A DNA stretch of 64,000 bases from an uncultured delta proteobacterium (GCA_963767925.1 CAVYGB010000010.1:160001-224000); one strand, 5' to 3'; shown: positions 1 through 64,000, counted from the stretch's first letter. Translations and numbers: made by a program. The notes: a model not told the origin generated them from the letters alone.

Positions 1-833
1 AGATCGCGGCCGGCGTGTTGCCCGACTCCGATCTGATCGGCGTCGAGGGGACCCTGGCCCAGCGCCAGGTGGCGCTGGTGCGGGGAGAGGCCCAGATCGA
101 GCGGGCCGCCGACACCCTGCGCGTGCTGCTGAACCTGCCCCCGGCCGACTGGGCGGCGCCGCTGCTGCCGACCGACGCCCCGGGCTTCGCCCACGTGGAG
201 GTGGCGTTCGACAAGGCGCTGGAGCGGGCCGTCGCCCTGCGCCCCGAGCTGGGGAGCGTGGCGATAAACCTGGAGCAGATCGCCCTCGACCTGGAGGTGG
301 CCCGCAACAGCCGGCTGCCCCGGCTGGACCTGCGGGCGGGGATCGGCTCGCTGGGCCAGGACGAACGTCACGACCGCACCCTCGAGCAGGTGCGCCGTGC
401 CACCGGGCAGCAATGGAACCTGGGGTTGGCCTTCGCCTGGGCGCCCTTGCAGGGCGCGGGCCGGGCCGAGGTGGCCCGGCTGGGCTCGGCGATGCGCGGA
501 AACGCCCTCGAGCGCGAGCAGATCCTGCTGACCGTGCGCTCCGAGATCCGGGAGGCCCTGCGGGCCATCGCCACCGCCGAGCGGCAGATCCACGCCTCGG
601 CCAAGTTCCGCGACCTGGCCGAGCGGAGCCTCGACGTCGAACAGCGCCGCTTCATCAACGGCCTGTCGAGCAACTTCATCGTGGCCCAGCGCCAGGCCGA
701 GCTGGCCGAGGCCCGCCTGGCCGAGCTGGAGGCGCTGATCCAGCACGAGCGGGCCAGCTCCGGGCTGCAGCTCGCCACCGGCGAGCTGCTCGAGGCCCGG
801 AACCTCCGGTTCGACCTGCGCCCCGGGGGCTGA
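1..833 (+). CDS. TolC-family outer membrane efflux protein (5' end lies outside the window)
   Basis: Open frame from the window edge. OEP-like helical repeats ('RPELG...ARNSRLPRLDL', 'LAERSLDVEQRRFINGLSSNFIVAQRQAEL') and a C-terminal 'LQLATGELL'. Confidence 0.85.
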   Translation, partial: IAAGVLPDSDLIGVEGTLAQRQVALVRGEAQIERAADTLRVLLNLPPADWAAPLLPTDAPGFAHVEVAFDKALERAVALRPELGSVAINLEQIALDLEVARNSRLPRLDLRAGIGSLGQDERHDRTLEQVRRATGQQWNLGLAFAWAPLQGAGRAEVARLGSAMRGNALEREQILLTVRSEIREALRAIATAERQIHASAKFRDLAERSLDVEQRRFINGLSSNFIVAQRQAELAEARLAELEALIQHERASSGLQLATGELLEARNLRFDLRPGG

Positions 834-946
834 TCGCGCCGCGCTGGCACGCCGCCGCGCGGCCCGCCGGACAGGCCTCAGGATCGGAGCCCTTTCCTCT
901 CCCTTTCCCCTACCTCTCCGTCGGTCCTCGTGCACAATGCTCGACT

Positions 947-2353
947 GTGCTTCCGAAGACCGACGCCCCGGGGCCAGCCGCGCCCAGGTGGCCCCCCCAG
1001 ATTCGCTACATCATCGGCAACGAAGCCTGCGAGCGTTTCAGCTTCTACGGCATGCGGAACATCCTGGTGGTGTTCCTGGCGGGCTACCTGCTCACCGACC
1101 TGCCGGCCGACGCGCGCGACACGCGGGCCCGCCAGATCTTCCACCTCTTCGTCTTCCTGGTCTATTTCTCCCCCCTGCTCGGGGGCTGGCTGGCCGACCG
1201 CTTCTGGGGCAAATACCGCACCATCCTCTGGCTGTCGCTGGTGTATTGCCTGGGGCACGCCTGCCTGGCGATCTTCGACGACAGCAAGGCCGGCTTTTAC
1301 ACCGGCCTGCTGCTGATCGCCCTCGGCGCCGGGGGCATCAAGCCCACCATCTCGGCCTTCGTGGGCGATCAGTTCACGGGCGCCCAGAAGGCCCAGGTGA
1401 CGACCGTGTACGGGGCCTTCTACTGGTCGATCAACCTCGGCTCGCTGACCGCGTCGCTCCTGATCCCCAAGCTGCTGCGGCACTTCGGACCGGCGGTCGC
1501 CTTCGGCCTGCCCGGCGTGTTGATGCTGGCCTCGACGGTGATCTTCTGGCTGGGCCGCCGCCACTACCACATCGCCCCGCCCACCGGCCCCAACCCCGAC
1601 AGCCTGGGCAACGTGCTCATGACGGCGCTGCGCAACCGCAAGCGCTCGCGGGCGGCCGGGCGCAGCCTCCTCGACGGCGCCCTCGAGGTCCACCCCCGGG
1701 TGGCGGTCGAGGGGGCCCGGGCCATGTTGCGGATCGTCCGCATCTTCGCCTTCATCCCCTTCTTCTGGGCGCTGTTCGACCAGAAGGCCTCGACCTGGGT
1801 GCTGCAGGCCCGGCGCATGGATCGGGAGATCGGGCCCTTCACCTTCGAACCGGCCCAGCTCCAGTTCATCAACCCGGCCCTCATCATGATCCTCATCCCG
1901 ATCATGACCGGGTTCGTCTACCCGCTGGTGGCCCGGGTCGGCATCCGCCCCACCCCTTTGCGGCGGATGACGCTGGGCATGTTCATGGCGGGGTTGGCCT
2001 TCGTGCTGACCGCCATGATCGAGCAGCGGCTCGACCAGGGGCAACAGCTCTCGGTGCTCTGGCAGCTCGGGCCCTACGTGGCCCTCACGGTGGCGGAGAT
2101 CCTCGTCTCCATCACCGGGCTGGAGTTCGCTTACACCCAGGCCCCTCCGGCGATGAAGGGGACCATCATGAGCCTGTGGCTCGTCACCACGGCGGTCGGC
2201 AACCTCGTCGTGGCGCTGCTGGCGGCGAAGCTGAACTTCTTCTCCGGCGCGGGCGCCTTCCTGTTTTACGCCGTGCTGGTCTCGCTGGCCGGTGTGGGCC
2301 TGGCCCTGGTGGCCCGGCGCCACGTCACCACCGAGTTCTTCCGCGAGAGCTGA
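947..2353 (+). CDS. POT/PTR family proton-dependent oligopeptide transporter (MFS)
   Basis: ExxERFxYYG-type motif 'NEACERFSFYGMR', 'GGWLADRFWG', PTR motif 'FYWSINLGS', 'GLEFAYTQAP', many hydrophobic segments. In-frame GTG at 947 taken as the start. Confidence 0.93.
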   Translation: MLPKTDAPGPAAPRWPPQIRYIIGNEACERFSFYGMRNILVVFLAGYLLTDLPADARDTRARQIFHLFVFLVYFSPLLGGWLADRFWGKYRTILWLSLVYCLGHACLAIFDDSKAGFYTGLLLIALGAGGIKPTISAFVGDQFTGAQKAQVTTVYGAFYWSINLGSLTASLLIPKLLRHFGPAVAFGLPGVLMLASTVIFWLGRRHYHIAPPTGPNPDSLGNVLMTALRNRKRSRAAGRSLLDGALEVHPRVAVEGARAMLRIVRIFAFIPFFWALFDQKASTWVLQARRMDREIGPFTFEPAQLQFINPALIMILIPIMTGFVYPLVARVGIRPTPLRRMTLGMFMAGLAFVLTAMIEQRLDQGQQLSVLWQLGPYVALTVAEILVSITGLEFAYTQAPPAMKGTIMSLWLVTTAVGNLVVALLAAKLNFFSGAGAFLFYAVLVSLAGVGLALVARRHVTTEFFRES

Positions 2354-2396
2354 GGCGGGGGCCGCGGCCGAACCTCATGCACTGGCTCTCGGGGCG

Positions 2397-3794
2397 CTAG
2401 TGCACCGCCGGCGCCTCCACCACCCGGTTCCGCACCATGTTCAGGTGCTCGCGCAGGACGTAGAGCTGGTCGGCGTACGAGGGTGGCGTCCGGATCTCGT
2501 TGACCCCCTCCTCGATCTCGTCGAGGCGCTTTCCGAGCTGGGCCCGCTGCTCGGGGCCCGGCTTGGTCAGCAGCTCGCGCTCGATGGCCATCAGGCCGCC
2601 ATAGACCCGGTAGATGCGCGATCGTACGCGCCAGCGGTACAGGGCGGGCGCCGCCCGGCTCAACGGGACGATGAGCACCAGCAGCGGCACCACCACCACC
2701 AGCATGCGATCGAGCAAGCTGGCCAGCCAGAAGGGTAGCCGCTTGTACATGAACTGCTTGCCGGACTTGTAGTACCGCTCGGCGTCCGCGCTGATCGGAA
2801 AGTCGCGCTCGAGGGGCATCGGGTACTGGCCGGCGTCGCGGAACAGGCCGGCCCGGCCATGGACCTCGCGGGCCGCGCCGATCAGCAGGTCGGAGAGGGC
2901 CGGGTGCAGGTCCTTGCGCGCCACCAACTCGACGGTGGGACCGACCAGCTCGTAGGGCCGGGGCGGGTGGTTGCGGCCCAGATCCATCGCCCCTTCGGGC
3001 AGCTCGAGCCGCGAGAGGAAGGGGAACCGGCGCACGTACCCGGCGGCCTGGCGAAAGTTCATCAGCGCGATCCCCGGGGTGTCGCGCAGCCGGCGCATCA
3101 TGCGAGGTGTGGCCGAGTCGCCCATCAGGAAGGCGGCGTCGATCTCGCCCGCCACCAGGGCGTTGGCCGCGTCCTCCCCGCCCAGCTCGAGCAGGGCCGG
3201 CGACTGGATGTCGATCTCGTTGGCCGCGAGCAGCTTCTGGGCCAGGGCCCGCGTGCCGCTGCCCCGGGGACCGATGGCCAGCCGCTTGCCCTTGAGCTGC
3301 GAGAGGCGCTCGATCGGCTCGGGGCTGCGGTAATAGACCATGAGGGGCTGGGCGAACAGGCTGCCCAGCGAGACGAGCTGCGAGATGTCCACGCCGTCGA
3401 TCATTCCCGCCTGGACGAACCCCACGTCGGCCCCGTCGGCGGGGTTGGCCAGCCGCTGCAGGTTGTCCAGGCCGCCTCGCGAGGGGAGCACCTCGACCTT
3501 GACCCCGAAGTTCTCGATGATCTTCTGGTAGCGATCGGCGTTCGTCCGGTAGCTGCTGCCCTCGGGTCCGCCCAGCAGGTGGATGGTGTCGGGCGGGGCG
3601 GGCCGCACCAGCGTCACCGCGGCCCACCCGGCCGCCAGCACGAGGATGAACACCGGCATCACCACGACGACGAGATCGCGCCAGGAGACCGACATCAACC
3701 GACCGGGCAGGCGCAGGCGGCGCAAGCGGCGCCGGCGCTCCTTGCCGGATGAAGGTGGAGGGATCACAGGCCCCGCGTTCGGCAGATCGGCCAT
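2397..3794 (-). CDS. TAXI-family TRAP transporter solute-binding protein, membrane-anchored, with C-terminal extension
   Basis: 'GPEGSSY', 'SRGGLDNL', 'LKGKRLAIGPRGSGT', N-terminal TM helix, second TM helix and C-terminal tail 'YADQLYVLREHLNMV'. ATG at 3794. Confidence 0.85.
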   Translation of the reverse strand: MADLPNAGPVIPPPSSGKERRRRLRRLRLPGRLMSVSWRDLVVVVMPVFILVLAAGWAAVTLVRPAPPDTIHLLGGPEGSSYRTNADRYQKIIENFGVKVEVLPSRGGLDNLQRLANPADGADVGFVQAGMIDGVDISQLVSLGSLFAQPLMVYYRSPEPIERLSQLKGKRLAIGPRGSGTRALAQKLLAANEIDIQSPALLELGGEDAANALVAGEIDAAFLMGDSATPRMMRRLRDTPGIALMNFRQAAGYVRRFPFLSRLELPEGAMDLGRNHPPRPYELVGPTVELVARKDLHPALSDLLIGAAREVHGRAGLFRDAGQYPMPLERDFPISADAERYYKSGKQFMYKRLPFWLASLLDRMLVVVVPLLVLIVPLSRAAPALYRWRVRSRIYRVYGGLMAIERELLTKPGPEQRAQLGKRLDEIEEGVNEIRTPPSYADQLYVLREHLNMVRNRVVEAPAVH

Positions 3795-3851
3795 GGCGCT
3801 TGAAGGTATAGTGGGTGAGCCGTGCTGCCACGACATGTGACGGTGTCCACG

Positions 3852-5561
3852 ATGCTGGCGGCAGTGGCGGGGCCGGCGCTGGCGCTGGGGTGCCTGCCCG
3901 AAGGTGGCCCCGGCCTGGGCGAGCCGCTGATCACCCAGCGCGGCCTGTACGGGCTGGTGTTCGCCCCCGCCCGGGACGACGGGCCGGCGGGCGTGCTCTA
4001 CGGCCGGCGGGCGTCGGTCCCTCGCCCGCCCCCCGCCGCCGGCGAGCAAACCAGCGCCGGCTGGCCGGAGGACCTGTTTTACCTCGGCGAAGGCGCCGCT
4101 CCCCGGCTGCTGCTGGAGGACTACGCCGGGCCGTCGCGCTGGGATGCAGCGGGGCGCCTCTACGTGCAGCGCGACTTCTCCTTTCGCTTCGATCCCGCGC
4201 GCGAGAGCGGCGTCGCGACGTTCGAGCTGTGGCGGTTCGAGCTGCCCGGGGCGGCCGGGCTGCTGCTGGGGCGGATGGCCGGGATCGAGCTGTCGCCGGC
4301 CGGCCGCCGGGTCGTGTACGGATCGGCCGCCGGCCAGTGGGTGCTGCGCACGCTCGACGATCGGGAGTTTCCCTTGCCTGCCCTGGGGCAACACCAGTTC
4401 GTCGGGGAGGACCTCTACTTCGTGAGCGAAGGCGCGATCCTGCGCGTCAGGGATCCGGAGGCGCCTCCCGCGCTCGTGCTGCCCGGACGGGCGGCGTCCT
4501 TCCAGGTGCGCGGCCAGGCCGACGGCCACCTCGTCCTCCAGATCGCCGACGCGCCGGAGGGATGGCGGATCGCCCTGGTGGCGGCGGCGGGCCCCGAGCC
4601 CACGAGCCAGGTGCTCGCCACGACCCGGCCGCTGGCCGGACCCGCGCTGGCGCCCGACGGCCGCCGCGTCGCCTGGATCGAGCGGGCGGGTGAGCCGCCC
4701 TCCGATCGCGGGCGGCTGCGCATCCGGGAGCTCGACAGCGGCGCCGAACGGGCGGTGGAGATCGGCTTGCCCCCGCCGCCGGGGCCCAGCGCGGGGCCCG
4801 ACCTCCCCCTCACCCCGGTCCCGGCCCGCCAGGTGGAGGTCGACCTGGAGTTTCGCCCGGGCAGCGATCAGCTCTGGGCCTTCTTCGAGCGGGAGGTGCG
4901 CGTGTTCGACGCCGCCGGGCAGGCGCGCCTGGTGCGCCGGCGAGGCCGGAGCCGCACCGGCTACACGTTGCCTCGCTTCGTCGATGCCGAGCGCTTCCAG
5001 GGCGGGTCCTCGGGGGTCCCGAGCGGAGCCCGCGATCCCCAGCGCAGCTCCCGCTTCAGCTCGGACGGGCGGTTCTGGACCCTGATCGACGACGAGGAGA
5101 ACGGTCACCTGGGTCCCGCCGACGACCCGGCCGCCCCGCCCATCGTGCGCCTGTTCGGCAAAGGTGGCTTCGAGCCCGGCGTGCTGGAGGTGGGGCCCGG
5201 CCGCCAGGTGGCCTTCTGGTCCTCGGCCGACGCCGACCGCAACGAGCTCCAGCTCGCCGACCTCGGCGCGAGGACTATCCGCCGGCTGGCCCGCAACGTG
5301 AGCCGCCTGCAGTTCGGCGGCGCGCGGGTGCTCCTGCTCGGTCGGGCCAGCAGCGGCTCGGGGGAGGGGCCGGGTGACCTCTCGCTCGTCGAGCTCACCA
5401 CCGGCGCGGTGACCCACCTGGCCAGCAACGTGACCGACTTCGCGCTGGAGGCGGCCTGCCCCCTCTGCGATCCGACCGACCCCGGCGCCCGGCTGGTCTA
5501 CGTCGTGAACGCACGTTTCCCCTGGAGATACGACGGACTCTGGCGGGGAACGCTGCCGTGA
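3852..5561 (+). CDS. Hypothetical lipoprotein, probable beta-propeller (TolB/PD40-like repeats)
   Basis: Lipobox-like 'LALGC'; repeats such as 'LSPAGRRVVY', 'LAPDGRRVAW', 'FSSDGRFW'. Stop overlaps the next start (GTGA). Confidence 0.65.
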   Translation: MLAAVAGPALALGCLPEGGPGLGEPLITQRGLYGLVFAPARDDGPAGVLYGRRASVPRPPPAAGEQTSAGWPEDLFYLGEGAAPRLLLEDYAGPSRWDAAGRLYVQRDFSFRFDPARESGVATFELWRFELPGAAGLLLGRMAGIELSPAGRRVVYGSAAGQWVLRTLDDREFPLPALGQHQFVGEDLYFVSEGAILRVRDPEAPPALVLPGRAASFQVRGQADGHLVLQIADAPEGWRIALVAAAGPEPTSQVLATTRPLAGPALAPDGRRVAWIERAGEPPSDRGRLRIRELDSGAERAVEIGLPPPPGPSAGPDLPLTPVPARQVEVDLEFRPGSDQLWAFFEREVRVFDAAGQARLVRRRGRSRTGYTLPRFVDAERFQGGSSGVPSGARDPQRSSRFSSDGRFWTLIDDEENGHLGPADDPAAPPIVRLFGKGGFEPGVLEVGPGRQVAFWSSADADRNELQLADLGARTIRRLARNVSRLQFGGARVLLLGRASSGSGEGPGDLSLVELTTGAVTHLASNVTDFALEAACPLCDPTDPGARLVYVVNARFPWRYDGLWRGTLP

Positions 5562-7804
5562 CTGGCCTGCCGGCCACGGTCCTGCTCCTTGGCGCGCTGA
5601 CCGCCGGGCCCGCCGGCGGGGCGACGAACGGGGCCGGGGCGGCGCCCGGCCCGGACGCGGGCCTGCCGGTGGCGCCCAGCCTGGCGCCGGCCGCCCCTCC
5701 TCCGGAGGAGCCGGCCCGTCCGGCGGTGGTCGTACGCGGGCAGCTGTTCGTGCGGGGCTCGAGCGATCCGGTCGGCGGCGCCAGCGTCGTTGTCGACGGA
5801 CTCGTCGCGGGCGAGACCGATGCCGAGGGGCGCTTCACGCTGGTGGTGGCCCCCGGGCGACGGGTGGTGCAGGTCCAGCACCCGGGCTACGAGCCCCTGA
5901 CCCACTTCCTCCCGGCGGACGCCGGGGGGCCGCTCCTGGTGCTGCGGCTGTCCGCCGCCACCGGCGGAACCCTCCGCTACGAGACGGTGGTGCGGGCCGA
6001 GCAGGAGCAGGGCTCCAAGCGCACCCTGTCGCGGGCGGAGATCACCCGCACCGCCGGATCGCTCGGAGATCCCTTCCGGGTGATCGAGTCGCTGCCCGGC
6101 GTCGCCAGCATGTTGTGGCCGCTGCCGATCTACACCGTGCGGGGGGCCAACCCCGGGAACACCGGCTATTTCCTCGACGGCGTCCGCATCCCGGCGCTGT
6201 TCCACTTCGCCCTCGGCCCCGCCGTCGTCCACCCCCACTTCCTCGAGAGCCTCGACTTCTACCCGGCCGGTTATCCCGCCCGCCACGGGCGCTTCGTCTC
6301 GGGGGTGGTCAGCGCCGCAACGGGCGCGCCGCCCGCCGATCGCCTGCGCGGCTCGGTCGACGTGCGCCTGTTCGACGCCGGCGGGATGGTGTCGGTCCCG
6401 CTCAATGATGGCCAGGGCAGCGTGGCGGTGGCGGCCCGCTACGCCTACCCGGGAGGCCTCGTGACCACGCTGGTCGAGGACGTGCGCTTCCACTACTGGG
6501 ACTACCAGGCCCGGGTGGAGCACGTCCTCGGGCCCGGGCGCCTGTCGCTGACCGCGATGGGCTCGTACGACCTGCTGGCGGTCCGCTCGAGCGAGGTGGG
6601 CGGGCCCTCCTTCGGCGGCCCGGTCGTCACCCGGGAGAGCGAGGAGGCCCTGCGGCTGCAGTTCCACCGGCTCGACCTGCGCTGGCGGAGCGCGGCCGCG
6701 GGCGGCCGGCTGGCGGCCGCCCTGGCCCTGGGGATGGACCGCACCGAGGTCCCCTTCGACGAGGGGAGCCAGCTCGGCGCCCGCGCGCGCAGCCTGACCC
6801 CCCGGGTGAGCTACCAGCGCGCCCTCCGCCCCGGGCTCGACCTCGAGGCCGGGCTCGACGGCGAGGTGATGGCCTACGAGGGCCTGCTGGATCAGCCCCG
6901 GCCCAGCGTCACCTTCGCCGCCTTGACCAGCTCGCGCACCGGCGTGCAGATCGGGGCCCACGGCAGCCTGGTCTACCGCCTGCACGACCGGGTCGTGCTG
7001 AGCTCCGGCCTGCGGCTCGACTTCTTCAAGGACGGTCCCGGCACGGCCTTCGACGCCGGCCCCCGGCTCAACCTGCGCCTGCGGGCCAGCGACTCGGTCT
7101 GGTTCAAGCTGAGCGGCGGACGGACCAGTCAGCCGCCCAGCCTCCCCCTGCAGCTCCCGGGGATCGAGGCGGGGGATCTCGCGCGCCACGGCCTGCAGAC
7201 CGCCTGGCACGGCGGGCTGGGCGTCGAGGCGAGGCTGCCCGGGGTCGAGCTCGACGCCACGACCTTCGTCCAGCGCTACGTCCTGACCGACATCCGGGAC
7301 CCCGACTACGGCGATCCGCTGCTCGACGACTTCCTCATCCGCCGGGAGGGCCTGTCGTACGGTCTCGAGCTCATGGTGCGGCGGCCGCCGGGCGAACGCC
7401 TGCACGGCTGGCTGGCCTACACCCTCTCGCGCAGCCTGCGGGCCTTCGAGGGTGGGGTGGTGGGCCCCTCGGACTGGGACCAGCGCCACGTGGTCAACCT
7501 GGTGCTCGGGTACCGCTGGGGTCGCACCTCGCTGGGGACCCGCTTTCACCTGCACACCGGCCGGCTGGTCCGGGTGGACGGCACCAGCGCCCTGGAGATG
7601 GCCCGCCTGCCCGCCTTTTATCAGCTCGACCTGCGGGTCGATCGCCGCTTCGTCTACGACCGCTGGGTCCTCGAGGCCTACCTCGAGCTGGTCAACGCCA
7701 CCTTGACCCGGCAGGTGATCGGGCTGCGCCTCGACCGGGAGGGCATCGAGGAGGAAGGCTTCCGCATCGCCCTCCCCTCCCTGGGCCTGCGGGCCGAGTT
7801 CTGA
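5558..7804 (+). CDS. TonB-dependent receptor with N-terminal carboxypeptidase-regulatory-like domain
   Basis: 'TDAEGRFTL...HPGY' N-domain; plug motifs 'GDPFRVIESLPGV', 'VRGANPGNTGYFLDG', 'GYPARHG'; barrel motifs 'GWLAYTLSRS', 'WDQRH'; C-terminal Phe ('LGLRAEF'). Confidence 0.9.
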   Translation: MTGLPATVLLLGALTAGPAGGATNGAGAAPGPDAGLPVAPSLAPAAPPPEEPARPAVVVRGQLFVRGSSDPVGGASVVVDGLVAGETDAEGRFTLVVAPGRRVVQVQHPGYEPLTHFLPADAGGPLLVLRLSAATGGTLRYETVVRAEQEQGSKRTLSRAEITRTAGSLGDPFRVIESLPGVASMLWPLPIYTVRGANPGNTGYFLDGVRIPALFHFALGPAVVHPHFLESLDFYPAGYPARHGRFVSGVVSAATGAPPADRLRGSVDVRLFDAGGMVSVPLNDGQGSVAVAARYAYPGGLVTTLVEDVRFHYWDYQARVEHVLGPGRLSLTAMGSYDLLAVRSSEVGGPSFGGPVVTRESEEALRLQFHRLDLRWRSAAAGGRLAAALALGMDRTEVPFDEGSQLGARARSLTPRVSYQRALRPGLDLEAGLDGEVMAYEGLLDQPRPSVTFAALTSSRTGVQIGAHGSLVYRLHDRVVLSSGLRLDFFKDGPGTAFDAGPRLNLRLRASDSVWFKLSGGRTSQPPSLPLQLPGIEAGDLARHGLQTAWHGGLGVEARLPGVELDATTFVQRYVLTDIRDPDYGDPLLDDFLIRREGLSYGLELMVRRPPGERLHGWLAYTLSRSLRAFEGGVVGPSDWDQRHVVNLVLGYRWGRTSLGTRFHLHTGRLVRVDGTSALEMARLPAFYQLDLRVDRRFVYDRWVLEAYLELVNATLTRQVIGLRLDREGIEEEGFRIALPSLGLRAEF

Positions 7805-7829
7805 GCGAGACCTCCGCGAGCGCCGGAAG

Positions 7830-8783
7830 CTAGAAGCGGCCCTGGACGCCGTCGGAGGTGAGGGCGAAGGCGGGCTCGCGGCGGGGGGGCCGGTTCTCGG
7901 TGAGGCCGAGGTAGAGGGCGACGCCGCCCGCAATCACGGTGCCCACCGTGAGGGCGTCGGCCACGCCGGCGAAGGTGACCATGCGGCGCCGGGCCTGCTC
8001 GATCGCGGGCCGGGTGGTGGGGATCTGGGCCAGCTCCTGCTCGAAGTCCCGGTGGGCCTCGCGGGTCAGGAGGGCGAAGCTGCCGGCGGTGACGGCCAGG
8101 GCGCCGGTCGTCAGCAGGCCCAGCCAGGTCTTGAGGCGGGGGCGGGCCGGCGTCACCTCGGCCCGGGTGCGGGCCACCGGCGCCGGCAGGGTCACCACCG
8201 GGTTGCTCATCTCCGGCAGCTCGAGGGCCACCTCGAGCCGCTCGCCGCCGGCGGCGGTGACGGTCACGGTGGCGGGCAGGTGGCCGGGCTTCAGGGCGGA
8301 GACCCGGCGCACGCCCGGGTTGATCCAGACCGGGCGGGTCATCGGGGCGGTGCCGGCCCGGATCTCGTCGACCGCGATGGTGGCCCCGGGGACGTTGGTC
8401 GTCACCGTGAGCTGCGCGACCCGCCCCTCGAGCTCGGTGATCTCCCCCTGCACCTTGACCCGGCGTTCGGCCGGGATCTGGTCGCCGCCGTAGGCCAGGT
8501 AGCGGCGAAAGGCGCGCATGGCGGCGACGTAGTTGCGCAGCTCGAACTGCACCTGGGCGATGTTGTATTGCAGGCGGTAGGAGGGAGCGAGCTGGGAGGC
8601 CTTCTCGAACTCGGCCAGCGACGCCTCCAGGCTGCCCTCCCGGTAGAGCTGCACCCCGCGGGTGAACCGCTCGCGGGCCTCGGTGACCGCCGCGGCGTCG
8701 GCGGGGATGCGCGCCCCTTCGGCCCGGGCCAGCGGCGCGAGCAGCAGCAGGGAGAGCACCAGGGTCGGGATCTGGGTGGTCAT
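7830..8783 (-). CDS. TPR + PEGA domain secreted/membrane protein
   Basis: Signal peptide, 'EARERFTRGVQLY' TPR-like segment, PEGA 'VTTNVPGATIAVD...G.APM', C-terminal TM pair. AGGAGG RBS before the ATG at 8783. Confidence 0.85.
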   Translation of the reverse strand: MTTQIPTLVLSLLLLAPLARAEGARIPADAAAVTEARERFTRGVQLYREGSLEASLAEFEKASQLAPSYRLQYNIAQVQFELRNYVAAMRAFRRYLAYGGDQIPAERRVKVQGEITELEGRVAQLTVTTNVPGATIAVDEIRAGTAPMTRPVWINPGVRRVSALKPGHLPATVTVTAAGGERLEVALELPEMSNPVVTLPAPVARTRAEVTPARPRLKTWLGLLTTGALAVTAGSFALLTREAHRDFEQELAQIPTTRPAIEQARRRMVTFAGVADALTVGTVIAGGVALYLGLTENRPPRREPAFALTSDGVQGRF

Positions 8784-8793
8784 GTCGGCCCTC

Positions 8794-10502
<1,709 letters not shown>

Positions 10503-10506
<4 letters not shown>

Positions 10507-11363
10507 CGGGGTGCCGGGAGCATGGTTGTGTAGGTGATGGTGCCGGGCCGCACGAACACGCCCACGCTGGCGATGCGGCGCTGGTCGGAGGCGAGCCAGC
10601 CGCTCACGCTGATCGGTCCGGTGGGCAGGTTGATCATGCCCGCCCGTCCCGAGCTGTCGGTGACGTCGACGCTGAACGAGGGGACCTTCTTGACCAGGTA
10701 AAACGGGGCGGTGGCGATGTCGGCGTCGTCGCTCGTGAGGCTCACCCCGTCGGCGGGCCGGAGCAGGCAGTCGTAAGAGCCGAGCATGAGGTGGCCGCGC
10801 TCGGGGACGATGGGCCGCCCGCCCTGGGCGGCGAAGAAGGCCAGCTCGCGGTCGGCCATCAGCGGCAGGGAGGGGAACTCGCGATCACCGCTGACCGGTG
10901 GGTAAAAGAAGTACACGCCCGGCATGCGGCCCGGAGGCCCGAACTCGACGAACCCGTCGAAGCCGGTGTCGAGCTCGAAGGCGAGGGCGCCAGCCGCGTC
11001 GCTGACCATGCCGCTGGCCAGCGGGCGGGCGCAGTCGAAGTCGAGCTTGTTACAGGCCCGCCCGGTGACGCCGCCGATCGGCGCGTCGGTGACCAGGTCC
11101 CGCAGGCGAAAGACCACCGACGCCTTGCGAGGCGCCGGCTCGGGCCAGGTGACCCCGCCAAGGCAGCTCCAGGCCGGGTTCGGCTGGCACACCGACTGGA
11201 CGCACACGGCGTCGGCGAAGGCCTGGTCGGCCCCGTCCTGGCAGTCGGCGTCGATCCGGCACTGCTGCCGGTAGGGCTCTACCAGCAAGCTGCAAGATGC
11301 AGAGAGGAGGGCGACGGAAATCCCCAGCGCCCGTTCGAGGAGCCGGCGTTCGCGCAATGTCAT
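10503..11363 (-). CDS. Hypothetical Cys-rich lipoprotein
   Basis: Lipobox-like 'LSASC'; Cys pattern 'CRIDADC..CVQSVC..WSC'; GGGGGA RBS; stop overlaps the kinase ATG (ATGA). Confidence 0.75.
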
Positions 11364-11790
11364 CGTTCCCCCGTGACCATGAGGTTGGTACAAGCGAAGA
11401 CCGTCCACGCCGCCGCGGGGAGAGTCTCGTGAGGGTTACGCTCCGACCACCGCCCGGTTTCTCTGTCATGCGCCACCTCGGCCAGACGCATGGGGGCCGG
11501 CCCGTATCGTACCTCAGCCCCTATCTTGTTCAAGCCAAAGTGCACGCAAACGCACGGCCCTGACGATGCCAAACGATTACAAGACCGCATCGCGAACGCA
11601 TCGGAATCGTGGCCGCTTTCGCTCAGCGCGCGCGTCCTCTCCTTCGCCGCGGACTGCCTGCGCTTTCGTCGCGGGCGGAGCGCGCTGCTCGCCGGTTCGC
11701 GTGGTCCTACCTTTCCCGACGCCGACGGTGATTTTCGGTGGCGTGCGGTTCCTTGACGAGCACCCAGGTCCCGAGGTCACTAGAACGTGG

Positions 11791-12934
11791 ATGCTCGAGC
11801 GGGCCCTCGGTTGGCTGGTCTGCGCGGCGGGTCTCGCGGGGGACCCGGCCGCCGCTGCGCCCTTCGAGCCGGTGCGCCCCTGCCAGCCCTCGGCGCGCCT
11901 GCAGGGCGAGGCGGATCTCGGTGGCGCCTCTGCAGGCGCTGCTCTCGCGCCGGGGGATCGCGCCCCGGCCAGCGCCGGGTTGCCTGCCAGTCGCCGTCGC
12001 GGTCCGCCCGGCCCGCGCGGGGTTCGACCTGCTGATTTCCGACGCCGAGGGGCGCACCGCCCGCCGGCGGATCGCCCGGCTCGAGGCGGCGGCCATGTTC
12101 ATCGAGTCCTGGGCGCGGACCGATCTGGAAGCGTCGCTGCCCCCGCTGCCGCCGCCGCCCGTCCTCCTGCCCGAGCTGGCGAGGGCGCTGCCGGACGACC
12201 TGGGCCCGGCCGACGGGGCCGGCGCCGCTCGAGATGTTGTACAGCGAGATGTTGTACAGGATGAAAACGGGCTGGCCGGTCGACTCTCGGCCGTCCGGGT
12301 GAGCCTGGCCCACACGCCGGGCGGCTCCCTCCAGCTCGCGACCGCGCTCGAGTCGGGGGTCGACGGCGCGCGCGCGCTCTGGCTGGGCGCCGCCCTCGGC
12401 CTGTGCGCGCGGATCGGTCCGGTGTGCGCCGGGGTCAGCGCGGGGCTGAGCCGGAGCGCGGACGCGCGCCGCGAGGAGCTCCTCGCCACGATCGAGCTGC
12501 CCCTGGCGGTCGGAGGGATCTCGATTGCCCCCCGGATCGGCCTGGGGATGGGTCGGTTGCATCGCCGGGACTCCCTGGAAGACGGTGAGGAAGACGGTGA
12601 GGAAGAGGGCCCGAGAAGCGGCGACCAGAACGGCCAGAACGACGGCGAGGGCGCCGGCGAGCCTAAGCACGAGCGGAGCGAGCGGACCGGGGAGAGCCCC
12701 GCCCGCCCCGCCCGCACCACCGTGCCCGAGGCGAACGCTGGCTGGCGGGCCGGGACCTTGCGGGCCCACGCCGGCGTGGCCTTCTTCTATCCGCTGGCGG
12801 CCCGCACCGGGGTCGAGGTCGCGGTCACCTACGCGGCGACGGCCATCCCGATCGGGCGGGCGCCGGGCTGGACGGAAAGGCTCACCGGAGGGGAGATCGG
12901 GCTGCGGCTCGGCCTCCGACATGGGACGCCGTGA
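11791..12934 (+). CDS. Hypothetical secreted/outer-membrane protein; apparent +1 frameshift near 11920
   Basis: Signal-peptide-like N-terminus 'MLERALGWLVCAAGLAG...CQPSARLQGEADL' joins 'VAPLQALLSRRG...FIESW' in the next frame at GATCTCGGT. Amphipathic beta-strand-like C-terminus 'IGLRLGLRHG'. Confidence 0.6.
12230..12259 (+). repeat. Perfect 15-bp tandem duplication (CGAGATGTTGTACAG x2)
   Basis: Read directly; in frame, encodes RDVVQ-RDVVQ. Confidence 0.95.
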
Positions 12935-14046
12935 CCGACTTTACCCCCGACCCCGCAGCCTGCCCCGACGCCGAAACCCTGGCGCGCGCGTCGACCCGGC
13001 CCGATCCCCTCGTGCACACCCACCTCATCGGCTGCCCGCGCTGCCGGGCGACCTGGGAGAGCACCAACCTGGTCCGCGACCTTGGCCGCTTGCTCGGCCG
13101 CGAGCGGCCGGATGCCGCCACCTACGACAGCGCCCGCTACCAGCGCGTGCGGCCGCCGGATGGTTCCCGGCGCCGCCTCGTGATGGCCGGAGCGACCGCG
13201 CTTGCCGTCGCCGGGCTGGCGCTGATCGGAGCCCAGCTCGTCAAGGGGCGACCGGGAGTGACGACCCGCGCGCCGGCGCGCCCGGTGGCCGCCCGGACGC
13301 TGGCGCCCGCGCAGATCGAGGCCGCGCCCGGGACGCAGTTCCGGGTCGGGGGGAGCCCCCCGCACGAGGTGGTCCACCTCTCCCAGGGGACGCTGCGGAT
13401 CGCGATCGAGCCGCAGCCCGGTGTGCAGCGGAGCTTCCGGCTGCTGGCGCCCGACGCCGAGGTCGAGGTCCGGGGGACCGTGTTCGAGACGACGGTGCTG
13501 GCGGACCGCCTGCGCGCGGTGCGGGTCGAGCGTGGGCGGGTGACCGTGCGGCCCCTGTCGGGCCCCGAGGTCGACCTGGCGGCGGGTGGACAGTGGAGCC
13601 CACCGCCGCCACCGCCGGCCTCCGATCCGATCGCCGCCGGACCGACCGCTGGCGAGCGGGCTTTCCGCCGGGGGCTGCGCGCCCTCGAGGGGGACGACCC
13701 ACGCGCCGCCGCCCGCGACTTCGCCCGGGCCGGCGCCCTGGCCGGCGAAGCCGCGCTGGCCGAGGAGGCCGCCTACTGGCGCGCCATCGCCCTGTCGCGC
13801 GCGGGGGACGGGCCGGGCGCCCGCAGCGCGCTCGAGCTGTTCCTCGAGCGCCACCCCCGATCGCCCCGTGCCGGCGAGCTGTCGGTGCTGCTGGGATCCC
13901 TCCTGCTCGAGCAGGACCAGCCCGGGGCCGCCCGCGCCCGCTTCGAGGTCGGGTTGCAGGACCCCTCACCCCGCATCCAGCGCCGCGCCCGCCAGGGTCT
14001 CGAAGCCGCAGACACCGCCGCCGCCGGCGGCGGATCCTCTCTCTGA
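12931..14046 (+). CDS. Anti-sigma-like protein: zinc-binding (ZAS-like) N-terminus, TM, FecR domain, TPR
   Basis: 'CPD...HLIGCPRC' (HxxxCxxC), TM 'LVMAGATALAVAGLALIGA', FecR 'LSQGTLRI...FRLLAPDAEVEVRGTVF...VERGRV', TPR 'EAAYWRAIAL...FLERHPRSP'. Confidence 0.85.
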   Translation: MTDFTPDPAACPDAETLARASTRPDPLVHTHLIGCPRCRATWESTNLVRDLGRLLGRERPDAATYDSARYQRVRPPDGSRRRLVMAGATALAVAGLALIGAQLVKGRPGVTTRAPARPVAARTLAPAQIEAAPGTQFRVGGSPPHEVVHLSQGTLRIAIEPQPGVQRSFRLLAPDAEVEVRGTVFETTVLADRLRAVRVERGRVTVRPLSGPEVDLAAGGQWSPPPPPPASDPIAAGPTAGERAFRRGLRALEGDDPRAAARDFARAGALAGEAALAEEAAYWRAIALSRAGDGPGARSALELFLERHPRSPRAGELSVLLGSLLLEQDQPGAARARFEVGLQDPSPRIQRRARQGLEAADTAAAGGGSSL

Positions 14047-14086
14047 TCGGACTCCCTCGCGGAGCCCCGGAACGCCCGGTGCGCTA

Positions 14087-16666
14087 TCAGCGGGTGGCCG
14101 TGGGGGGCTGGACGAGCGTCGGGGGGCGGGCCAGGCGCTCGTTGAGCTGGGCCCGGTAGAGGCTGCGCGGCTCGATCAGCGCCCGGTCGGCGCCGTAGGT
14201 GCCGGTGCCGAGCAGGGCCCGGGCGCCGATGGCCCCGCCCATCACCCAGTTGTGCGCGGTGGGCGGATCGTCGACGCTGAACACCTCGGCCTCGCTGTTC
14301 CAGACCACCGAGTTTACCGCCGACCAGCCGTACGTCTTGCGGCCGCGCGCGAGATCGAAGTCCCCGCTGGGCTGCCCGCTGCTGTCCTGGACCCGCACGT
14401 TGTCGAGCAAGATCCCGGTCGACCAGCGCGAGTTGACCCGCACCCGCACCGACTTGCCCACCGCCAGCAGGTCCACCACCGCGTTGGGCCCCTCCACCTC
14501 GGTGCCGGTCATCAGGGCCGTGACGTGAGAGCCGTACGAGCGGTTGCGGTGGAGCAGGTTCTGCTGACCGCCGAGGTTGAAGGCAAACTGCGGGCAACGC
14601 TCCCCTTCCACCGCCAGGCCCACGTAGGTCACGTCCTCGACGGTGACCCACTTCGAGGGGGGCTCGAGCGAGACCGCCTCGCCCCCGAAGGCCTCCACCC
14701 GCACGTCCTTGACCCAGGCGTTGGCCACCGCGTTCACCCGCACCAGCTCCCCCTTGCCCGAGGGGCAAGGGCCGGGCACCGTGAACTCGCCCCGGGCGGC
14801 CAGCTTCTCCACCCCCAGCTCCGACACCCGCTCGGGGAAGTCGTAACGGGTCAGGTAGGCCTGGGTGAACTCCTTCTCCAGGGCGTTGGTCATCGGGACG
14901 TCGACCGTGATCCGGTTGCCCTCGATGCGGGTGATCCGCCGCTCGAAGGTCAGCCCGCCCTTCGCCTTCCAGGGCGACGGGACCTTGCCGTCGCGGTGTA
15001 CGGGCAGAAAATCGGTGCCGATGGCGCAGATCCAGCGCTGCGACTTCGGGCGGTGGACGATCACGTCGTCGCCGACCTTGAGGTCGCCCACCCGCTCGAG
15101 CGTGAAGGTGCGCGCCCCGACCGGCACGTAGACGTCGGTGATGGGGAAGGCCTCCTTGCCCGCCGCCCGCCGGCGCACCACCGGGCCCAGCTGGATGAGA
15201 GGCCGGGGCTGGCCGACCGCCCGCAGGAGCGTGGCCGGAGACCCCTCGGTCCCCTGCCCGCGCAGCACCACCCCGCCGACCGCCATCCGCAGGGTGCCGG
15301 CCACCATGAACTGGCCGGGCCCCAGCTCGACCGCGCCCCGGAAGCCCTGGGCATCGGGAGGCAGCGCCGAGACGGCGTCGATCGCGCTCTGGATCGTCGC
15401 GGTGTCGTCGCCGGTCCCCGAGGGGAGCAGCGGCGACGGTCCGGCGGCCGCGGGCACCTTCGGCAGCGGCACCCCGCCGCCCCGGTAGCCGCTGTGGGAG
15501 AAGTCCGGGACCCGGTTGCCCCGGGCATCTTCCGTGTATTTCAGGCAGCCGCTCGGCCCGGGGCGCACCCACAGGCCGCTCACCGGCCGGGCCCGAAAGT
15601 CCTTGCCGGTCGGTCCGGCGTCGAAGTGCCGGCAGGCCGACAGGTTCACCGCGCCGGGATCGGGCAGGGCCTCGGCCAGCGGGCTCGACTCGTGCGGCCG
15701 GCAGGCCCCCGCCTCGGCGACCGGCAGCAGGCCCTCGGCGGTCCGGGCCCGCTCGCGCAGCTCGTCGGCCGGGCCGCCGCCAGCACCCGGCGCGGTCGCG
15801 CCGGCGACCGCCGGGGGGGCGACCTTCCGGTCGGCCTCGGCGTCTTCGGCCAGCGCGGTCAAGGCGCGGGTCACCGGCTCGGCGTCGTCCTGGGAGAGCG
15901 AATCGAGCAGCACGTGCCCCTCGCCGACCCGGGCCAGGCCGTCGGAGGCCCGCGCCAGCAGGGTATCGCCGGGGCCGAGCAGCACCCCCCTGGGTCCCGT
16001 GCTCGCCCCCTGCACCGACACGCGTCCAGCACGCACGCTGACCAGGAGCAGCTCGCGCCGGGCCAGCCAGTTGACGTCGAGGCTCGTCGCCACCGTCTCC
16101 GCCGGCAACACCCGGTAGGGACCGGCCTCCAGCGCCCAGGCGTTGGCCCGGTTCGACTGGATGTGGGCCCGGGCCCGCCCGCCGAGCATCTGCAGCCGGG
16201 CGCCCTGGGCGGTCACCGAGGTCAGCCGGGCCCGGCCGTCCCGGCGCAGGAGGATCGTGCTGCCCTCGCCGAACCGGAGCGTGCCCGCCCCGGCCAGGGT
16301 CAACGGCACCTCGGCGGCCTCTGCCCGGGGCGCGGCCGCGGGCGCCGCGCCCGCCTCGGTCGCCGGCTCGAACTGGTAGGCGAGCGGCCCGGCCGGCCCG
16401 CGGTCGTCACCGACCACGAGGACCAGCGCGGTGGCGGCCACCGCCAGCCCGCCGAACAGCGCCGGGAGCCAGCGCCGATCAGACCGGCGCCCGGAGGCCT
16501 GGTAGACCTGCTGGGCCCGGGCCAGGCCGGTGGGCATCTGGCGGGGCCCGCGGGTCAGGCCGTGGCGGACGATGCGGCCGAGCAGGACGTGGCCACGTTC
16601 TTCGTCGTCCGACGGCGAAGCGGTCGAAAAAGGCGGCGGAACAGGCGGGGAAGGCGATCGCGACAT
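14087..16666 (-). CDS. FecR-domain anti-sigma fused to a pectate-lyase-like right-handed beta-helix domain
   Basis: TM 'WLPALFGGLAVAATALVLVV', FecR-like 'LRFGEGS...LGGRAR...WALEAGPYRV...VRAGRVSV', then 'GNRVPDFSHSGYRGGGVPLP...DDTATIQSAIDAVS...GAVELGPG...GVVLRGQG'. One uninterrupted 859-aa ORF. Confidence 0.8.
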   Translation of the reverse strand: MSRSPSPPVPPPFSTASPSDDEERGHVLLGRIVRHGLTRGPRQMPTGLARAQQVYQASGRRSDRRWLPALFGGLAVAATALVLVVGDDRGPAGPLAYQFEPATEAGAAPAAAPRAEAAEVPLTLAGAGTLRFGEGSTILLRRDGRARLTSVTAQGARLQMLGGRARAHIQSNRANAWALEAGPYRVLPAETVATSLDVNWLARRELLLVSVRAGRVSVQGASTGPRGVLLGPGDTLLARASDGLARVGEGHVLLDSLSQDDAEPVTRALTALAEDAEADRKVAPPAVAGATAPGAGGGPADELRERARTAEGLLPVAEAGACRPHESSPLAEALPDPGAVNLSACRHFDAGPTGKDFRARPVSGLWVRPGPSGCLKYTEDARGNRVPDFSHSGYRGGGVPLPKVPAAAGPSPLLPSGTGDDTATIQSAIDAVSALPPDAQGFRGAVELGPGQFMVAGTLRMAVGGVVLRGQGTEGSPATLLRAVGQPRPLIQLGPVVRRRAAGKEAFPITDVYVPVGARTFTLERVGDLKVGDDVIVHRPKSQRWICAIGTDFLPVHRDGKVPSPWKAKGGLTFERRITRIEGNRITVDVPMTNALEKEFTQAYLTRYDFPERVSELGVEKLAARGEFTVPGPCPSGKGELVRVNAVANAWVKDVRVEAFGGEAVSLEPPSKWVTVEDVTYVGLAVEGERCPQFAFNLGGQQNLLHRNRSYGSHVTALMTGTEVEGPNAVVDLLAVGKSVRVRVNSRWSTGILLDNVRVQDSSGQPSGDFDLARGRKTYGWSAVNSVVWNSEAEVFSVDDPPTAHNWVMGGAIGARALLGTGTYGADRALIEPRSLYRAQLNERLARPPTLVQPPTATR

Positions 16667-16674
16667 GATGGGCC

Positions 16675-17364
16675 CTAGGCCTCCGTCTTGGCCGGGATGC
16701 CGGGGCTGGCGACCTCGGTTCGCGGGTGGGTCGTGTAGGGGGCGAGCACCGGGTCACTGCTCATCAACACACCGAGCCGCTTGGTCAGACGTTCGAGCCG
16801 GCGGCGCACGGTCGAGACCGAGACGCCCACCAGCCCGGCGATCTCGGCCTGCTCGAGGCCTTCGATGTAGCGGAGGACGTAGATGGTCCGGTCCTTGATC
16901 CGGAGCTGGTCCATCATGCGGTAGAGGTGGACGATCACCTCACGCGACTCAGGATCCATCTCGGTCGAGACCGGCAGAGCGAGCCGCTGATCGGCCACCG
17001 GAGCGAGCCACCGTCTGACGCGCCGGCGTCGAATTTCCTCCTGCGCCCGCCGGATCGCAATGGCCATCACAAAGGATCGAAGTGACTCGGTCTTCTGCAG
17101 GCCCTTCACTTTGCGGAAGAATCTCAGAAAAACGTCCTGCGCCAGGTCCTCAAGCTCCCCGTCGGGACCGAGCATCCGGCGCAAGGTTGTCTCGACCAGG
17201 GGGTAGAACCGGTGCCAGGCCAGCTCGGGCGCCTCGCTCTGGCCATCGATCAGGGCGCGCGCGAGCAGCCCCTCGTCGAGGCTCGGGGAACGTGCTTCCG
17301 CCGTCTTGAGCGATCGCGCAGGGCGCACGGCAGGTGACCCTATTCGGTGCGGGGCCGCAACCAG
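16675..17364 (-). CDS. ECF-type RNA polymerase sigma-70 factor (start uncertain: CTG at 17364 behind GGAGG, or GTG at 17328)
   Basis: Region 2 'ELEDLAQDVFLRFF...LRSFVMAIA'; region 4 'IYVLRYIEGLEQAEIAGLVGVSVSTVRRRL'. Confidence 0.9.
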   Translation of the reverse strand: MVAAPHRIGSPAVRPARSLKTAEARSPSLDEGLLARALIDGQSEAPELAWHRFYPLVETTLRRMLGPDGELEDLAQDVFLRFFRKVKGLQKTESLRSFVMAIAIRRAQEEIRRRRVRRWLAPVADQRLALPVSTEMDPESREVIVHLYRMMDQLRIKDRTIYVLRYIEGLEQAEIAGLVGVSVSTVRRRLERLTKRLGVLMSSDPVLAPYTTHPRTEVASPGIPAKTEA

Positions 17365-17526
17365 GTTGGAGACCTCCCCACGGGTGTCGTTCCGGGGAGG
17401 GGTTTGCCAGGAGAACGGGCAGCGGCGGCGGGCATCGGGCCGGGAGCGGCGGAGCGTCGGAGCGTCTCCATTTCTTGCCGAAAGCCCATTCCTTATGGAT
17501 ACCGCTCGCTTTGTGGAACCGTCCAC

Positions 17527-17549
17527 GAAATCGTTACAGAAATCGTTAC
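17527..17549. promoter_or_regulatory. Direct repeat GAAATCGTTAC x2 (12-bp period) upstream of the ECF sigma gene; candidate operator
   Basis: Exact 11-bp AT-rich repeat at 17527-17537 and 17539-17549 in intergenic DNA. Confidence 0.55.
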
Positions 17550-17608
17550 CGCGGCACCGTCTTTTCGTGGCGGCGCTGCTAACACCGCGTGTCGTTGCGG
17601 TATCCATC

Positions 17609-18604
17609 TCAACGTGCGGCGAACAGGGGCGGCACACCGAGGACCGAGGCGCGGTAGCCCAGCGTCGAGGCGACGATGGGCGCCAGGCTGGGCAAGGCGC
17701 GCTGCAGGCGGCGGGTGATCTCCGGAACGTAGACCGCGGCCGAATCGGCCACCCCGCCGGAGATAACTATCACGTCGGGGTCGAGGATGCTCTGGACCGC
17801 GCTGAGGGCGACCGTCCAGAGATCGACCCCCCGATCGACAACCTGGCGCGCCCAGGGCACGCCCGCCGCGGCCGCGGCGAACAGGCGCTCGCCCCGCCCC
17901 TCCGCCTCGGAGATGGGCGTGCCGGCGGCCGCCGCCAGCCGGCGGGCCTCCGCCGCGAACCCGGCGCCGGCGGCGTAGCTCTCGAGCGCCCCGATCTCCC
18001 GGTTGTCCCAGCTCAGAAACTCGCTCCCCGGCAGCAGCGCCCCGATCTCGCCGGCGGCGTAGCTGCGGCCCCGCCACAGCTTGCCGTCGATCACCACCGC
18101 GCCGCCGATGCCGGTGCCCACGGCGATGAGGAACATCGAGCGGGCCCCCTTGCCCGCGCCGACCGCCTGTTCGCCCAGCGCGGCCAGGTTGACGTCGTTC
18201 TCCACCCGCACCGGCAGGCCCAGACGCTCCGCGAGCAGGGCCCCCAGGGCGACGTCCCGCCAGGCCAGCGCGCCGGCCACCAGGACGACGCCGTCCGGCC
18301 GGGTCATCCCGGGGGCGCCCACGCCGACGCCGAGCGGACGCTGGCCGGCGGCCCGCGCCTTCGCGATCAACGCCGCCCCCGACCGCACCAGGCAGGGATA
18401 AGCCGGCCCCAGCGCCCGCTCCGCGTCCGAGGCGGGCCCTCCGGGCAGATCGGCGCCCTCGTCGCGCCCGGAGGCGCCGAGGCCCCCCGCGTGCTCGACG
18501 TAGCTCTCGGCGTGCACGACGCCGGCGCCATCGACGACCGCGCCGAAGACCTTGGTGCCGCCCAGATCGAGGCCGACGTAAACAGCCTCGCCCGCGCCGC
18601 TCAT
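17609..18604 (-). CDS. ROK-family sugar kinase
   Basis: 'GLDLGGTK', 'GVGAPG', 'VENDVNLAALGE', 'GTGIGGAVV', 'AGEIG'. No N-terminal HTH, and the Cys zinc motif is absent. ATGA overlap with the upstream gene. Confidence 0.92.
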   Translation of the reverse strand: MSGAGEAVYVGLDLGGTKVFGAVVDGAGVVHAESYVEHAGGLGASGRDEGADLPGGPASDAERALGPAYPCLVRSGAALIAKARAAGQRPLGVGVGAPGMTRPDGVVLVAGALAWRDVALGALLAERLGLPVRVENDVNLAALGEQAVGAGKGARSMFLIAVGTGIGGAVVIDGKLWRGRSYAAGEIGALLPGSEFLSWDNREIGALESYAAGAGFAAEARRLAAAAGTPISEAEGRGERLFAAAAAGVPWARQVVDRGVDLWTVALSAVQSILDPDVIVISGGVADSAAVYVPEITRRLQRALPSLAPIVASTLGYRASVLGVPPLFAAR

Positions 18605-19686
18605 GCCCGTTTCCACAGGTCGATCGGCTTGCGCACGTCGGGCGGCGGCGTGTAGGGCCAGGGGATCTTGCGGCCCTCGCCGGCCGACTGATAGGCGGCG
18701 TAGATGATCTTGAGGACCTCGCGCCCATCCTCCCCGGTCTCGAAGGGCTTCTCCTTGCCCATCACCACCCGGCAGAAGTGCCCGAGCTCCTGGGGAAAGC
18801 CGTAGTTCCAGACCTCCTCGTACATCGTGAAGCTGTGGCCCTTTGTGTCGCCGGCCTTCTCCTGGGCGTAGCCGTAGCCCTTCTGGCTGTAGGTCAGGAG
18901 CGCCGACCCGCGCAGCAGATCGGCCCGCGTGAACCCCTCGCTGCCGTAGATCTCGCAGCGGTCGTCGACCCCGCCCCGCTTGGCCCAGCTGTTTTCCGCC
19001 AGCACCAGCCCGCCGCCTTCGAACTCGATGATCACGAGCGAGTGGTCCTCGCCCTTCGTCTTCTCGCTGTGCACGTAGGTGCCCATCTGGGCGTAGACGC
19101 TCTTGACCGCAGGCTTGCCGAGCACCCAGCGCCCGTATTCGATCGAGTGGCAGCCCATGTCGAGCAACACGCCGCCGCCCGACCGCTCGACGTCCCAGAA
19201 CCAGGGCATGTGGGGGCCGTCGTGCTCCTCGCTCTGCTTGACCAGGAACGGCTTGCCGAGGGCCCCCTCGTCGACGAGGGCCTTGGCCCGCACGTATTTC
19301 GGGGCGAAGAGCAGCTCCTCGGCGTAGAGCAGGTGGACGCCCGCTTCCTTGCAGGCGGCGATCATGCGATCGGCCTCGGCCAGCGTCCGGCACAGGGGCT
19401 TCTCGCAGACCACGTGTTTGCCGGCCCGGGCGGCGGCGATGGCCGCCTCGGCGTGCAGGTCGTTCGGCAGGGCCAGCGACACGAGCTGGATGTCCTTGCG
19501 GGCCAGCAGCTCCCGGTAGTCGGTGTACGCGTGGGGGATGCCGCGCTCCTCGGCGAAGCGTTTGGCCTTGCCCGGGCTGGGCGAGGCCACCGCCAGCAGG
19601 TTTGCCTCGGGGACCACCTTCAGGGCGTGGGCGTGCAGGTCGGCGATGAACCCGCTGCCGATGATGCCGTAGCCGACTTTGTCCAT
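18601..19686 (-). CDS. Gfo/Idh/MocA family NAD(P)-dependent oxidoreductase
   Basis: 'GIIGSGFIA', 'GKHVVCEKP', 'GGGVLLDMGCH'. Confidence 0.93.
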   Translation of the reverse strand: MDKVGYGIIGSGFIADLHAHALKVVPEANLLAVASPSPGKAKRFAEERGIPHAYTDYRELLARKDIQLVSLALPNDLHAEAAIAAARAGKHVVCEKPLCRTLAEADRMIAACKEAGVHLLYAEELLFAPKYVRAKALVDEGALGKPFLVKQSEEHDGPHMPWFWDVERSGGGVLLDMGCHSIEYGRWVLGKPAVKSVYAQMGTYVHSEKTKGEDHSLVIIEFEGGGLVLAENSWAKRGGVDDRCEIYGSEGFTRADLLRGSALLTYSQKGYGYAQEKAGDTKGHSFTMYEEVWNYGFPQELGHFCRVVMGKEKPFETGEDGREVLKIIYAAYQSAGEGRKIPWPYTPPPDVRKPIDLWKRA

Positions 19687-19727
19687 ACCCTTTCCTCCAA
19701 CGATCGGTGGGGGCTGGTCAAGCCTTG

Positions 19728-20768
19728 CTAGAACGTTTTTACCACCTTGGTGGTAAGCCCCCGGGGTCGGTCGGGGTCCAGGTTGCGCGCCAGCGCCAGC
19801 TCGAGGGCGAGGAGCTGGCCGGGGAGGACCGCGGTGGCGGGGGAGAGCCACTCGGGGACGGTCACCGCGAGGGGCAGGCGGACCGTGGCGGTGGGGGCGG
19901 CCGCCGGGTCGTCGCTGATCACGGTGAGCTCGGCCCCGCGCGCGCCGATCTCCTGGGCCAGCTTCTGCATGTCGGGCAGGGCGGCACCCGAGGGCATCAC
20001 GAGCAAGGCGGGCGTGCCTGGCTGCACCAGCGCGATGGAGCCGTGACGCAGGTCGGCCGCCGACCAGCCGTGGGTGGGCAGGCAGAGCAGCTCGCGCAGC
20101 TTGAGCCCCAGCTCGTCGGCGGTGCACAGGTTGATGCCGCGGGCGAGGGTCATCAGGCTGCCGATGTCGCGGAGCCGCCCGGCCGCCTCGCGGGCGGGCG
20201 CGGCCGCCCCCTCGAGCACCCGCTGCATGGCCTCGGGCAGGCGGCGCAGCGCCTCGAGGCCGGCGGCGTCGCCGGCCAGCGCGACGCCGAACAGCGCCAC
20301 CGCCGCGAGCTGCGTGCTGTAAGTCTTCGTCGCGGCGATGGCCAGCTCGGGCGTCAGGCACAGGTCGAACACGTGGTCGGCGGTGCGGGCCAGCGGGGAG
20401 GCGGGGTCGTTGGTGAAGGCGACGGTGGGCCGGCCCTGGCGCCGCCCTTCCTCGACCACCGCCACCACGTCGGGAGACTGTCCCGACTGCGAGATGCCGA
20501 CCACCAGCGCCCCCTCGAGGCGCGGGGGCCGGTGGTACAGCGTGTGGAGCGAGGGGGCGGCCGAGGCGACCGGCACGCTGGCCAGCATCCCCCAGAGGTA
20601 ACGGGCGTAGGTGGTGGCGTGGTCGGAGCTGCCGCGCGCGGCGACGAGCGCATAGCTGAAGGGGGGAAGCGACTGCGCGACGCGCGCCATGGCGGCGGTG
20701 TGGCGGTCGATGAAGCCGGCCACCTCGGCGGGCTGGCTGGCGATCTCTTGCGAAAGGAACGAGCTCAT
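19728..20768 (-). CDS. Double-SIS-domain protein, probable glucosamine-6-phosphate deaminase of the NagB-II type
   Basis: 'ARGSSDHA', 'ISQSGQSPD', 'AATKTY', 'ELGLKLRE', 'DPDRPRGL.KV'. Lacks the GlmS glutaminase domain. Confidence 0.8.
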   Translation of the reverse strand: MSSFLSQEIASQPAEVAGFIDRHTAAMARVAQSLPPFSYALVAARGSSDHATTYARYLWGMLASVPVASAAPSLHTLYHRPPRLEGALVVGISQSGQSPDVVAVVEEGRRQGRPTVAFTNDPASPLARTADHVFDLCLTPELAIAATKTYSTQLAAVALFGVALAGDAAGLEALRRLPEAMQRVLEGAAAPAREAAGRLRDIGSLMTLARGINLCTADELGLKLRELLCLPTHGWSAADLRHGSIALVQPGTPALLVMPSGAALPDMQKLAQEIGARGAELTVISDDPAAAPTATVRLPLAVTVPEWLSPATAVLPGQLLALELALARNLDPDRPRGLTTKVVKTF

Positions 20769-20882
20769 CGGTGCGCAAGGCGGTTACCACGCCGCGCACT
20801 GCGCGCAAATCTTTACTTCGGTTCAACTTCGCTGCGTCCCGATCGACGAGCGGCGCGACACGCCAGCGACGGAAGGCGTCGG

Positions 20883-21629
20883 TCAACGCGCGGGCGAGCC
20901 CAGGCCGCAGAAGCGGGCCACGTAGGCGCTGGCCGGACGGGCCTCCAGCTCGGCGAGGGTGCCTCGCTGCACCACCCGGCCCTGCTCGATCACGAGCACC
21001 GACGCGTCCAGCCCCGCCACGTCGGCGCGGTCGTGGGTGACAACGAGCGCGGGCAAGCCCAGCTCCCGCAGGCGGGCCCGCAAGAAGGCCCGCACCTCCC
21101 CCCGCGCGCCGGCGTCGAGCGCGGCGAACGGCTCGTCGAACAGCAGGGCGCGCGGCGTGCGGGCCAGGGCGCGGGCCAGGGCCACCCGCTGCCGCTCCCC
21201 GCCCGAGAGCGCATGGGGGTGGCGATCGGCGCAGGCCAGCGCGCCCACCCGGTCGAGCAGCGCGCGCGCCCGCTCCTGGCGCTGCCGGGCGGGCGGCGCC
21301 GGCCGCAAGCAGGCCAGGGCGAAGGCCACGTTGCCGGCCGCGGTGAGGTGGGGAAACAGGGCGTAGTCCTGGGGCAAATAGGCGATCCCGCGCTCCTCCG
21401 CCGGCAGGTCGAGGCCGCGCTCCCCGTCGAACAGCACCTCGCCCCCGAGCGCGATGTGGCCGGCGTCGGGGCGCACCAGCCCGAGCAGCGCCAGCAAGGT
21501 GGTGGTCTTGCCCGCGCCGTTGGGGCCGACCAGGGCGAGCGGGCCAGCGGGCCGTCCTGCCACAGCCAGCTCGAGGTCGAGCTCGAGGCCGGGCAGCCGC
21601 TTGCGCAAGGTGGCCTGCAGGCCGGTCAT
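20883..21629 (-). CDS. modC: Molybdate ABC transporter ATP-binding protein (short, no TOBE domain)
   Basis: Walker A 'GPNGAGKTT', signature 'LSGGERQRVALARAL', Walker B 'LLFDEPF', 'QDYALFPHL'; overlaps modB. Confidence 0.85.
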   Translation of the reverse strand: MTGLQATLRKRLPGLELDLELAVAGRPAGPLALVGPNGAGKTTTLLALLGLVRPDAGHIALGGEVLFDGERGLDLPAEERGIAYLPQDYALFPHLTAAGNVAFALACLRPAPPARQRQERARALLDRVGALACADRHPHALSGGERQRVALARALARTPRALLFDEPFAALDAGARGEVRAFLRARLRELGLPALVVTHDRADVAGLDASVLVIEQGRVVQRGTLAELEARPASAYVARFCGLGSPAR

Positions 21630-22459
21630 CGCCCGCGCCTCCCGGTCGATCCGGGCCCCGCCCCGTCCCCTCGCCCCTGCACCCGCAGGACCAGCAGGAG
21701 GGCGAAGGCTACCACCACCAGCAGGAGCGACAGCGCCTGGGCCGCGCGCAGGTCGCTCTCCAGCGCGGTGTAGATCGCCAGCGGCAGGGTCTGGGTCTTG
21801 CCCGAGAGGTTCCCGGCGAACATCAAGGTGGCCCCGAACTCACCGAGCGCCCGCGCCCAGGCCATGGCCGCCGCGGCCACCAGCCCGGTCCGGGCCAGGG
21901 GAAGCGCCACCTGGAAGAAGGCCCGGGCCGGCGAGGCGCCCAGGCTGCGCGCCACGACCAGCAGCCGCTCGTCGAGGCCGCGGAAGGCGGCGGTGGCCCC
22001 CTGGACGTAAAAGGGCGCCGACACGAAGGCCTGGGCCAGCACCACCGCGGTGGTGCTGAAGGAGATGGTCCAGCCCAGCTCGAGAAACAGTGGGCCCAGC
22101 ACCCCCCGGCGGCCGAAGGCGAGCAGCAAGGCGATGCCCGCCACCGCCGGCGGGATCACAACCGGCAAGGCCACCAGGGTCTCGACCGCCCGGACACCGG
22201 CCCCGCTGGCCCGGGCCAGCCACCAGGCCAGCGGCGTCCCCAGCAGCAGCACGAGCCCGAGGCTGATCAGGGTTGTCACCAGGCTGAGCAGGAGGGCGGG
22301 GACCGCCACCGGGTGGCGAAAACCGGCGACGATCTCGGCGGGCGCCGTCGAGAAGATCAGCGAGGCGATCGGCACCGCCAGCAGCGCCACCAGGGTGGCG
22401 GCCAGCAGGAAGCCTACCCCCCCGAACCAGCGTCGCCGCCAGCGGTCCGAGACGCTCAC
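21626..22459 (-). CDS. modB: Molybdate ABC transporter permease
   Basis: 'LPVVIPPAVAG', 'FVSAPF', 'ARSLGAS', 'WARALGEFGATLMFAGN..GKTQTLPLAIY'. GTG start at 22459. Confidence 0.9.
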   Translation of the reverse strand: MSVSDRWRRRWFGGVGFLLAATLVALLAVPIASLIFSTAPAEIVAGFRHPVAVPALLLSLVTTLISLGLVLLLGTPLAWWLARASGAGVRAVETLVALPVVIPPAVAGIALLLAFGRRGVLGPLFLELGWTISFSTTAVVLAQAFVSAPFYVQGATAAFRGLDERLLVVARSLGASPARAFFQVALPLARTGLVAAAAMAWARALGEFGATLMFAGNLSGKTQTLPLAIYTALESDLRAAQALSLLLVVVAFALLLVLRVQGRGDGAGPGSTGRRGR

Positions 22460-22478
22460 CGGGCCGGGGCCCACCCGG

Positions 22479-23652
22479 TCATGCCGCCACCTCGGCGACA
22501 ACCTGCCCGGTGCGGCTGGTGCCATACCCCGCCAGCCCGCCGAGGTCGCGCAGGAACCGGCTGCTGCCGAGGATGTCGAGCATCCGTTGCAGCCGGAGGT
22601 CTCCCTGGGACCGGGCGGGGAAGACCGAGATCGAAGCGGGCCTCGTCGAGGGGCACGAACTCGAGCCCGCAGCGGATCGCCGCCGCCTGGGTGGAGATGC
22701 CGGCGTCGGCGGCGCCGGCGGCCACCATCTGCGCCACCGCGAGGTGGCCGGCCGCCACCGCCACCACGTCGATCGCCTTGCGCGGCACCCCCTCCTCGGC
22801 GGCCAGCCGGTGCAGCAGCTCGCTGGCGCCGCTGCCCGGCTCGCGGCCCACCACCCGGACCCCCTTGCCGGCGAGGTCCTTGACCCGCCGGATCTTGCGG
22901 GCGTTGCCCGGGACCACCACCAGCCCCTGCTCCCAGGTGGCGAGGTTGACCAGCACCAGCGCCTGCCCGCCCAGGCGGCGGCGGGCGGGCGCTACATTGA
23001 AGCCGCCGCTCTCCTCATCGAACAGGTGCAGGCCGGCGAGGTGCACCTCTCCCGCCGCCAGCAGGTCGAGGGCCCGGCCGCTGGCCGCCGGCAGCCAGTG
23101 CAACCGGCCGCCCTTCCAGCGCTCCTCGAGGTGGGCGGCCAGCAGCGCCAGGGCCGGGTCGCAGCCAGCCGCGAACAGGTTCTCGCGCAGGACGGCCTCT
23201 TCGCGCAGGGGCTGCACGCTGACCGAGGCGGCGCCACCCGCGCGCGCCGCCAGCCCATCGGCCGGCACCAGCGGCCCGTTGCCGCCGGGGTCGTCGAGCA
23301 GGTGGGCCACCCAGCGGGCTCCCACCTGGGCCAGGGCCACCCGCTCGAGCGCCGGCGCCGCTCCTTCGCGGCGGGCGCGAGCGGGCATCCGGGGGCTGGC
23401 GTTGCGCGCGCCGGCCTCCTGCCGGTTCTCCACCACGACGGCGTCGATCGGCCGGGCCGGCTCCTCGAGCCAGAAGATGTCCTCGACCCGGCAGCCCAGC
23501 ACCCGGGCGAGCTGCAGCGCGATCTTCGTGGCGGGGACGCTGTCCCCCGCCTCGAGCGCGGTAAGGGTCTGGCGGCTGACGCCGATCAGCCGGGCCAGCT
23601 CCTGCTGCGCGAGCCCGGCCTTGGTCCGCAGTGCGCGCAGATTGCTGTGCAT
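22479..23652 (-). CDS. XRE-type HTH regulator fused to a molybdate-binding-like (PBP-like) domain; +1 frameshift near 22627
   Basis: HTH 'LRALRTKAGLAQQELARLIGVSRQTLTALEAG', PBP-like 'AAGCDPAL', 'GLVVVPGN', 'REPGSGA'. Removing one base at GATCTCGGTC gives a family-like end 'FDLVFP...LQRMLDILGSSRFLRDLGGLAGY...TGQVVAEVAA*'. Confidence 0.85.
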
Positions 23653-23700
23653 CAGGACCGGCTCCACGGCAGGCCCAGCTCTGGCACGCGGGGAGAGCCC

Positions 23701-23745
23701 TGTCAACCGCGCTTGACCTGTGTCAATGGCGTCAGGAGCTGACGC
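23701..23745. promoter_or_regulatory. Candidate promoter/operator of the HTH-modBC operon
   Basis: Inverted repeats GTCAA-N6-TTGAC (23702-23717) and GCGTCAG-N3-CTGACGC (23729-23745); two minus-strand TTGACA hexamers (23701-23706, 23721-23726). Confidence 0.55.
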
Positions 23746-23757
23746 TATCTACAGAGA

Positions 23758-24369
23758 TCATCGACAGATCTCGCGCCCGCAGTAGTCGAAGTACTCGTTG
23801 GCGTTACCCTTCTCGAGGTACTCGTGGTTGCCAGGCACCGGGTGGGTGATGGCCCGGAAGGCCGGGATGCCCCAGGTCGGCTCGTAGAGCGTGCGGTAGC
23901 TGGCCAGGTTGGAGAAGCGGTAGGCGCCGTCGCCGAGCATGAGGATGGCGTCGAGGCCCCGTTCGGCCCGCACCTTCTCGAGGAGGGCAGCGGTTCGCTC
24001 CTGATCGCCGCCGGGCGCGGCGATGTCGCCCGCCACCATGACCACCTGCGGCCGCGGCGCCGGCTCGCCGGCCGCCTCGCCGGGCCCGTCGGCGGGGGTC
24101 GGGGCGGGGGCGACGGCGGAGTCCGGCGCCGGCTGGGAGGGCGCGCCCGCTTCGAGTGAGCCGCTCGGTACCGGCTGGGGCGCGGGAGGTGACGGCTGTG
24201 GCTCTGGCTCGGACCCCGGGGCCGGCGGTGGCCCGGCGGGCGGCGACGCCGGCGGGCTGCTCTGCGCGGAGGGGGCGGAGGGGGCCGGGGATCTCTCAAT
24301 CCACCGGCATTGCGCCACGCCGAGCACGAGGAGCGCGGCGAGCATCGAGCGTCGAGCGGTCATGAGCAT
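23758..24369 (-). pseudogene. C-terminally truncated secreted metallophosphoesterase (calcineurin-like)
   Basis: Signal peptide, Pro-rich linker, motifs 'VAGDIA', 'LGDGAY', 'VPGNHEY'. Stops about 20 aa later without the His-containing motifs IV/V, and there is no room for them before the next gene. Confidence 0.7.
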
Positions 24370-24489
24370 GAAGATGATCCCAGCGTTCGTCGGAGGTCGC
24401 GGTGCGTCCTGCGTCCAGGGGCATCTTAACCCGTCACCGCGTGCAGGCGCCTTTGTGTGCCCGGCACAAGGTGGTAGGGTGAAAAGCTC

Positions 24490-25371
24490 ATGTTTACCGG
24501 AGTCATCACGGCGCTCGTCACGCCGTTTCGCAACGGCGCGCTCGACGAGGAAGCGCTGCGGAGACTGGTCGACGATCAGATCGCGTCGGGCGTTGACGGG
24601 CTGGTCCCGGTCGGCACCACCGGCGAATCCCCCACCGTCGACCACGAAGAGCACCTGCGGATCATCCAGGTGGTGATCGAGCAGGTGCGCAAGCGGGTCC
24701 CGGTCATCGCCGGCACCGGTGGCAACTCGACCCGCGAAGCGATCGAGCTGTCGCGCGAGGCGCGCAAGCTCGGCGCCGACGGCATGTTGCAGGTCACGCC
24801 CTACTACAACCGCCCGACCCAGGACGGCCTCTACCGCCACTTCAAGGCCATCGTCGAGGCGGCCCCCCTGCCGACCGTCCTCTACAACGTCCCCACCCGG
24901 ACCGCCTGCGACCTGCTGCCCGAGACGGTGGCCCGCCTGTGCGAGCTCCCGCAGATCGTGGCGATCAAGGAGGCGACGGGCAACCTGCAGCGCGCTTCCC
25001 AGATCTTGACCAAGGTGGGCGACCGGCTGGTCGTGCTCTCGGGCGACGATGCCACCGCCTTCCCCCTGTTCGCGGTGGGTGCCCGGGGCGTGATCTCGGT
25101 GGTGTCCAACGTGGCGCCGGCCGAGTTCAGCGCCATGTGGGACAGCTTCGCCGCCGGCGATTGGCTCAAGGCCCGCGCCCTGCACAACCGGCTGTTCCCG
25201 CTGCTCGAGGGGCTGTTCGTGGAGGCCAACCCCATCCCGGTGAAGGCGGCCCTGGCGATGATGGGCAAGATCGGCGACGAGATCCGGCCGCCCCTCTACG
25301 CCCTGCAGGGAGCCAGCCGGGAGAAGCTGCGCAAGATCCTCGTCGACCTCCAGCTCCTGCCCGCGTCGTGA
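24490..25371 (+). CDS. dapA: 4-hydroxy-tetrahydrodipicolinate synthase
   Basis: 'TALVTPF', 'GTTGESPT', 'PYYNRP', 'LYNVPTRT', 'IKEATG', 'SGDD', 'NPIPVK'. Confidence 0.98.
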   Translation: MFTGVITALVTPFRNGALDEEALRRLVDDQIASGVDGLVPVGTTGESPTVDHEEHLRIIQVVIEQVRKRVPVIAGTGGNSTREAIELSREARKLGADGMLQVTPYYNRPTQDGLYRHFKAIVEAAPLPTVLYNVPTRTACDLLPETVARLCELPQIVAIKEATGNLQRASQILTKVGDRLVVLSGDDATAFPLFAVGARGVISVVSNVAPAEFSAMWDSFAAGDWLKARALHNRLFPLLEGLFVEANPIPVKAALAMMGKIGDEIRPPLYALQGASREKLRKILVDLQLLPAS

Positions 25372-26186
25372 GCGCCCCGGTTCGCATCGCCGTCCTGGGG
25401 GCGGCGGGCAAGATGGGACGGGCCATCGTCCGGGCCCTCGCCGACGAGCAGGGGGCCACCCTCGCCGTGGCGGTGGATCGAGCGGGGGCCGCCGACCTCG
25501 GACAAGACGCGGGCACCCTGGCCGGGATCGCCCCGACCGGGGTCGCCCTGCGCGCGCCGCTGCCCGCCGCCCGGGAGGCCGACGTCTGGATCGACTTCTC
25601 GGCCGCGGCGTCCGCCCCGGTCAACGCCCAGGCCGCCGCCGAGGCGGGAGCCGGGTTCGTGCTGGGGACCACCGGCGTGCCCGCCGTCGATCGACAGAAG
25701 GTCGAGCAGGTGGCCAGTCGGGTGCCGGTGGTGCTGTCGCCCAACATGTCGGTCGGCATCAACGTTCTGCTTCGCCTGGTGTCCGATGCCGCCCGCGCCC
25801 TGGGCCCGGGGTACGACATCGAGATCGTGGAGACCCACCACCGCCTCAAGCGCGACGCCCCCTCCGGCACCGCCCTGCGCCTGGCCGAAGCGGCGGCCGA
25901 GGCCACCGGCCGCGACCTCTCGCGGACGGCGCGCTACGCCCGCCAGGGGGACGTCGGCCCCCGCACGGCCGAGGAGATCGGGCTACAGACCCTGCGCGGC
26001 GGCGACGTGGTCGGCGATCACACCGTGTTTTTCCTCGGGCTCGGCGATCGCATCGAGATCACCCACCGGGCCTCGTCGCGGGAGACGTTCGCCCGGGGCG
26101 CGGTGCGGGCCGCGCTGTGGCTGGCCGGTCGCTCGCCCGGCCTCTACGACATGCGCGACGTGCTCGGGCTGCCCAAGGGGCCGTAG
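25368..26186 (+). CDS. dapB: 4-hydroxy-tetrahydrodipicolinate reductase
   Basis: 'GAAGKMG', 'GTTG', 'PNMSVG', 'ETHHRLKRDAPSGTA', 'GLYDM'. GTGA overlap with dapA. Confidence 0.97.
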   Translation: MSAPVRIAVLGAAGKMGRAIVRALADEQGATLAVAVDRAGAADLGQDAGTLAGIAPTGVALRAPLPAAREADVWIDFSAAASAPVNAQAAAEAGAGFVLGTTGVPAVDRQKVEQVASRVPVVLSPNMSVGINVLLRLVSDAARALGPGYDIEIVETHHRLKRDAPSGTALRLAEAAAEATGRDLSRTARYARQGDVGPRTAEEIGLQTLRGGDVVGDHTVFFLGLGDRIEITHRASSRETFARGAVRAALWLAGRSPGLYDMRDVLGLPKGP

Positions 26187-26413
26187 CCCGCGCTGCCGAT
26201 CCCTGCTGGCAACAAACCAGCGCTCGCAAGCGGGCCTGCAAGCTGGTCTGATCGACCCTTTCCGGCCATCCGGTGTGTGGGCGCAGGAGGGCGGACGCGG
26301 ACCGCGCGGTCGCCTTTGAGGGTTGGACCTGCGATGTCCAACTTGGCGCGAGCGCTTGCGTCCTCTAGTATGGATTCGAATGTGTCGTGCACGGATGAAA
26401 AGGCCAGCGTGTC

Positions 26414-27436
26414 ATGGGTAAGCCACGCGTGCTGGTGCTCTTCGACACCGACAATGATCCGCCCGTCAACCAGGACTACGCACGCCACCTGGCCGGCGGC
26501 GTGGACGAAGTCGAGTTCGAGGTGGCTCGTGTGCTCACCTCCCGTGGCTATCAGGTTCGCCTGCTCGGCTTCCGCGGCGACGTCGCCCAGCTCTTGACCG
26601 GCCTGCGGGCCGAGCCGTTCGACGTCGTGTTCAATCTGACCGAACGGTTCCGGGACCTCTCCTCGCTGGACTACACCGTGGCCGGGATGCTCGAGATGCT
26701 GGGCGTCCCCTACACCGGCGCCGGTCCCACCGGCCTCATCCTCGCCCGCCACAAGGCGCTCACGAAGATGGTGCTCGCCCACCACGAGGTCACCACCCCC
26801 CGCTTCATCGAGATCGACGTGGGCACTCCCTGCCGGCGGCCCAGCGACCTGCGCTTCCCCCTCATCGTCAAACCGGTAGACGAGGACGCCTCGGTGGGGA
26901 TCGCCCGGGCCTCGGTGGTCCGCGACGACCAGGCGCTGTCCGAACGGGTCACCTTCGTCCACGACCGGCTCAAGACCGCCGCCATCGTGGAGGAGTTCAT
27001 CGCCGGCCGGGAGATCTACGTGGGCGTGGTGGGCAACGATCCTCCCCAGGCCCTGCCCCCCATCGAGATGGTGTTCGAGCCCCAGGTCCCCGACGAGCAG
27101 CGCATCGCGACCTTCAAGGTCAAGTGGAGCACCAAATATCGGGACAGCCGGGGCATCAAGAACCGGATCGCCAGCGACCTGCCGCCGGAGGTCCTCACCC
27201 GCCTGAACGCCACCGCCGTCGCCAGCTACAAGGCGGCCGGGCTGCGGGACTACGGACGCGTCGACGTCCGGCTGGCCCACGACCACGAGATCTACGTGGT
27301 CGAGGCCAACCCCAATCCTTACCTCTCCGATGGCGAGGACATGGCCTGGGCGGCGGAGGAGGGCGGGCATCCTTACGCCGACTTGCTGGAAGCCATCGTC
27401 GAGATGGCCCTGAAGCGCAGCCGCGCCGGGGCTTGA
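26414..27436 (+). CDS. D-Ala-D-Ala-ligase-like ATP-grasp enzyme (non-canonical)
   Basis: 'PYTGAG', 'KALTK', 'FPLIVKP..EDASVGI', 'VEEFIAGRE', 'RDYGRVDVR', 'EANPNP'. Lacks the canonical Ddl N-terminal 'GGxSxEHxVS'. Confidence 0.85.
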   Translation: MGKPRVLVLFDTDNDPPVNQDYARHLAGGVDEVEFEVARVLTSRGYQVRLLGFRGDVAQLLTGLRAEPFDVVFNLTERFRDLSSLDYTVAGMLEMLGVPYTGAGPTGLILARHKALTKMVLAHHEVTTPRFIEIDVGTPCRRPSDLRFPLIVKPVDEDASVGIARASVVRDDQALSERVTFVHDRLKTAAIVEEFIAGREIYVGVVGNDPPQALPPIEMVFEPQVPDEQRIATFKVKWSTKYRDSRGIKNRIASDLPPEVLTRLNATAVASYKAAGLRDYGRVDVRLAHDHEIYVVEANPNPYLSDGEDMAWAAEEGGHPYADLLEAIVEMALKRSRAGA

Positions 27437-27439
27437 GCG

Positions 27440-28405
27440 ATGGCCCGCGCGCGCTCCGCGGAGGGGGGGAGCCGGGCGGAGGGCGGCGTCGACTTCGGCG
27501 CCCTCGCCACCGAGGCGGCCAACCCGCGCTCGGAGCTGCTCGACACCCTCCCGGCCGAGGAGGTGGTCAAGGTGATGGTGGAGGAGGAGCAGAACACGGT
27601 GCGGGCGGTGCGGGCCCGGAGCCCGGAGATCGCCGCCGCCGCCCGCCTGTGCGCCGACCGGCTGGCCGAGGGGGGCCGCCTCATCTATGTGGGCGCGGGG
27701 ACCTCGGGCCGCCTGGGCACCCTCGACGCCGCCGAGTGTGTCCCCACCTTCGGCATCCCCCCCTCCCTTGTCGTCTCGATCATCGCCGGGGGTCCCCACG
27801 CCTTGACCCACGCGGTGGAGGGGGCCGAGGACAACACGCGGGAGGCCGAGCAGCGCATGCGCCGGGCGGCGGTCGGTCCCAAGGACGTCGTGATCTGCAT
27901 CGCCGCCTCGGGCGTGACCCCCTTCGTGCGTGCCGCCCTGGAATACGCCCACTTCCGGCGGTCCTCCACCGTGTTCATCACCTGCAGCAAGGTGCCGCCC
28001 ACCCGCGACGGCGGCGCTCCCGCCGACGTTGTCATCGAGCTGCCCACCGGTCCGGAGGTGATCGCCGGGTCGACTCGCCTCAAGGCCGGGACCGCCACGA
28101 AGATCACCCTCAACACCATCTCCACCACCGCCTTCGTGCTGCTGGGCAAGACCTACGGCGGGCTCATGGTCGACGTGCGCCCCACCAACGCCAAGCTCTG
28201 GTCCCGGGCGGTGCGCATCGTCCGGCTCCTGTCCGGCCTCGACGACGAGGAGGCCCTGGCCCTGCTCAAGAAGGCGGGCGGCCGGGCCAAGGTGGCCCTC
28301 ATCATGCACCACGCCCGGGTCCCCGCCGCCCGGGCCAAGGAGCTGCTGGTGCAGCACCGGGGCTCGCTGCGCGCGATCGTGGGGGACCTCGACCTCCGGG
28401 AGTGA
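27440..28405 (+). CDS. murQ: N-acetylmuramic acid 6-phosphate etherase
   Basis: 'TEAANP', 'GAGTSGRLG.LDAAEC.PTF', 'VEGAED', 'GPEVIAGSTRLKAGTA', 'N.KL..RA'. Confidence 0.97.
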   Translation: MARARSAEGGSRAEGGVDFGALATEAANPRSELLDTLPAEEVVKVMVEEEQNTVRAVRARSPEIAAAARLCADRLAEGGRLIYVGAGTSGRLGTLDAAECVPTFGIPPSLVVSIIAGGPHALTHAVEGAEDNTREAEQRMRRAAVGPKDVVICIAASGVTPFVRAALEYAHFRRSSTVFITCSKVPPTRDGGAPADVVIELPTGPEVIAGSTRLKAGTATKITLNTISTTAFVLLGKTYGGLMVDVRPTNAKLWSRAVRIVRLLSGLDDEEALALLKKAGGRAKVALIMHHARVPAARAKELLVQHRGSLRAIVGDLDLRE

Positions 28406-28418
28406 AAAGGGAGACGCC

Positions 28419-29627
28419 ATGGTGACTCAGCCACCTGCCCCGACCGACCCCCTGCGCGCGCTGCTCGCCCTGCGGGATCTGCCCGTCCGCCGGGTGGTGG
28501 GGCTGATGTCGGGGACCAGCGCCGACGGCACCGACGCCGCGCTGATCGAGGTGGCTGGCTCGGGGGAAGAGACCCGCGTGCGGCTGCTCTCTTACGTCAG
28601 CATGCCGTTTACCCGGGGCCTGCGCGAACGGATCTTCGGGCTGGCCGAGGCCGACGCCAGCGAGCTGTCCGAGCTCGACGTCCTGATCGGCGAGAGCTTC
28701 GCCCAGGCCAGCGCCGCCGTCTGCGAGAAGATCGGCCTGCCCATGCAGGAGGTGCACTTCATCGCCTCGCACGGGCAGACCGCCAGCCACCGCCCCCGCT
28801 CGGCCGGGAAGCTCGGCGCCACCCTCCAGATCGGGGAGTCGGCCGTCATCGCCGAGCGGACCGGGCGGCCCGTGATCTCGGACTTCCGCGTGCGAGACGT
28901 GGCCGCCGGTGGCGAGGGCGCGCCCCTGGTCCCCCTGGTCGACCACCTGCTGCTGCGGGCCCCCCCGCGCTGGCGGGCCATCCAGAACATCGGTGGCATC
29001 GCCAACGTCACCCTGGTCGGCGCCACCCTGGCCGACCTGTGCGCCTTCGACAACGCCCCCGGGAACATGGCGCTCGACGCGGTGGCGCGCGCCGCCTCCC
29101 GCGGCGTGGAGACCTACGACGTCGACGGCCGGCGGGCCGCCCGCGGGCGGGTCGACGCCGAGCTGCTGGCCGAGCTGCACCAGCACCCCTACCTGGGCCT
29201 CCCTCCGCCCAAGAGCACCGGGCGCGAGCTGTTCGGGCGCGGCTTCATCTACCCCCTGCTCGACCGCTGGAAGACCCGCGGCCCGGCGGTGCCCGGCGGC
29301 TCGGCCTTCGACGACCTGCTGGCCACCTTGACCCGCTTCACCGCCGAGGCCATCGTGCGCAGCTACCGCGAGCACCTGCCGGTCTTCCCCGACGAGGTCT
29401 ATCTGTGCGGGGGCGGGGCGCACAACCCGACGCTGGTGGGCCACCTGCGCGAGCTCTGCGCGCCAGCGCCGGTGGCCGACACCGGCACCATCGGCCTCGA
29501 CCCCGACGCCAAGGAGGCGATCGCCTTCGCCGTGCTGGCCAACGAGACCCTGTTCGGCCGCCCCGGCAACGTCCCCCGCGCCACCGGGGCGGTGGGGCCC
29601 CGAGTCCTCGGGAAGATCACCCTGTGA
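28419..29627 (+). CDS. anmK: Anhydro-N-acetylmuramic acid kinase
   Basis: 'GLMSGTSADG.D', 'SHGQT', 'DFRVRDVAAGGEGAPLVP', 'NIGGIAN', 'PKSTGRE', 'CGGG', 'KEAIAFA'. Confidence 0.97.
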   Translation: MVTQPPAPTDPLRALLALRDLPVRRVVGLMSGTSADGTDAALIEVAGSGEETRVRLLSYVSMPFTRGLRERIFGLAEADASELSELDVLIGESFAQASAAVCEKIGLPMQEVHFIASHGQTASHRPRSAGKLGATLQIGESAVIAERTGRPVISDFRVRDVAAGGEGAPLVPLVDHLLLRAPPRWRAIQNIGGIANVTLVGATLADLCAFDNAPGNMALDAVARAASRGVETYDVDGRRAARGRVDAELLAELHQHPYLGLPPPKSTGRELFGRGFIYPLLDRWKTRGPAVPGGSAFDDLLATLTRFTAEAIVRSYREHLPVFPDEVYLCGGGAHNPTLVGHLRELCAPAPVADTGTIGLDPDAKEAIAFAVLANETLFGRPGNVPRATGAVGPRVLGKITL

Positions 29628-29790
29628 GCGCCTGAAACAAACCCGAAACCGAGGACGTCGGAGTTTAACCACCGCCGGTGGTGAATAGCTGACAACCGGA
29701 GCCCATCTTGCCCGGCAAAGGCCCGGGCGCACGCGCACTTAGCCGGCTCAGCACCCCTGGCGTGTGGGTTGCTGCCCAGATGCTTCCTCG

Positions 29791-30519
29791 ATGGAAGCTT
29801 CGTTTGGCCGACCGGTCACCGCGACGTCACCTGCCCGCACCCTGCCGGCCAGCGCCCCGGCGGAGCTCCTCCGGCACCGCCTGCCGCTGCCCCGGATCCT
29901 CCTGTGCGATCTCGACGGGACCTTGATCGACACCATGCCGATCCTGGCCGATCTGGCCGCCGAGGTGCTCGAGCAGATCTACGGGATGTCCCGCCTCGTC
30001 GCGCGTGACCTCTACCTGTCGACCTCGGGGATACCTTTCATCCGCCAGCTCGACATCATCTGCCCGGGCGACGCGCGCAACCTGGAGGCCTCCGCCCGCT
30101 TCGAGGCGGCCAAGCCGGCCCGCTGCGGCTCGGCCCGCCTGCCGGCCGACACCCGGCGGGCCCTCGTCGACCTGCGCGCGCGCGGCACCCGCGTCGTTGT
30201 CTCGTCGAACAACGGCGTGGACAACGTGGCCGCCTTCGCCCGCTGCAACGACTTCCCCTTCGACCTCGTCCTCGGCTACGACGGCAACGGCCTGGCCAAG
30301 GGGCGGCCCCACATCGCCTGCGCGGCCGCCATCTTCGGCGCCACCGCCGACGACATGGCGCTGGTGGGTGACTCCCTGCACGACGGCGAGATCGCCGAGC
30401 GCGAGGGGGTGCGCTTCGTTGGCGTGACCGGGACCTTCTCCCGCGAGCGCTTTGCCCTGCGGTTTCCGGGGCGACCCGTGATCGACCGCCTGGCCGAGCT
30501 GGCGCACGTCTTCGGCTGA
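29791..30519 (+). CDS. HAD-superfamily hydrolase (phosphatase-like)
   Basis: Motif I 'CDLDGTLIDT', motif II 'SSNN', motif III Lys in 'AKG', motif IV 'VGDSLHD'. Start approximate. Confidence 0.88.
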   Translation: MEASFGRPVTATSPARTLPASAPAELLRHRLPLPRILLCDLDGTLIDTMPILADLAAEVLEQIYGMSRLVARDLYLSTSGIPFIRQLDIICPGDARNLEASARFEAAKPARCGSARLPADTRRALVDLRARGTRVVVSSNNGVDNVAAFARCNDFPFDLVLGYDGNGLAKGRPHIACAAAIFGATADDMALVGDSLHDGEIAEREGVRFVGVTGTFSRERFALRFPGRPVIDRLAELAHVFG

Positions 30520-30529
30520 GCCCGGGCCC

Positions 30530-31252
30530 GTGAAGGTCGTCCTGCTCGCCGCCGGCCTGGGCAGCCGCCTGGGCGCGCTCACCGCCCAGCTCCCCAAGGC
30601 CCTCATCCCGGTGGGAGGCCAGACCCTGGTGGCGCACGCCCTCGGGTTCGCCGCCCGCCTCGCCCCCCGCGAGATCATCGTTGTGGGTGGGTTCGGGTTT
30701 CCGCTCGTGGCGGCCGAGCTCGAGCGGATCGCTCCCGCCGGGGCGGTCCGCCTGCTGGAGAACCGGGACTTCCGCCAGGGCAACCTGCTGTCGCTGCAGA
30801 CCGCCCGGCCCCACCTCGACGAGGGCTTCGTCCTCCTCAACGTCGACCACATCTACCGGCCGAGCATCGCCGCCCTCGTCGCGCCGCCGGCCGACTTCGT
30901 GACCGCGTTCATCGACACCGATCGCCCGCTGGGCGACGACGACATGAAGGTGAAGCGCGATCCCGGGGGCCAGGTGGCCCGCATCGCCAAGACGCTGACC
31001 GACTTCGACGCCGGCTACGTGGGGATGACCCAGGTCCCGGCCCCCCCCCTCGACCGCTACTTCGCCGAGGCCGACGCCGCCCTGGCCGCGGAGGGCACCG
31101 CCATCCACGTCGAACGCCTGCTGGCCCGCCTCGCCGAGGCCGGCGCCCCACCCCTCTGCCGCGACATCAGCGGCCACGGCTGGCTCGAGGTCGACACCCC
31201 CTCCGAGCGCGAACAGGCCGAAACCGCCCTCCTGCGTGGCGGCTGGTCCTGA
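30530..31252 (+). CDS. Nucleotidyltransferase (phosphocholine/sugar-phosphate cytidylyltransferase-like)
   Basis: 'LLAAGLGSRL...PKAL', 'LLNVD', 'DDDMKV', 'WLEVDT'. Confidence 0.85.
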   Translation: MKVVLLAAGLGSRLGALTAQLPKALIPVGGQTLVAHALGFAARLAPREIIVVGGFGFPLVAAELERIAPAGAVRLLENRDFRQGNLLSLQTARPHLDEGFVLLNVDHIYRPSIAALVAPPADFVTAFIDTDRPLGDDDMKVKRDPGGQVARIAKTLTDFDAGYVGMTQVPAPPLDRYFAEADAALAAEGTAIHVERLLARLAEAGAPPLCRDISGHGWLEVDTPSEREQAETALLRGGWS

Positions 31253-31556
31253 GCCGATCCCGGCCTCCACCCCCTGGCGGGCGGCCGGGCCGCTAATATG
31301 TCGACGCCAGCCGGCGTCGGACCGCGCGCGCAGATCTTTCCGACGAGGCCTACCTCACCCGAGTCGACCGCACAGGCGCCTCCCTGCTCGCGCGCGCGGG
31401 CGGGTTCGGCGTACGCCGCTGCGGCGCCCGGCATTTTCGCCCGCGCCGGGCGCGAACGTTTCTTGGCGGGATCGACGGCGAGACCTCGGGACACGCGCCC
31501 GATCTGGCCGGCCTGGCAGCGCGGAGCCCCGCTGAAAGTGTTAGGATTCGCCGCGA

Positions 31557-33127
31557 ATGAAGCTCGCCGTGCCCAAGGAAATTCGCCCGGGAGAGCGCCG
31601 GGCGGCCGCCACCCCCGAGACCACCGCCCGCCTCATCAAGCTCGGCTTCGAGGTCCTGATCGAGAAGGACGCCGGCGCAGGCGCCTCCTTCAGCGACGAG
31701 GACTACCAGGCCGCCGGCGCGCGGGTGGTCAACGACACGAGGCAGATCTGGCAGGAGGCGGACATCGTCCTCAAGGTGCAGCCGCCCGACCAGCACCAGC
31801 GCCTCGGCGTGCACGAGGTGGACCTGCTGCGCGAGGGAGCGACGATCATCAGCTTCCTCTTCCCCGGCAAGAACCAGGATCTCGTCGAGCGGCTGGCCCG
31901 GCGCAAGGTGACGGCCCTGGCCATGGACCAGGTCCCGCGCATCACCCGCGCGCAGAAGGTCGACGCGCTGTCATCGATGGCCAACATCGCCGGCTACCGG
32001 GCCATCATCGAGGCGGCCAGCTTCTACGGGCGGTTCTTCACCGGGCAGATGACGGCCGCCGGGCGGGTCCCGCCGGCCAAGGTGCTCGTGATCGGCGCCG
32101 GCGTGGCCGGCCTGGCGGCCATCGGCGCCGCCCGGGGCATGGGCGCCATCGTGCGCGCCTTCGACACGCGCCCCTCGGTCAAGGAGCAGGTCAAGAGCAT
32201 GGGCGCCGAGTTCATCGAGCTCGACGTCAAGGAGGAGGGCGAAGGGGTCGGGGGCTACGCCCGGGAGATGAGCCCCGCCTTCATCAAGGCGGAGATGGCG
32301 ATGTTCGGCGCCCAGTCGCGCGAGTGCGACATCATCATCACCACCGCCCTCATCCCCAACAAGCCGGCGCCCGTCTTGATCACGGAGGAGATGGTCCGCC
32401 ACATGAAGAAGGGGTCGGTCATCGTCGACCTCGCCGCGGAGAACGGCGGCAACTGCGCCCTCACCCAGCCCGGCTCGGTGGTGGAGCGCTACGGGGTGAA
32501 CATCGTCGGCTACGTCGACCTGCCCAGCCGCCTGGCCCCCACCGCCACCCAGCTCTACGGGTCGAACCTGGCCCACCTGCTGGCGGAGATGGGCGGCGCC
32601 AAGACCTTCCACATCGACCTGGAGGACGAGATCGTGCGCGGCGCCCTGGTGGCGATGGGGGGCGAGGTCATGTGGCCGCCGCCGCGCAAGGAGCCGCCCC
32701 CCCGCCGCCGCAGAAGGCGCCCCCCCGCCCGGCCCCTGGCGCCCAGCTCGCCGCCGCCGCCGCTGCCGGCCGCAGCCCGGCCCGGAGAGCCCTCACCTCG
32801 GTCGGGCTCGCCGTGCTGGCGGGGGCGCTGATCGCCTTCGGACAGGTCGCCCCCTCGGAGTTCCTGTCCCACCTGACGGTCTTCGCCCTGGCCTGCGTGG
32901 TCGGGTGGCAGGTCATCTGGAACGTCACCCCCGCCCTGCACACGCCCCTCATGAGCGTCACCAACGCCATCAGCGGGATCATCGTCATCGGCGGCATGTT
33001 GCAGGTCAGCGGGCCGGCCTCGTCGCCGGTCACCATCCTGGGGGCCAGCGCCATCTTGCTCGCCACCATCAACGTCGTGGGGGGGTTCCTGGTTTCGCAG
33101 CGGATGCTGCGCATGTTCCGCAAGTAG
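31557..33127 (+). CDS. pntA: NAD(P) transhydrogenase subunit alpha; frameshift in the C-run at 32697-32703
   Basis: 'VPKEI..GERR', '[22 protein letters not shown]', 'GAGVAGL'. The membrane part '[18 protein letters not shown]...RMLRMFRK' continues in another frame after a C7 run. Confidence 0.95.
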
Positions 33128-33137
33128 GAGCCAGCCG

Positions 33138-34559
33138 ATGCTTCCTCAGAGTCTCGTCACCCTCGCCTACATAGCCGCCGGGCTGCTCTTCATCTTCAGC
33201 CTGAGCGGGCTCTCCGCTCAGGAGTCGGCCCGACGGGGAAACCTGCTGGGCATGATCGGCATGGCCCTGGCCGTGGTGGCCACCGCCCTCGGCCCCAAGG
33301 TCAGCAACTACGCGTTCATCGTGGTCCCCCTCGCGGTGGGCGGCGTCATCGGGGCCATCGTGGCGGCCAAGGTGGTGATGACCGCCATGCCCCAGCTCGT
33401 GGCCATCTTGCACAGCTTCGTCGGTGCGGCGGCCGTGCTGGTCGGCGTGGCCAGCTACCTGGACCCCAGCGTCCACCTGACCGGCACCGAGGCCCGCATC
33501 CACGAGGTGGAGATCTTCGTGGGCGTGTTCGTCGGCGCCCTCACCTTCACGGGGTCGGTGGTGGCCTTCGGCAAGCTGCAGGGCGTGATCCGCTCGAAGC
33601 CGCTGCTGCTGCCGGGCCGGCACCTGTTCAACCTGGCCATCATCTCGGCCTGCGTCGGGCTGGGCTCTCGCTTCGTGGGGGCTGGACCGGCGGAGGCCCT
33701 CGATGCGCTCGTCATCCAGATCGTGCTCGCGTCGCTGCTGGGCATTCATCTCGTCATGGCGATCGGCGGCGCCGACATGCCTGTCGTCGTGTCGATGCTC
33801 AACAGCTACTCGGGCTGGGCGGCGGCGGCCGCCGGCTTCATGCTCTCCAACGATCTGCTGATCATCACGGGGGCCCTGGTGGGCTCGAGCGGCGCCATCC
33901 TGAGCTACATCATGTGCAAGGCGATGAACCGCTCGTTCTGGAGCGTCATCTTCGGCGGCTTCGGGGCGGAGGAAGGGGCCGCGCCCGCCAAGGGCGCCCA
34001 GCCCGTCGGCGAGGTCAAGAGCATCAGCGCCCCCGAGACCGCGCAACTTCTGCGCGACTGCCGCCGGGTGATCATCGTCCCCGGCTACGGCATGGCGGTG
34101 GCCCAGGCCCAGCACCCCCTGTACGAGGTCACCAAGCAGCTCCGGGACCGCGGCATCGACGTGCGCTTCGCCATTCATCCGGTGGCCGGCCGACTCCCCG
34201 GGCACATGAATGTGCTGCTGGCCGAGGCCAAGGTCCCCTACGACATCGTCTTCGAGATGGAGGAGATCAACGAGCACTTCCCGGAGACCGACGCCGTGCT
34301 CGTCATCGGGGCCAACGACATCGTCAACCCCGGCGCCCTCGACGATCCCTCGAGCCCCATCTACGGGATGCCCATCCTCGAGGTCTGGAAGGCCAAGACC
34401 GTGGTGGCGATGAAACGCGGCATGGCCTCGGGCTACGCCGGCGTCGACAACCCTCTCTTTTACAAGGACAACACCCTGATGTTGTTCGGCGACGCCAAGA
34501 AGACCATCGACGCGATCCTGTCAGAGCTCCACCGCAGCGCCACCGCCGCCGCCAGCTGA
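33138..34559 (+). CDS. pntB: NAD(P) transhydrogenase subunit beta
   Basis: '[13 protein letters not shown]', '[18 protein letters not shown]', '[18 protein letters not shown]', 'GANDIVNP'. Confidence 0.98.
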
Positions 34560-34565
34560 GGCAGT

Positions 34566-34592
34566 GGGACCCTCGTAGGGTCCCGCACTTTC
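34566..34592 (+). terminator. Hairpin after pntB (GGGACCCT-cgt-AGGGTCCC, weak T tract)
   Basis: Perfect 8-bp stem beginning 6 nt after the stop codon. Confidence 0.6.
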
Positions 34593-34737
34593 AGCAACGA
34601 GCGGCGCTGGCCCGGAGTTTGGGCGGAAGTGGACATCGATATGACCAAGGGATGTCCTTGTTTCGGGCGTGTGGCCTGGTGTAGGCCGGTTAAAACGATT
34701 TTTGGAAACACTGGCCCCGCGCCAGGAAGGAACGTAC

Positions 34738-35865
34738 ATGCCCGAGATCAAGGTCCCGTTTTACGGTCACGCTCGCCAGAACCAGTCGATCAAGAAGGAT
34801 CTGGACGAGGCGATCCAGCAGGTGCTCGAGAGCGGGCAATACGTCATGGGCCCGGCCCTGACCCGCTTCGAGCAAGAGTTCGCCCGCTACGCCGGCACCA
34901 AATACGCGGTCGGCCTGAACTCCGGCACCGACGCCCTCTGGCTGGCTTTCATGGCCCTGGGGATCAAGGAGGGCGATGAGGTCATCACCACCGCCAACAC
35001 CTTCTTCGCCACCGCCGAGGCGATCTGGATCGCGGGGGCCAAGGCGGTGTTCGTCGACAGCGACCCGGTCACCCACAACATCGACCCGGCCAAGGTCGAG
35101 GCCGCCATCACCAGCCGCACCGTCGGCATCGTGCCCGTCCACCTCTACGGCCTCTCGGCGGACATGAAGGCCCTCTCGGTCATCGCCAAGAAGCACAAGC
35201 TCTGGATGGTCGAGGACAACGCTCAGGGCATCGACGGCCACGGCCCCGGCTGGAAGCAGGGCGAGCTGTCGGACGCGGTGGCCACCAGCTTCATCATCCA
35301 GAAGAACCTCGGCACCTACGGGGACGGCGGCGCCCTCTACACAAACCGGGAAGACATCGACAAGACCGTGCGGCGGCTGCGCAACCACGGCTCGCTCAAG
35401 CGGTCGGTGCACAGCTTCGGCTTCAACAGCCGCCTCGACGACCTGCACGCCGCCGTGCTGAGCGTGAAGCTCAAGCACATCACCCGCTGGACCGATCGCC
35501 GCCGGGAGATCGCCGCCCGCTACACCAAGGGGCTGCAGGGCACCACCAGCTTCACCTTGCCGGTGGAGCCGGCCGGCTACCGCCACGTCTTCCACCTCTA
35601 CGTCATCGAGACCCCCAAGCGGGACGAGCTCGAGAAGTACCTGGTCAACGCCGGGATCGACGCCAAGCTGCACTACCCGATCGCCATCCACAAGCAGGAG
35701 GGCTACCCCTGGGGCAAGCTGGCCGACGCCAACCCCCAGGTGCCGAACTCCGAGAAGAACGCCGCCCAGTGCCTGTCGCTGCCGATGTTCCCCGAGCTCA
35801 CCGACGCCGAGGCGGACGAGACCATCGCCGCGCTCGTCGCCTGGGACCGGGCGCAGAAGCGCTGA
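34738..35865 (+). CDS. DegT/DnrJ/EryC1/StrS family PLP-dependent aminotransferase
   Basis: 'NSGTDAL', 'GDEVIT..NTF.AT', 'PVHLYG', 'EDNAQ', PLP-Lys motif 'SFIIQKNLGTYGDGG', 'GFNSRLD', 'LSLPMFP'. Confidence 0.95.
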   Translation: MPEIKVPFYGHARQNQSIKKDLDEAIQQVLESGQYVMGPALTRFEQEFARYAGTKYAVGLNSGTDALWLAFMALGIKEGDEVITTANTFFATAEAIWIAGAKAVFVDSDPVTHNIDPAKVEAAITSRTVGIVPVHLYGLSADMKALSVIAKKHKLWMVEDNAQGIDGHGPGWKQGELSDAVATSFIIQKNLGTYGDGGALYTNREDIDKTVRRLRNHGSLKRSVHSFGFNSRLDDLHAAVLSVKLKHITRWTDRRREIAARYTKGLQGTTSFTLPVEPAGYRHVFHLYVIETPKRDELEKYLVNAGIDAKLHYPIAIHKQEGYPWGKLADANPQVPNSEKNAAQCLSLPMFPELTDAEADETIAALVAWDRAQKR

Positions 35866-35893
35866 CCACGGCAACGCAACGAGGACAAACAAC

Positions 35894-36967
35894 ATGACAG
35901 CCCGTCCCTACAAGGTCGTCGTCGTCGGAACCGGCAAGCGGGGTCTGCACCACGCCAGCGCCTTCAAGAAGAACCCCCGGTTCGAGCTTGTCGGTCTGGC
36001 CGACGTGGTCCCCGCCCAGCTGGCCAAGGCGGCGGCCGAGCTGGGGGTCAGCGAGACCTCGCCTGACCCCCTCGCCCTCAGCCGCAAGGTGAAGCCGGAC
36101 ATCTTCTGTTTCTGCACCCCGCCCAACGTGCGCCTGCCGCTCATCAAGGCGGGGATCGAGTCGGGGGCCCGGCTCATCGCCTACGAGAAGCCGATCGCCC
36201 TCTCGGCCAGCGAGGGGATCGCCATCCGGGAGGCCTTGCAAGGGACGGGCGTCAAGACGGTGGTCAGCCACCAGCACCGCTACGGCGAGCACTACCGCAA
36301 GGTGAAGGAGATCATCGCCCGGGGCGACATCGGCCGGGTGCACACAGTCTACGCCCACGGGGTGGGCTGGATGACCCACGTGTTCACCCACTTCATCGAC
36401 CTGATGGGCTGGTACAACGGCAGCTCGGAGGTGAGCTGGGTGATGGGCCAGGCAGCGGGCTCGGGCAAGATGACCGACAACCACCCTTCGCCCGACTACA
36501 TCGCCGGGATCATCCAGTATCAGAACGGCGCCCGCGGGTACGTCGAGTGTGGGGCCGGAGCCCCCGACGTGCCCGAGGTCGACTACTGGTGGCGCAAGAA
36601 CCGGATCGGCGCCCAGGGGACCGACGGCTTCGCCGAAGCACTCACCGGCGGCGGCTGGCGGGCGGTGACCAAGTCGGGCGCCGCCAGCGGCGGCGGCTCG
36701 ATGAACTACGACCTCGACATGCCCCCCTACGTCGACGAGATGGCCGACTGGCTCGACGACGAGGCCCGCGTCCACCCCTGCAACGGGGACAACGCCTACC
36801 GGGGCTTCGAGACCCAGATGGGCATCCTCCGCTCGGTCGTGGAGCGGGGGCAGATCGCCCTGCCGATCGGGCCCGGGGAGCCCGAGATCGAAGCCCTCAA
36901 GAAGGTGCTGCCCGCCCGGCCGGTGCTGCTCTCGTCCGAGGTGAACCGGAAGGAGTACCTGAAGTAG
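35894..36967 (+). CDS. Gfo/Idh/MocA family oxidoreductase
   Basis: 'VVVVGTGKRG..HA', 'CTPP', 'YEKP'; GAGGA RBS. Confidence 0.88.
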   Translation: MTARPYKVVVVGTGKRGLHHASAFKKNPRFELVGLADVVPAQLAKAAAELGVSETSPDPLALSRKVKPDIFCFCTPPNVRLPLIKAGIESGARLIAYEKPIALSASEGIAIREALQGTGVKTVVSHQHRYGEHYRKVKEIIARGDIGRVHTVYAHGVGWMTHVFTHFIDLMGWYNGSSEVSWVMGQAAGSGKMTDNHPSPDYIAGIIQYQNGARGYVECGAGAPDVPEVDYWWRKNRIGAQGTDGFAEALTGGGWRAVTKSGAASGGGSMNYDLDMPPYVDEMADWLDDEARVHPCNGDNAYRGFETQMGILRSVVERGQIALPIGPGEPEIEALKKVLPARPVLLSSEVNRKEYLK

Positions 36968-36976
36968 TCCCCCCGG

Positions 36977-37060
36977 CCCGCTCCCGCACGGCGGGGGCGG
37001 GGCATCATCTTTCACCCGTTTCAGACCGAGGCCACCCGGCCGCTCGCTCGAGCGGCCGGG
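36977..37060. terminator. Two GC-rich hairpins between convergent genes
   Basis: CCCGCTCCCGC-acg-GCGGGGGCGGG (36977-37001) and CCCGGCCGCTCG-ct-CGAGCGGCCGGG (37035-37060). Confidence 0.6.
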
Positions 37061-37067
37061 CAGGCGG

Positions 37068-37916
37068 TCAGCGTTTCACTTCGGAGAGCAAGCTCTCGAG
37101 GTTCGGCAGGTCCGACAGGTTCGGCTCGAGGATGATCTCGATCCGCCGGTTCTGGGCCCGCCCGTCCGGCGTCTGATTGCTCGCCACCGGGGCGAACTCG
37201 GCGTACCCCGCCGCCCCCACCAGCTCCGGCTTCATCCCTCCGCCGGCCAGCAGCTTCGCCACCGACACGGCCCGCCCGGTCGACAGCTCCCAGTTCGAGG
37301 CGAACTTGGCCGTCTTGATCGGGACGTTGTCGGTGTGCCCCGCCACCAGGAAGCGCCGGTCCCCGATCCCGTTGAGGACGTGGGCCACCTGGGTCAGCGT
37401 CGTCTTGCCCACCGACTTGAGGTCGATCTTTCCCGAATCGAACAACACGTCGTTTGGCAATACGATCAACATGCGCCCGTTGCGGATGGTGACCTTGAGC
37501 TGACCGGCATCGATCATCGAGCGGAGCTTGTCGACGAGCCCCCGGAAGGTAGCCGCCCGCGCTTCCGCCGCCGCCTTCTGGCGCCGGACCTCGTCCAGCT
37601 CCTTCTCGGCGTCCTGCAGGCCCGCCGCCAGCCGACCCTTCTCGTTGGCGAGCTGGTCGACGTTCTGACCGAGGGCCTGGAACTTGCGCCGCAAGGCCAC
37701 GTACCCGTATTGCACCTCGTTAAGCTCGGCGGTCAGCCGGGCCACGTCCGCCTCCCGGGCCTTCTCCCGCCTGACCGCCTCGTCCAGCTCCTGGACCTTG
37801 GCGTCATAGGTCACCATGCCAACACAACCAACGCTGCCCGCTGCGAGCAGACCGACCACCAACCCGCCCAACACATTCCGCCCCATTGCTCCCAACCTCC
37901 CTGACCGTCGCTGCAT
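37068..37916 (-). CDS. OmpA/MotB-domain lipoprotein with coiled coil
   Basis: Lipobox-like 'SVGC', heptad region, 'VLFDSG', 'GHTDNVP', 'NWELSTGRA', 'NRRIEI'; AGGAG RBS before ATG 37916. Confidence 0.9.
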   Translation of the reverse strand: MQRRSGRLGAMGRNVLGGLVVGLLAAGSVGCVGMVTYDAKVQELDEAVRREKAREADVARLTAELNEVQYGYVALRRKFQALGQNVDQLANEKGRLAAGLQDAEKELDEVRRQKAAAEARAATFRGLVDKLRSMIDAGQLKVTIRNGRMLIVLPNDVLFDSGKIDLKSVGKTTLTQVAHVLNGIGDRRFLVAGHTDNVPIKTAKFASNWELSTGRAVSVAKLLAGGGMKPELVGAAGYAEFAPVASNQTPDGRAQNRRIEIILEPNLSDLPNLESLLSEVKR

Positions 37917-38082
37917 GACGTAACTCCTGTTGCCTCCCTCATCGTAACACCTGAACAGCGTCCCATGGTATGGATGCCGAACCGTTTGCTGGGGCAGCGG
38001 TAAGCTGCTCTGCGACGGCACCGTAGATCGAGTGAGACGTCCTACATCGTCGACCACATCGTCGTTTCTGAGGGAGAAGCCC

Positions 38083-39339
38083 ATGAAATCATCGGTCCGG
38101 AATCGGCTCTTCGTGATGATGGTTCTCGAGTTCTTCATCTGGGGCGCCTGGCTGCCCCTGGTGTGGCCCTACATGGGCGAGCTCGGCTTCACCTCGATCC
38201 AGATCGCGCTCGTGGGCAGCGCCTTCGCCATCGCCGGCGTGGTGGCCATCTTCTTCGGCAACCAGTTCGCCGACCGCAACTTCGCCGCCCAGAAGTTCCT
38301 GGCCTTCTCCCACCTGGTCGGAGGCCTGGCCATGCTGGGGCTGTTCTGGACGAAGTCGTTCCCGATGTTCTTCGCCCTGATGTTGCTGCACTCCCTGTTC
38401 TACGTGCCGACCATCTCGGTCGCGAACTCGATCGCCTTCGCCAACCTCAAGGACGCCCAGAAGGAGTTCGGGCTCGTGCGCATGGGCGGCACCATCGGCT
38501 GGATCCTGGCCTCCTTCCCCCTCTGGTTCGCCCTCAAGGGCCAGCAGGGCGCCGCCCTGCAGGACGCCCGGGCCTACATCTTCGTGGTGGCGGCGGTCGG
38601 CTCCTTCTTGCTCGCCGCCTTCAGCCTGAGCCTGCCCAACACCCCGCCCAAGCCGGCTACCGGCGCCGCCGACCGCCTGGCCTGGCTGCGCGCCGCAAAG
38701 CTGCTGGCGACGCCGTTCCTGCTGGTGCTGTTCATCGTCACCTTCATCGACGCCACCATCCACAACGGCTACTTCCTCATGACCGGCGGGTTCCTGGGCA
38801 AGATCGGCATCCGGCCCGAGAACATCATGTTCGTGATGGCGATCGGGCAGATCGCCGAGATCCTCACGATGGCCATCCTGGGCTGGGTGCTGTCCCGACT
38901 GGGCTGGCGCGTGACGTTGGCGGTCGGCGTGCTCGGCCACGGCGCGCGCTTCCTTGTCTTCGCCCTCATGCCCAACGTGCCGGAGGCCATCATCGCCGTG
39001 CAGGTTCTGCACGGCATCTCCTACGCGTTCTTCTTCGCCACGGTCTACATCTTCATCGACGTGGCGTTTCCCAAGGACGTCCGGTCGAGCGCGCAGGGCC
39101 TGTTCAACCTGCTGATCCTGGGCCTCGGGGATCTGGCGGCGAAGTGGATCTTCCTGCCGCTCCAGGACGCCCTGACGGTAGGTGGGGAGATCGACTACCG
39201 CACCCTGTTCCTGGTCCCGACCGCCATGTCGGTCGGCGCCGCCCTGCTGCTGATCCTCTTCTTCCGCCCGCCCCGCGCGCTGCAGACCAGCGGCGCCGAG
39301 GAGCGTCCGGTCGAGGGGCAGGCCGCGACCGCCTCCTAG
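38083..39339 (+). CDS. MFS transporter, nucleoside:H+ symporter (NupG/YegT-like)
   Basis: 'MMVLEFFIWGAW', 'ADRNFAAQK', 'YVPT...NSIAF', 'RMGGTIGWI', 'LPNTPP', 'GQIAE', 'RSSAQGL'. Confidence 0.88.
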   Translation: MKSSVRNRLFVMMVLEFFIWGAWLPLVWPYMGELGFTSIQIALVGSAFAIAGVVAIFFGNQFADRNFAAQKFLAFSHLVGGLAMLGLFWTKSFPMFFALMLLHSLFYVPTISVANSIAFANLKDAQKEFGLVRMGGTIGWILASFPLWFALKGQQGAALQDARAYIFVVAAVGSFLLAAFSLSLPNTPPKPATGAADRLAWLRAAKLLATPFLLVLFIVTFIDATIHNGYFLMTGGFLGKIGIRPENIMFVMAIGQIAEILTMAILGWVLSRLGWRVTLAVGVLGHGARFLVFALMPNVPEAIIAVQVLHGISYAFFFATVYIFIDVAFPKDVRSSAQGLFNLLILGLGDLAAKWIFLPLQDALTVGGEIDYRTLFLVPTAMSVGAALLLILFFRPPRALQTSGAEERPVEGQAATAS

Positions 39340-39375
39340 GCGGGCGACCCCGCCGAATCGGCGCTGCCAGAGACC

Positions 39376-39402
39376 GCCCTCCGACGGGAGGGCCGCCTTT
39401 TT
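39376..39402 (+). terminator. Probable intrinsic terminator after the MFS gene
   Basis: GCCCTCC-gacg-GGAGGGC followed by cgccTTTTT. Confidence 0.55.
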
Positions 39403-39482
39403 CGCGAGAGCGGCTTGCGCAGCCGCGCGCGGCGCAATAAGTTTGGCCACCCCGTCTCGATCGTCCGAGACGATCAAGTCGC

Positions 39483-42541
<3,059 letters not shown>

Positions 42542-42545
42542 ACAT

Positions 42546-42586
42546 GGGGGGCTGAGGACAGCCCCCCCACCCGGAGACACCTCCGG
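42546..42586. terminator. Hairpins between convergent secA and tonB-like genes
   Basis: GGGGGGCTG-agga-CAGCCCCCC (42546-42567) and CCGGAG-acac-CTCCGG (42571-42586). Confidence 0.6.
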
Positions 42587-42590
42587 TGGT

Positions 42591-43376
42591 CTAGTAGTGG
42601 CGTTCGTATTTGATGATGACGCCGTGGCAAAAAGGCGTCGGTTTTCCGGACTGCAAGAGTGGGCGGTAGCGCCAGCCCCGCACCGCGGAGAGGACGACGG
42701 GGTCGAGGTGGGCGGAGGCGTCCGAGAGGAGCTCGGCTTCGCTGACCTGGCCCTGTTCGGAGACGCACAGCTCGATGGCGACAACGTAGGCGCCGCGTTC
42801 GGGCCAGAGGGCGGCGGGGAGGCGGGGAAAGTAGTCCTCGGTGCGCAGGGCGGTGGCCTCCTTGAGCGAGACGAAGGGGCGGTCGCGCCGGGCGGGGGAC
42901 TCGGCCGCTACGCCGCCGCCGATAACCCGGGCGAACAGCTCCTGGCGCCGGCCCCGGATGGAGCCGCCGCCGTCGCCCAGGCCGTCGCCGGTGCCGCCCA
43001 GGCCCGCGACGGTCGCCAGCGGTCCCTCGACGAGCACGGTCGCGCCCGCCGCCGGCTCGGCCGGCGTGGCGGCGGTCGGATCGACGGCGGCCGGACGTTC
43101 GCGAGGGAGGGCCGGGCGACGCAGCCGGGGCGCGCGCTTGCGCCCGGTGGCGGGCGCCGCCGGGCGACCCGGCTCGGCCACCGTGGGTCGGGGCGCGATC
43201 AGCGACACCGCCAGCACCCGGGGCTGCACCAGCACCAGAGGGTCCTCCCGCCGCAGCTCGCGCGCCGCCAGGGCCAGGGCCAGCAGCACCGCCACGTGCA
43301 GCAGCACGGATCCCAGATGCGCCCCTCCCCGCCTGGGTCGGGAGCGCCTCTGCTCGAGAAACGCCCGGAACACCAA
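42591..43376 (-). CDS. Energy transducer TonB-family protein
   Basis: N-terminal anchor 'SVLLHVAVLL', Pro/Ala-rich linker, TonB-C 'VSEQGQVSEA...LDPVVLSAVRGWRYRPLL..GKP'; GGGAGG RBS. Confidence 0.85.
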   Translation of the reverse strand: MVFRAFLEQRRSRPRRGGAHLGSVLLHVAVLLALALAARELRREDPLVLVQPRVLAVSLIAPRPTVAEPGRPAAPATGRKRAPRLRRPALPRERPAAVDPTAATPAEPAAGATVLVEGPLATVAGLGGTGDGLGDGGGSIRGRRQELFARVIGGGVAAESPARRDRPFVSLKEATALRTEDYFPRLPAALWPERGAYVVAIELCVSEQGQVSEAELLSDASAHLDPVVLSAVRGWRYRPLLQSGKPTPFCHGVIIKYERHY

Positions 43377-43495
43377 TCGCGACCTCCCTGATAACGTACA
43401 CCGCTCGACCTGGATTGCACACGGGCGGCTGCCCGGGATTGTTCGGCGCGCACCGACTCACGTATGATCGCGGGTGGCCACGCGTGCGATACCCG

Positions 43496-44746
43496 ATGCG
43501 ACCCGAGGGACGAGGCTGGGCCCACCTCCTACCTGGAGGGGTCCTTTTCGCGGCGTGTTTCGCCGTCCTGCTCGCCACGGCTGGGTGTGGGCAGGAGGAG
43601 GCGACGGGGTGTCGGGCCGAACCGATCGTGTTGACCCGGACGGCGCTGACCGCCCTGCCGGATGTCCAGCTCCACCGCGCGGGCGACGGCTTCCTCCTCG
43701 TCGGGAGCGAACGGGAGGGCCGCCTGGTCCGGGTGGCCCGCCTGTCGGCGGCCGGCCGGCTCGGCCAGGAGATCGATCTGGTCCTCGCCCCCCCGCTGCT
43801 GGGCCCCTACTTCGCGCCGGTGGCGCGGAACACGCCCGGCGATCAGCTCCTCGTCGTCCACGGCGTGGCCCACCCGGCGGACGCGGGCAAGATCGCCCTG
43901 CGGGTACGGGCCATCGATGTCCCGCCCGCCGACCCGCTCGCCGCGATCGAGACCCGCCCCTTGCTCGACGGCGAGGGGCGCGAGGCGCTGATCGAGAGGA
44001 CCGAGCGGGCCAGCTTTCAGGCGGCGATGGGCGCCGGCGCGGGCGGCACACGCGCCGCCTTCGCCTGGGGCCTCGGCCGGCAAGATGTAGCCCCCACCGT
44101 TGTGCTGCTCGCCGCCGACGGCGTGGGTCAGCCGGTGCCGGGCGCGGTGGCGCCCCCCGACACCCCCTGGGACTGCCTCGCCGTGACCGCCGGCCGGGCC
44201 GACTTCGGCGTCAGCTTGATCGGCCGCCCCGCCGACCCGGGCCGGCGGCCGGTGTGGCACTTTCACGACTTGCGCGAGGACAGCAGCACCGCCTCCACCC
44301 TCGACGTCCAGATCGCGACCCGCGAGATGGGCTGCCCGGTGGTCGCCCCCACCAGCAAGGGGTACACGCTCGCCTGGCAGAACCGCGACGGCACCTACTT
44401 CAGCAGCATCGACACGACCCGCGAGGAAACCCTCCTCGTCTCCGACATCGTCAAAGCCGCGGTGCGCTTCGGCGGCCCCGATCGGCAGCCTCCCCTCGGC
44501 TGCATCGCCCCGATGGACCGGATGTTCGCCATCGTCTACGACGCGCCCGGCGGCCCGCTCGCCGACCGCTTCGACATCTTCGGCAACCCCCGGGGAGCCT
44601 CTCTGCGCCTTCCCGCGCGCCGCCGCGGCGACCGTCTGTCGGCCCTCCCCGGCATTGACGCGGTATTCACGACCTACCTGGACGACCCACCGGAAACGGC
44701 GCTAGACGCACGCTACTTCGTGCGCATCGTTTGCCCACCGCTATAG
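43496..44746 (+). CDS. Hypothetical lipoprotein
   Basis: Lipobox-like 'LATAGC', GC3-biased ORF, no recognised catalytic motif. Confidence 0.65.
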   Translation: MRPEGRGWAHLLPGGVLFAACFAVLLATAGCGQEEATGCRAEPIVLTRTALTALPDVQLHRAGDGFLLVGSEREGRLVRVARLSAAGRLGQEIDLVLAPPLLGPYFAPVARNTPGDQLLVVHGVAHPADAGKIALRVRAIDVPPADPLAAIETRPLLDGEGREALIERTERASFQAAMGAGAGGTRAAFAWGLGRQDVAPTVVLLAADGVGQPVPGAVAPPDTPWDCLAVTAGRADFGVSLIGRPADPGRRPVWHFHDLREDSSTASTLDVQIATREMGCPVVAPTSKGYTLAWQNRDGTYFSSIDTTREETLLVSDIVKAAVRFGGPDRQPPLGCIAPMDRMFAIVYDAPGGPLADRFDIFGNPRGASLRLPARRRGDRLSALPGIDAVFTTYLDDPPETALDARYFVRIVCPPL

Positions 44747-44793
44747 TCGAGCCAAGCGTCGAAGCTCCCGCCGCCGGCGGCCTGGAAAGGCGA

Positions 44794-44819
44794 GGAATAG
44801 ATTCGACTTACGCGTGGTT
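44794..44819 (+). promoter_or_regulatory. ECF (SigR/SigH-type) promoter GGAAT-N18-GTT
   Basis: GGAAT at 44794-44798 and GTT at 44817-44819, 17 nt before the sigma-factor ATG. Confidence 0.7.
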
Positions 44820-44836
44820 TCAAAGACGAGAGCCAG

Positions 44837-45493
44837 ATGTCGATTTTCCAGCGTCGTGCGTCGAGATCGGACTTCGAACGGGAGGCGATGCCTCACCTCG
44901 GGGCGCTCTACGGGGCGGCCTTGCGGCTGTCCCGGGACGACGCCGAGGCCGAGGATCTGGTGCAGGAGACGATGCTCCGCGCCTACCGCTTCTTCGACAC
45001 CTTCGAGGCCGGCACCAACTGCAAGGCCTGGCTCTTCCGCATCCTCACCAACGTCTTTCGCAACCGCTACCGGGAGCGCGAGCGGGAGCAGGAGATCCTC
45101 GACGCCGCCGAGTCGTCGGAGGCCAACCTAGGCCAGTTCGTGTCGACCGGCCCCCGCGACACGGAGACCGCCCTGCTCGGCCGCATGGTCTCGGGCGACG
45201 TCGAACGGGCCCTCACCCAGGTGCCGGCCGAGTTCCGCCTGGCCGTGGTCCTCGCCGACCTGGAAGACTTCTCCTACAAGGAGATCGCCGAGATCATGGA
45301 CTGCCCCGCCGGCACCGTCATGAGCCGGCTCTACCGGGGCCGCAAGATCCTGCAAAAGCTCCTCTATGGCTACGCCATCGAGCAGGGGATCGTGAAGCCA
45401 GGGACCCTGCCTGCCGCGGAGGCGAGCGCCGACCCGGATGCCCCGGTCGACCTCGACAGCTTCCGCCGGCGCAAAGCGGCCTCGGAGAGCTGA
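44837..45493 (+). CDS. ECF sigma factor, SigH/SigR-like
   Basis: 'FEREAMPHL..LY..ALRL', 'AEDLVQETMLRAY', 'GTNCKAWLFRILTN', 'SYKEIAEIMDCPAGTVMSRLYRGR'. Confidence 0.95.
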   Translation: MSIFQRRASRSDFEREAMPHLGALYGAALRLSRDDAEAEDLVQETMLRAYRFFDTFEAGTNCKAWLFRILTNVFRNRYREREREQEILDAAESSEANLGQFVSTGPRDTETALLGRMVSGDVERALTQVPAEFRLAVVLADLEDFSYKEIAEIMDCPAGTVMSRLYRGRKILQKLLYGYAIEQGIVKPGTLPAAEASADPDAPVDLDSFRRRKAASES

Positions 45494-45494
45494 C

Positions 45495-46259
45495 ATGAGG
45501 TGCGGCGAAGCCAACGCTTTCATCCATGCTTACGTGGACGGGGAGCTGGCGGGGGTGGACCGGGACTCCTACGAGCAACATCTCCTGGAGTGCGACGGCT
45601 GCTCCCGCACCTGCCGGCTGCAGGCCCGCTTCAAGGCCGCCGTGCGCGGCCACCTGCACCGCCGCGAGGTGCCGGAGGGGCTGAGACGAAGGATCGAGCA
45701 AGCCATCGCCTTCGCCCCCCCGCCTCCCCGCCGCTGGCGCTGGCAGGTCTATCCCAAGCTCGCCCCCGCCGTGCTGATGCTGGGCGCGACCGCCGCCGTG
45801 GTGATGACCACCCGGGCCGGTCCCTCGATCGCCATGCAGCAGGGGATGCGGACCTTCAGCGCGGCGATGCCCATGGACGTGGTCAACTCGAGCTGCGCGG
45901 CGCTGGCCGACTGGTTCCGGGGCCGGGTCGGCTTCCCGGTCAAACCGCCCCCGGAGGGGGCGGGCGCGCGCTGCGAGGGTGGCCGCCTGCTGACGGTGGG
46001 CGACCGGCTGGCCGCCTACTTCAACGTCCGGGCCCTGTCGGGGCACAAGCTCGCCGTCATGGTGTTCGACGGCAACGACGACGAGATCGATGCGCCGGTG
46101 CGGAAGGTGGTCAGGGGTATGGAGATTCGGCTCATCACCCAGCGTGGCGCCTCGAGCGCCGCTTTCAGGGGGTGGGACGGATTGAACTACGTGGTGATCG
46201 GCGACCTCGACGCCGACTCTCTCACCAACTTCCTGACCGCCGCCTATAAGACCTATTGA
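45495..46259 (+). CDS. Zinc-binding (zf-HC2/ZAS) transmembrane anti-sigma factor
   Basis: 'MRC...YVDGEL...HLLECDGC', one TM helix, extracytoplasmic 'WFRGRVGFPV...GGRL' domain; starts 1 nt after the sigma stop. Confidence 0.9.
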   Translation: MRCGEANAFIHAYVDGELAGVDRDSYEQHLLECDGCSRTCRLQARFKAAVRGHLHRREVPEGLRRRIEQAIAFAPPPPRRWRWQVYPKLAPAVLMLGATAAVVMTTRAGPSIAMQQGMRTFSAAMPMDVVNSSCAALADWFRGRVGFPVKPPPEGAGARCEGGRLLTVGDRLAAYFNVRALSGHKLAVMVFDGNDDEIDAPVRKVVRGMEIRLITQRGASSAAFRGWDGLNYVVIGDLDADSLTNFLTAAYKTY

Positions 46260-46351
46260 GACCTGCCTGGGGGACCGGGGCGGAGCCGAGGCGGGAGGGT
46301 GTTAAACCGTGCGTTTTTGTGGCCCCTTCCGTAGTACATTTTTGATGTCCT

Positions 46352-48583
46352 ATGGCCAGTCGCACTCTGCTATGCGTGGAGCCCGATGAACGGGCCGTGG
46401 CCCAGATCCGCGGGGCTCTGGCGCCTTTTGGCATCGCCGTCGAGAACATCCCCAACGGGGAGGCGGCGGTCGAATGGGCCCGCGCCAACGGCCCCCTGCT
46501 GATCGTCGTCTCGGTCGAGCCGCGCAAGGTCGGATACGCCGTCTGCAACAAGCTGAAGCGCTCCTCCGACCTGCAGCACATCCCGCTCATCCTCACCTCG
46601 TCCGAGGAGACGCCCCAGACCTTCGAGCAGCACAAGAAGCTCAAGTCGAGGGCTGACGACTACCTGCTCAAGCCCTACGGCGACGACGACTTCGTCAGCA
46701 AGGTGGGCGGCCTCGTCGAGCTGCGGGCGCCCAGCCTGCACCGGCCGGGCAACGGGGCCAACCCCGACCACGCCCTGCTGGGGGCCGACGTGTCGGAGGA
46801 GCTGGCGGTCGCCGACAGCGACATCGTCCACGAGGACGAGGACGGCGGCCTGCATCGCCCGGCTTCGAGCCTTTTCGGCGGGCAGCGGGGTGGGCTCGAC
46901 GCTGCCTTCGAGCGGGAGACCGACGCCGCCTTCGCCGCCTTGCAATCAACGGGAGAGACCGCCCCTCTGGGGCCGGTCCGGGAGGTCGGAGCGTCGATGT
47001 GGGAGGAAGAGAAGACCCGGGCCACCAACGTCCTCGAGTCGGAGCTGCCGGAGGTGGAGGTGGAGGATACCGGGGGACCTTTCCTCGCCGGCCTCTTCCC
47101 CAGCCCTGAGTCGGCGACCCCCCCGCCCATGCCCGATGAGGTGAACCTCACGCCCGACCCGTCGATCGACGCCCGGATGAGCGAGCTGCAGGCCCGGGTG
47201 GAGACCCTCGAGAACGAGCGCCAGGGTCTGTTCGAGCAGCTCCAGGCGGCGCGACGCCTCAGCGAAAACACCCCCAGCCAGCCGCTCTCCAAGGATCGGG
47301 AGTACCTCTCGCTGCGGGAGATCATCAACCGCAAGGAGAAGGATCTCCTCGACCTGCGCGACGCCCTCGACGCCAAGGATCGGCAGATCCTGGACCAGAA
47401 GGATCGCTTTCGCGAGCAGGACCGGGCCCGGCGCGACCTCGAGGAGAAGATGCTCGAGGTCGAGCGCAACCTCGTGGCGGTCGAGGAGCGGTCCACCGCC
47501 CTGGCCCACGACAAGGAAAAGGCCATCGAGCGCGAGCGGACGCTCAAGGCTCGGCTCGACGAGCAGCAGCTCGAGCTGGCCGCCGCTCACGAGGAGAACG
47601 ACATCCTCGACAAGCGACTGGCCCAGACCGAGGGGTCCCGGGGCGACCTGGAGAGCCGCCTCACCGCCCTCGAGGAGCGCCACGCCGCCGAGCTGGCCCG
47701 CCTGCGCGAGGAGCGGACCCACGCCGAGAGCGAGCTGAAGAACGAGCTCGACGCCCAGCAGAAGCGATCGGCCGAGGAGATCAACGCCCTCTCCGACCAG
47801 TTGCTGGCCGAGCTCGATCGCCTGCGCAAGGAGCACGAGCAGGTCCTCGCCGCCACCCGGGACGACCAGACCGCCCTGCTCGAGCGCGAGCGCCAGACCC
47901 AGGCCGAGGCCCTGCAGACAAAGGACAAGGCCCACGCCGCCGAGCTGGAGTCCCTGCGCCACCGGCTCGAGGAGGAGCGCAACGAGGGCGACCAGCGCCG
48001 CCAGCGCGAGCTGGGCGAGGGCGAGACCCGCCGCCTCGTCGACCTCGAGGCGGCCGAACACCGCCGCCTCGACGAGATCCGCCAGCAGAAGGAAGACTAC
48101 GAGGCCAAGCTGAGCGCCCTCGAGCGGCTGCACCTGCACGAGAAGGGTGAGCTGACCGATCGCCACCGCGAGGAGCTGGAGCAGGGCGCCGGCCGATCGG
48201 TCCGGGCGGAGAACGAGCTGGAGAGCCGCACCGTCGAGCTGTCCGACCTCCGGTCCCGCTGGGACTCGCTGGAGAGCGACCGCGACCGGCAGGCCGCCGA
48301 GCTGGCCGAGCGCGAGTCGCGGCTGAGCCAGCTCCGGGACAAGGCGGCCGATCTGGAGGCCAAGGCGGCCGAATACGAGGACCAGATCCTGCGTGCCTAT
48401 CAGAAGCTCCGCTCGGACGACAAGCTGATCGAGCGGGCCAAGCGGGCCCTGGCGATCTCCTTGCAGGTGCTGGACGAGCGGACCGCGGCCCCCGGGTCGG
48501 CGCCGGGACCAACCGCCAGCGCCACGCCCCCCGCCCAGCTCGTGTCGGTGCAGTCCGGAGAAGATCCCGGGGCGGGCGGCTAA
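46352..48583 (+). CDS. frzS: FrzS-like protein: pseudo-receiver domain, acidic linker, long coiled coil
   Basis: Receiver fold without the phospho-Asp ('LIVVSVE'); 'GYAVCNKLK...[18 protein letters not shown]' resembles the M. xanthus FrzS receiver as I recall it; long heptad-repeat region. Confidence 0.7.
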
Positions 48584-48624
48584 CCCGGCCCCCGCTCCGC
48601 CGGCAGGCTATTCTCCCCAGCATC

Positions 48625-50292
48625 TTGCACGAGCTCAGCGGCAACCTGACCGGGCTCAAACCGAGCGAGGTCAAGGCACTCGAGAGGATCTACCGCCGGC
48701 GGGTCTCGCCCACCGACGTCGTGTCGGCCGAGCTGGCCGGGTACATGTGTGGGCTGTCCCGGGAGATCGAGCGGCAGGTGGGGCTGCTGGCCAGCCGCCG
48801 GGGCGAGATCGAACACGTCTTCGTGGGCGACGCCTCGCGCATCTTCGTGCCCGAGTTCGGGCGCCTGCGGGCCGGCCGGGGACGTTTCCGCGGCCTGCGC
48901 CTGGTCCACACCCACCTGCGCAACGAAGCGCTGAGCCGGGACGACCTCGTCGACCTGGCCCTGCTGCGGCTCGATCTGATCGCCGCCGTGGGGGTCACCC
49001 GCGACGGCCGGCCGGCCGACCTCCACGTGGCCCACCTGCTGCCGCCCCGGGAGAGCGACAAGGAGCCCTGGGCGGTCCTGCCTCCGGTCCCCTTCGCCCG
49101 CTCCCAGCTCGACGTCGCCGAGATGGTGACCTCGCTCGAGGAGGAGTTCGAGCGGGCGGTCCCCTCGACGGTCGCCACCCGGGGGGCCGAGCGGGCCCTG
49201 CTGGTGGTGGTCGAGACCGGGGGGGCGCGGGCCGCCGGGAGGGCCTCGCTGGCCAGCCGGGTGGCCGAGCTGCGCGAGCTGTGCCGGACGGCCGGCATCG
49301 TCGTGGCGGGGGTTGTCGAGCAGCGGCGCCCGCAGGCCGATCCCAAGTACCTGGTGGGCAAGGGCAAGCTGGAGGACATGCTCGTGCGGGCCATGCAGCT
49401 CGACGCGGGCGTCTTCATCTTCGATCCCGAGCTGACCCCCGGTCAGGCCCACGCCATCGCCGACTTCACCGATCTCAAGGTGCTCGACCGGACGATGTTG
49501 ATCCTCGACATCTTCGCCCAGCGGGCGCGCAGCCGGGACGGCAAGCTGCAGGTGGAGCTGGCCCAGCTCCGCTACCGCCTGCCCCGCCTGCACGAGAAGA
49601 ACACCATGATGAGCCGCCTGGTGGGCGGCATCGGCGGGCGCGGCCCCGGCGAGACCAAGCTGGAGATCAACCGCCGGCGGGCCCGCGAGCGGATCCACCG
49701 GCTCGAGCAGGAGATCGACAGGTTCGGACGGCAGCGGGTCGAGCGCCGGGCCCAGCGCAGCCGGCGGGGCGTCCCCATCGTCGCCATCGTCGGCTACACG
49801 AACGCGGGCAAGTCCACCCTGCTCAACACCCTCACCCGCAGCGAGGTCCTGGCGGAGGACAAGCTGTTCGCCACGCTGGATCCCACAACCCGCCGCCTGC
49901 GCCTGCTACCGCCCTACCGGGAGTCGGACCGCCTGCGCCGGGCCGGGCACGAGCTGGTCATCGCCGACACGGTCGGGTTCATCCGGGACCTGCCCCGGGA
50001 CCTGGCCCGCGCCTTCCGGGCCACCCTCGAGGAGCTCAACGAGGCCGACCTGCTCCTGCACCTGGTGGACGCCGCCGACCCCGACCACGAGCAGCAGATG
50101 GACGCCGTCGAGCGCATCCTGGGGGACCTGGGTCTGGGGGAGACCCGACGGATCCTCGTCCTGAACAAGATCGACCTGCTGCCTCCAGACGACCGGGCGC
50201 GGCTCCTGGAAGACCCCCGGGTGGTCGCCATCTCGGCCCAGGACGCGGCCACCACCGCCCCCTTGCTCGACGCCGTGCAGTCGGCGCTGTAG
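48625..50292 (+). CDS. hflX: GTPase HflX (long form with N-terminal extension)
   Basis: '[10 protein letters not shown]', '[10 protein letters not shown]', 'GPGETKLE', G1 'GYTNAGKST', 'LFATLDPT', G3 'DTVGF', G4 'NKID'. Confidence 0.97.
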
Positions 50293-50354
50293 AAGACCCT
50301 ATTCGTCGCCGGGTCCCCTCGCCTGGGCTGTCCTTCCGTGATACGTTTCGCCGC

Positions 50355-50483
50355 ATGCCAACCCGAGCGCTGCTCTACGCCGGTTTTCTGACCGTGGCGG
50401 TGGCGGTCCTGCTCGCCTACGGCCGGCTCCAGCGCACCGGGGGCGACGGCTCCGCGGACAGCGCCGTGGCCACGAACCGCTAG
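50355..50483 (+). CDS. Putative 42-aa single-pass membrane protein
   Basis: 'MPTRALLYAGFLTVAVAVLLAYGRLQRTGGDGSADSAVATNR'; fills the intergenic gap, one hydrophobic helix. Confidence 0.45.
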   Translation: MPTRALLYAGFLTVAVAVLLAYGRLQRTGGDGSADSAVATNR

Positions 50484-50493
50484 CGGCTCGCGC

Positions 50494-51369
50494 TCAACGC
50501 AGCGGCTTGGCCCGGACGCGGATCTTTCCGCCTTCGACCGAGACGTCGAGATCGATCCGATCGAGGGCCTGTCCGGCCAGCAGCTTCTCGAGCTTGTCGC
50601 GGAGCTGTTCGGGTGTCGCCCGGGGCGGCGCCCCCACCGCCTTGTGGTGGGCCTCGGAATACTTCTGAAAGAAGGCGGCGAGCTGCTTGTCGCTGAGTCG
50701 GCTGGCGGCGGCCGAGGGCGCCGGCGCTGCCGGGACGGCAGGCCTGGCCGGGGCGGCGGAGGTCGCCGGGGCTGCAGGTGCTGTCGGGGCTCCTGGCGCA
50801 GCGGGCGTGGCCGGCGTGGCCGGAGGGGACCCGGACTGGGCAACGGCCGTGGCCTCCTCGCCGGCGGCCGAGGCGGCGGCGGCCGAGGCGGCGGCGGCCG
50901 AGGCGGCGGCATCGGCGGCGCCCGCGGCCGAGCGGGCGGTGAGCTTGACCTGGCGGCCGACGAAAGCCCGGACCCGGCTGGCGGGGATGCCGAGGGCAAG
51001 CGCCTCCTGCTCGGTGATGTTGCCACCCCGTTCGGCGATGTGGCGGCGGGCGCGGGCCAGATCCCGACGGTAGGTGCCTCCGTCGATCTCCTGTATGGTG
51101 CGGTTCCAGTACGTCGTGTACAGGACCCACCTCTGCAGCAGCGACTGAAAACGGAATCGGAGCGTGGCGTTGTTGATGGGCGCTTGCTGCATCTCCACCA
51201 TCACCCGGTTCAGCTCGCGCCGGGGCACGTTGGGCGGGGCCCGCTCGATCCCCAGGAAAAAAGACTCGTAGAGCGCCCGTAGCCGATCCATCTTGCGCCC
51301 CATCTCCTCCAGCCGCGCGTCGAGCGACTCCCGGTCCTCGCTGGCCCCCCGCGCCACCGCCTTCTTCAC
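50494..51369 (-). CDS. MXAN_5187 C-terminal-domain-like myxobacterial protein
   Basis: 'LRALYESFFLGIERAPP...FRFQSLLQRW..Y..YWNRT..EIDGGTYRRD', Ala/Pro linker, C-terminal 'VSVEGGKIRVRAKP'. Start uncertain. Confidence 0.75.
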   Translation of the reverse strand: MKKAVARGASEDRESLDARLEEMGRKMDRLRALYESFFLGIERAPPNVPRRELNRVMVEMQQAPINNATLRFRFQSLLQRWVLYTTYWNRTIQEIDGGTYRRDLARARRHIAERGGNITEQEALALGIPASRVRAFVGRQVKLTARSAAGAADAAASAAAASAAAASAAGEEATAVAQSGSPPATPATPAAPGAPTAPAAPATSAAPARPAVPAAPAPSAAASRLSDKQLAAFFQKYSEAHHKAVGAPPRATPEQLRDKLEKLLAGQALDRIDLDVSVEGGKIRVRAKPLR

Positions 51370-51387
51370 CCGTCAAGTGTACGTCGG

Positions 51388-52128
51388 ATGAGCCGCGGCC
51401 CCACCTCTCCCGTCCTGCTGGCCCTCGATACCTCCGGATCGACCGCCCGGGTGGCCCTCGTTTCGCCCGGGGGCCAGGTGATGGCCAGCGGCGAGCGCTC
51501 CGGACCCCGACATTCGGCTACCCTGCTCCCGCTGTGTGACCAGCTGCTCTCGCGCAGCGGCCTGGCCGTCTCCGGGCTGGCGGGCATCGCCTGTGGTCAG
51601 GGGCCGGGGAGCTTCACCGGGCTGCGGGTAGGTCTGGCGGTGGCCAAGGGGATGGCCCTGGCCCACGACCTGCCGATCCTGCTCGTCTCGTCGCTGGCCG
51701 CGCTGGCGACCGACCTGGCGCGGGACAGCCAGCCGCCGGCGCCCGGCACGTTGCTGGCCCCCTGCATCGACGCCGGCAAGGGGGAGGTCTACGGACAGCT
51801 CCACCGCCTCGACGGCGCGGGGGGCTGCGTGGCCGAGGGCGAGGAGCTGCGCCTGCTGCCCGCCGCCTACGCCGAGCAGCTCCGCCTGCACGCCGCCGGC
51901 GCCCCCATCCGGCTCGCCGGCACCGGCGCCGACCGCCACGCCGAGGCGTTCCTCGCCGCCCTGGGCGCCGACTCGGTCCTCCTGAACCTCCCGGTCCCCA
52001 GCGCCGCCGCCATCGCCCACCTGGCCCTGCCCCGCCTGGCCCGCGGCGAGCACGACGATCTCGACACCGCCATCCCCTCCTACGGCCGCCCGCCCGACAT
52101 CACGACCCCCAAGCCCCCCAGGGCCTAG
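51388..52128 (+). CDS. tsaB: tRNA threonylcarbamoyladenosine biosynthesis protein TsaB
   Basis: 'LLALDTS', 'HSATLLP', 'GPGSFTGLRVG..VAKG', 'IDAGKGEVY', 'P.Y.R'. Confidence 0.95.
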   Translation: MSRGPTSPVLLALDTSGSTARVALVSPGGQVMASGERSGPRHSATLLPLCDQLLSRSGLAVSGLAGIACGQGPGSFTGLRVGLAVAKGMALAHDLPILLVSSLAALATDLARDSQPPAPGTLLAPCIDAGKGEVYGQLHRLDGAGGCVAEGEELRLLPAAYAEQLRLHAAGAPIRLAGTGADRHAEAFLAALGADSVLLNLPVPSAAAIAHLALPRLARGEHDDLDTAIPSYGRPPDITTPKPPRA

Positions 52129-53027
52129 CTCACGTCCCAGTCGAGGGCGCCGCGCAGGCCTTCCGGGATGGCGATCATGAGGTGCTCCTCGAAGCGCTCG
52201 CGATCGAAGGGGTCGGGGGCGGCGAACACGAAGCTGACCTGGCCCTCGACGAACTTCTTGCGCTCACCGAAGATGCGGCAGCCCGCCTGGAGCAGGATCC
52301 GCCGGTAGGCCTCTGCCGAGGGCACCACCGCGGCGTGGGGTAGGCCCTTGACCAGCAAGCGGGTGAAGGTCTCCCGCTCGAGCACCCACAACATCACCCA
52401 CCCGAAGGCGGTGGCGGTCACCGCGACGACAACCAGCTTGAGGCCGCAGCACACGCCCACCACCGCGGTCAGGATGACGCGCCCGGTGTCCTTGGCCGGA
52501 CCCACGTCGGTGCGAAAGCGCATCAGCCCGCCGATGCCGAAGACCACCAGGGCCATCGCGGGGTTCGCTTCCACGATGCGCGCGATCACCGCCCCCACCA
52601 GGGCGTACATGATGAAGGTCTTTGGTTGCTCGAGCTCGGGGAGGGTCGAGGCCTTCTCCCGCGTGCGAGGGTGGTAGGCGATGACCGCGGCCAGCGCCGC
52701 CGCCAGCATGAACACGATCACCATGTCGAGGACGCGCCAGCCATCGACGAAGGCAGCCCAGGGGATCCACAGGTCGTAAAACCCGAAGGGCCCGCTCTCG
52801 CCCAGCGAGGGGGGGACCTCTCCCGGCGCCAGAATGGCCTGCGTCGGATCGATTGCCAGGGCCAGCGGGGCGCGCAGCGCCGCCGCGAGCAGCAGGGCCG
52901 CCGCCAGCACCCCGCGCCGGTACGCGCGGGTGGCCGATGTAGCCGCCGCCCGCGCCCGACCTGCCGGGCGTACAAGGTAGCCAAAGAGACGAGAGTCTGC
53001 GAGCACCCGCGCCGGTTGCCTGTTCAT
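52125..53027 (-). CDS. DUF4956/MgtC-like membrane protein
   Basis: Several TM helices; 'ALVVFGIGGLMRFRT..G.AKDT...VGVCCG'. Start uncertain. Confidence 0.7.
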   Translation of the reverse strand: MNRQPARVLADSRLFGYLVRPAGRARAAATSATRAYRRGVLAAALLLAAALRAPLALAIDPTQAILAPGEVPPSLGESGPFGFYDLWIPWAAFVDGWRVLDMVIVFMLAAALAAVIAYHPRTREKASTLPELEQPKTFIMYALVGAVIARIVEANPAMALVVFGIGGLMRFRTDVGPAKDTGRVILTAVVGVCCGLKLVVVAVTATAFGWVMLWVLERETFTRLLVKGLPHAAVVPSAEAYRRILLQAGCRIFGERKKFVEGQVSFVFAAPDPFDRERFEEHLMIAIPEGLRGALDWDVS

Positions 53028-53171
53028 CGGCGGCAGGATACCCGTGCCCCTGGGGGCCGCAAGAGCCGCGCGCGCCGCGACCCGCGCAATCGGCCGACAT
53101 GTGACGTCGCGACCGGGGACCTTCACCCGTCTTTTTTTCCGCGGGCAGTAAACGTATGATCGGGCGGTTCA

Positions 53172-55637
53172 GTGTCGTCGGGGAGCCAGGGGAGCAGCAA
53201 CGAGGAGAGCGGGGCCGTCCGTGGCGACGCTCCCGTGACGGTGGCGTCGATCGAGCCTGCCGGTGAAGACGCCACCATGGCGGTGGCGGAGAACCAGCTG
53301 CCGGTCGACGAGGGCGACGGCATGACCGTCGCGCAGAACGGGCCCCTCGAGGACACCGCCGGCATGACGGTGGCGGAAAACCGGCCCGGCCAGGAGGGCG
53401 CGACTGTCACGGCGGCCTCGACCCCCGCCGACAGCGAGCCGCCGCTTGGCGAGGTCATCCCCGGGACCCAGTACCGCGTGCTCACCAAGCTGGGCAGCGG
53501 GGGCATGGGGACGGTCTACGCCGCCGAACACGTGGCCCTCGAGAAGAAGGTCGCCCTCAAGGTCCTGCGCCCCGACGTGGGCAACGCCCAGAACGCGGTC
53601 GATCGCCTGCGCGACGAGGCCCGGGCCGCCTCCCGGGTGGGCAGCCCCTTCATCTGCGACGTCACCGACTTCGGCCAGCTCCCCGACGGGCGCGTCTTCT
53701 TCGTCATGGAGTACCTCGACGGGCCCTCGCTGGGGCGGGTCCTGCGCAGCGGGGGTGCGCTGTCGCCGTCGCGGGCCCTGCCCATCTTGCGCCAGATCGC
53801 CAAGGGCCTGCAGGCGGCCCACCAGAAGGGCATCGTCCACCTCGACCTCAAGCCCGACAACGTCGTTTTGCTGAACCGGGACCGCCGCGCCGACCTGATC
53901 AAGCTCGTCGACTTCGGGGTCGCCCGCCTGCTCGGTGACTCCCGGCGCGACGACCAGGTGGCGGGGACGCCGGAGTACGTGGCCCCCGAGCGCTTCCTGG
54001 GCGCCGCGTACGATCATCGGGCCGACATCTACGCCCTCGGCGTGCTGGCCTACGAGACGTTGACCGGTGAGGTCCCCTTCCGCGCCTCGAGCTATCTCGG
54101 CACGCTCACAAAACACGTCGAGGAGCCTCCGCCCCCCCTGGAGCGGCGGGTGGGCGAACACGACATCCCCGAGGCCATCGCCGCGCTGGTGATGCAGATG
54201 CTCGAGAAGGACCCCACCGCCCGCCCGGCGAACATGTCGGTGGTGGAGGCCATGTTGTGCGAGGCCCAGATCACCGCCGGGCTGCGCACCTCCTGGGACG
54301 ACCTCGAGCTGCCCTCGGTCGACGAGATCTGGCGCAAGAAGCTCGCCGCGCGGATGCCCTCGCCCTGGGGCACCCAGAAGAAGGCCCTGATGGCGGGCGC
54401 GCTGGCCCTGGCCCTCTCGGGCGTGGCGGCCGCCGTGTATTTCGGGGTCGTCCGCGGACCCGACGTGGTGATCCGCTACGTGGAGGTGACCCGCACCGCC
54501 GAGGCCGAGTCGGTGGCGGCCTGGCTCGAGCGCGCCGAGGCGGCGGCCCGCAACCAGCGCTACGTCACCCCGCCCAGCGACTGCGCCCTCACCTACCTGC
54601 TGCACGCCGAGGCCGAGCAGACCCGGCTGGGGCGGCGCGAGAAGTCCGGGGGAGCCGAGCGCCTGCGACAGATGTTCGCCTCGACCCTGGTGGGCCTCGG
54701 CGACGAGCTGGCCCGGGCCAACCTGGGTCACCTGGCGGCGCTGAAGTACCGCGAGGCCCTTCTGTTCACGCCCGACGACGGCGCCCTGGCCAAGACCGCC
54801 CGCCTCACCCAGGACGAGGCCTCGCGCATGCGCGAGCGGATGCGGGTGGCCAAGGCTGCCACCGCCCAGGGGGCCGCGCCGGCCGCGACCCTCGCCGGTG
54901 AGCTCCGTCCCGACGAGGCCAAGGAGACCGCCACCAGCGCCTATCTGCTCGCCGCCCGCCAGGGCCGCTTCTCCGAGGCGCGGGTGGCCCTGCGCGCGCT
55001 GGCCACCCTGGATCGAAACGGCATCGAGCGGGCCAAGCTGGCCGACGCCTTCCGCAAGCGGGCCGACACGCTCTGGCCCAGCGAGCCCGCGGCGGCGCGG
55101 CCGCTCTACCAGCTCACCGCCGAGCTCGATCCGGGAGACGCCGAAGCGGCGCGGAGGGCCCATCCTCCCGCCCAGGCGGTGCCGCCCGCGCCCCCCAGGG
55201 AGCCCCCGCCCCCGCCCGTGTTCGGGCGCCCCCGCAAGATGGAGGTGCCCGAGACCCTGGCTCCCCGCGACCTGCCCGGGTCACGCACCGCCGCCGCCGC
55301 CGGGCAGGCGGCCCTGGCCCGCCTCTCGCTGACCGAGGCGGAGACCGCGTTTCTCCGGGCGCTGCAGGGCGATCCCAACAACACCGCCGCCATCGCCGGG
55401 CTGGCCGAGGTGGCCTTCGAGCGCTCCCGCTACGCCGAGGCCCTCGATTACGCGCGGCGGGCGGTGGCCCAGTCCCCGCAATCGGCCCGCTACCTCGTCT
55501 TGCTGGGCGATGCCCACTTCAAGCTGCTGCGCTTCGCCGACGCCCGGGCCACCTACAAGCGGGCGCTCAAGCTCTCCCCCGACAACCGCCTCATCCAGGG
55601 CCGGCTCGATCGCGTGCACGCCCGGCTGCGCGAGTGA
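53172..55637 (+). CDS. Ser/Thr protein kinase with TM and C-terminal TPR domain
   Basis: 'LGSGGMGTVY', 'VALKVL', 'HLDLKPDN', 'DFGVA', 'GTPEYVAPE', TM, TPRs 'YAEALDYARRAV...LGDAHFKL...YKRALKLSPDN'. Confidence 0.95.
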   Translation: MSSGSQGSSNEESGAVRGDAPVTVASIEPAGEDATMAVAENQLPVDEGDGMTVAQNGPLEDTAGMTVAENRPGQEGATVTAASTPADSEPPLGEVIPGTQYRVLTKLGSGGMGTVYAAEHVALEKKVALKVLRPDVGNAQNAVDRLRDEARAASRVGSPFICDVTDFGQLPDGRVFFVMEYLDGPSLGRVLRSGGALSPSRALPILRQIAKGLQAAHQKGIVHLDLKPDNVVLLNRDRRADLIKLVDFGVARLLGDSRRDDQVAGTPEYVAPERFLGAAYDHRADIYALGVLAYETLTGEVPFRASSYLGTLTKHVEEPPPPLERRVGEHDIPEAIAALVMQMLEKDPTARPANMSVVEAMLCEAQITAGLRTSWDDLELPSVDEIWRKKLAARMPSPWGTQKKALMAGALALALSGVAAAVYFGVVRGPDVVIRYVEVTRTAEAESVAAWLERAEAAARNQRYVTPPSDCALTYLLHAEAEQTRLGRREKSGGAERLRQMFASTLVGLGDELARANLGHLAALKYREALLFTPDDGALAKTARLTQDEASRMRERMRVAKAATAQGAAPAATLAGELRPDEAKETATSAYLLAARQGRFSEARVALRALATLDRNGIERAKLADAFRKRADTLWPSEPAAARPLYQLTAELDPGDAEAARRAHPPAQAVPPAPPREPPPPPVFGRPRKMEVPETLAPRDLPGSRTAAAAGQAALARLSLTEAETAFLRALQGDPNNTAAIAGLAEVAFERSRYAEALDYARRAVAQSPQSARYLVLLGDAHFKLLRFADARATYKRALKLSPDNRLIQGRLDRVHARLRE

Positions 55638-55657
55638 GCAGCCCGATCGCCACTCGC

Positions 55658-56683
55658 TCAGAACCGCCCGCGGGCTCCCAGCGTGAGCCCGGCGGCCGCG
55701 CGTTCGTCCCCGGGCGGGGCGGGCGATCCCGGCGGCGCCAGGAACAGCCAGACGCCCCCCAGGGTCGCCGAGACGGCGCTCAGGCCGAGCAGGGTCGCCC
55801 CCAGCACGTTGGTCCGGTAGACGCGCGGACAGTGACCGGCGGGATCCATCACCTCGATCGCGCAGGTCACCTCGGAGCCATCGAGGCGCAGCAGATACAC
55901 ACCCCCGCCGGCCATCAACCCGCCGGCCAGCATGGCCGTCCAGCCGGCGGCGCGGAAGGGGAAGGGCGAGGGCAGGCGCACCAGATCGAGGTCCAGGCTC
56001 TCCTCCACGCCGCTCACCACGGTGAACGATCGCTCGAGCGGGGTGAACCCCTCGTGTTCGATCGACATGCGGTGAGCGCCGGCCGCCAGGCTGACGTCGA
56101 CGGGGCTGAGCCCCACCAGCTTCTCGTCGATCTTGACCGTCGCCCCGTGCGGCCGCGTCCGGACGACGAAACGAACCGGGGCGGTGGCGAGCACCAGCAG
56201 GCGGGCCCGCAAGGCCGCCGCCGCCAGCGACATCTTCTCGCCCACCTCCTCGGCCCCGCAGATCTCGCAGCGCTCGCGGCTGGTCCCCACCACGACCCCC
56301 GTGCGTCCGGTGACCAGCTCGAGGGCGATCTCGAAGCTCTTGGCGTTCTCCTGGACCCGGGCGCCCACGAGGTAATGGGCGCCCAGCCGGCTCGCGATGT
56401 CCCGCAAGCACTGTGGATCGGCGCAGGCCGAATCGCGCGCGGCCGCGCTGGCGCTGACCCCCGCGGGGCGCAACACCTCGAAGCCCACCGTGGTGAGACC
56501 CTCGCGCAGGCGCGTGGCCAGGCCTTCGCGCAAAGGAGGAGCGATCTGCCCGGAATACTCCAGGCGATAGATGGCCAGCCGCTCGGAATGCTCGGGGCCT
56601 TCCGACGCTACCGCCGTTTCGGCGGCCGCAAAACCCGACACAACTGCCAGCACCGCCCGGGTGCGCGCCTTCCAAGCAATCAT
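55658..56683 (-). CDS. PEGA-domain secreted/membrane protein
   Basis: Signal peptide, 'C....CLRDIASRLGA' N-domain, PEGA 'VRTRPHGATVKIDEKLVGLSP...GAHR', C-terminal TM pair. Confidence 0.85.
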   Translation of the reverse strand: MIAWKARTRAVLAVVSGFAAAETAVASEGPEHSERLAIYRLEYSGQIAPPLREGLATRLREGLTTVGFEVLRPAGVSASAAARDSACADPQCLRDIASRLGAHYLVGARVQENAKSFEIALELVTGRTGVVVGTSRERCEICGAEEVGEKMSLAAAALRARLLVLATAPVRFVVRTRPHGATVKIDEKLVGLSPVDVSLAAGAHRMSIEHEGFTPLERSFTVVSGVEESLDLDLVRLPSPFPFRAAGWTAMLAGGLMAGGGVYLLRLDGSEVTCAIEVMDPAGHCPRVYRTNVLGATLLGLSAVSATLGGVWLFLAPPGSPAPPGDERAAAGLTLGARGRF

Positions 56684-56790
56684 CGTTTACCTGTCCCGAA
56701 ACCTCGGCAGTATCGCAGAGCGACCAAAGCGGAGGACCCAGGGTTTCCCGGGTGCAATCGGGCATCGGCCGTAAATGAAAGGGGCTCCCC

Positions 56791-56812
56791 GGGGCGTGGT
56801 GCACCACGCCCC
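56791..56812. repeat. Perfect 22-bp palindrome GGGGCGTGGTGCACCACGCCCC
   Basis: Read directly; flanked by complementary GCTCCC (56784-56789) and GGGAGC (56821-56826). Confidence 0.85.
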
Positions 56813-56899
56813 CGCGCTACGGGAGCGCTCGACCGGGCGGCCCCCCGATCCGATCCATCCCGATGGGTCCCGGGTGGCCGGAGGCGAGGGGTCGCCGGG

Positions 56900-57172
56900 C
56901 TAGAGCGGCGGGGCGGCGACAGCGACCTGAGCGTTGCTCGATTTGATCAGCTCGAGCAGCTTCGCGCGATCATACTGCCGGCCGCCGTGGATCTCGGCGA
57001 GGATGATGTTCGCGAGCGTTTCGTTCGTGATGTCCGTTCCAGCGGGGTGAGCGATCACGGCGAGATCGTCGCCAGCACGTAACCGTTCACCCAGAAACGC
57101 GAGGGTCACATAACGAGACTCGGACACATCATACAGCTTGCGGTTGCCATAACGGCGGATTGTTCGGGTCAT
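56900..57172 (-). CDS. PhaR-type (PHA synthesis regulator) DNA-binding-domain protein, 90 aa
   Basis: 'IRRYGNRKLYD..ESRYVTL......AG.D..V....G.DIT..TL..II' matches the PHB_acc_N pattern. Confidence 0.88.
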   Translation of the reverse strand: MTRTIRRYGNRKLYDVSESRYVTLAFLGERLRAGDDLAVIAHPAGTDITNETLANIILAEIHGGRQYDRAKLLELIKSSNAQVAVAAPPL

Positions 57173-57437
57173 GTTTCATCGTACCGCGTCTACAGGCACG
57201 CGTCGAGGAAGGCCAGGCGACGCGTCACAAGCTCGCGCAGGTGCACATGAATTTCGCGTCGCAGTTTCATGGAGCACCGCCGAATCATGCCGTTGAAGTT
57301 GTAATTTGGGGTGCTGAAATCCCCTGGGGTCGAATCCGGGGCGGGCCGAAAAACCGCTCCTGGGAACCGTCTCCGAAACGAAAAACCCGCGGGACTTAGC
57401 GGGCTGGAGCCCCGAACATCCGTGGCAGACAGCGCAG

Positions 57438-57848
57438 ATGCCAAGACAGGTCTTCGCCGCGCTCGCGACCGTGTTTTTCGCCGCTCCGGTCGTGGTCGCG
57501 ACCGGCTGCACGACCAGCCCGGGTGAGCGCGCCGCGGCTGGATCGGTGACTCCCTCGACGGCGCGCGACCCGAAGGTGGCCGTCGCGAAGGTCGGCGGTG
57601 AGGCGATCATCGAGGCGGAGCTCAAGGAACACGCCAAGGCCATCGGCCTCACCACCGACCGGTTCGTGAAGGGCCTCGACTCGGGGGAAAAGTCCAAGAT
57701 CGTCGACGCGTCGAAGAAGGCCGGCGAGGAGGCGGGGGTCAGCGGGACACCGGCCTTCTTCATCAACGGCCGTCCCCTCTCGGGGGCGCAGCCCTTCGAG
57801 AGGTTCAAGGAGATCATCGACCACGAGCTGCGCGGCAGCGGCAGCTAG
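57438..57848 (+). CDS. Lipoprotein with only the C-terminal part of a DsbA/thioredoxin domain (no CxxC; probable internal deletion)
   Basis: Lipobox 'ATGC'; 'VAKVGGEAIIEAEL' runs directly into 'KEHAKAIGL...GVSGTPAFFINGR..SGAQPFERFKEIIDHEL'. Confidence 0.7.
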   Translation: MPRQVFAALATVFFAAPVVVATGCTTSPGERAAAGSVTPSTARDPKVAVAKVGGEAIIEAELKEHAKAIGLTTDRFVKGLDSGEKSKIVDASKKAGEEAGVSGTPAFFINGRPLSGAQPFERFKEIIDHELRGSGS

Positions 57849-57891
57849 CGCACAGCCCCGGGCGCCAGCCTGAGCGGGCGGCCGCTGGCCG

Positions 57892-59356
<1,465 letters not shown>

Positions 59357-59382
59357 CGCGTGAGGATACCGCAACTCGCGCG

Positions 59383-59613
59383 CTAGCGCTCAGCGTCCTT
59401 GCTGCCGACCACCGTCAGGTTCAGTCCCACCTGCACGCTGAGCGGCTTACCGTCGACGAGGATGTTGATCTTGCCGTTGTAGTACCAGCCGAACGAGCCG
59501 GTGGAGAACTCGCGCTTGTCCGCGATGAGCTCCTGACCGTTGATGGTGAGCTTGACCGACTCGGCCTTCTCGAGAAACTGGGCGCGGGTGACCGGGGAGG
59601 CGGACTTTGCCAT
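59383..59613 (-). CDS. Small conserved-looking hypothetical protein (76 aa)
   Basis: Strong GC3 codon bias; 'KREFSTGSFGWYYNGK...VQVGLNLTVVGSK'. Confidence 0.85.
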   Translation of the reverse strand: MAKSASPVTRAQFLEKAESVKLTINGQELIADKREFSTGSFGWYYNGKINILVDGKPLSVQVGLNLTVVGSKDAER

Positions 59614-59700
59614 GGTGGGCGAAGAGTAACATCTCCGACTCCGCCCGGTGTGTCCCTCGACACCAACACGGCGGAGGCAGTCGATTCTGGCCGCGCGATC

Positions 59701-61713
59701 TCAGCGCATCGTGATCGTGTCGGCGACGGGGGTGAGGGTCAGGGCACGGAGGCGGAACAGCTCGCCCCCCTGGATCTTCGTGGGCTCCACCGCGATCTCG
59801 AAGGTACCGGGCGGCAAGGTGACCCGCCCCAAACTGACCGCTCCCTGCGGAGCCGCCGCCACCGTCCCCGACAGGGTCTTTCCGCCGAGCTTGACCGCGA
59901 AGGTGCCGCCGGCCGAGGCCGGCTGCTCGACGTCGTAGGAGATCCCCACCTCGAAGCTGGCCGACTCGCGCAGCCGGACGGGCCAGCGCACCGAATCGTC
60001 CATCCGGGTCCAGTTGAGGATGTGGGCGTCGCGGGCCTTGCCCGCGCCGTAGGTCAGCCCGCCCTGCAGCTTGCCGTCGAAGGCCCGCAGGGTATCGAGG
60101 GGCACCTCGCCGCTCAGCAAGCGCGCGGGATCGCTGCCGACCTCGCCCTCCACCTCGAGGGCGATCACGGTGTCGGTAGGGTGGGGCGCCCGGGCGGGGC
60201 CCTGCACCACCACGTCGAGCTCACCGGCCCGGCGCACCGGCAGCGGCGTCTTCCTGCTGTCGGCCAGGAGGTAGGCCCGCGCGACCTGCGCCTTGAGGCC
60301 GCCCACCACCACCCGACCCTTCCGGGGCCAGGAGAGCACGTGCAGAAACAGGGTGTTTCCCCGCCGGGTCGACTCGCCCCAGGCCTGCACCGGCAGCGGC
60401 GTGGCCTCGGTGCCGCGGATCGAGCCGCCGTTGGCCTTCATCCAGGCGCCCACCCCTTCCAGGATGGCGACGTCCTTGGGATCGATCTTGCCGTCGCCCA
60501 TGGGGCCCACGTTGAGGAGGACGTTCCCGCCGCGCGCCGAGGCCTTGGCCAGCAGCTCGATGAAGTGCCCGGCCGGCTTGTGGGTCTGATCCCCCTGGTG
60601 CCAGCCGTACGACTCGTTGGTGGTGGGGATGGCCTCCCAGGCGACGTGTTTGACCGGCCCCGCGCCGGGGGCCGCTGCCGCCGCGGCGGCCGACCCGCCC
60701 TGATCCCAGTGGGCCTGGGGCGGGAACTCGGCTGGCTTGTCGGTGGTCGAGCGGTAGTCGCCGAAGTTGGCCGGCGGGCCGCCCGGGACCGGCTGACAGA
60801 TGCGGCTGTTCACCACCAGGGTCGGCTTGGCCGCCCGCGCCGCCTCCAGCACGCGCACGTTCTCCTCGGGCGGCAGCCGCCCGGGGGTGTCGAACCAGAT
60901 GATGTCGGGATCGTATTTGCTGATCAGCTCGCGCACCTGGGGGATCACCTTGCCGTCGACGTAGTTGCGCACGCGGGCGACGAACTTGGGGTCGTTCTCC
61001 CACCAGCGCTGGCCCGAGATCCGCTTGTCGCCGCCGGGATTGCCGTGCTCCCAGTCGTTGCCCGGGCTGTCGGGGTGATGCCACTCCCAGGCCTGCGAAT
61101 AGTAGAACCCGAACTTGATGCCGTGTTTCTGGCAAGCGGCCTTCAGCTCCTTCATCGGATCGCGCTTCCAGGCCGAGGCCTTCACGATGTTGTAGTCGCT
61201 GACGTCCGAGTCGAACATCGCGAAGCCGTCGTGGTGCTTGGCGGTGATGATGAAGTAGGCCATGCCGGCGCGCTTGGCGAGGCTGATCCAGGCGTCGGCG
61301 TCGAACCCGGTCGGGTTGAACGGCGCCACGAGCTGGTCCCGATACTGGGCGGTCGGGATCTGCATCTTGCGCATGAGGTGCTCGGCGTACCCCTCGACCG
61401 GCTTGCCCTGCCAGATCCCGCCCACGTGCGAATAGGCCCCCCAGTGGACGAACATCCCGAAGCGCGCGTCCTGGAACCAGGCCAGCCGCTCGGCGCTCGT
61501 CTCCATCGATTGGCGCCACCACGCCATCTCGGGACGATCCGGAAGCGGCACGGCCGCCGCGGCGGGGGCCGGGATGGCGGCGGGGGCCGGGCCCTCGGGG
61601 ACGGTGGGGGCGCTGGCCCAGCATCCGAGCCCGGTGCAGGCGGCGACCGCCAGCAGGCCCAGGGCCCTTCGAAACGGGACGGCAACAGGAGCGGCGGCGG
61701 CGAGGTGGGTCAT
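59701..61713 (-). CDS. Alpha-L-fucosidase (GH29), secreted, with C-terminal beta-sandwich/CBM-like domains
   Basis: 'WFQDARFGMFVHWG', 'ITAKHHDGF', 'FGFYYS', nucleophile context 'IIWFDT', 'GGNVLLNVGP'. Confidence 0.93.
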   Translation of the reverse strand: MTHLAAAAPVAVPFRRALGLLAVAACTGLGCWASAPTVPEGPAPAAIPAPAAAAVPLPDRPEMAWWRQSMETSAERLAWFQDARFGMFVHWGAYSHVGGIWQGKPVEGYAEHLMRKMQIPTAQYRDQLVAPFNPTGFDADAWISLAKRAGMAYFIITAKHHDGFAMFDSDVSDYNIVKASAWKRDPMKELKAACQKHGIKFGFYYSQAWEWHHPDSPGNDWEHGNPGGDKRISGQRWWENDPKFVARVRNYVDGKVIPQVRELISKYDPDIIWFDTPGRLPPEENVRVLEAARAAKPTLVVNSRICQPVPGGPPANFGDYRSTTDKPAEFPPQAHWDQGGSAAAAAAAPGAGPVKHVAWEAIPTTNESYGWHQGDQTHKPAGHFIELLAKASARGGNVLLNVGPMGDGKIDPKDVAILEGVGAWMKANGGSIRGTEATPLPVQAWGESTRRGNTLFLHVLSWPRKGRVVVGGLKAQVARAYLLADSRKTPLPVRRAGELDVVVQGPARAPHPTDTVIALEVEGEVGSDPARLLSGEVPLDTLRAFDGKLQGGLTYGAGKARDAHILNWTRMDDSVRWPVRLRESASFEVGISYDVEQPASAGGTFAVKLGGKTLSGTVAAAPQGAVSLGRVTLPPGTFEIAVEPTKIQGGELFRLRALTLTPVADTITMR

Positions 61714-61988
61714 GGCGGGGGGCCTACTCTAGGGCAAAAGCGCCGGGCCATTGTCAGCAATTGCCGGCGGCGCCACCGTAAAGGCAGGGTAAATCCACCG
61801 GTTACGCGCCCGTCCTGGCACGACGCCAGCAGCGGCTGCGGACCTTCCCCGGACATTTCGCGACCCGACGGGCCGTCCGGGGCGCCTTTCCGCTCGGCCG
61901 GCCGGCCTGTCGGGCATATGCCCGGATGGTGGCGGCGCGCGCGATCCGCGAAGATGTCTTCGCCCCATCGTCTTCGACGAGGCAGCCC

Positions 61989-62399
61989 ATGCAAGCAGCA
62001 CCGGCGCAACTGGCCCGGATCCTCGTGATCGACGACGAGCCCCTCGTGCGGCGGGCGGTGGTGCGCTCCCTCGAGCGGGAGCACCAGGTGGTGGCCATCG
62101 ACACCGCGGCCGAGGCCCTGCGCCGCCTCGAGAGCGGCGAGCGCTTCGATCTCATCCTCTGCGATCTCATGATGCCCGAGATGACGGGGATGGAGATGGC
62201 GGCCCGCCTGCGGCAGCGCCTGCCCTGGATGGCCGAGCGGCTGATGTTCCTGTCGGGGGGGGCGTTCACCCTGGAGTCGGCCGAGTTCCTGGGCGCCCTC
62301 GGCAACCGCTTCATCGAGAAACCGTTCCTGCCCGAGGAGCTGTGCCGCCGGGTGGCCGAGCGGCTGACCATGGTCGGCGGCAACAGCGCCGATACCTGA
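61989..62399 (+). CDS. Single-domain response regulator receiver
   Basis: 'ILVIDDEP', 'DLILCDLMMPEMTG', 'FLSGG', 'EKPF'. Confidence 0.92.
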   Translation: MQAAPAQLARILVIDDEPLVRRAVVRSLEREHQVVAIDTAAEALRRLESGERFDLILCDLMMPEMTGMEMAARLRQRLPWMAERLMFLSGGAFTLESAEFLGALGNRFIEKPFLPEELCRRVAERLTMVGGNSADT

Positions 62400-62479
62400 A
62401 GGACATACTCTGTGGTCCGCTCGGGCCGCCCTCCTGCGACCCATTGTTCGCTGGCGCGTCGGACACATCTTGCGGCAGG

Positions 62480-63049
62480 ATGCGCCTCGTGAGCCCACCC
62501 CGGGTCCGGACCGTTCTCGTCGTTTTCGCCGCCGGCCTGGTGGGCAGCCTCGTCGTGCTGCTGGCGCCGGTGCCGGCCCAGGCCGCCCGGGCGAAGATGG
62601 TCTCGGTCCAGCCCCTCGAGGGCCGCAACGGCGAGCGGGTGCGCCGCGAGGTGGCGCGGGTTGTGCGGGGCCGCCGCTTTCGCGTCGTCACCGAGGTGCC
62701 GAAGGCCACCGGCACCGGCCAGTATTACACCTGGGCGCGTGAGCTGGGTTTGACGGCATTCGTCGTGGGCGAGCTGGTGAACCTGGGCCAGCGCCAGCGC
62801 GTCACCTTCCTGGTCTGGTCGGGCCACGACGGCTCGGTGGTGGGACGCTGGACGGTGACGGCCTCGAGCAGCAAGCTGCCCACCACCGTGGCCCGCCACT
62901 TCTGGCGGCGCCTGGGCCCCGCCCTGCGACGGGCGCGGCCACCCGGCGAGTGGATCGAGCCGCCGCCGGGACCGACTATCCGCATCGACGCCAGCTCGCG
63001 CCAGGACGACGACATCGTGGGTGCCGACATCCGGCGTCGCCGCCTGTAG
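62480..63049 (+). CDS. Hypothetical secreted protein
   Basis: Signal peptide ending 'PAQA-A'; GC3-biased ORF. Confidence 0.6.
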   Translation: MRLVSPPRVRTVLVVFAAGLVGSLVVLLAPVPAQAARAKMVSVQPLEGRNGERVRREVARVVRGRRFRVVTEVPKATGTGQYYTWARELGLTAFVVGELVNLGQRQRVTFLVWSGHDGSVVGRWTVTASSSKLPTTVARHFWRRLGPALRRARPPGEWIEPPPGPTIRIDASSRQDDDIVGADIRRRRL

Positions 63050-63089
63050 CCGACCTGTAGCCGCGCTCAAGCTGGGGCCGGGTTGACCG

Positions 63090-64000
63090 ATGAAGCTCGG
63101 TGCCCGGCGCATGCGTACCCAGGGACGTTACGCGATCCTGAAAAAGATCGCCGATGGGGGCATGGCAGAGATCTTCCTCGCGCGCCAGACCGGCGCCGAG
63201 GGCTTCGCGCGTTCGGTGATCGTCAAGCGGATCCTGCCGGCCTACTCGGCGGATCCGCATTTCCGTAACATGCTGGTCGACGAGTCGCACATCGCGATGA
63301 CGCTGAACCACAGCAACATCGTGCCGGTGCTCGACTTCGGCCAGGCCGGTGGCTGTTACTTCATGGTCCTCGAGCTCGTCGACGGCTGGGACCTTTCCAC
63401 AATCCGGCAGCGGGCCACCCGCAACCGGTTCCCCATTCCGCTCGGCCTCGCCCTCTACCTCGTGGCGGAGGTTTGCCGCGCGCTGGCCTACGCCCACGGG
63501 CGCAAGGACGGGGCCGGCAAGCCGCTGCAGATCGTTCATCGCGACGTGAGCCCGCAAAACGTGCTCGTCAGCGAGCAGGGCGAGGTCAAGGTCGCCGACT
63601 TCGGCATCGCCAAGGCGCTCGGCAAGCGCGAGCGGACCCAGACCGGGATCATCAAGGGCAAGCTCGAGTACATGTCGCCGGAGCAGGCGATGGGGCAGCC
63701 GCTCGAGGCCCGCTCCGACGTGTTCGCGGTGGGGACCATGCTCTACCTGCTGACCACCAACCGGCGGCCCTTCGCCCACGCCAACGACTTCGAGTCTCTC
63801 CTGCGCGTCCAGCGGGTGGAGTTCGATCCGCCCGAGCTGGTGCGTCCCGATCTCCCGGGGGGAGTCGTGCGGATCATCAAGAAGTCCATGATGGCCCGGC
63901 CCGACGATCGCTACCTCAGCGCCGAGGAGATGATGATCGACGTCGAGAGCGTGCTGCGGGGCGAGCTCGGCTCTCCCGGGCAGAGCGAGCTCAAGCGCTG
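63090..64000 (+). CDS. Ser/Thr protein kinase (runs off the 3' end of the window; absent from the ORF track)
   Basis: Own translation: 'GRYAILKKIADGGMAEIF...VKRIL...HRDVSPQN...DFGIAK...KGKLEYMSPEQ...SDVFAVG'. ATG at 63090 or 63111. Confidence 0.95.
   Translation, partial: MKLGARRMRTQGRYAILKKIADGGMAEIFLARQTGAEGFARSVIVKRILPAYSADPHFRNMLVDESHIAMTLNHSNIVPVLDFGQAGGCYFMVLELVDGWDLSTIRQRATRNRFPIPLGLALYLVAEVCRALAYAHGRKDGAGKPLQIVHRDVSPQNVLVSEQGEVKVADFGIAKALGKRERTQTGIIKGKLEYMSPEQAMGQPLEARSDVFAVGTMLYLLTTNRRPFAHANDFESLLRVQRVEFDPPELVRPDLPGGVVRIIKKSMMARPDDRYLSAEEMMIDVESVLRGELGSPGQSELKR

Follow-up and report, generated by a model that had tools for sequence, protein, structure and literature searches.

How might an anti-sigma factor of the FecR type receive its signal when a large beta-helix appears to stand where its STN subdomain should be? 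The STN subdomain links FecR proteins to TonB-dependent transducers. The question is raised by a gene pair in a 64,000-nt stretch of DNA from an uncultured delta proteobacterium (GCA_963767925.1 CAVYGB010000010.1:160001-224000; the window), in which a first-pass annotation had seen an ECF sigma factor paired with a FecR-type anti-sigma that carries its own polysaccharide-lyase-like domain.

A sigma factor gene followed by a long reading frame

The fused anti-sigma gene (P0001, 14087..16666, minus strand) is a stop-free ORF of 859 aa starting at the ATG at 16666. Its per-codon GC content (0.75/0.56/0.94) follows the pattern of the other real genes in the window; an overlapping 1030-aa ORF on the plus strand shows the wrong pattern, and we rejected it as a gene. 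The sigma ORF ends with a stop codon at 16675-16677, leaving a gap of 8 nt before the ATG, so that the coordinates bear out both the spacing and the uninterrupted frame described in the first-pass annotation. The extent of the pair that it gave, up to 17549, did not hold: this position is no gene end. The longest sigma ORF reaches 17637, and the most likely start is the GTG at 17328, which we chose because protein conservation with the orthologue in a genome of the same genus (L001) begins there; upstream of it, the gaps in the DNA alignment are not multiples of three. The sigma gene would then span 16675..17328 (minus strand) and encode 217 aa. In L001, a sigma gene and a fused anti-sigma gene lie in the same arrangement.

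The sigma factor matches ECF-type models (Pfam Sigma70_r2, 5.6e-12, r4_2, 5.8e-14, and Sigma70_ECF; TIGR02937, 1.2e-23). FecI-type models fall below their cut-offs (49.7 bits versus 260 for the FecI equivalog NF041727; 48.5 versus 185 for PRK09651), and by this measure the protein is not a FecI-type sigma. The fused gene is rare: of 89 genomes of the order, 3 have it, and sigma orthologues above 70% identity are present in these three and in no others; the two from the other genomes are 91% and 73% identical to ours. In the third genome, contig ends break the adjacency of the two genes.

Upstream of the sigma gene lies a candidate ECF-type promoter, GGTAAC-N17-CGTGGAC (17521..17550, minus strand), which holds a tandem GTAACGATTTC repeat and is kept as a block in L001 amid an otherwise diverged intergenic region; we infer its -35 and -10 elements from the sequence. 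Searches with this site yielded no regulon: they matched its own site alone in a first pass, gave two matches versus two to three in controls in a second, and three matches versus 0.79 expected in a third, where 4 of 100 shuffles scored as high.

From the cytoplasmic N-terminus to the FecR-type domain

The sole hydrophobic segment of the fused protein, aa 67-85 (16412..16468, minus strand, as are all the features that follow in this section), is the only Kyte-Doolittle window above 1.6 and corresponds to the one transmembrane helix that had been claimed. With six Lys and Arg residues before it and one after, the positive-inside rule gives an N-in/C-out topology.

The cytoplasmic segment, aa 1-66 (16469..16666), is the predicted sigma-binding part, as suggested by a conserved motif and a complex model. 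Searches of the fused protein with Pfam and NCBIfam (E<=1) recognized no anti-sigma domain. The motif, H-V-L-L-G-R-I-V-R-x-G-L (aa 26-37), is conserved in A1, in the short-linker relatives P0019 and P0021, and in L050, and it falls within the modeled interface. The model sets residues 19-62 on the sigma factor with a median score of 0.80 (0.84, 0.80 and 0.76 in the three runs) versus 0.02 for the best of three controls, although resemblance to sigma/anti-sigma pairs of solved structure could account for such a score. The runs have at least 76% of their contacts in common, the partner pLDDT is at least 59, and 116 of 157 solved complexes attain the mark set for the score, as do 2 of 215 mismatched pairs. 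The modeling thus supports, as a prediction, the binding of the adjacent sigma factor by this N-terminus that the first reading of the locus had proposed.

On the periplasmic side, aa 118-251 (15914..16315) are predicted with pLDDT above 90 to form a beta-solenoid-like domain, matching closely the FecR domain previously placed at about 15950-16290. Sequence searches do not recognize a FecR domain in the fused protein itself (Pfam, NCBIfam, E<=1), and PF04773 (FecR) matches 8 of 16 fused homologues (best 1.1e-9). The AF2 model of this region aligns best with BDI_1681 (4m0h_A, VIA Z 16.0; 127 residues, rmsd 2.5, 17% identity) and with PupR (6ovm_R, Z 15.7), the third match dropping to 6.5; Foldseek gives an E of 2.2e-7. 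As far as structure prediction goes, the juxtamembrane (CJM) fold of FecR and PupR is present. In PupR, the CJM is delimited as residues 110-238 and the STN as residues 250-324 (PMC7186176). The alignment with PupR runs over the CJM part alone (chain residues 111-251) and ends where the CJM does, which leaves the fused protein without an STN subdomain. Moreover, in P0019 and P0021 the stretch between the FecR domain and the beta-helix is only about 25 residues long, too short to accommodate a 75-residue STN. The absence of an STN fits a receptor-independent sensor. No TonB-dependent receptor family was found among 23 chosen ORFs between 5498 and 28420 (Pfam, E<=1e-5 or 1e-4), or in L001.

Between the two periplasmic domains runs a low-complexity, weakly conserved linker (aa 252-363, 15578..15913), much shorter in P0019 and P0021 and modeled with pLDDT below 50 over aa 287-376. 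The cysteines noticed in it are located at positions 322 and 345, with a further one at 374 near the start of the beta-helix.

The beta-helix and its carbohydrate context

The remainder of the protein, from about aa 364 to 846 (14129..15577, minus strand), is modeled as a periplasmic right-handed parallel beta-helix (AF2 pLDDT 92.7, pTM 0.93). This model confirms a pectin-lyase fold, as the pectate-lyase-like character claimed for it would have it: the closest structure is an alginate epimerase/lyase (8ja4, VIA Z 26.1, 272 residues aligned, rmsd 2.5), followed by 7chu (Z 25.1) and the polygalacturonase 1bhe (Z 23.0), with 142 chains at Z>=8 and 52 Foldseek matches at E<=0.001. Library models recognize no lyase domain in the fused protein (Pfam, NCBIfam, E<=1); PF12708 is matched in 5 of 16 fused homologues (best 6.9e-5) and has no match in P0001 at E<=1.

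The domain belongs to a large family related to PF12708 and often found N-terminal to DUF6298, in which we found no characterized member. It shares 38-44% identity with family proteins from many phyla, which are free-standing or linked to DUF6298, CBM96, discoidin (F5/8 type C) or LamG (Laminin_G_3) domains. The family profile matches 7chu, which is ORF18 of Geobacillus virus E2, at the N-cap only (5.2e-7), and the N-cap motif GDDT..IQ.AID is common to both. At 4 of the 11 loci examined, unfused relatives adjoin GH8, GH88, GH95 or GH127 genes. Fold, family partners and the neighbors of unfused relatives suggest that the beta-helix may bind or cleave a glycan.

The sugar genes near the pair itself had also been taken as a sign of a carbohydrate role. 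Genes for a SIS protein (NagB-II/GlmS-C-like), a Gfo/Idh/MocA protein and a ROK kinase do lie upstream on the same strand (17609..20768, minus, from Pfam), with all NCBIfam matches below curated cut-offs. The block is syntenic in L001, which is of the same genus, but was not found in the third genome (L140) in the 1.5 kb that precede its sigma gene; the link is therefore seen in L001 only, and we treat these genes as context.

A proposed sensor and competing explanations

We lean, if only slightly, toward an ECF sigma/anti-sigma pair in which a one-pass anti-sigma directly senses a periplasmic or envelope glycan through its beta-helix. The first 66 or so residues of this inner-membrane protein would hold the sigma factor in the cytoplasm, and its FecR-type CJM domain, flexible linker and CAZyme-like beta-helix of about 480 residues would follow one another in the periplasm. 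Direct ligand sensing appears the most likely mode since the beta-helix replaces the STN, which takes the signal from a TonB-dependent transducer. The ligand would be a glycan or oligosaccharide in the periplasm or envelope, and its binding might alter how readily proteases of the periplasm and intramembrane proteases reach the FecR domain and linker, in the manner of FecR/FoxR and RsgI; proteolysis would then free the sigma factor to transcribe its regulon. A more specific version, which we regard as possible but somewhat doubtful, is that a captured lyase-family beta-helix became a non-catalytic, TonB-independent sensor of a uronic- or amino-sugar glycan, which would derive from the walls of prey or from exopolysaccharide of the cell itself; the protein would then be a Gram-negative counterpart of RsgI that arose once and was retained in a small Myxococcota lineage.

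The conservation of the beta-helix bears on whether it could instead be an active polysaccharide lyase or hydrolase that the anti-sigma anchors in the inner membrane, and the protein a bifunctional enzyme-regulator, which we think unlikely. The cutting of an envelope or imported glycan would then be coupled to sigma release, or a soluble enzyme would be shed when the anti-sigma is proteolyzed. All 15 fused sequences compared keep R576, D589, E620, D755 and N806 together with six Trp, and most of the family-invariant polar residues are retained in the fused clade; the best structural matches (Z 26.1 and 23.0) are enzymes, and an RsgI with a GH10 module has been described (PMC10328401). However, several residues conserved among the 54 unfused members compared are replaced in the fused clade: a His (44/54) by Ala or Asn, a Cys (41/54) by Gly, Ser or Asn, an Asn-Arg-Gly (44, 46 and 36 of 54) by Arg plus a two-residue deletion, and a Gly (51/54) by Thr or Ser. 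The clade also has Cys residues of its own, at positions 345, 374 and 547. The replacements argue neither way strongly on catalysis, but as changes at positions conserved in free-standing members they suggest that the beta-helix may serve in binding rather than as an enzyme.

The same losses would suit a domain that binds or shields proteins, capping the FecR domain and linker against a site-1 protease or contacting an outer-membrane partner, so that the system would respond to damage of the envelope or to a protein ligand. Beta-helices of this fold do serve as adhesins and autotransporter passengers, and the list of structural matches includes the non-glycan proteins NosD (Z 18.5), Vag8 (18.6) and PfbA (19.3); in FoxR, a partner domain guards the anti-sigma against proteolysis (PMC11637429). 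We nevertheless hold this to be quite unlikely: the N-cap motif, the CBM and discoidin partners and the glycoside hydrolase neighbors of the family point to carbohydrates, and the strongly conserved groove-type polar residues and Trp fit ligand binding.

The neighborhood holds a second anti-sigma-like gene, P0122 (12931-14046, plus strand), convergent with the fused gene and 40 nt from it, whose ZAS-like product combines an HxxxCxxC motif, one TM helix, a FecR match (6.1e-5) and TPR matches. A Ser/Thr kinase gene (8794-10506), syntenic in L001, is also nearby. The sigma factor might be regulated by either or both of these and not by the fused protein. Such an arrangement would recall ECF267, a group described with a FecR-like anti-sigma that has TPRs and with a kinase close by (Casas-Pastor et al. 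2021, PMC7826278). P0122 agrees with the combination of FecR and TPR, the sigma is likewise non-FecI, and the likeness is one of neighborhood only, the description of the group making no mention of a beta-helix fusion. Moreover, the closest paralogue of our sigma (63% identity) adjoins a kinase without an anti-sigma, and in L050 the gene ahead of the fused homologue is unrelated, with no sigma gene detected in that 5175-nt locus. Yet L001 lacks the P0122/P0123 block and keeps the sigma-fused pair, and P0122, being convergent, is not co-transcribed with the sigma gene; the 8-nt spacing, the co-occurrence in three of three genomes and the complex model favor the fused protein. Control by P0122 or the kinase is, in our judgment, very improbable.

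A single origin for the fusion

High-GC DNA such as this yields many long spurious ORFs, the 1030-aa one on the opposite strand being an example, but a chance ORF, or a frameshift or misassembly of separate FecR and beta-helix genes, can be dismissed almost entirely given the coding GC pattern and 15 independent homologues (metagenomic and genomic proteins) that cover at least 80% of P0001 at 41-82% identity. The architecture that had been claimed recurs well beyond this locus: in a tree of 72 family members, all 19 sequences labeled as fused group in a single clade (support 1.0) nested inside the beta-helix family, and the short-linker relatives P0019 and P0021 carry the same three parts. Conservation across 19 sequences rules out an assembly error, and these comparisons show the fusion to be genuine and old. 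Across 14 homologues compared for both parts, identity is 47-86% in the C-terminal part and 32-72% in the N-terminal part, so that the beta-helix is the half under stronger constraint. The clade is small and has been found only in uncultured organisms.

Relation to known systems and significance

With FecR, PupR and FoxR, the fused anti-sigma shares an adjacent ECF sigma gene, a short cytoplasmic N-terminus (here predicted to bind the sigma), one TM helix and the periplasmic CJM fold, and regulated proteolysis of their kind would be the expected mode of release. It differs from them in having no STN, no TonB-dependent transducer gene found nearby and no FecI-type sigma; in place of the STN it has a beta-helix of 480 aa preceded by some 110 aa of linker, and no Pfam anti-sigma domain is recognized. 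The best structural match of its periplasmic domain, BDI_1681 (4m0h/4m0n), is a putative FecR-type anti-sigma of Bacteroidetes, whose structure chain of 216 residues is without a beta-helix. Bacteroidetes proteins of this type work with SusC-like transducers. Compared with the free members of the beta-helix family, the fused clade is membrane-tethered through FecR and not secreted.

A parallel in logic is RsgI/SigI of Clostridium thermocellum, in which a one-pass anti-sigma bears an outer C-terminal CBM3b, PA14, CBM42 or GH10 module joined via a long spacer, and proteolysis frees the sigma factor (PMC10328401). In the fused protein, the part outside the membrane has a CAZyme-like fold and a family context related to carbohydrates, and it may play a corresponding role. 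The likeness does not extend to homology that we could detect, as no RsgI N-domain was matched (Pfam, E<=1). Here the sigma is of the ECF type, the juxtamembrane domain is FecR and not the Asn-Pro autocleaving PD, and the host is diderm, so that the sensor faces the periplasm rather than the medium. For RsgI in Clostridia it is established that an anti-sigma can carry a carbohydrate module of its own (PMC10328401), and the FecR/beta-helix version is new: the first-pass annotation knew of no such fusion, and our literature search found no published description of one either.

If the proposed mechanism holds, FecR-type regulators would not depend on TonB-dependent transducers, their juxtamembrane fold would act as an adaptor of general use for self-contained ligand sensors, and diderm bacteria would have a counterpart to the polysaccharide sensors of the RsgI type. 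A compact module that leads from glycan to transcription could also find use as a component of biosensors. The free members of the family, likely enzymes, and the fused ones, likely receptors, offer a natural comparison, and with it an entry into a large beta-helix family of polysaccharide-utilization loci in many phyla.

Results

The DNA around the fused gene has a G+C content of 70-78% and therefore holds long ORFs in several frames. The 859-aa ORF at 14087-16666 (-) is a real gene, with full-length homologues and a codon-position GC (0.75/0.56/0.94) that matches the pattern of genuine neighbour genes; together with the single clade formed by the fused sequences, these features rule out a misassembly or a chance reading frame. 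Directly upstream lies the ECF sigma gene (16675-17328, -; 217 aa), which matches Sigma70_r2, Sigma70_r4_2, Sigma70_ECF and TIGR02937 (1.2e-23), and whose stop at 16675-16677 leaves a gap of 8 nt to ATG 16666 of the anti-sigma gene. The first-pass annotation had described this arrangement, an uninterrupted 859-aa ORF 8 nt after an ECF sigma, and codon-position GC, homologues and sigma domain matches uphold it. The longest sigma ORF extends to 17637; we took the gene as 16675-17328 because protein conservation with the orthologue in L001, a genome of the same genus, begins near GTG 17328, and the DNA alignment upstream of this codon contains gaps whose lengths are not divisible by three. Position 17549, initially proposed as the right-hand gene boundary, did not hold as such and coincides with a conserved block.

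Two blocks upstream of the sigma gene (17484-17550, -) are common to L001: a tandem GTAACGATTTC repeat within GGTAAC-N17-CGTGGAC, a candidate ECF-type promoter, and GCGGTATCCATAAGGAATGGGC, which contains the inverted repeat CCAT...ATGG. A genome-wide search with the motif found only itself, and a looser version gave 2 matches versus 2-3 for the reversed control; within the window there were 3 matches versus 0.79 expected, a number as high in 4/100 shuffles. No further copies came out of the genome-wide searches and no regulon was derived from them.

At E<=1 the 859-aa protein draws no Pfam or NCBIfam match other than sub-threshold ones (DUF4955, 0.14; BT_3328, 0.0059; beta_helix_1, 0.054), and phmmer against the PDB returns tailspike N-caps at E 0.48. 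The domain evidence was therefore drawn from relatives and predicted folds. Eight of 16 fused homologues match PF04773 (FecR; best 1.1e-9) and five match PF12708 (best 6.9e-5). The AF2 model of aa 1-385 (alignment of 15 rows) is confident for aa ~95-250 only, and this FecR-domain model resembles two proteins: BDI_1681, a putative anti-sigma of Parabacteroides (Z 16.0 over 127 residues, rmsd 2.5), and PupR (Z 15.7, 136 residues, PupR chain 111-251). The third structural match drops to Z 6.5, and BDI_1681 and PupR alone fall below 1e-3 in Foldseek. In PupR (PMC7186176), the CJM juxtamembrane subdomain spans residues 110-238 and the STN 250-324, and both are required for binding to the transducer's signalling domain. 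The fused protein carries the CJM part only, without an STN. Its aa 252-363 are a low-complexity linker (pLDDT <50) and, because the linker of the relatives P0019 and P0021 is reduced to ~25 residues, an STN could not fit in the fused family. In an alignment column that may be equivalent to FoxR G191-T192, a possible FoxR-type Gly-Thr self-cleavage site reads G-T-E in some fused homologues and A-T-S in the 859-aa protein.

The AF2 model of aa 330-859 (alignment of 73 rows; pLDDT 92.7, pTM 0.93) is a right-handed parallel beta-helix. It aligns with an alginate epimerase/lyase (Z 26.1), Geobacillus virus E2 ORF18 (25.1) and polygalacturonase (23.0), and with 142 chains in all at Z of at least 8; the top Foldseek matches are depolymerases of phages and a lyase of the K1 capsule, and no one CAZy family is prominent. 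The sole hydrophobic segment of the protein is aa 67-85, with 6 Lys and Arg before it and 1 after, and its six Cys all lie C-terminal to this segment; the topology is N-in, C-out. Hence the one TM helix, the FecR-type domain and the polysaccharide-lyase-like beta-helix first read by eye are recovered, the first as the single hydrophobic segment and the other two by predicted folds and by family matches in homologues.

No anti-sigma model matches the N-terminal 66 residues, which contain a motif, H-V-L-L-G-R-I-V-R-x-G-L, that is conserved across the fused family. When the sigma was modelled in complex with aa 1-95, the prediction scored 0.80 (runs 0.84, 0.80, 0.76; best control 0.02); the runs had at least 76% of contacts in common, with a partner pLDDT of at least 59, and the predicted interface joins aa 19-62 of the anti-sigma to both sigma domains. 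The mark used for this score is attained by 116/157 solved complexes and 2/215 mismatched pairs, counts that are rough for the self-made alignments used here. Solved structures include many sigma/anti-sigma complexes, and for this reason the pass is a likeness, not a proof. The model suggests that the N-terminus binds the adjacent sigma.

At least 80% of the 859-aa query is covered by 15 proteins, at 41-82% identity; P0019 and P0021 are short-linker versions with all three parts present. In a FastTree phylogeny built on the beta-helix region from 72 of the 73 alignment rows (one was removed for gaps), the 19 sequences labelled as fused form one clade with support 1.0: the window protein, 14 labelled from their coverage, P0019 and P0021 from their sequences, P0022 from its kinship, and P0017, which is N-truncated. 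P0005 and P0015 were outside the tree alignment. This tree shows a single origin of the fusion. Across the same 14 homologues, identity is 47-86% in the C-terminal part and 32-72% in the N-terminal part, and the beta-helix is the half under stronger constraint.

The fusion is rare. It is found in 3/89 genomes of the order (completeness 63-100%), at 2/44 loci in species-representative genomes, and in one (L050) of the 80 best of the 210 relatives from metagenomes; the match of another locus, L012, to the fused protein begins at aa 325. The two other genomes that carry the fused gene, and no others, have a sigma orthologue (91% and 73%). The remaining sigma matches are paralogues of at most 63% identity, and because the three genomes are kin this co-occurrence is one observation, not three. 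The pair is not universal, since the fused homologue of L050 (613-2685; 690 aa) is preceded by an unrelated gene fragment (1-516, +) and no sigma gene is detectable in the 5175-nt locus; its neighbours had no match in PDB sequence searches. A word-limited search with aa 1-260 for shorter proteins yielded a single weak relative, P0126 (392 aa, E 2.9e-5), and no free-standing N-terminal module.

Discussion

The best supported reading of our results is that of an ECF sigma and its dedicated anti-sigma, where the FecR STN-transducer relay has given way to a beta-helix that is self-contained and binds a ligand in the periplasm. Ligand bound by the beta-helix would change how readily proteases reach the FecR/linker region, and the anti-sigma would then undergo regulated proteolysis, freeing the sigma. 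This putative route is modelled on FecR/FoxR (PMC11637429) and RsgI (PMC10328401). Our results show the folds, the topology, the order of the genes and the one origin of the fusion; for sigma binding we have a model. We infer the class of ligand, as we do the proteolysis and the regulon.

The beta-helix family is large, is found across many phyla, and comprises free-standing members of ~510-550 aa as well as others linked to DUF6298, F5/8 type C, CBM96, Laminin_G_3 or PATR repeats; we found no characterised member, and no literature on DUF6298. Glycoside hydrolase genes adjoin unfused relatives at 4/11 loci scanned: GH8 (L020); GH88, with an outer-membrane barrel and LamG (L015); GH127, with GntR (L042); and GH95, with FucU and AraC (L038). 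The other 7 loci had no such signal. The substrates of GH88 enzymes are lyase products, and the adjacency hints at lyase activity but is no proof of it. The main alternative to the sensor reading is that the fused protein is a tethered active enzyme. When 54 unfused and 15 fused sequences were compared, positions at least 85% conserved in the unfused set had the same majority residue in the fused set, with four exceptions, and those kept include R576, D589, E620, D755, N806 and six Trp. On the other side stand the residues, seen at lower conservation thresholds, that are changed in the fused clade: His at aa 745 (44/54 unfused) is Ala or Asn, Cys at aa 708 (41/54) is Gly, Ser or Asn, Asn-Arg-Gly at aa 774 (44, 46 and 36 of 54) is Arg with a two-residue deletion, and Gly at aa 778 (51/54) is Thr or Ser. 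Cys 345, 374 and 547 were gained. Judging from the alignment, the polar replacements may mean that an active site was lost or that the specificity changed.

A second alternative is that the beta-helix is a non-glycan shield or partner domain.

The genome of the window holds three unfused beta-helix paralogues (38-39% identity). An unfused paralogue in this genome (L171:6615-8489, contig C2) is divergent from a 709-aa uninterrupted ORF (L171:4789-6918, -) with Sigma70_r2 (189-251), r4_2 (278-327) and a C-terminal Laminin_G_3 (546-701). This ORF may encode a sigma and a lectin-like ectodomain in one polypeptide, or may be two genes that share a frame. Upstream of the nearest unfused genomic relative, L003, are genes for YidC, a KH/R3H-domain protein and MnmE, and no sigma pair. 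In five Opitutaceae loci (L026, L029, L036, L039, L044), an ECF sigma gene 1.5-2 kb upstream of a free-standing beta-helix gene is followed by those for a 288-aa protein (no Pfam match; start overlapping the sigma stop) and UPF0047, with Gfo and SIS+CBS genes further along in L029; these loci are probably orthologous and count once.

The first-pass annotation took the upstream sugar genes to fit a carbohydrate role. They are indeed present, on the same strand as the sigma and ~280 nt from it, and encode a double-SIS protein (NagB-II/GlmS-C-like, 192-197 bits), an oxidoreductase of the Gfo/Idh/MocA type and a ROK kinase; their NCBIfam matches are below the cut-offs. However, the SIS-Gfo-ROK-sigma-anti-sigma order is repeated only in the same-genus L001, and the 1.5 kb upstream of the sigma in the third genome has no match to these genes, so that the sugar link is weak.

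Finally, the sigma could be controlled by P0122 or by the nearby kinase, and not by the fused protein. Two + strand genes downstream of the fused gene are absent from L001. P0122 (12931-14046, +; 371 aa) is anti-sigma-like, with HxxxCxxC, one TM helix at ~aa 83-101, a FecR match (6.1e-5; V-R-G-T-V-F-E stretch) and TPR at 279-340. It fits the FecR-like anti-sigma with TPR of ECF267 loci, as described by Casas-Pastor et al. (PMC7826278). Its gene is convergent with the fused gene, 40 nt separating their ends, and no sigma gene lies directly upstream of it. P0123 (11738-12934, +; 398-aa ORF, coding-like GC3, no Pfam match) overlaps its start by 4 nt, and this ~2.7 kb block is missing from the syntenic L001, where an M11-like peptidase is found instead. 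The Ser/Thr protein kinase (8794-10506, -; 570 aa, 64% identity) and a 301-aa ORF without Pfam match, with it in 8794-11408 (-; 74%), are syntenic with L001, and the kinase may also regulate the sigma. Genomes of the order have up to 8 sigma paralogues (E<=1e-25), mostly ~40% identical to the window sigma; the closest (63%), at L168 in the same genome (contig C8:2504000-2511000), adjoins a Ser/Thr kinase and DUF1587/1592/1595/1588/1585 and DUF1552 genes, and no anti-sigma gene was found there.

The fused protein resembles FecR-type regulators at the membrane and, without homology, RsgI at the sensor end. It differs from the FecR proteins of cell-surface signalling in three defining features: it has no STN, its sigma is not of the FecI type, and no transducer gene was found among the 23 ORFs scanned between 5498 and 28420. 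The first-pass statement that no FecR/beta-helix fusion had been described stands, as we found no such anti-sigma in the literature that we searched, mostly outside subscription journals. We rate the FecR/beta-helix anti-sigma as a variant on known designs, with a FecR-type arrangement at the membrane and an RsgI-like sensor end.
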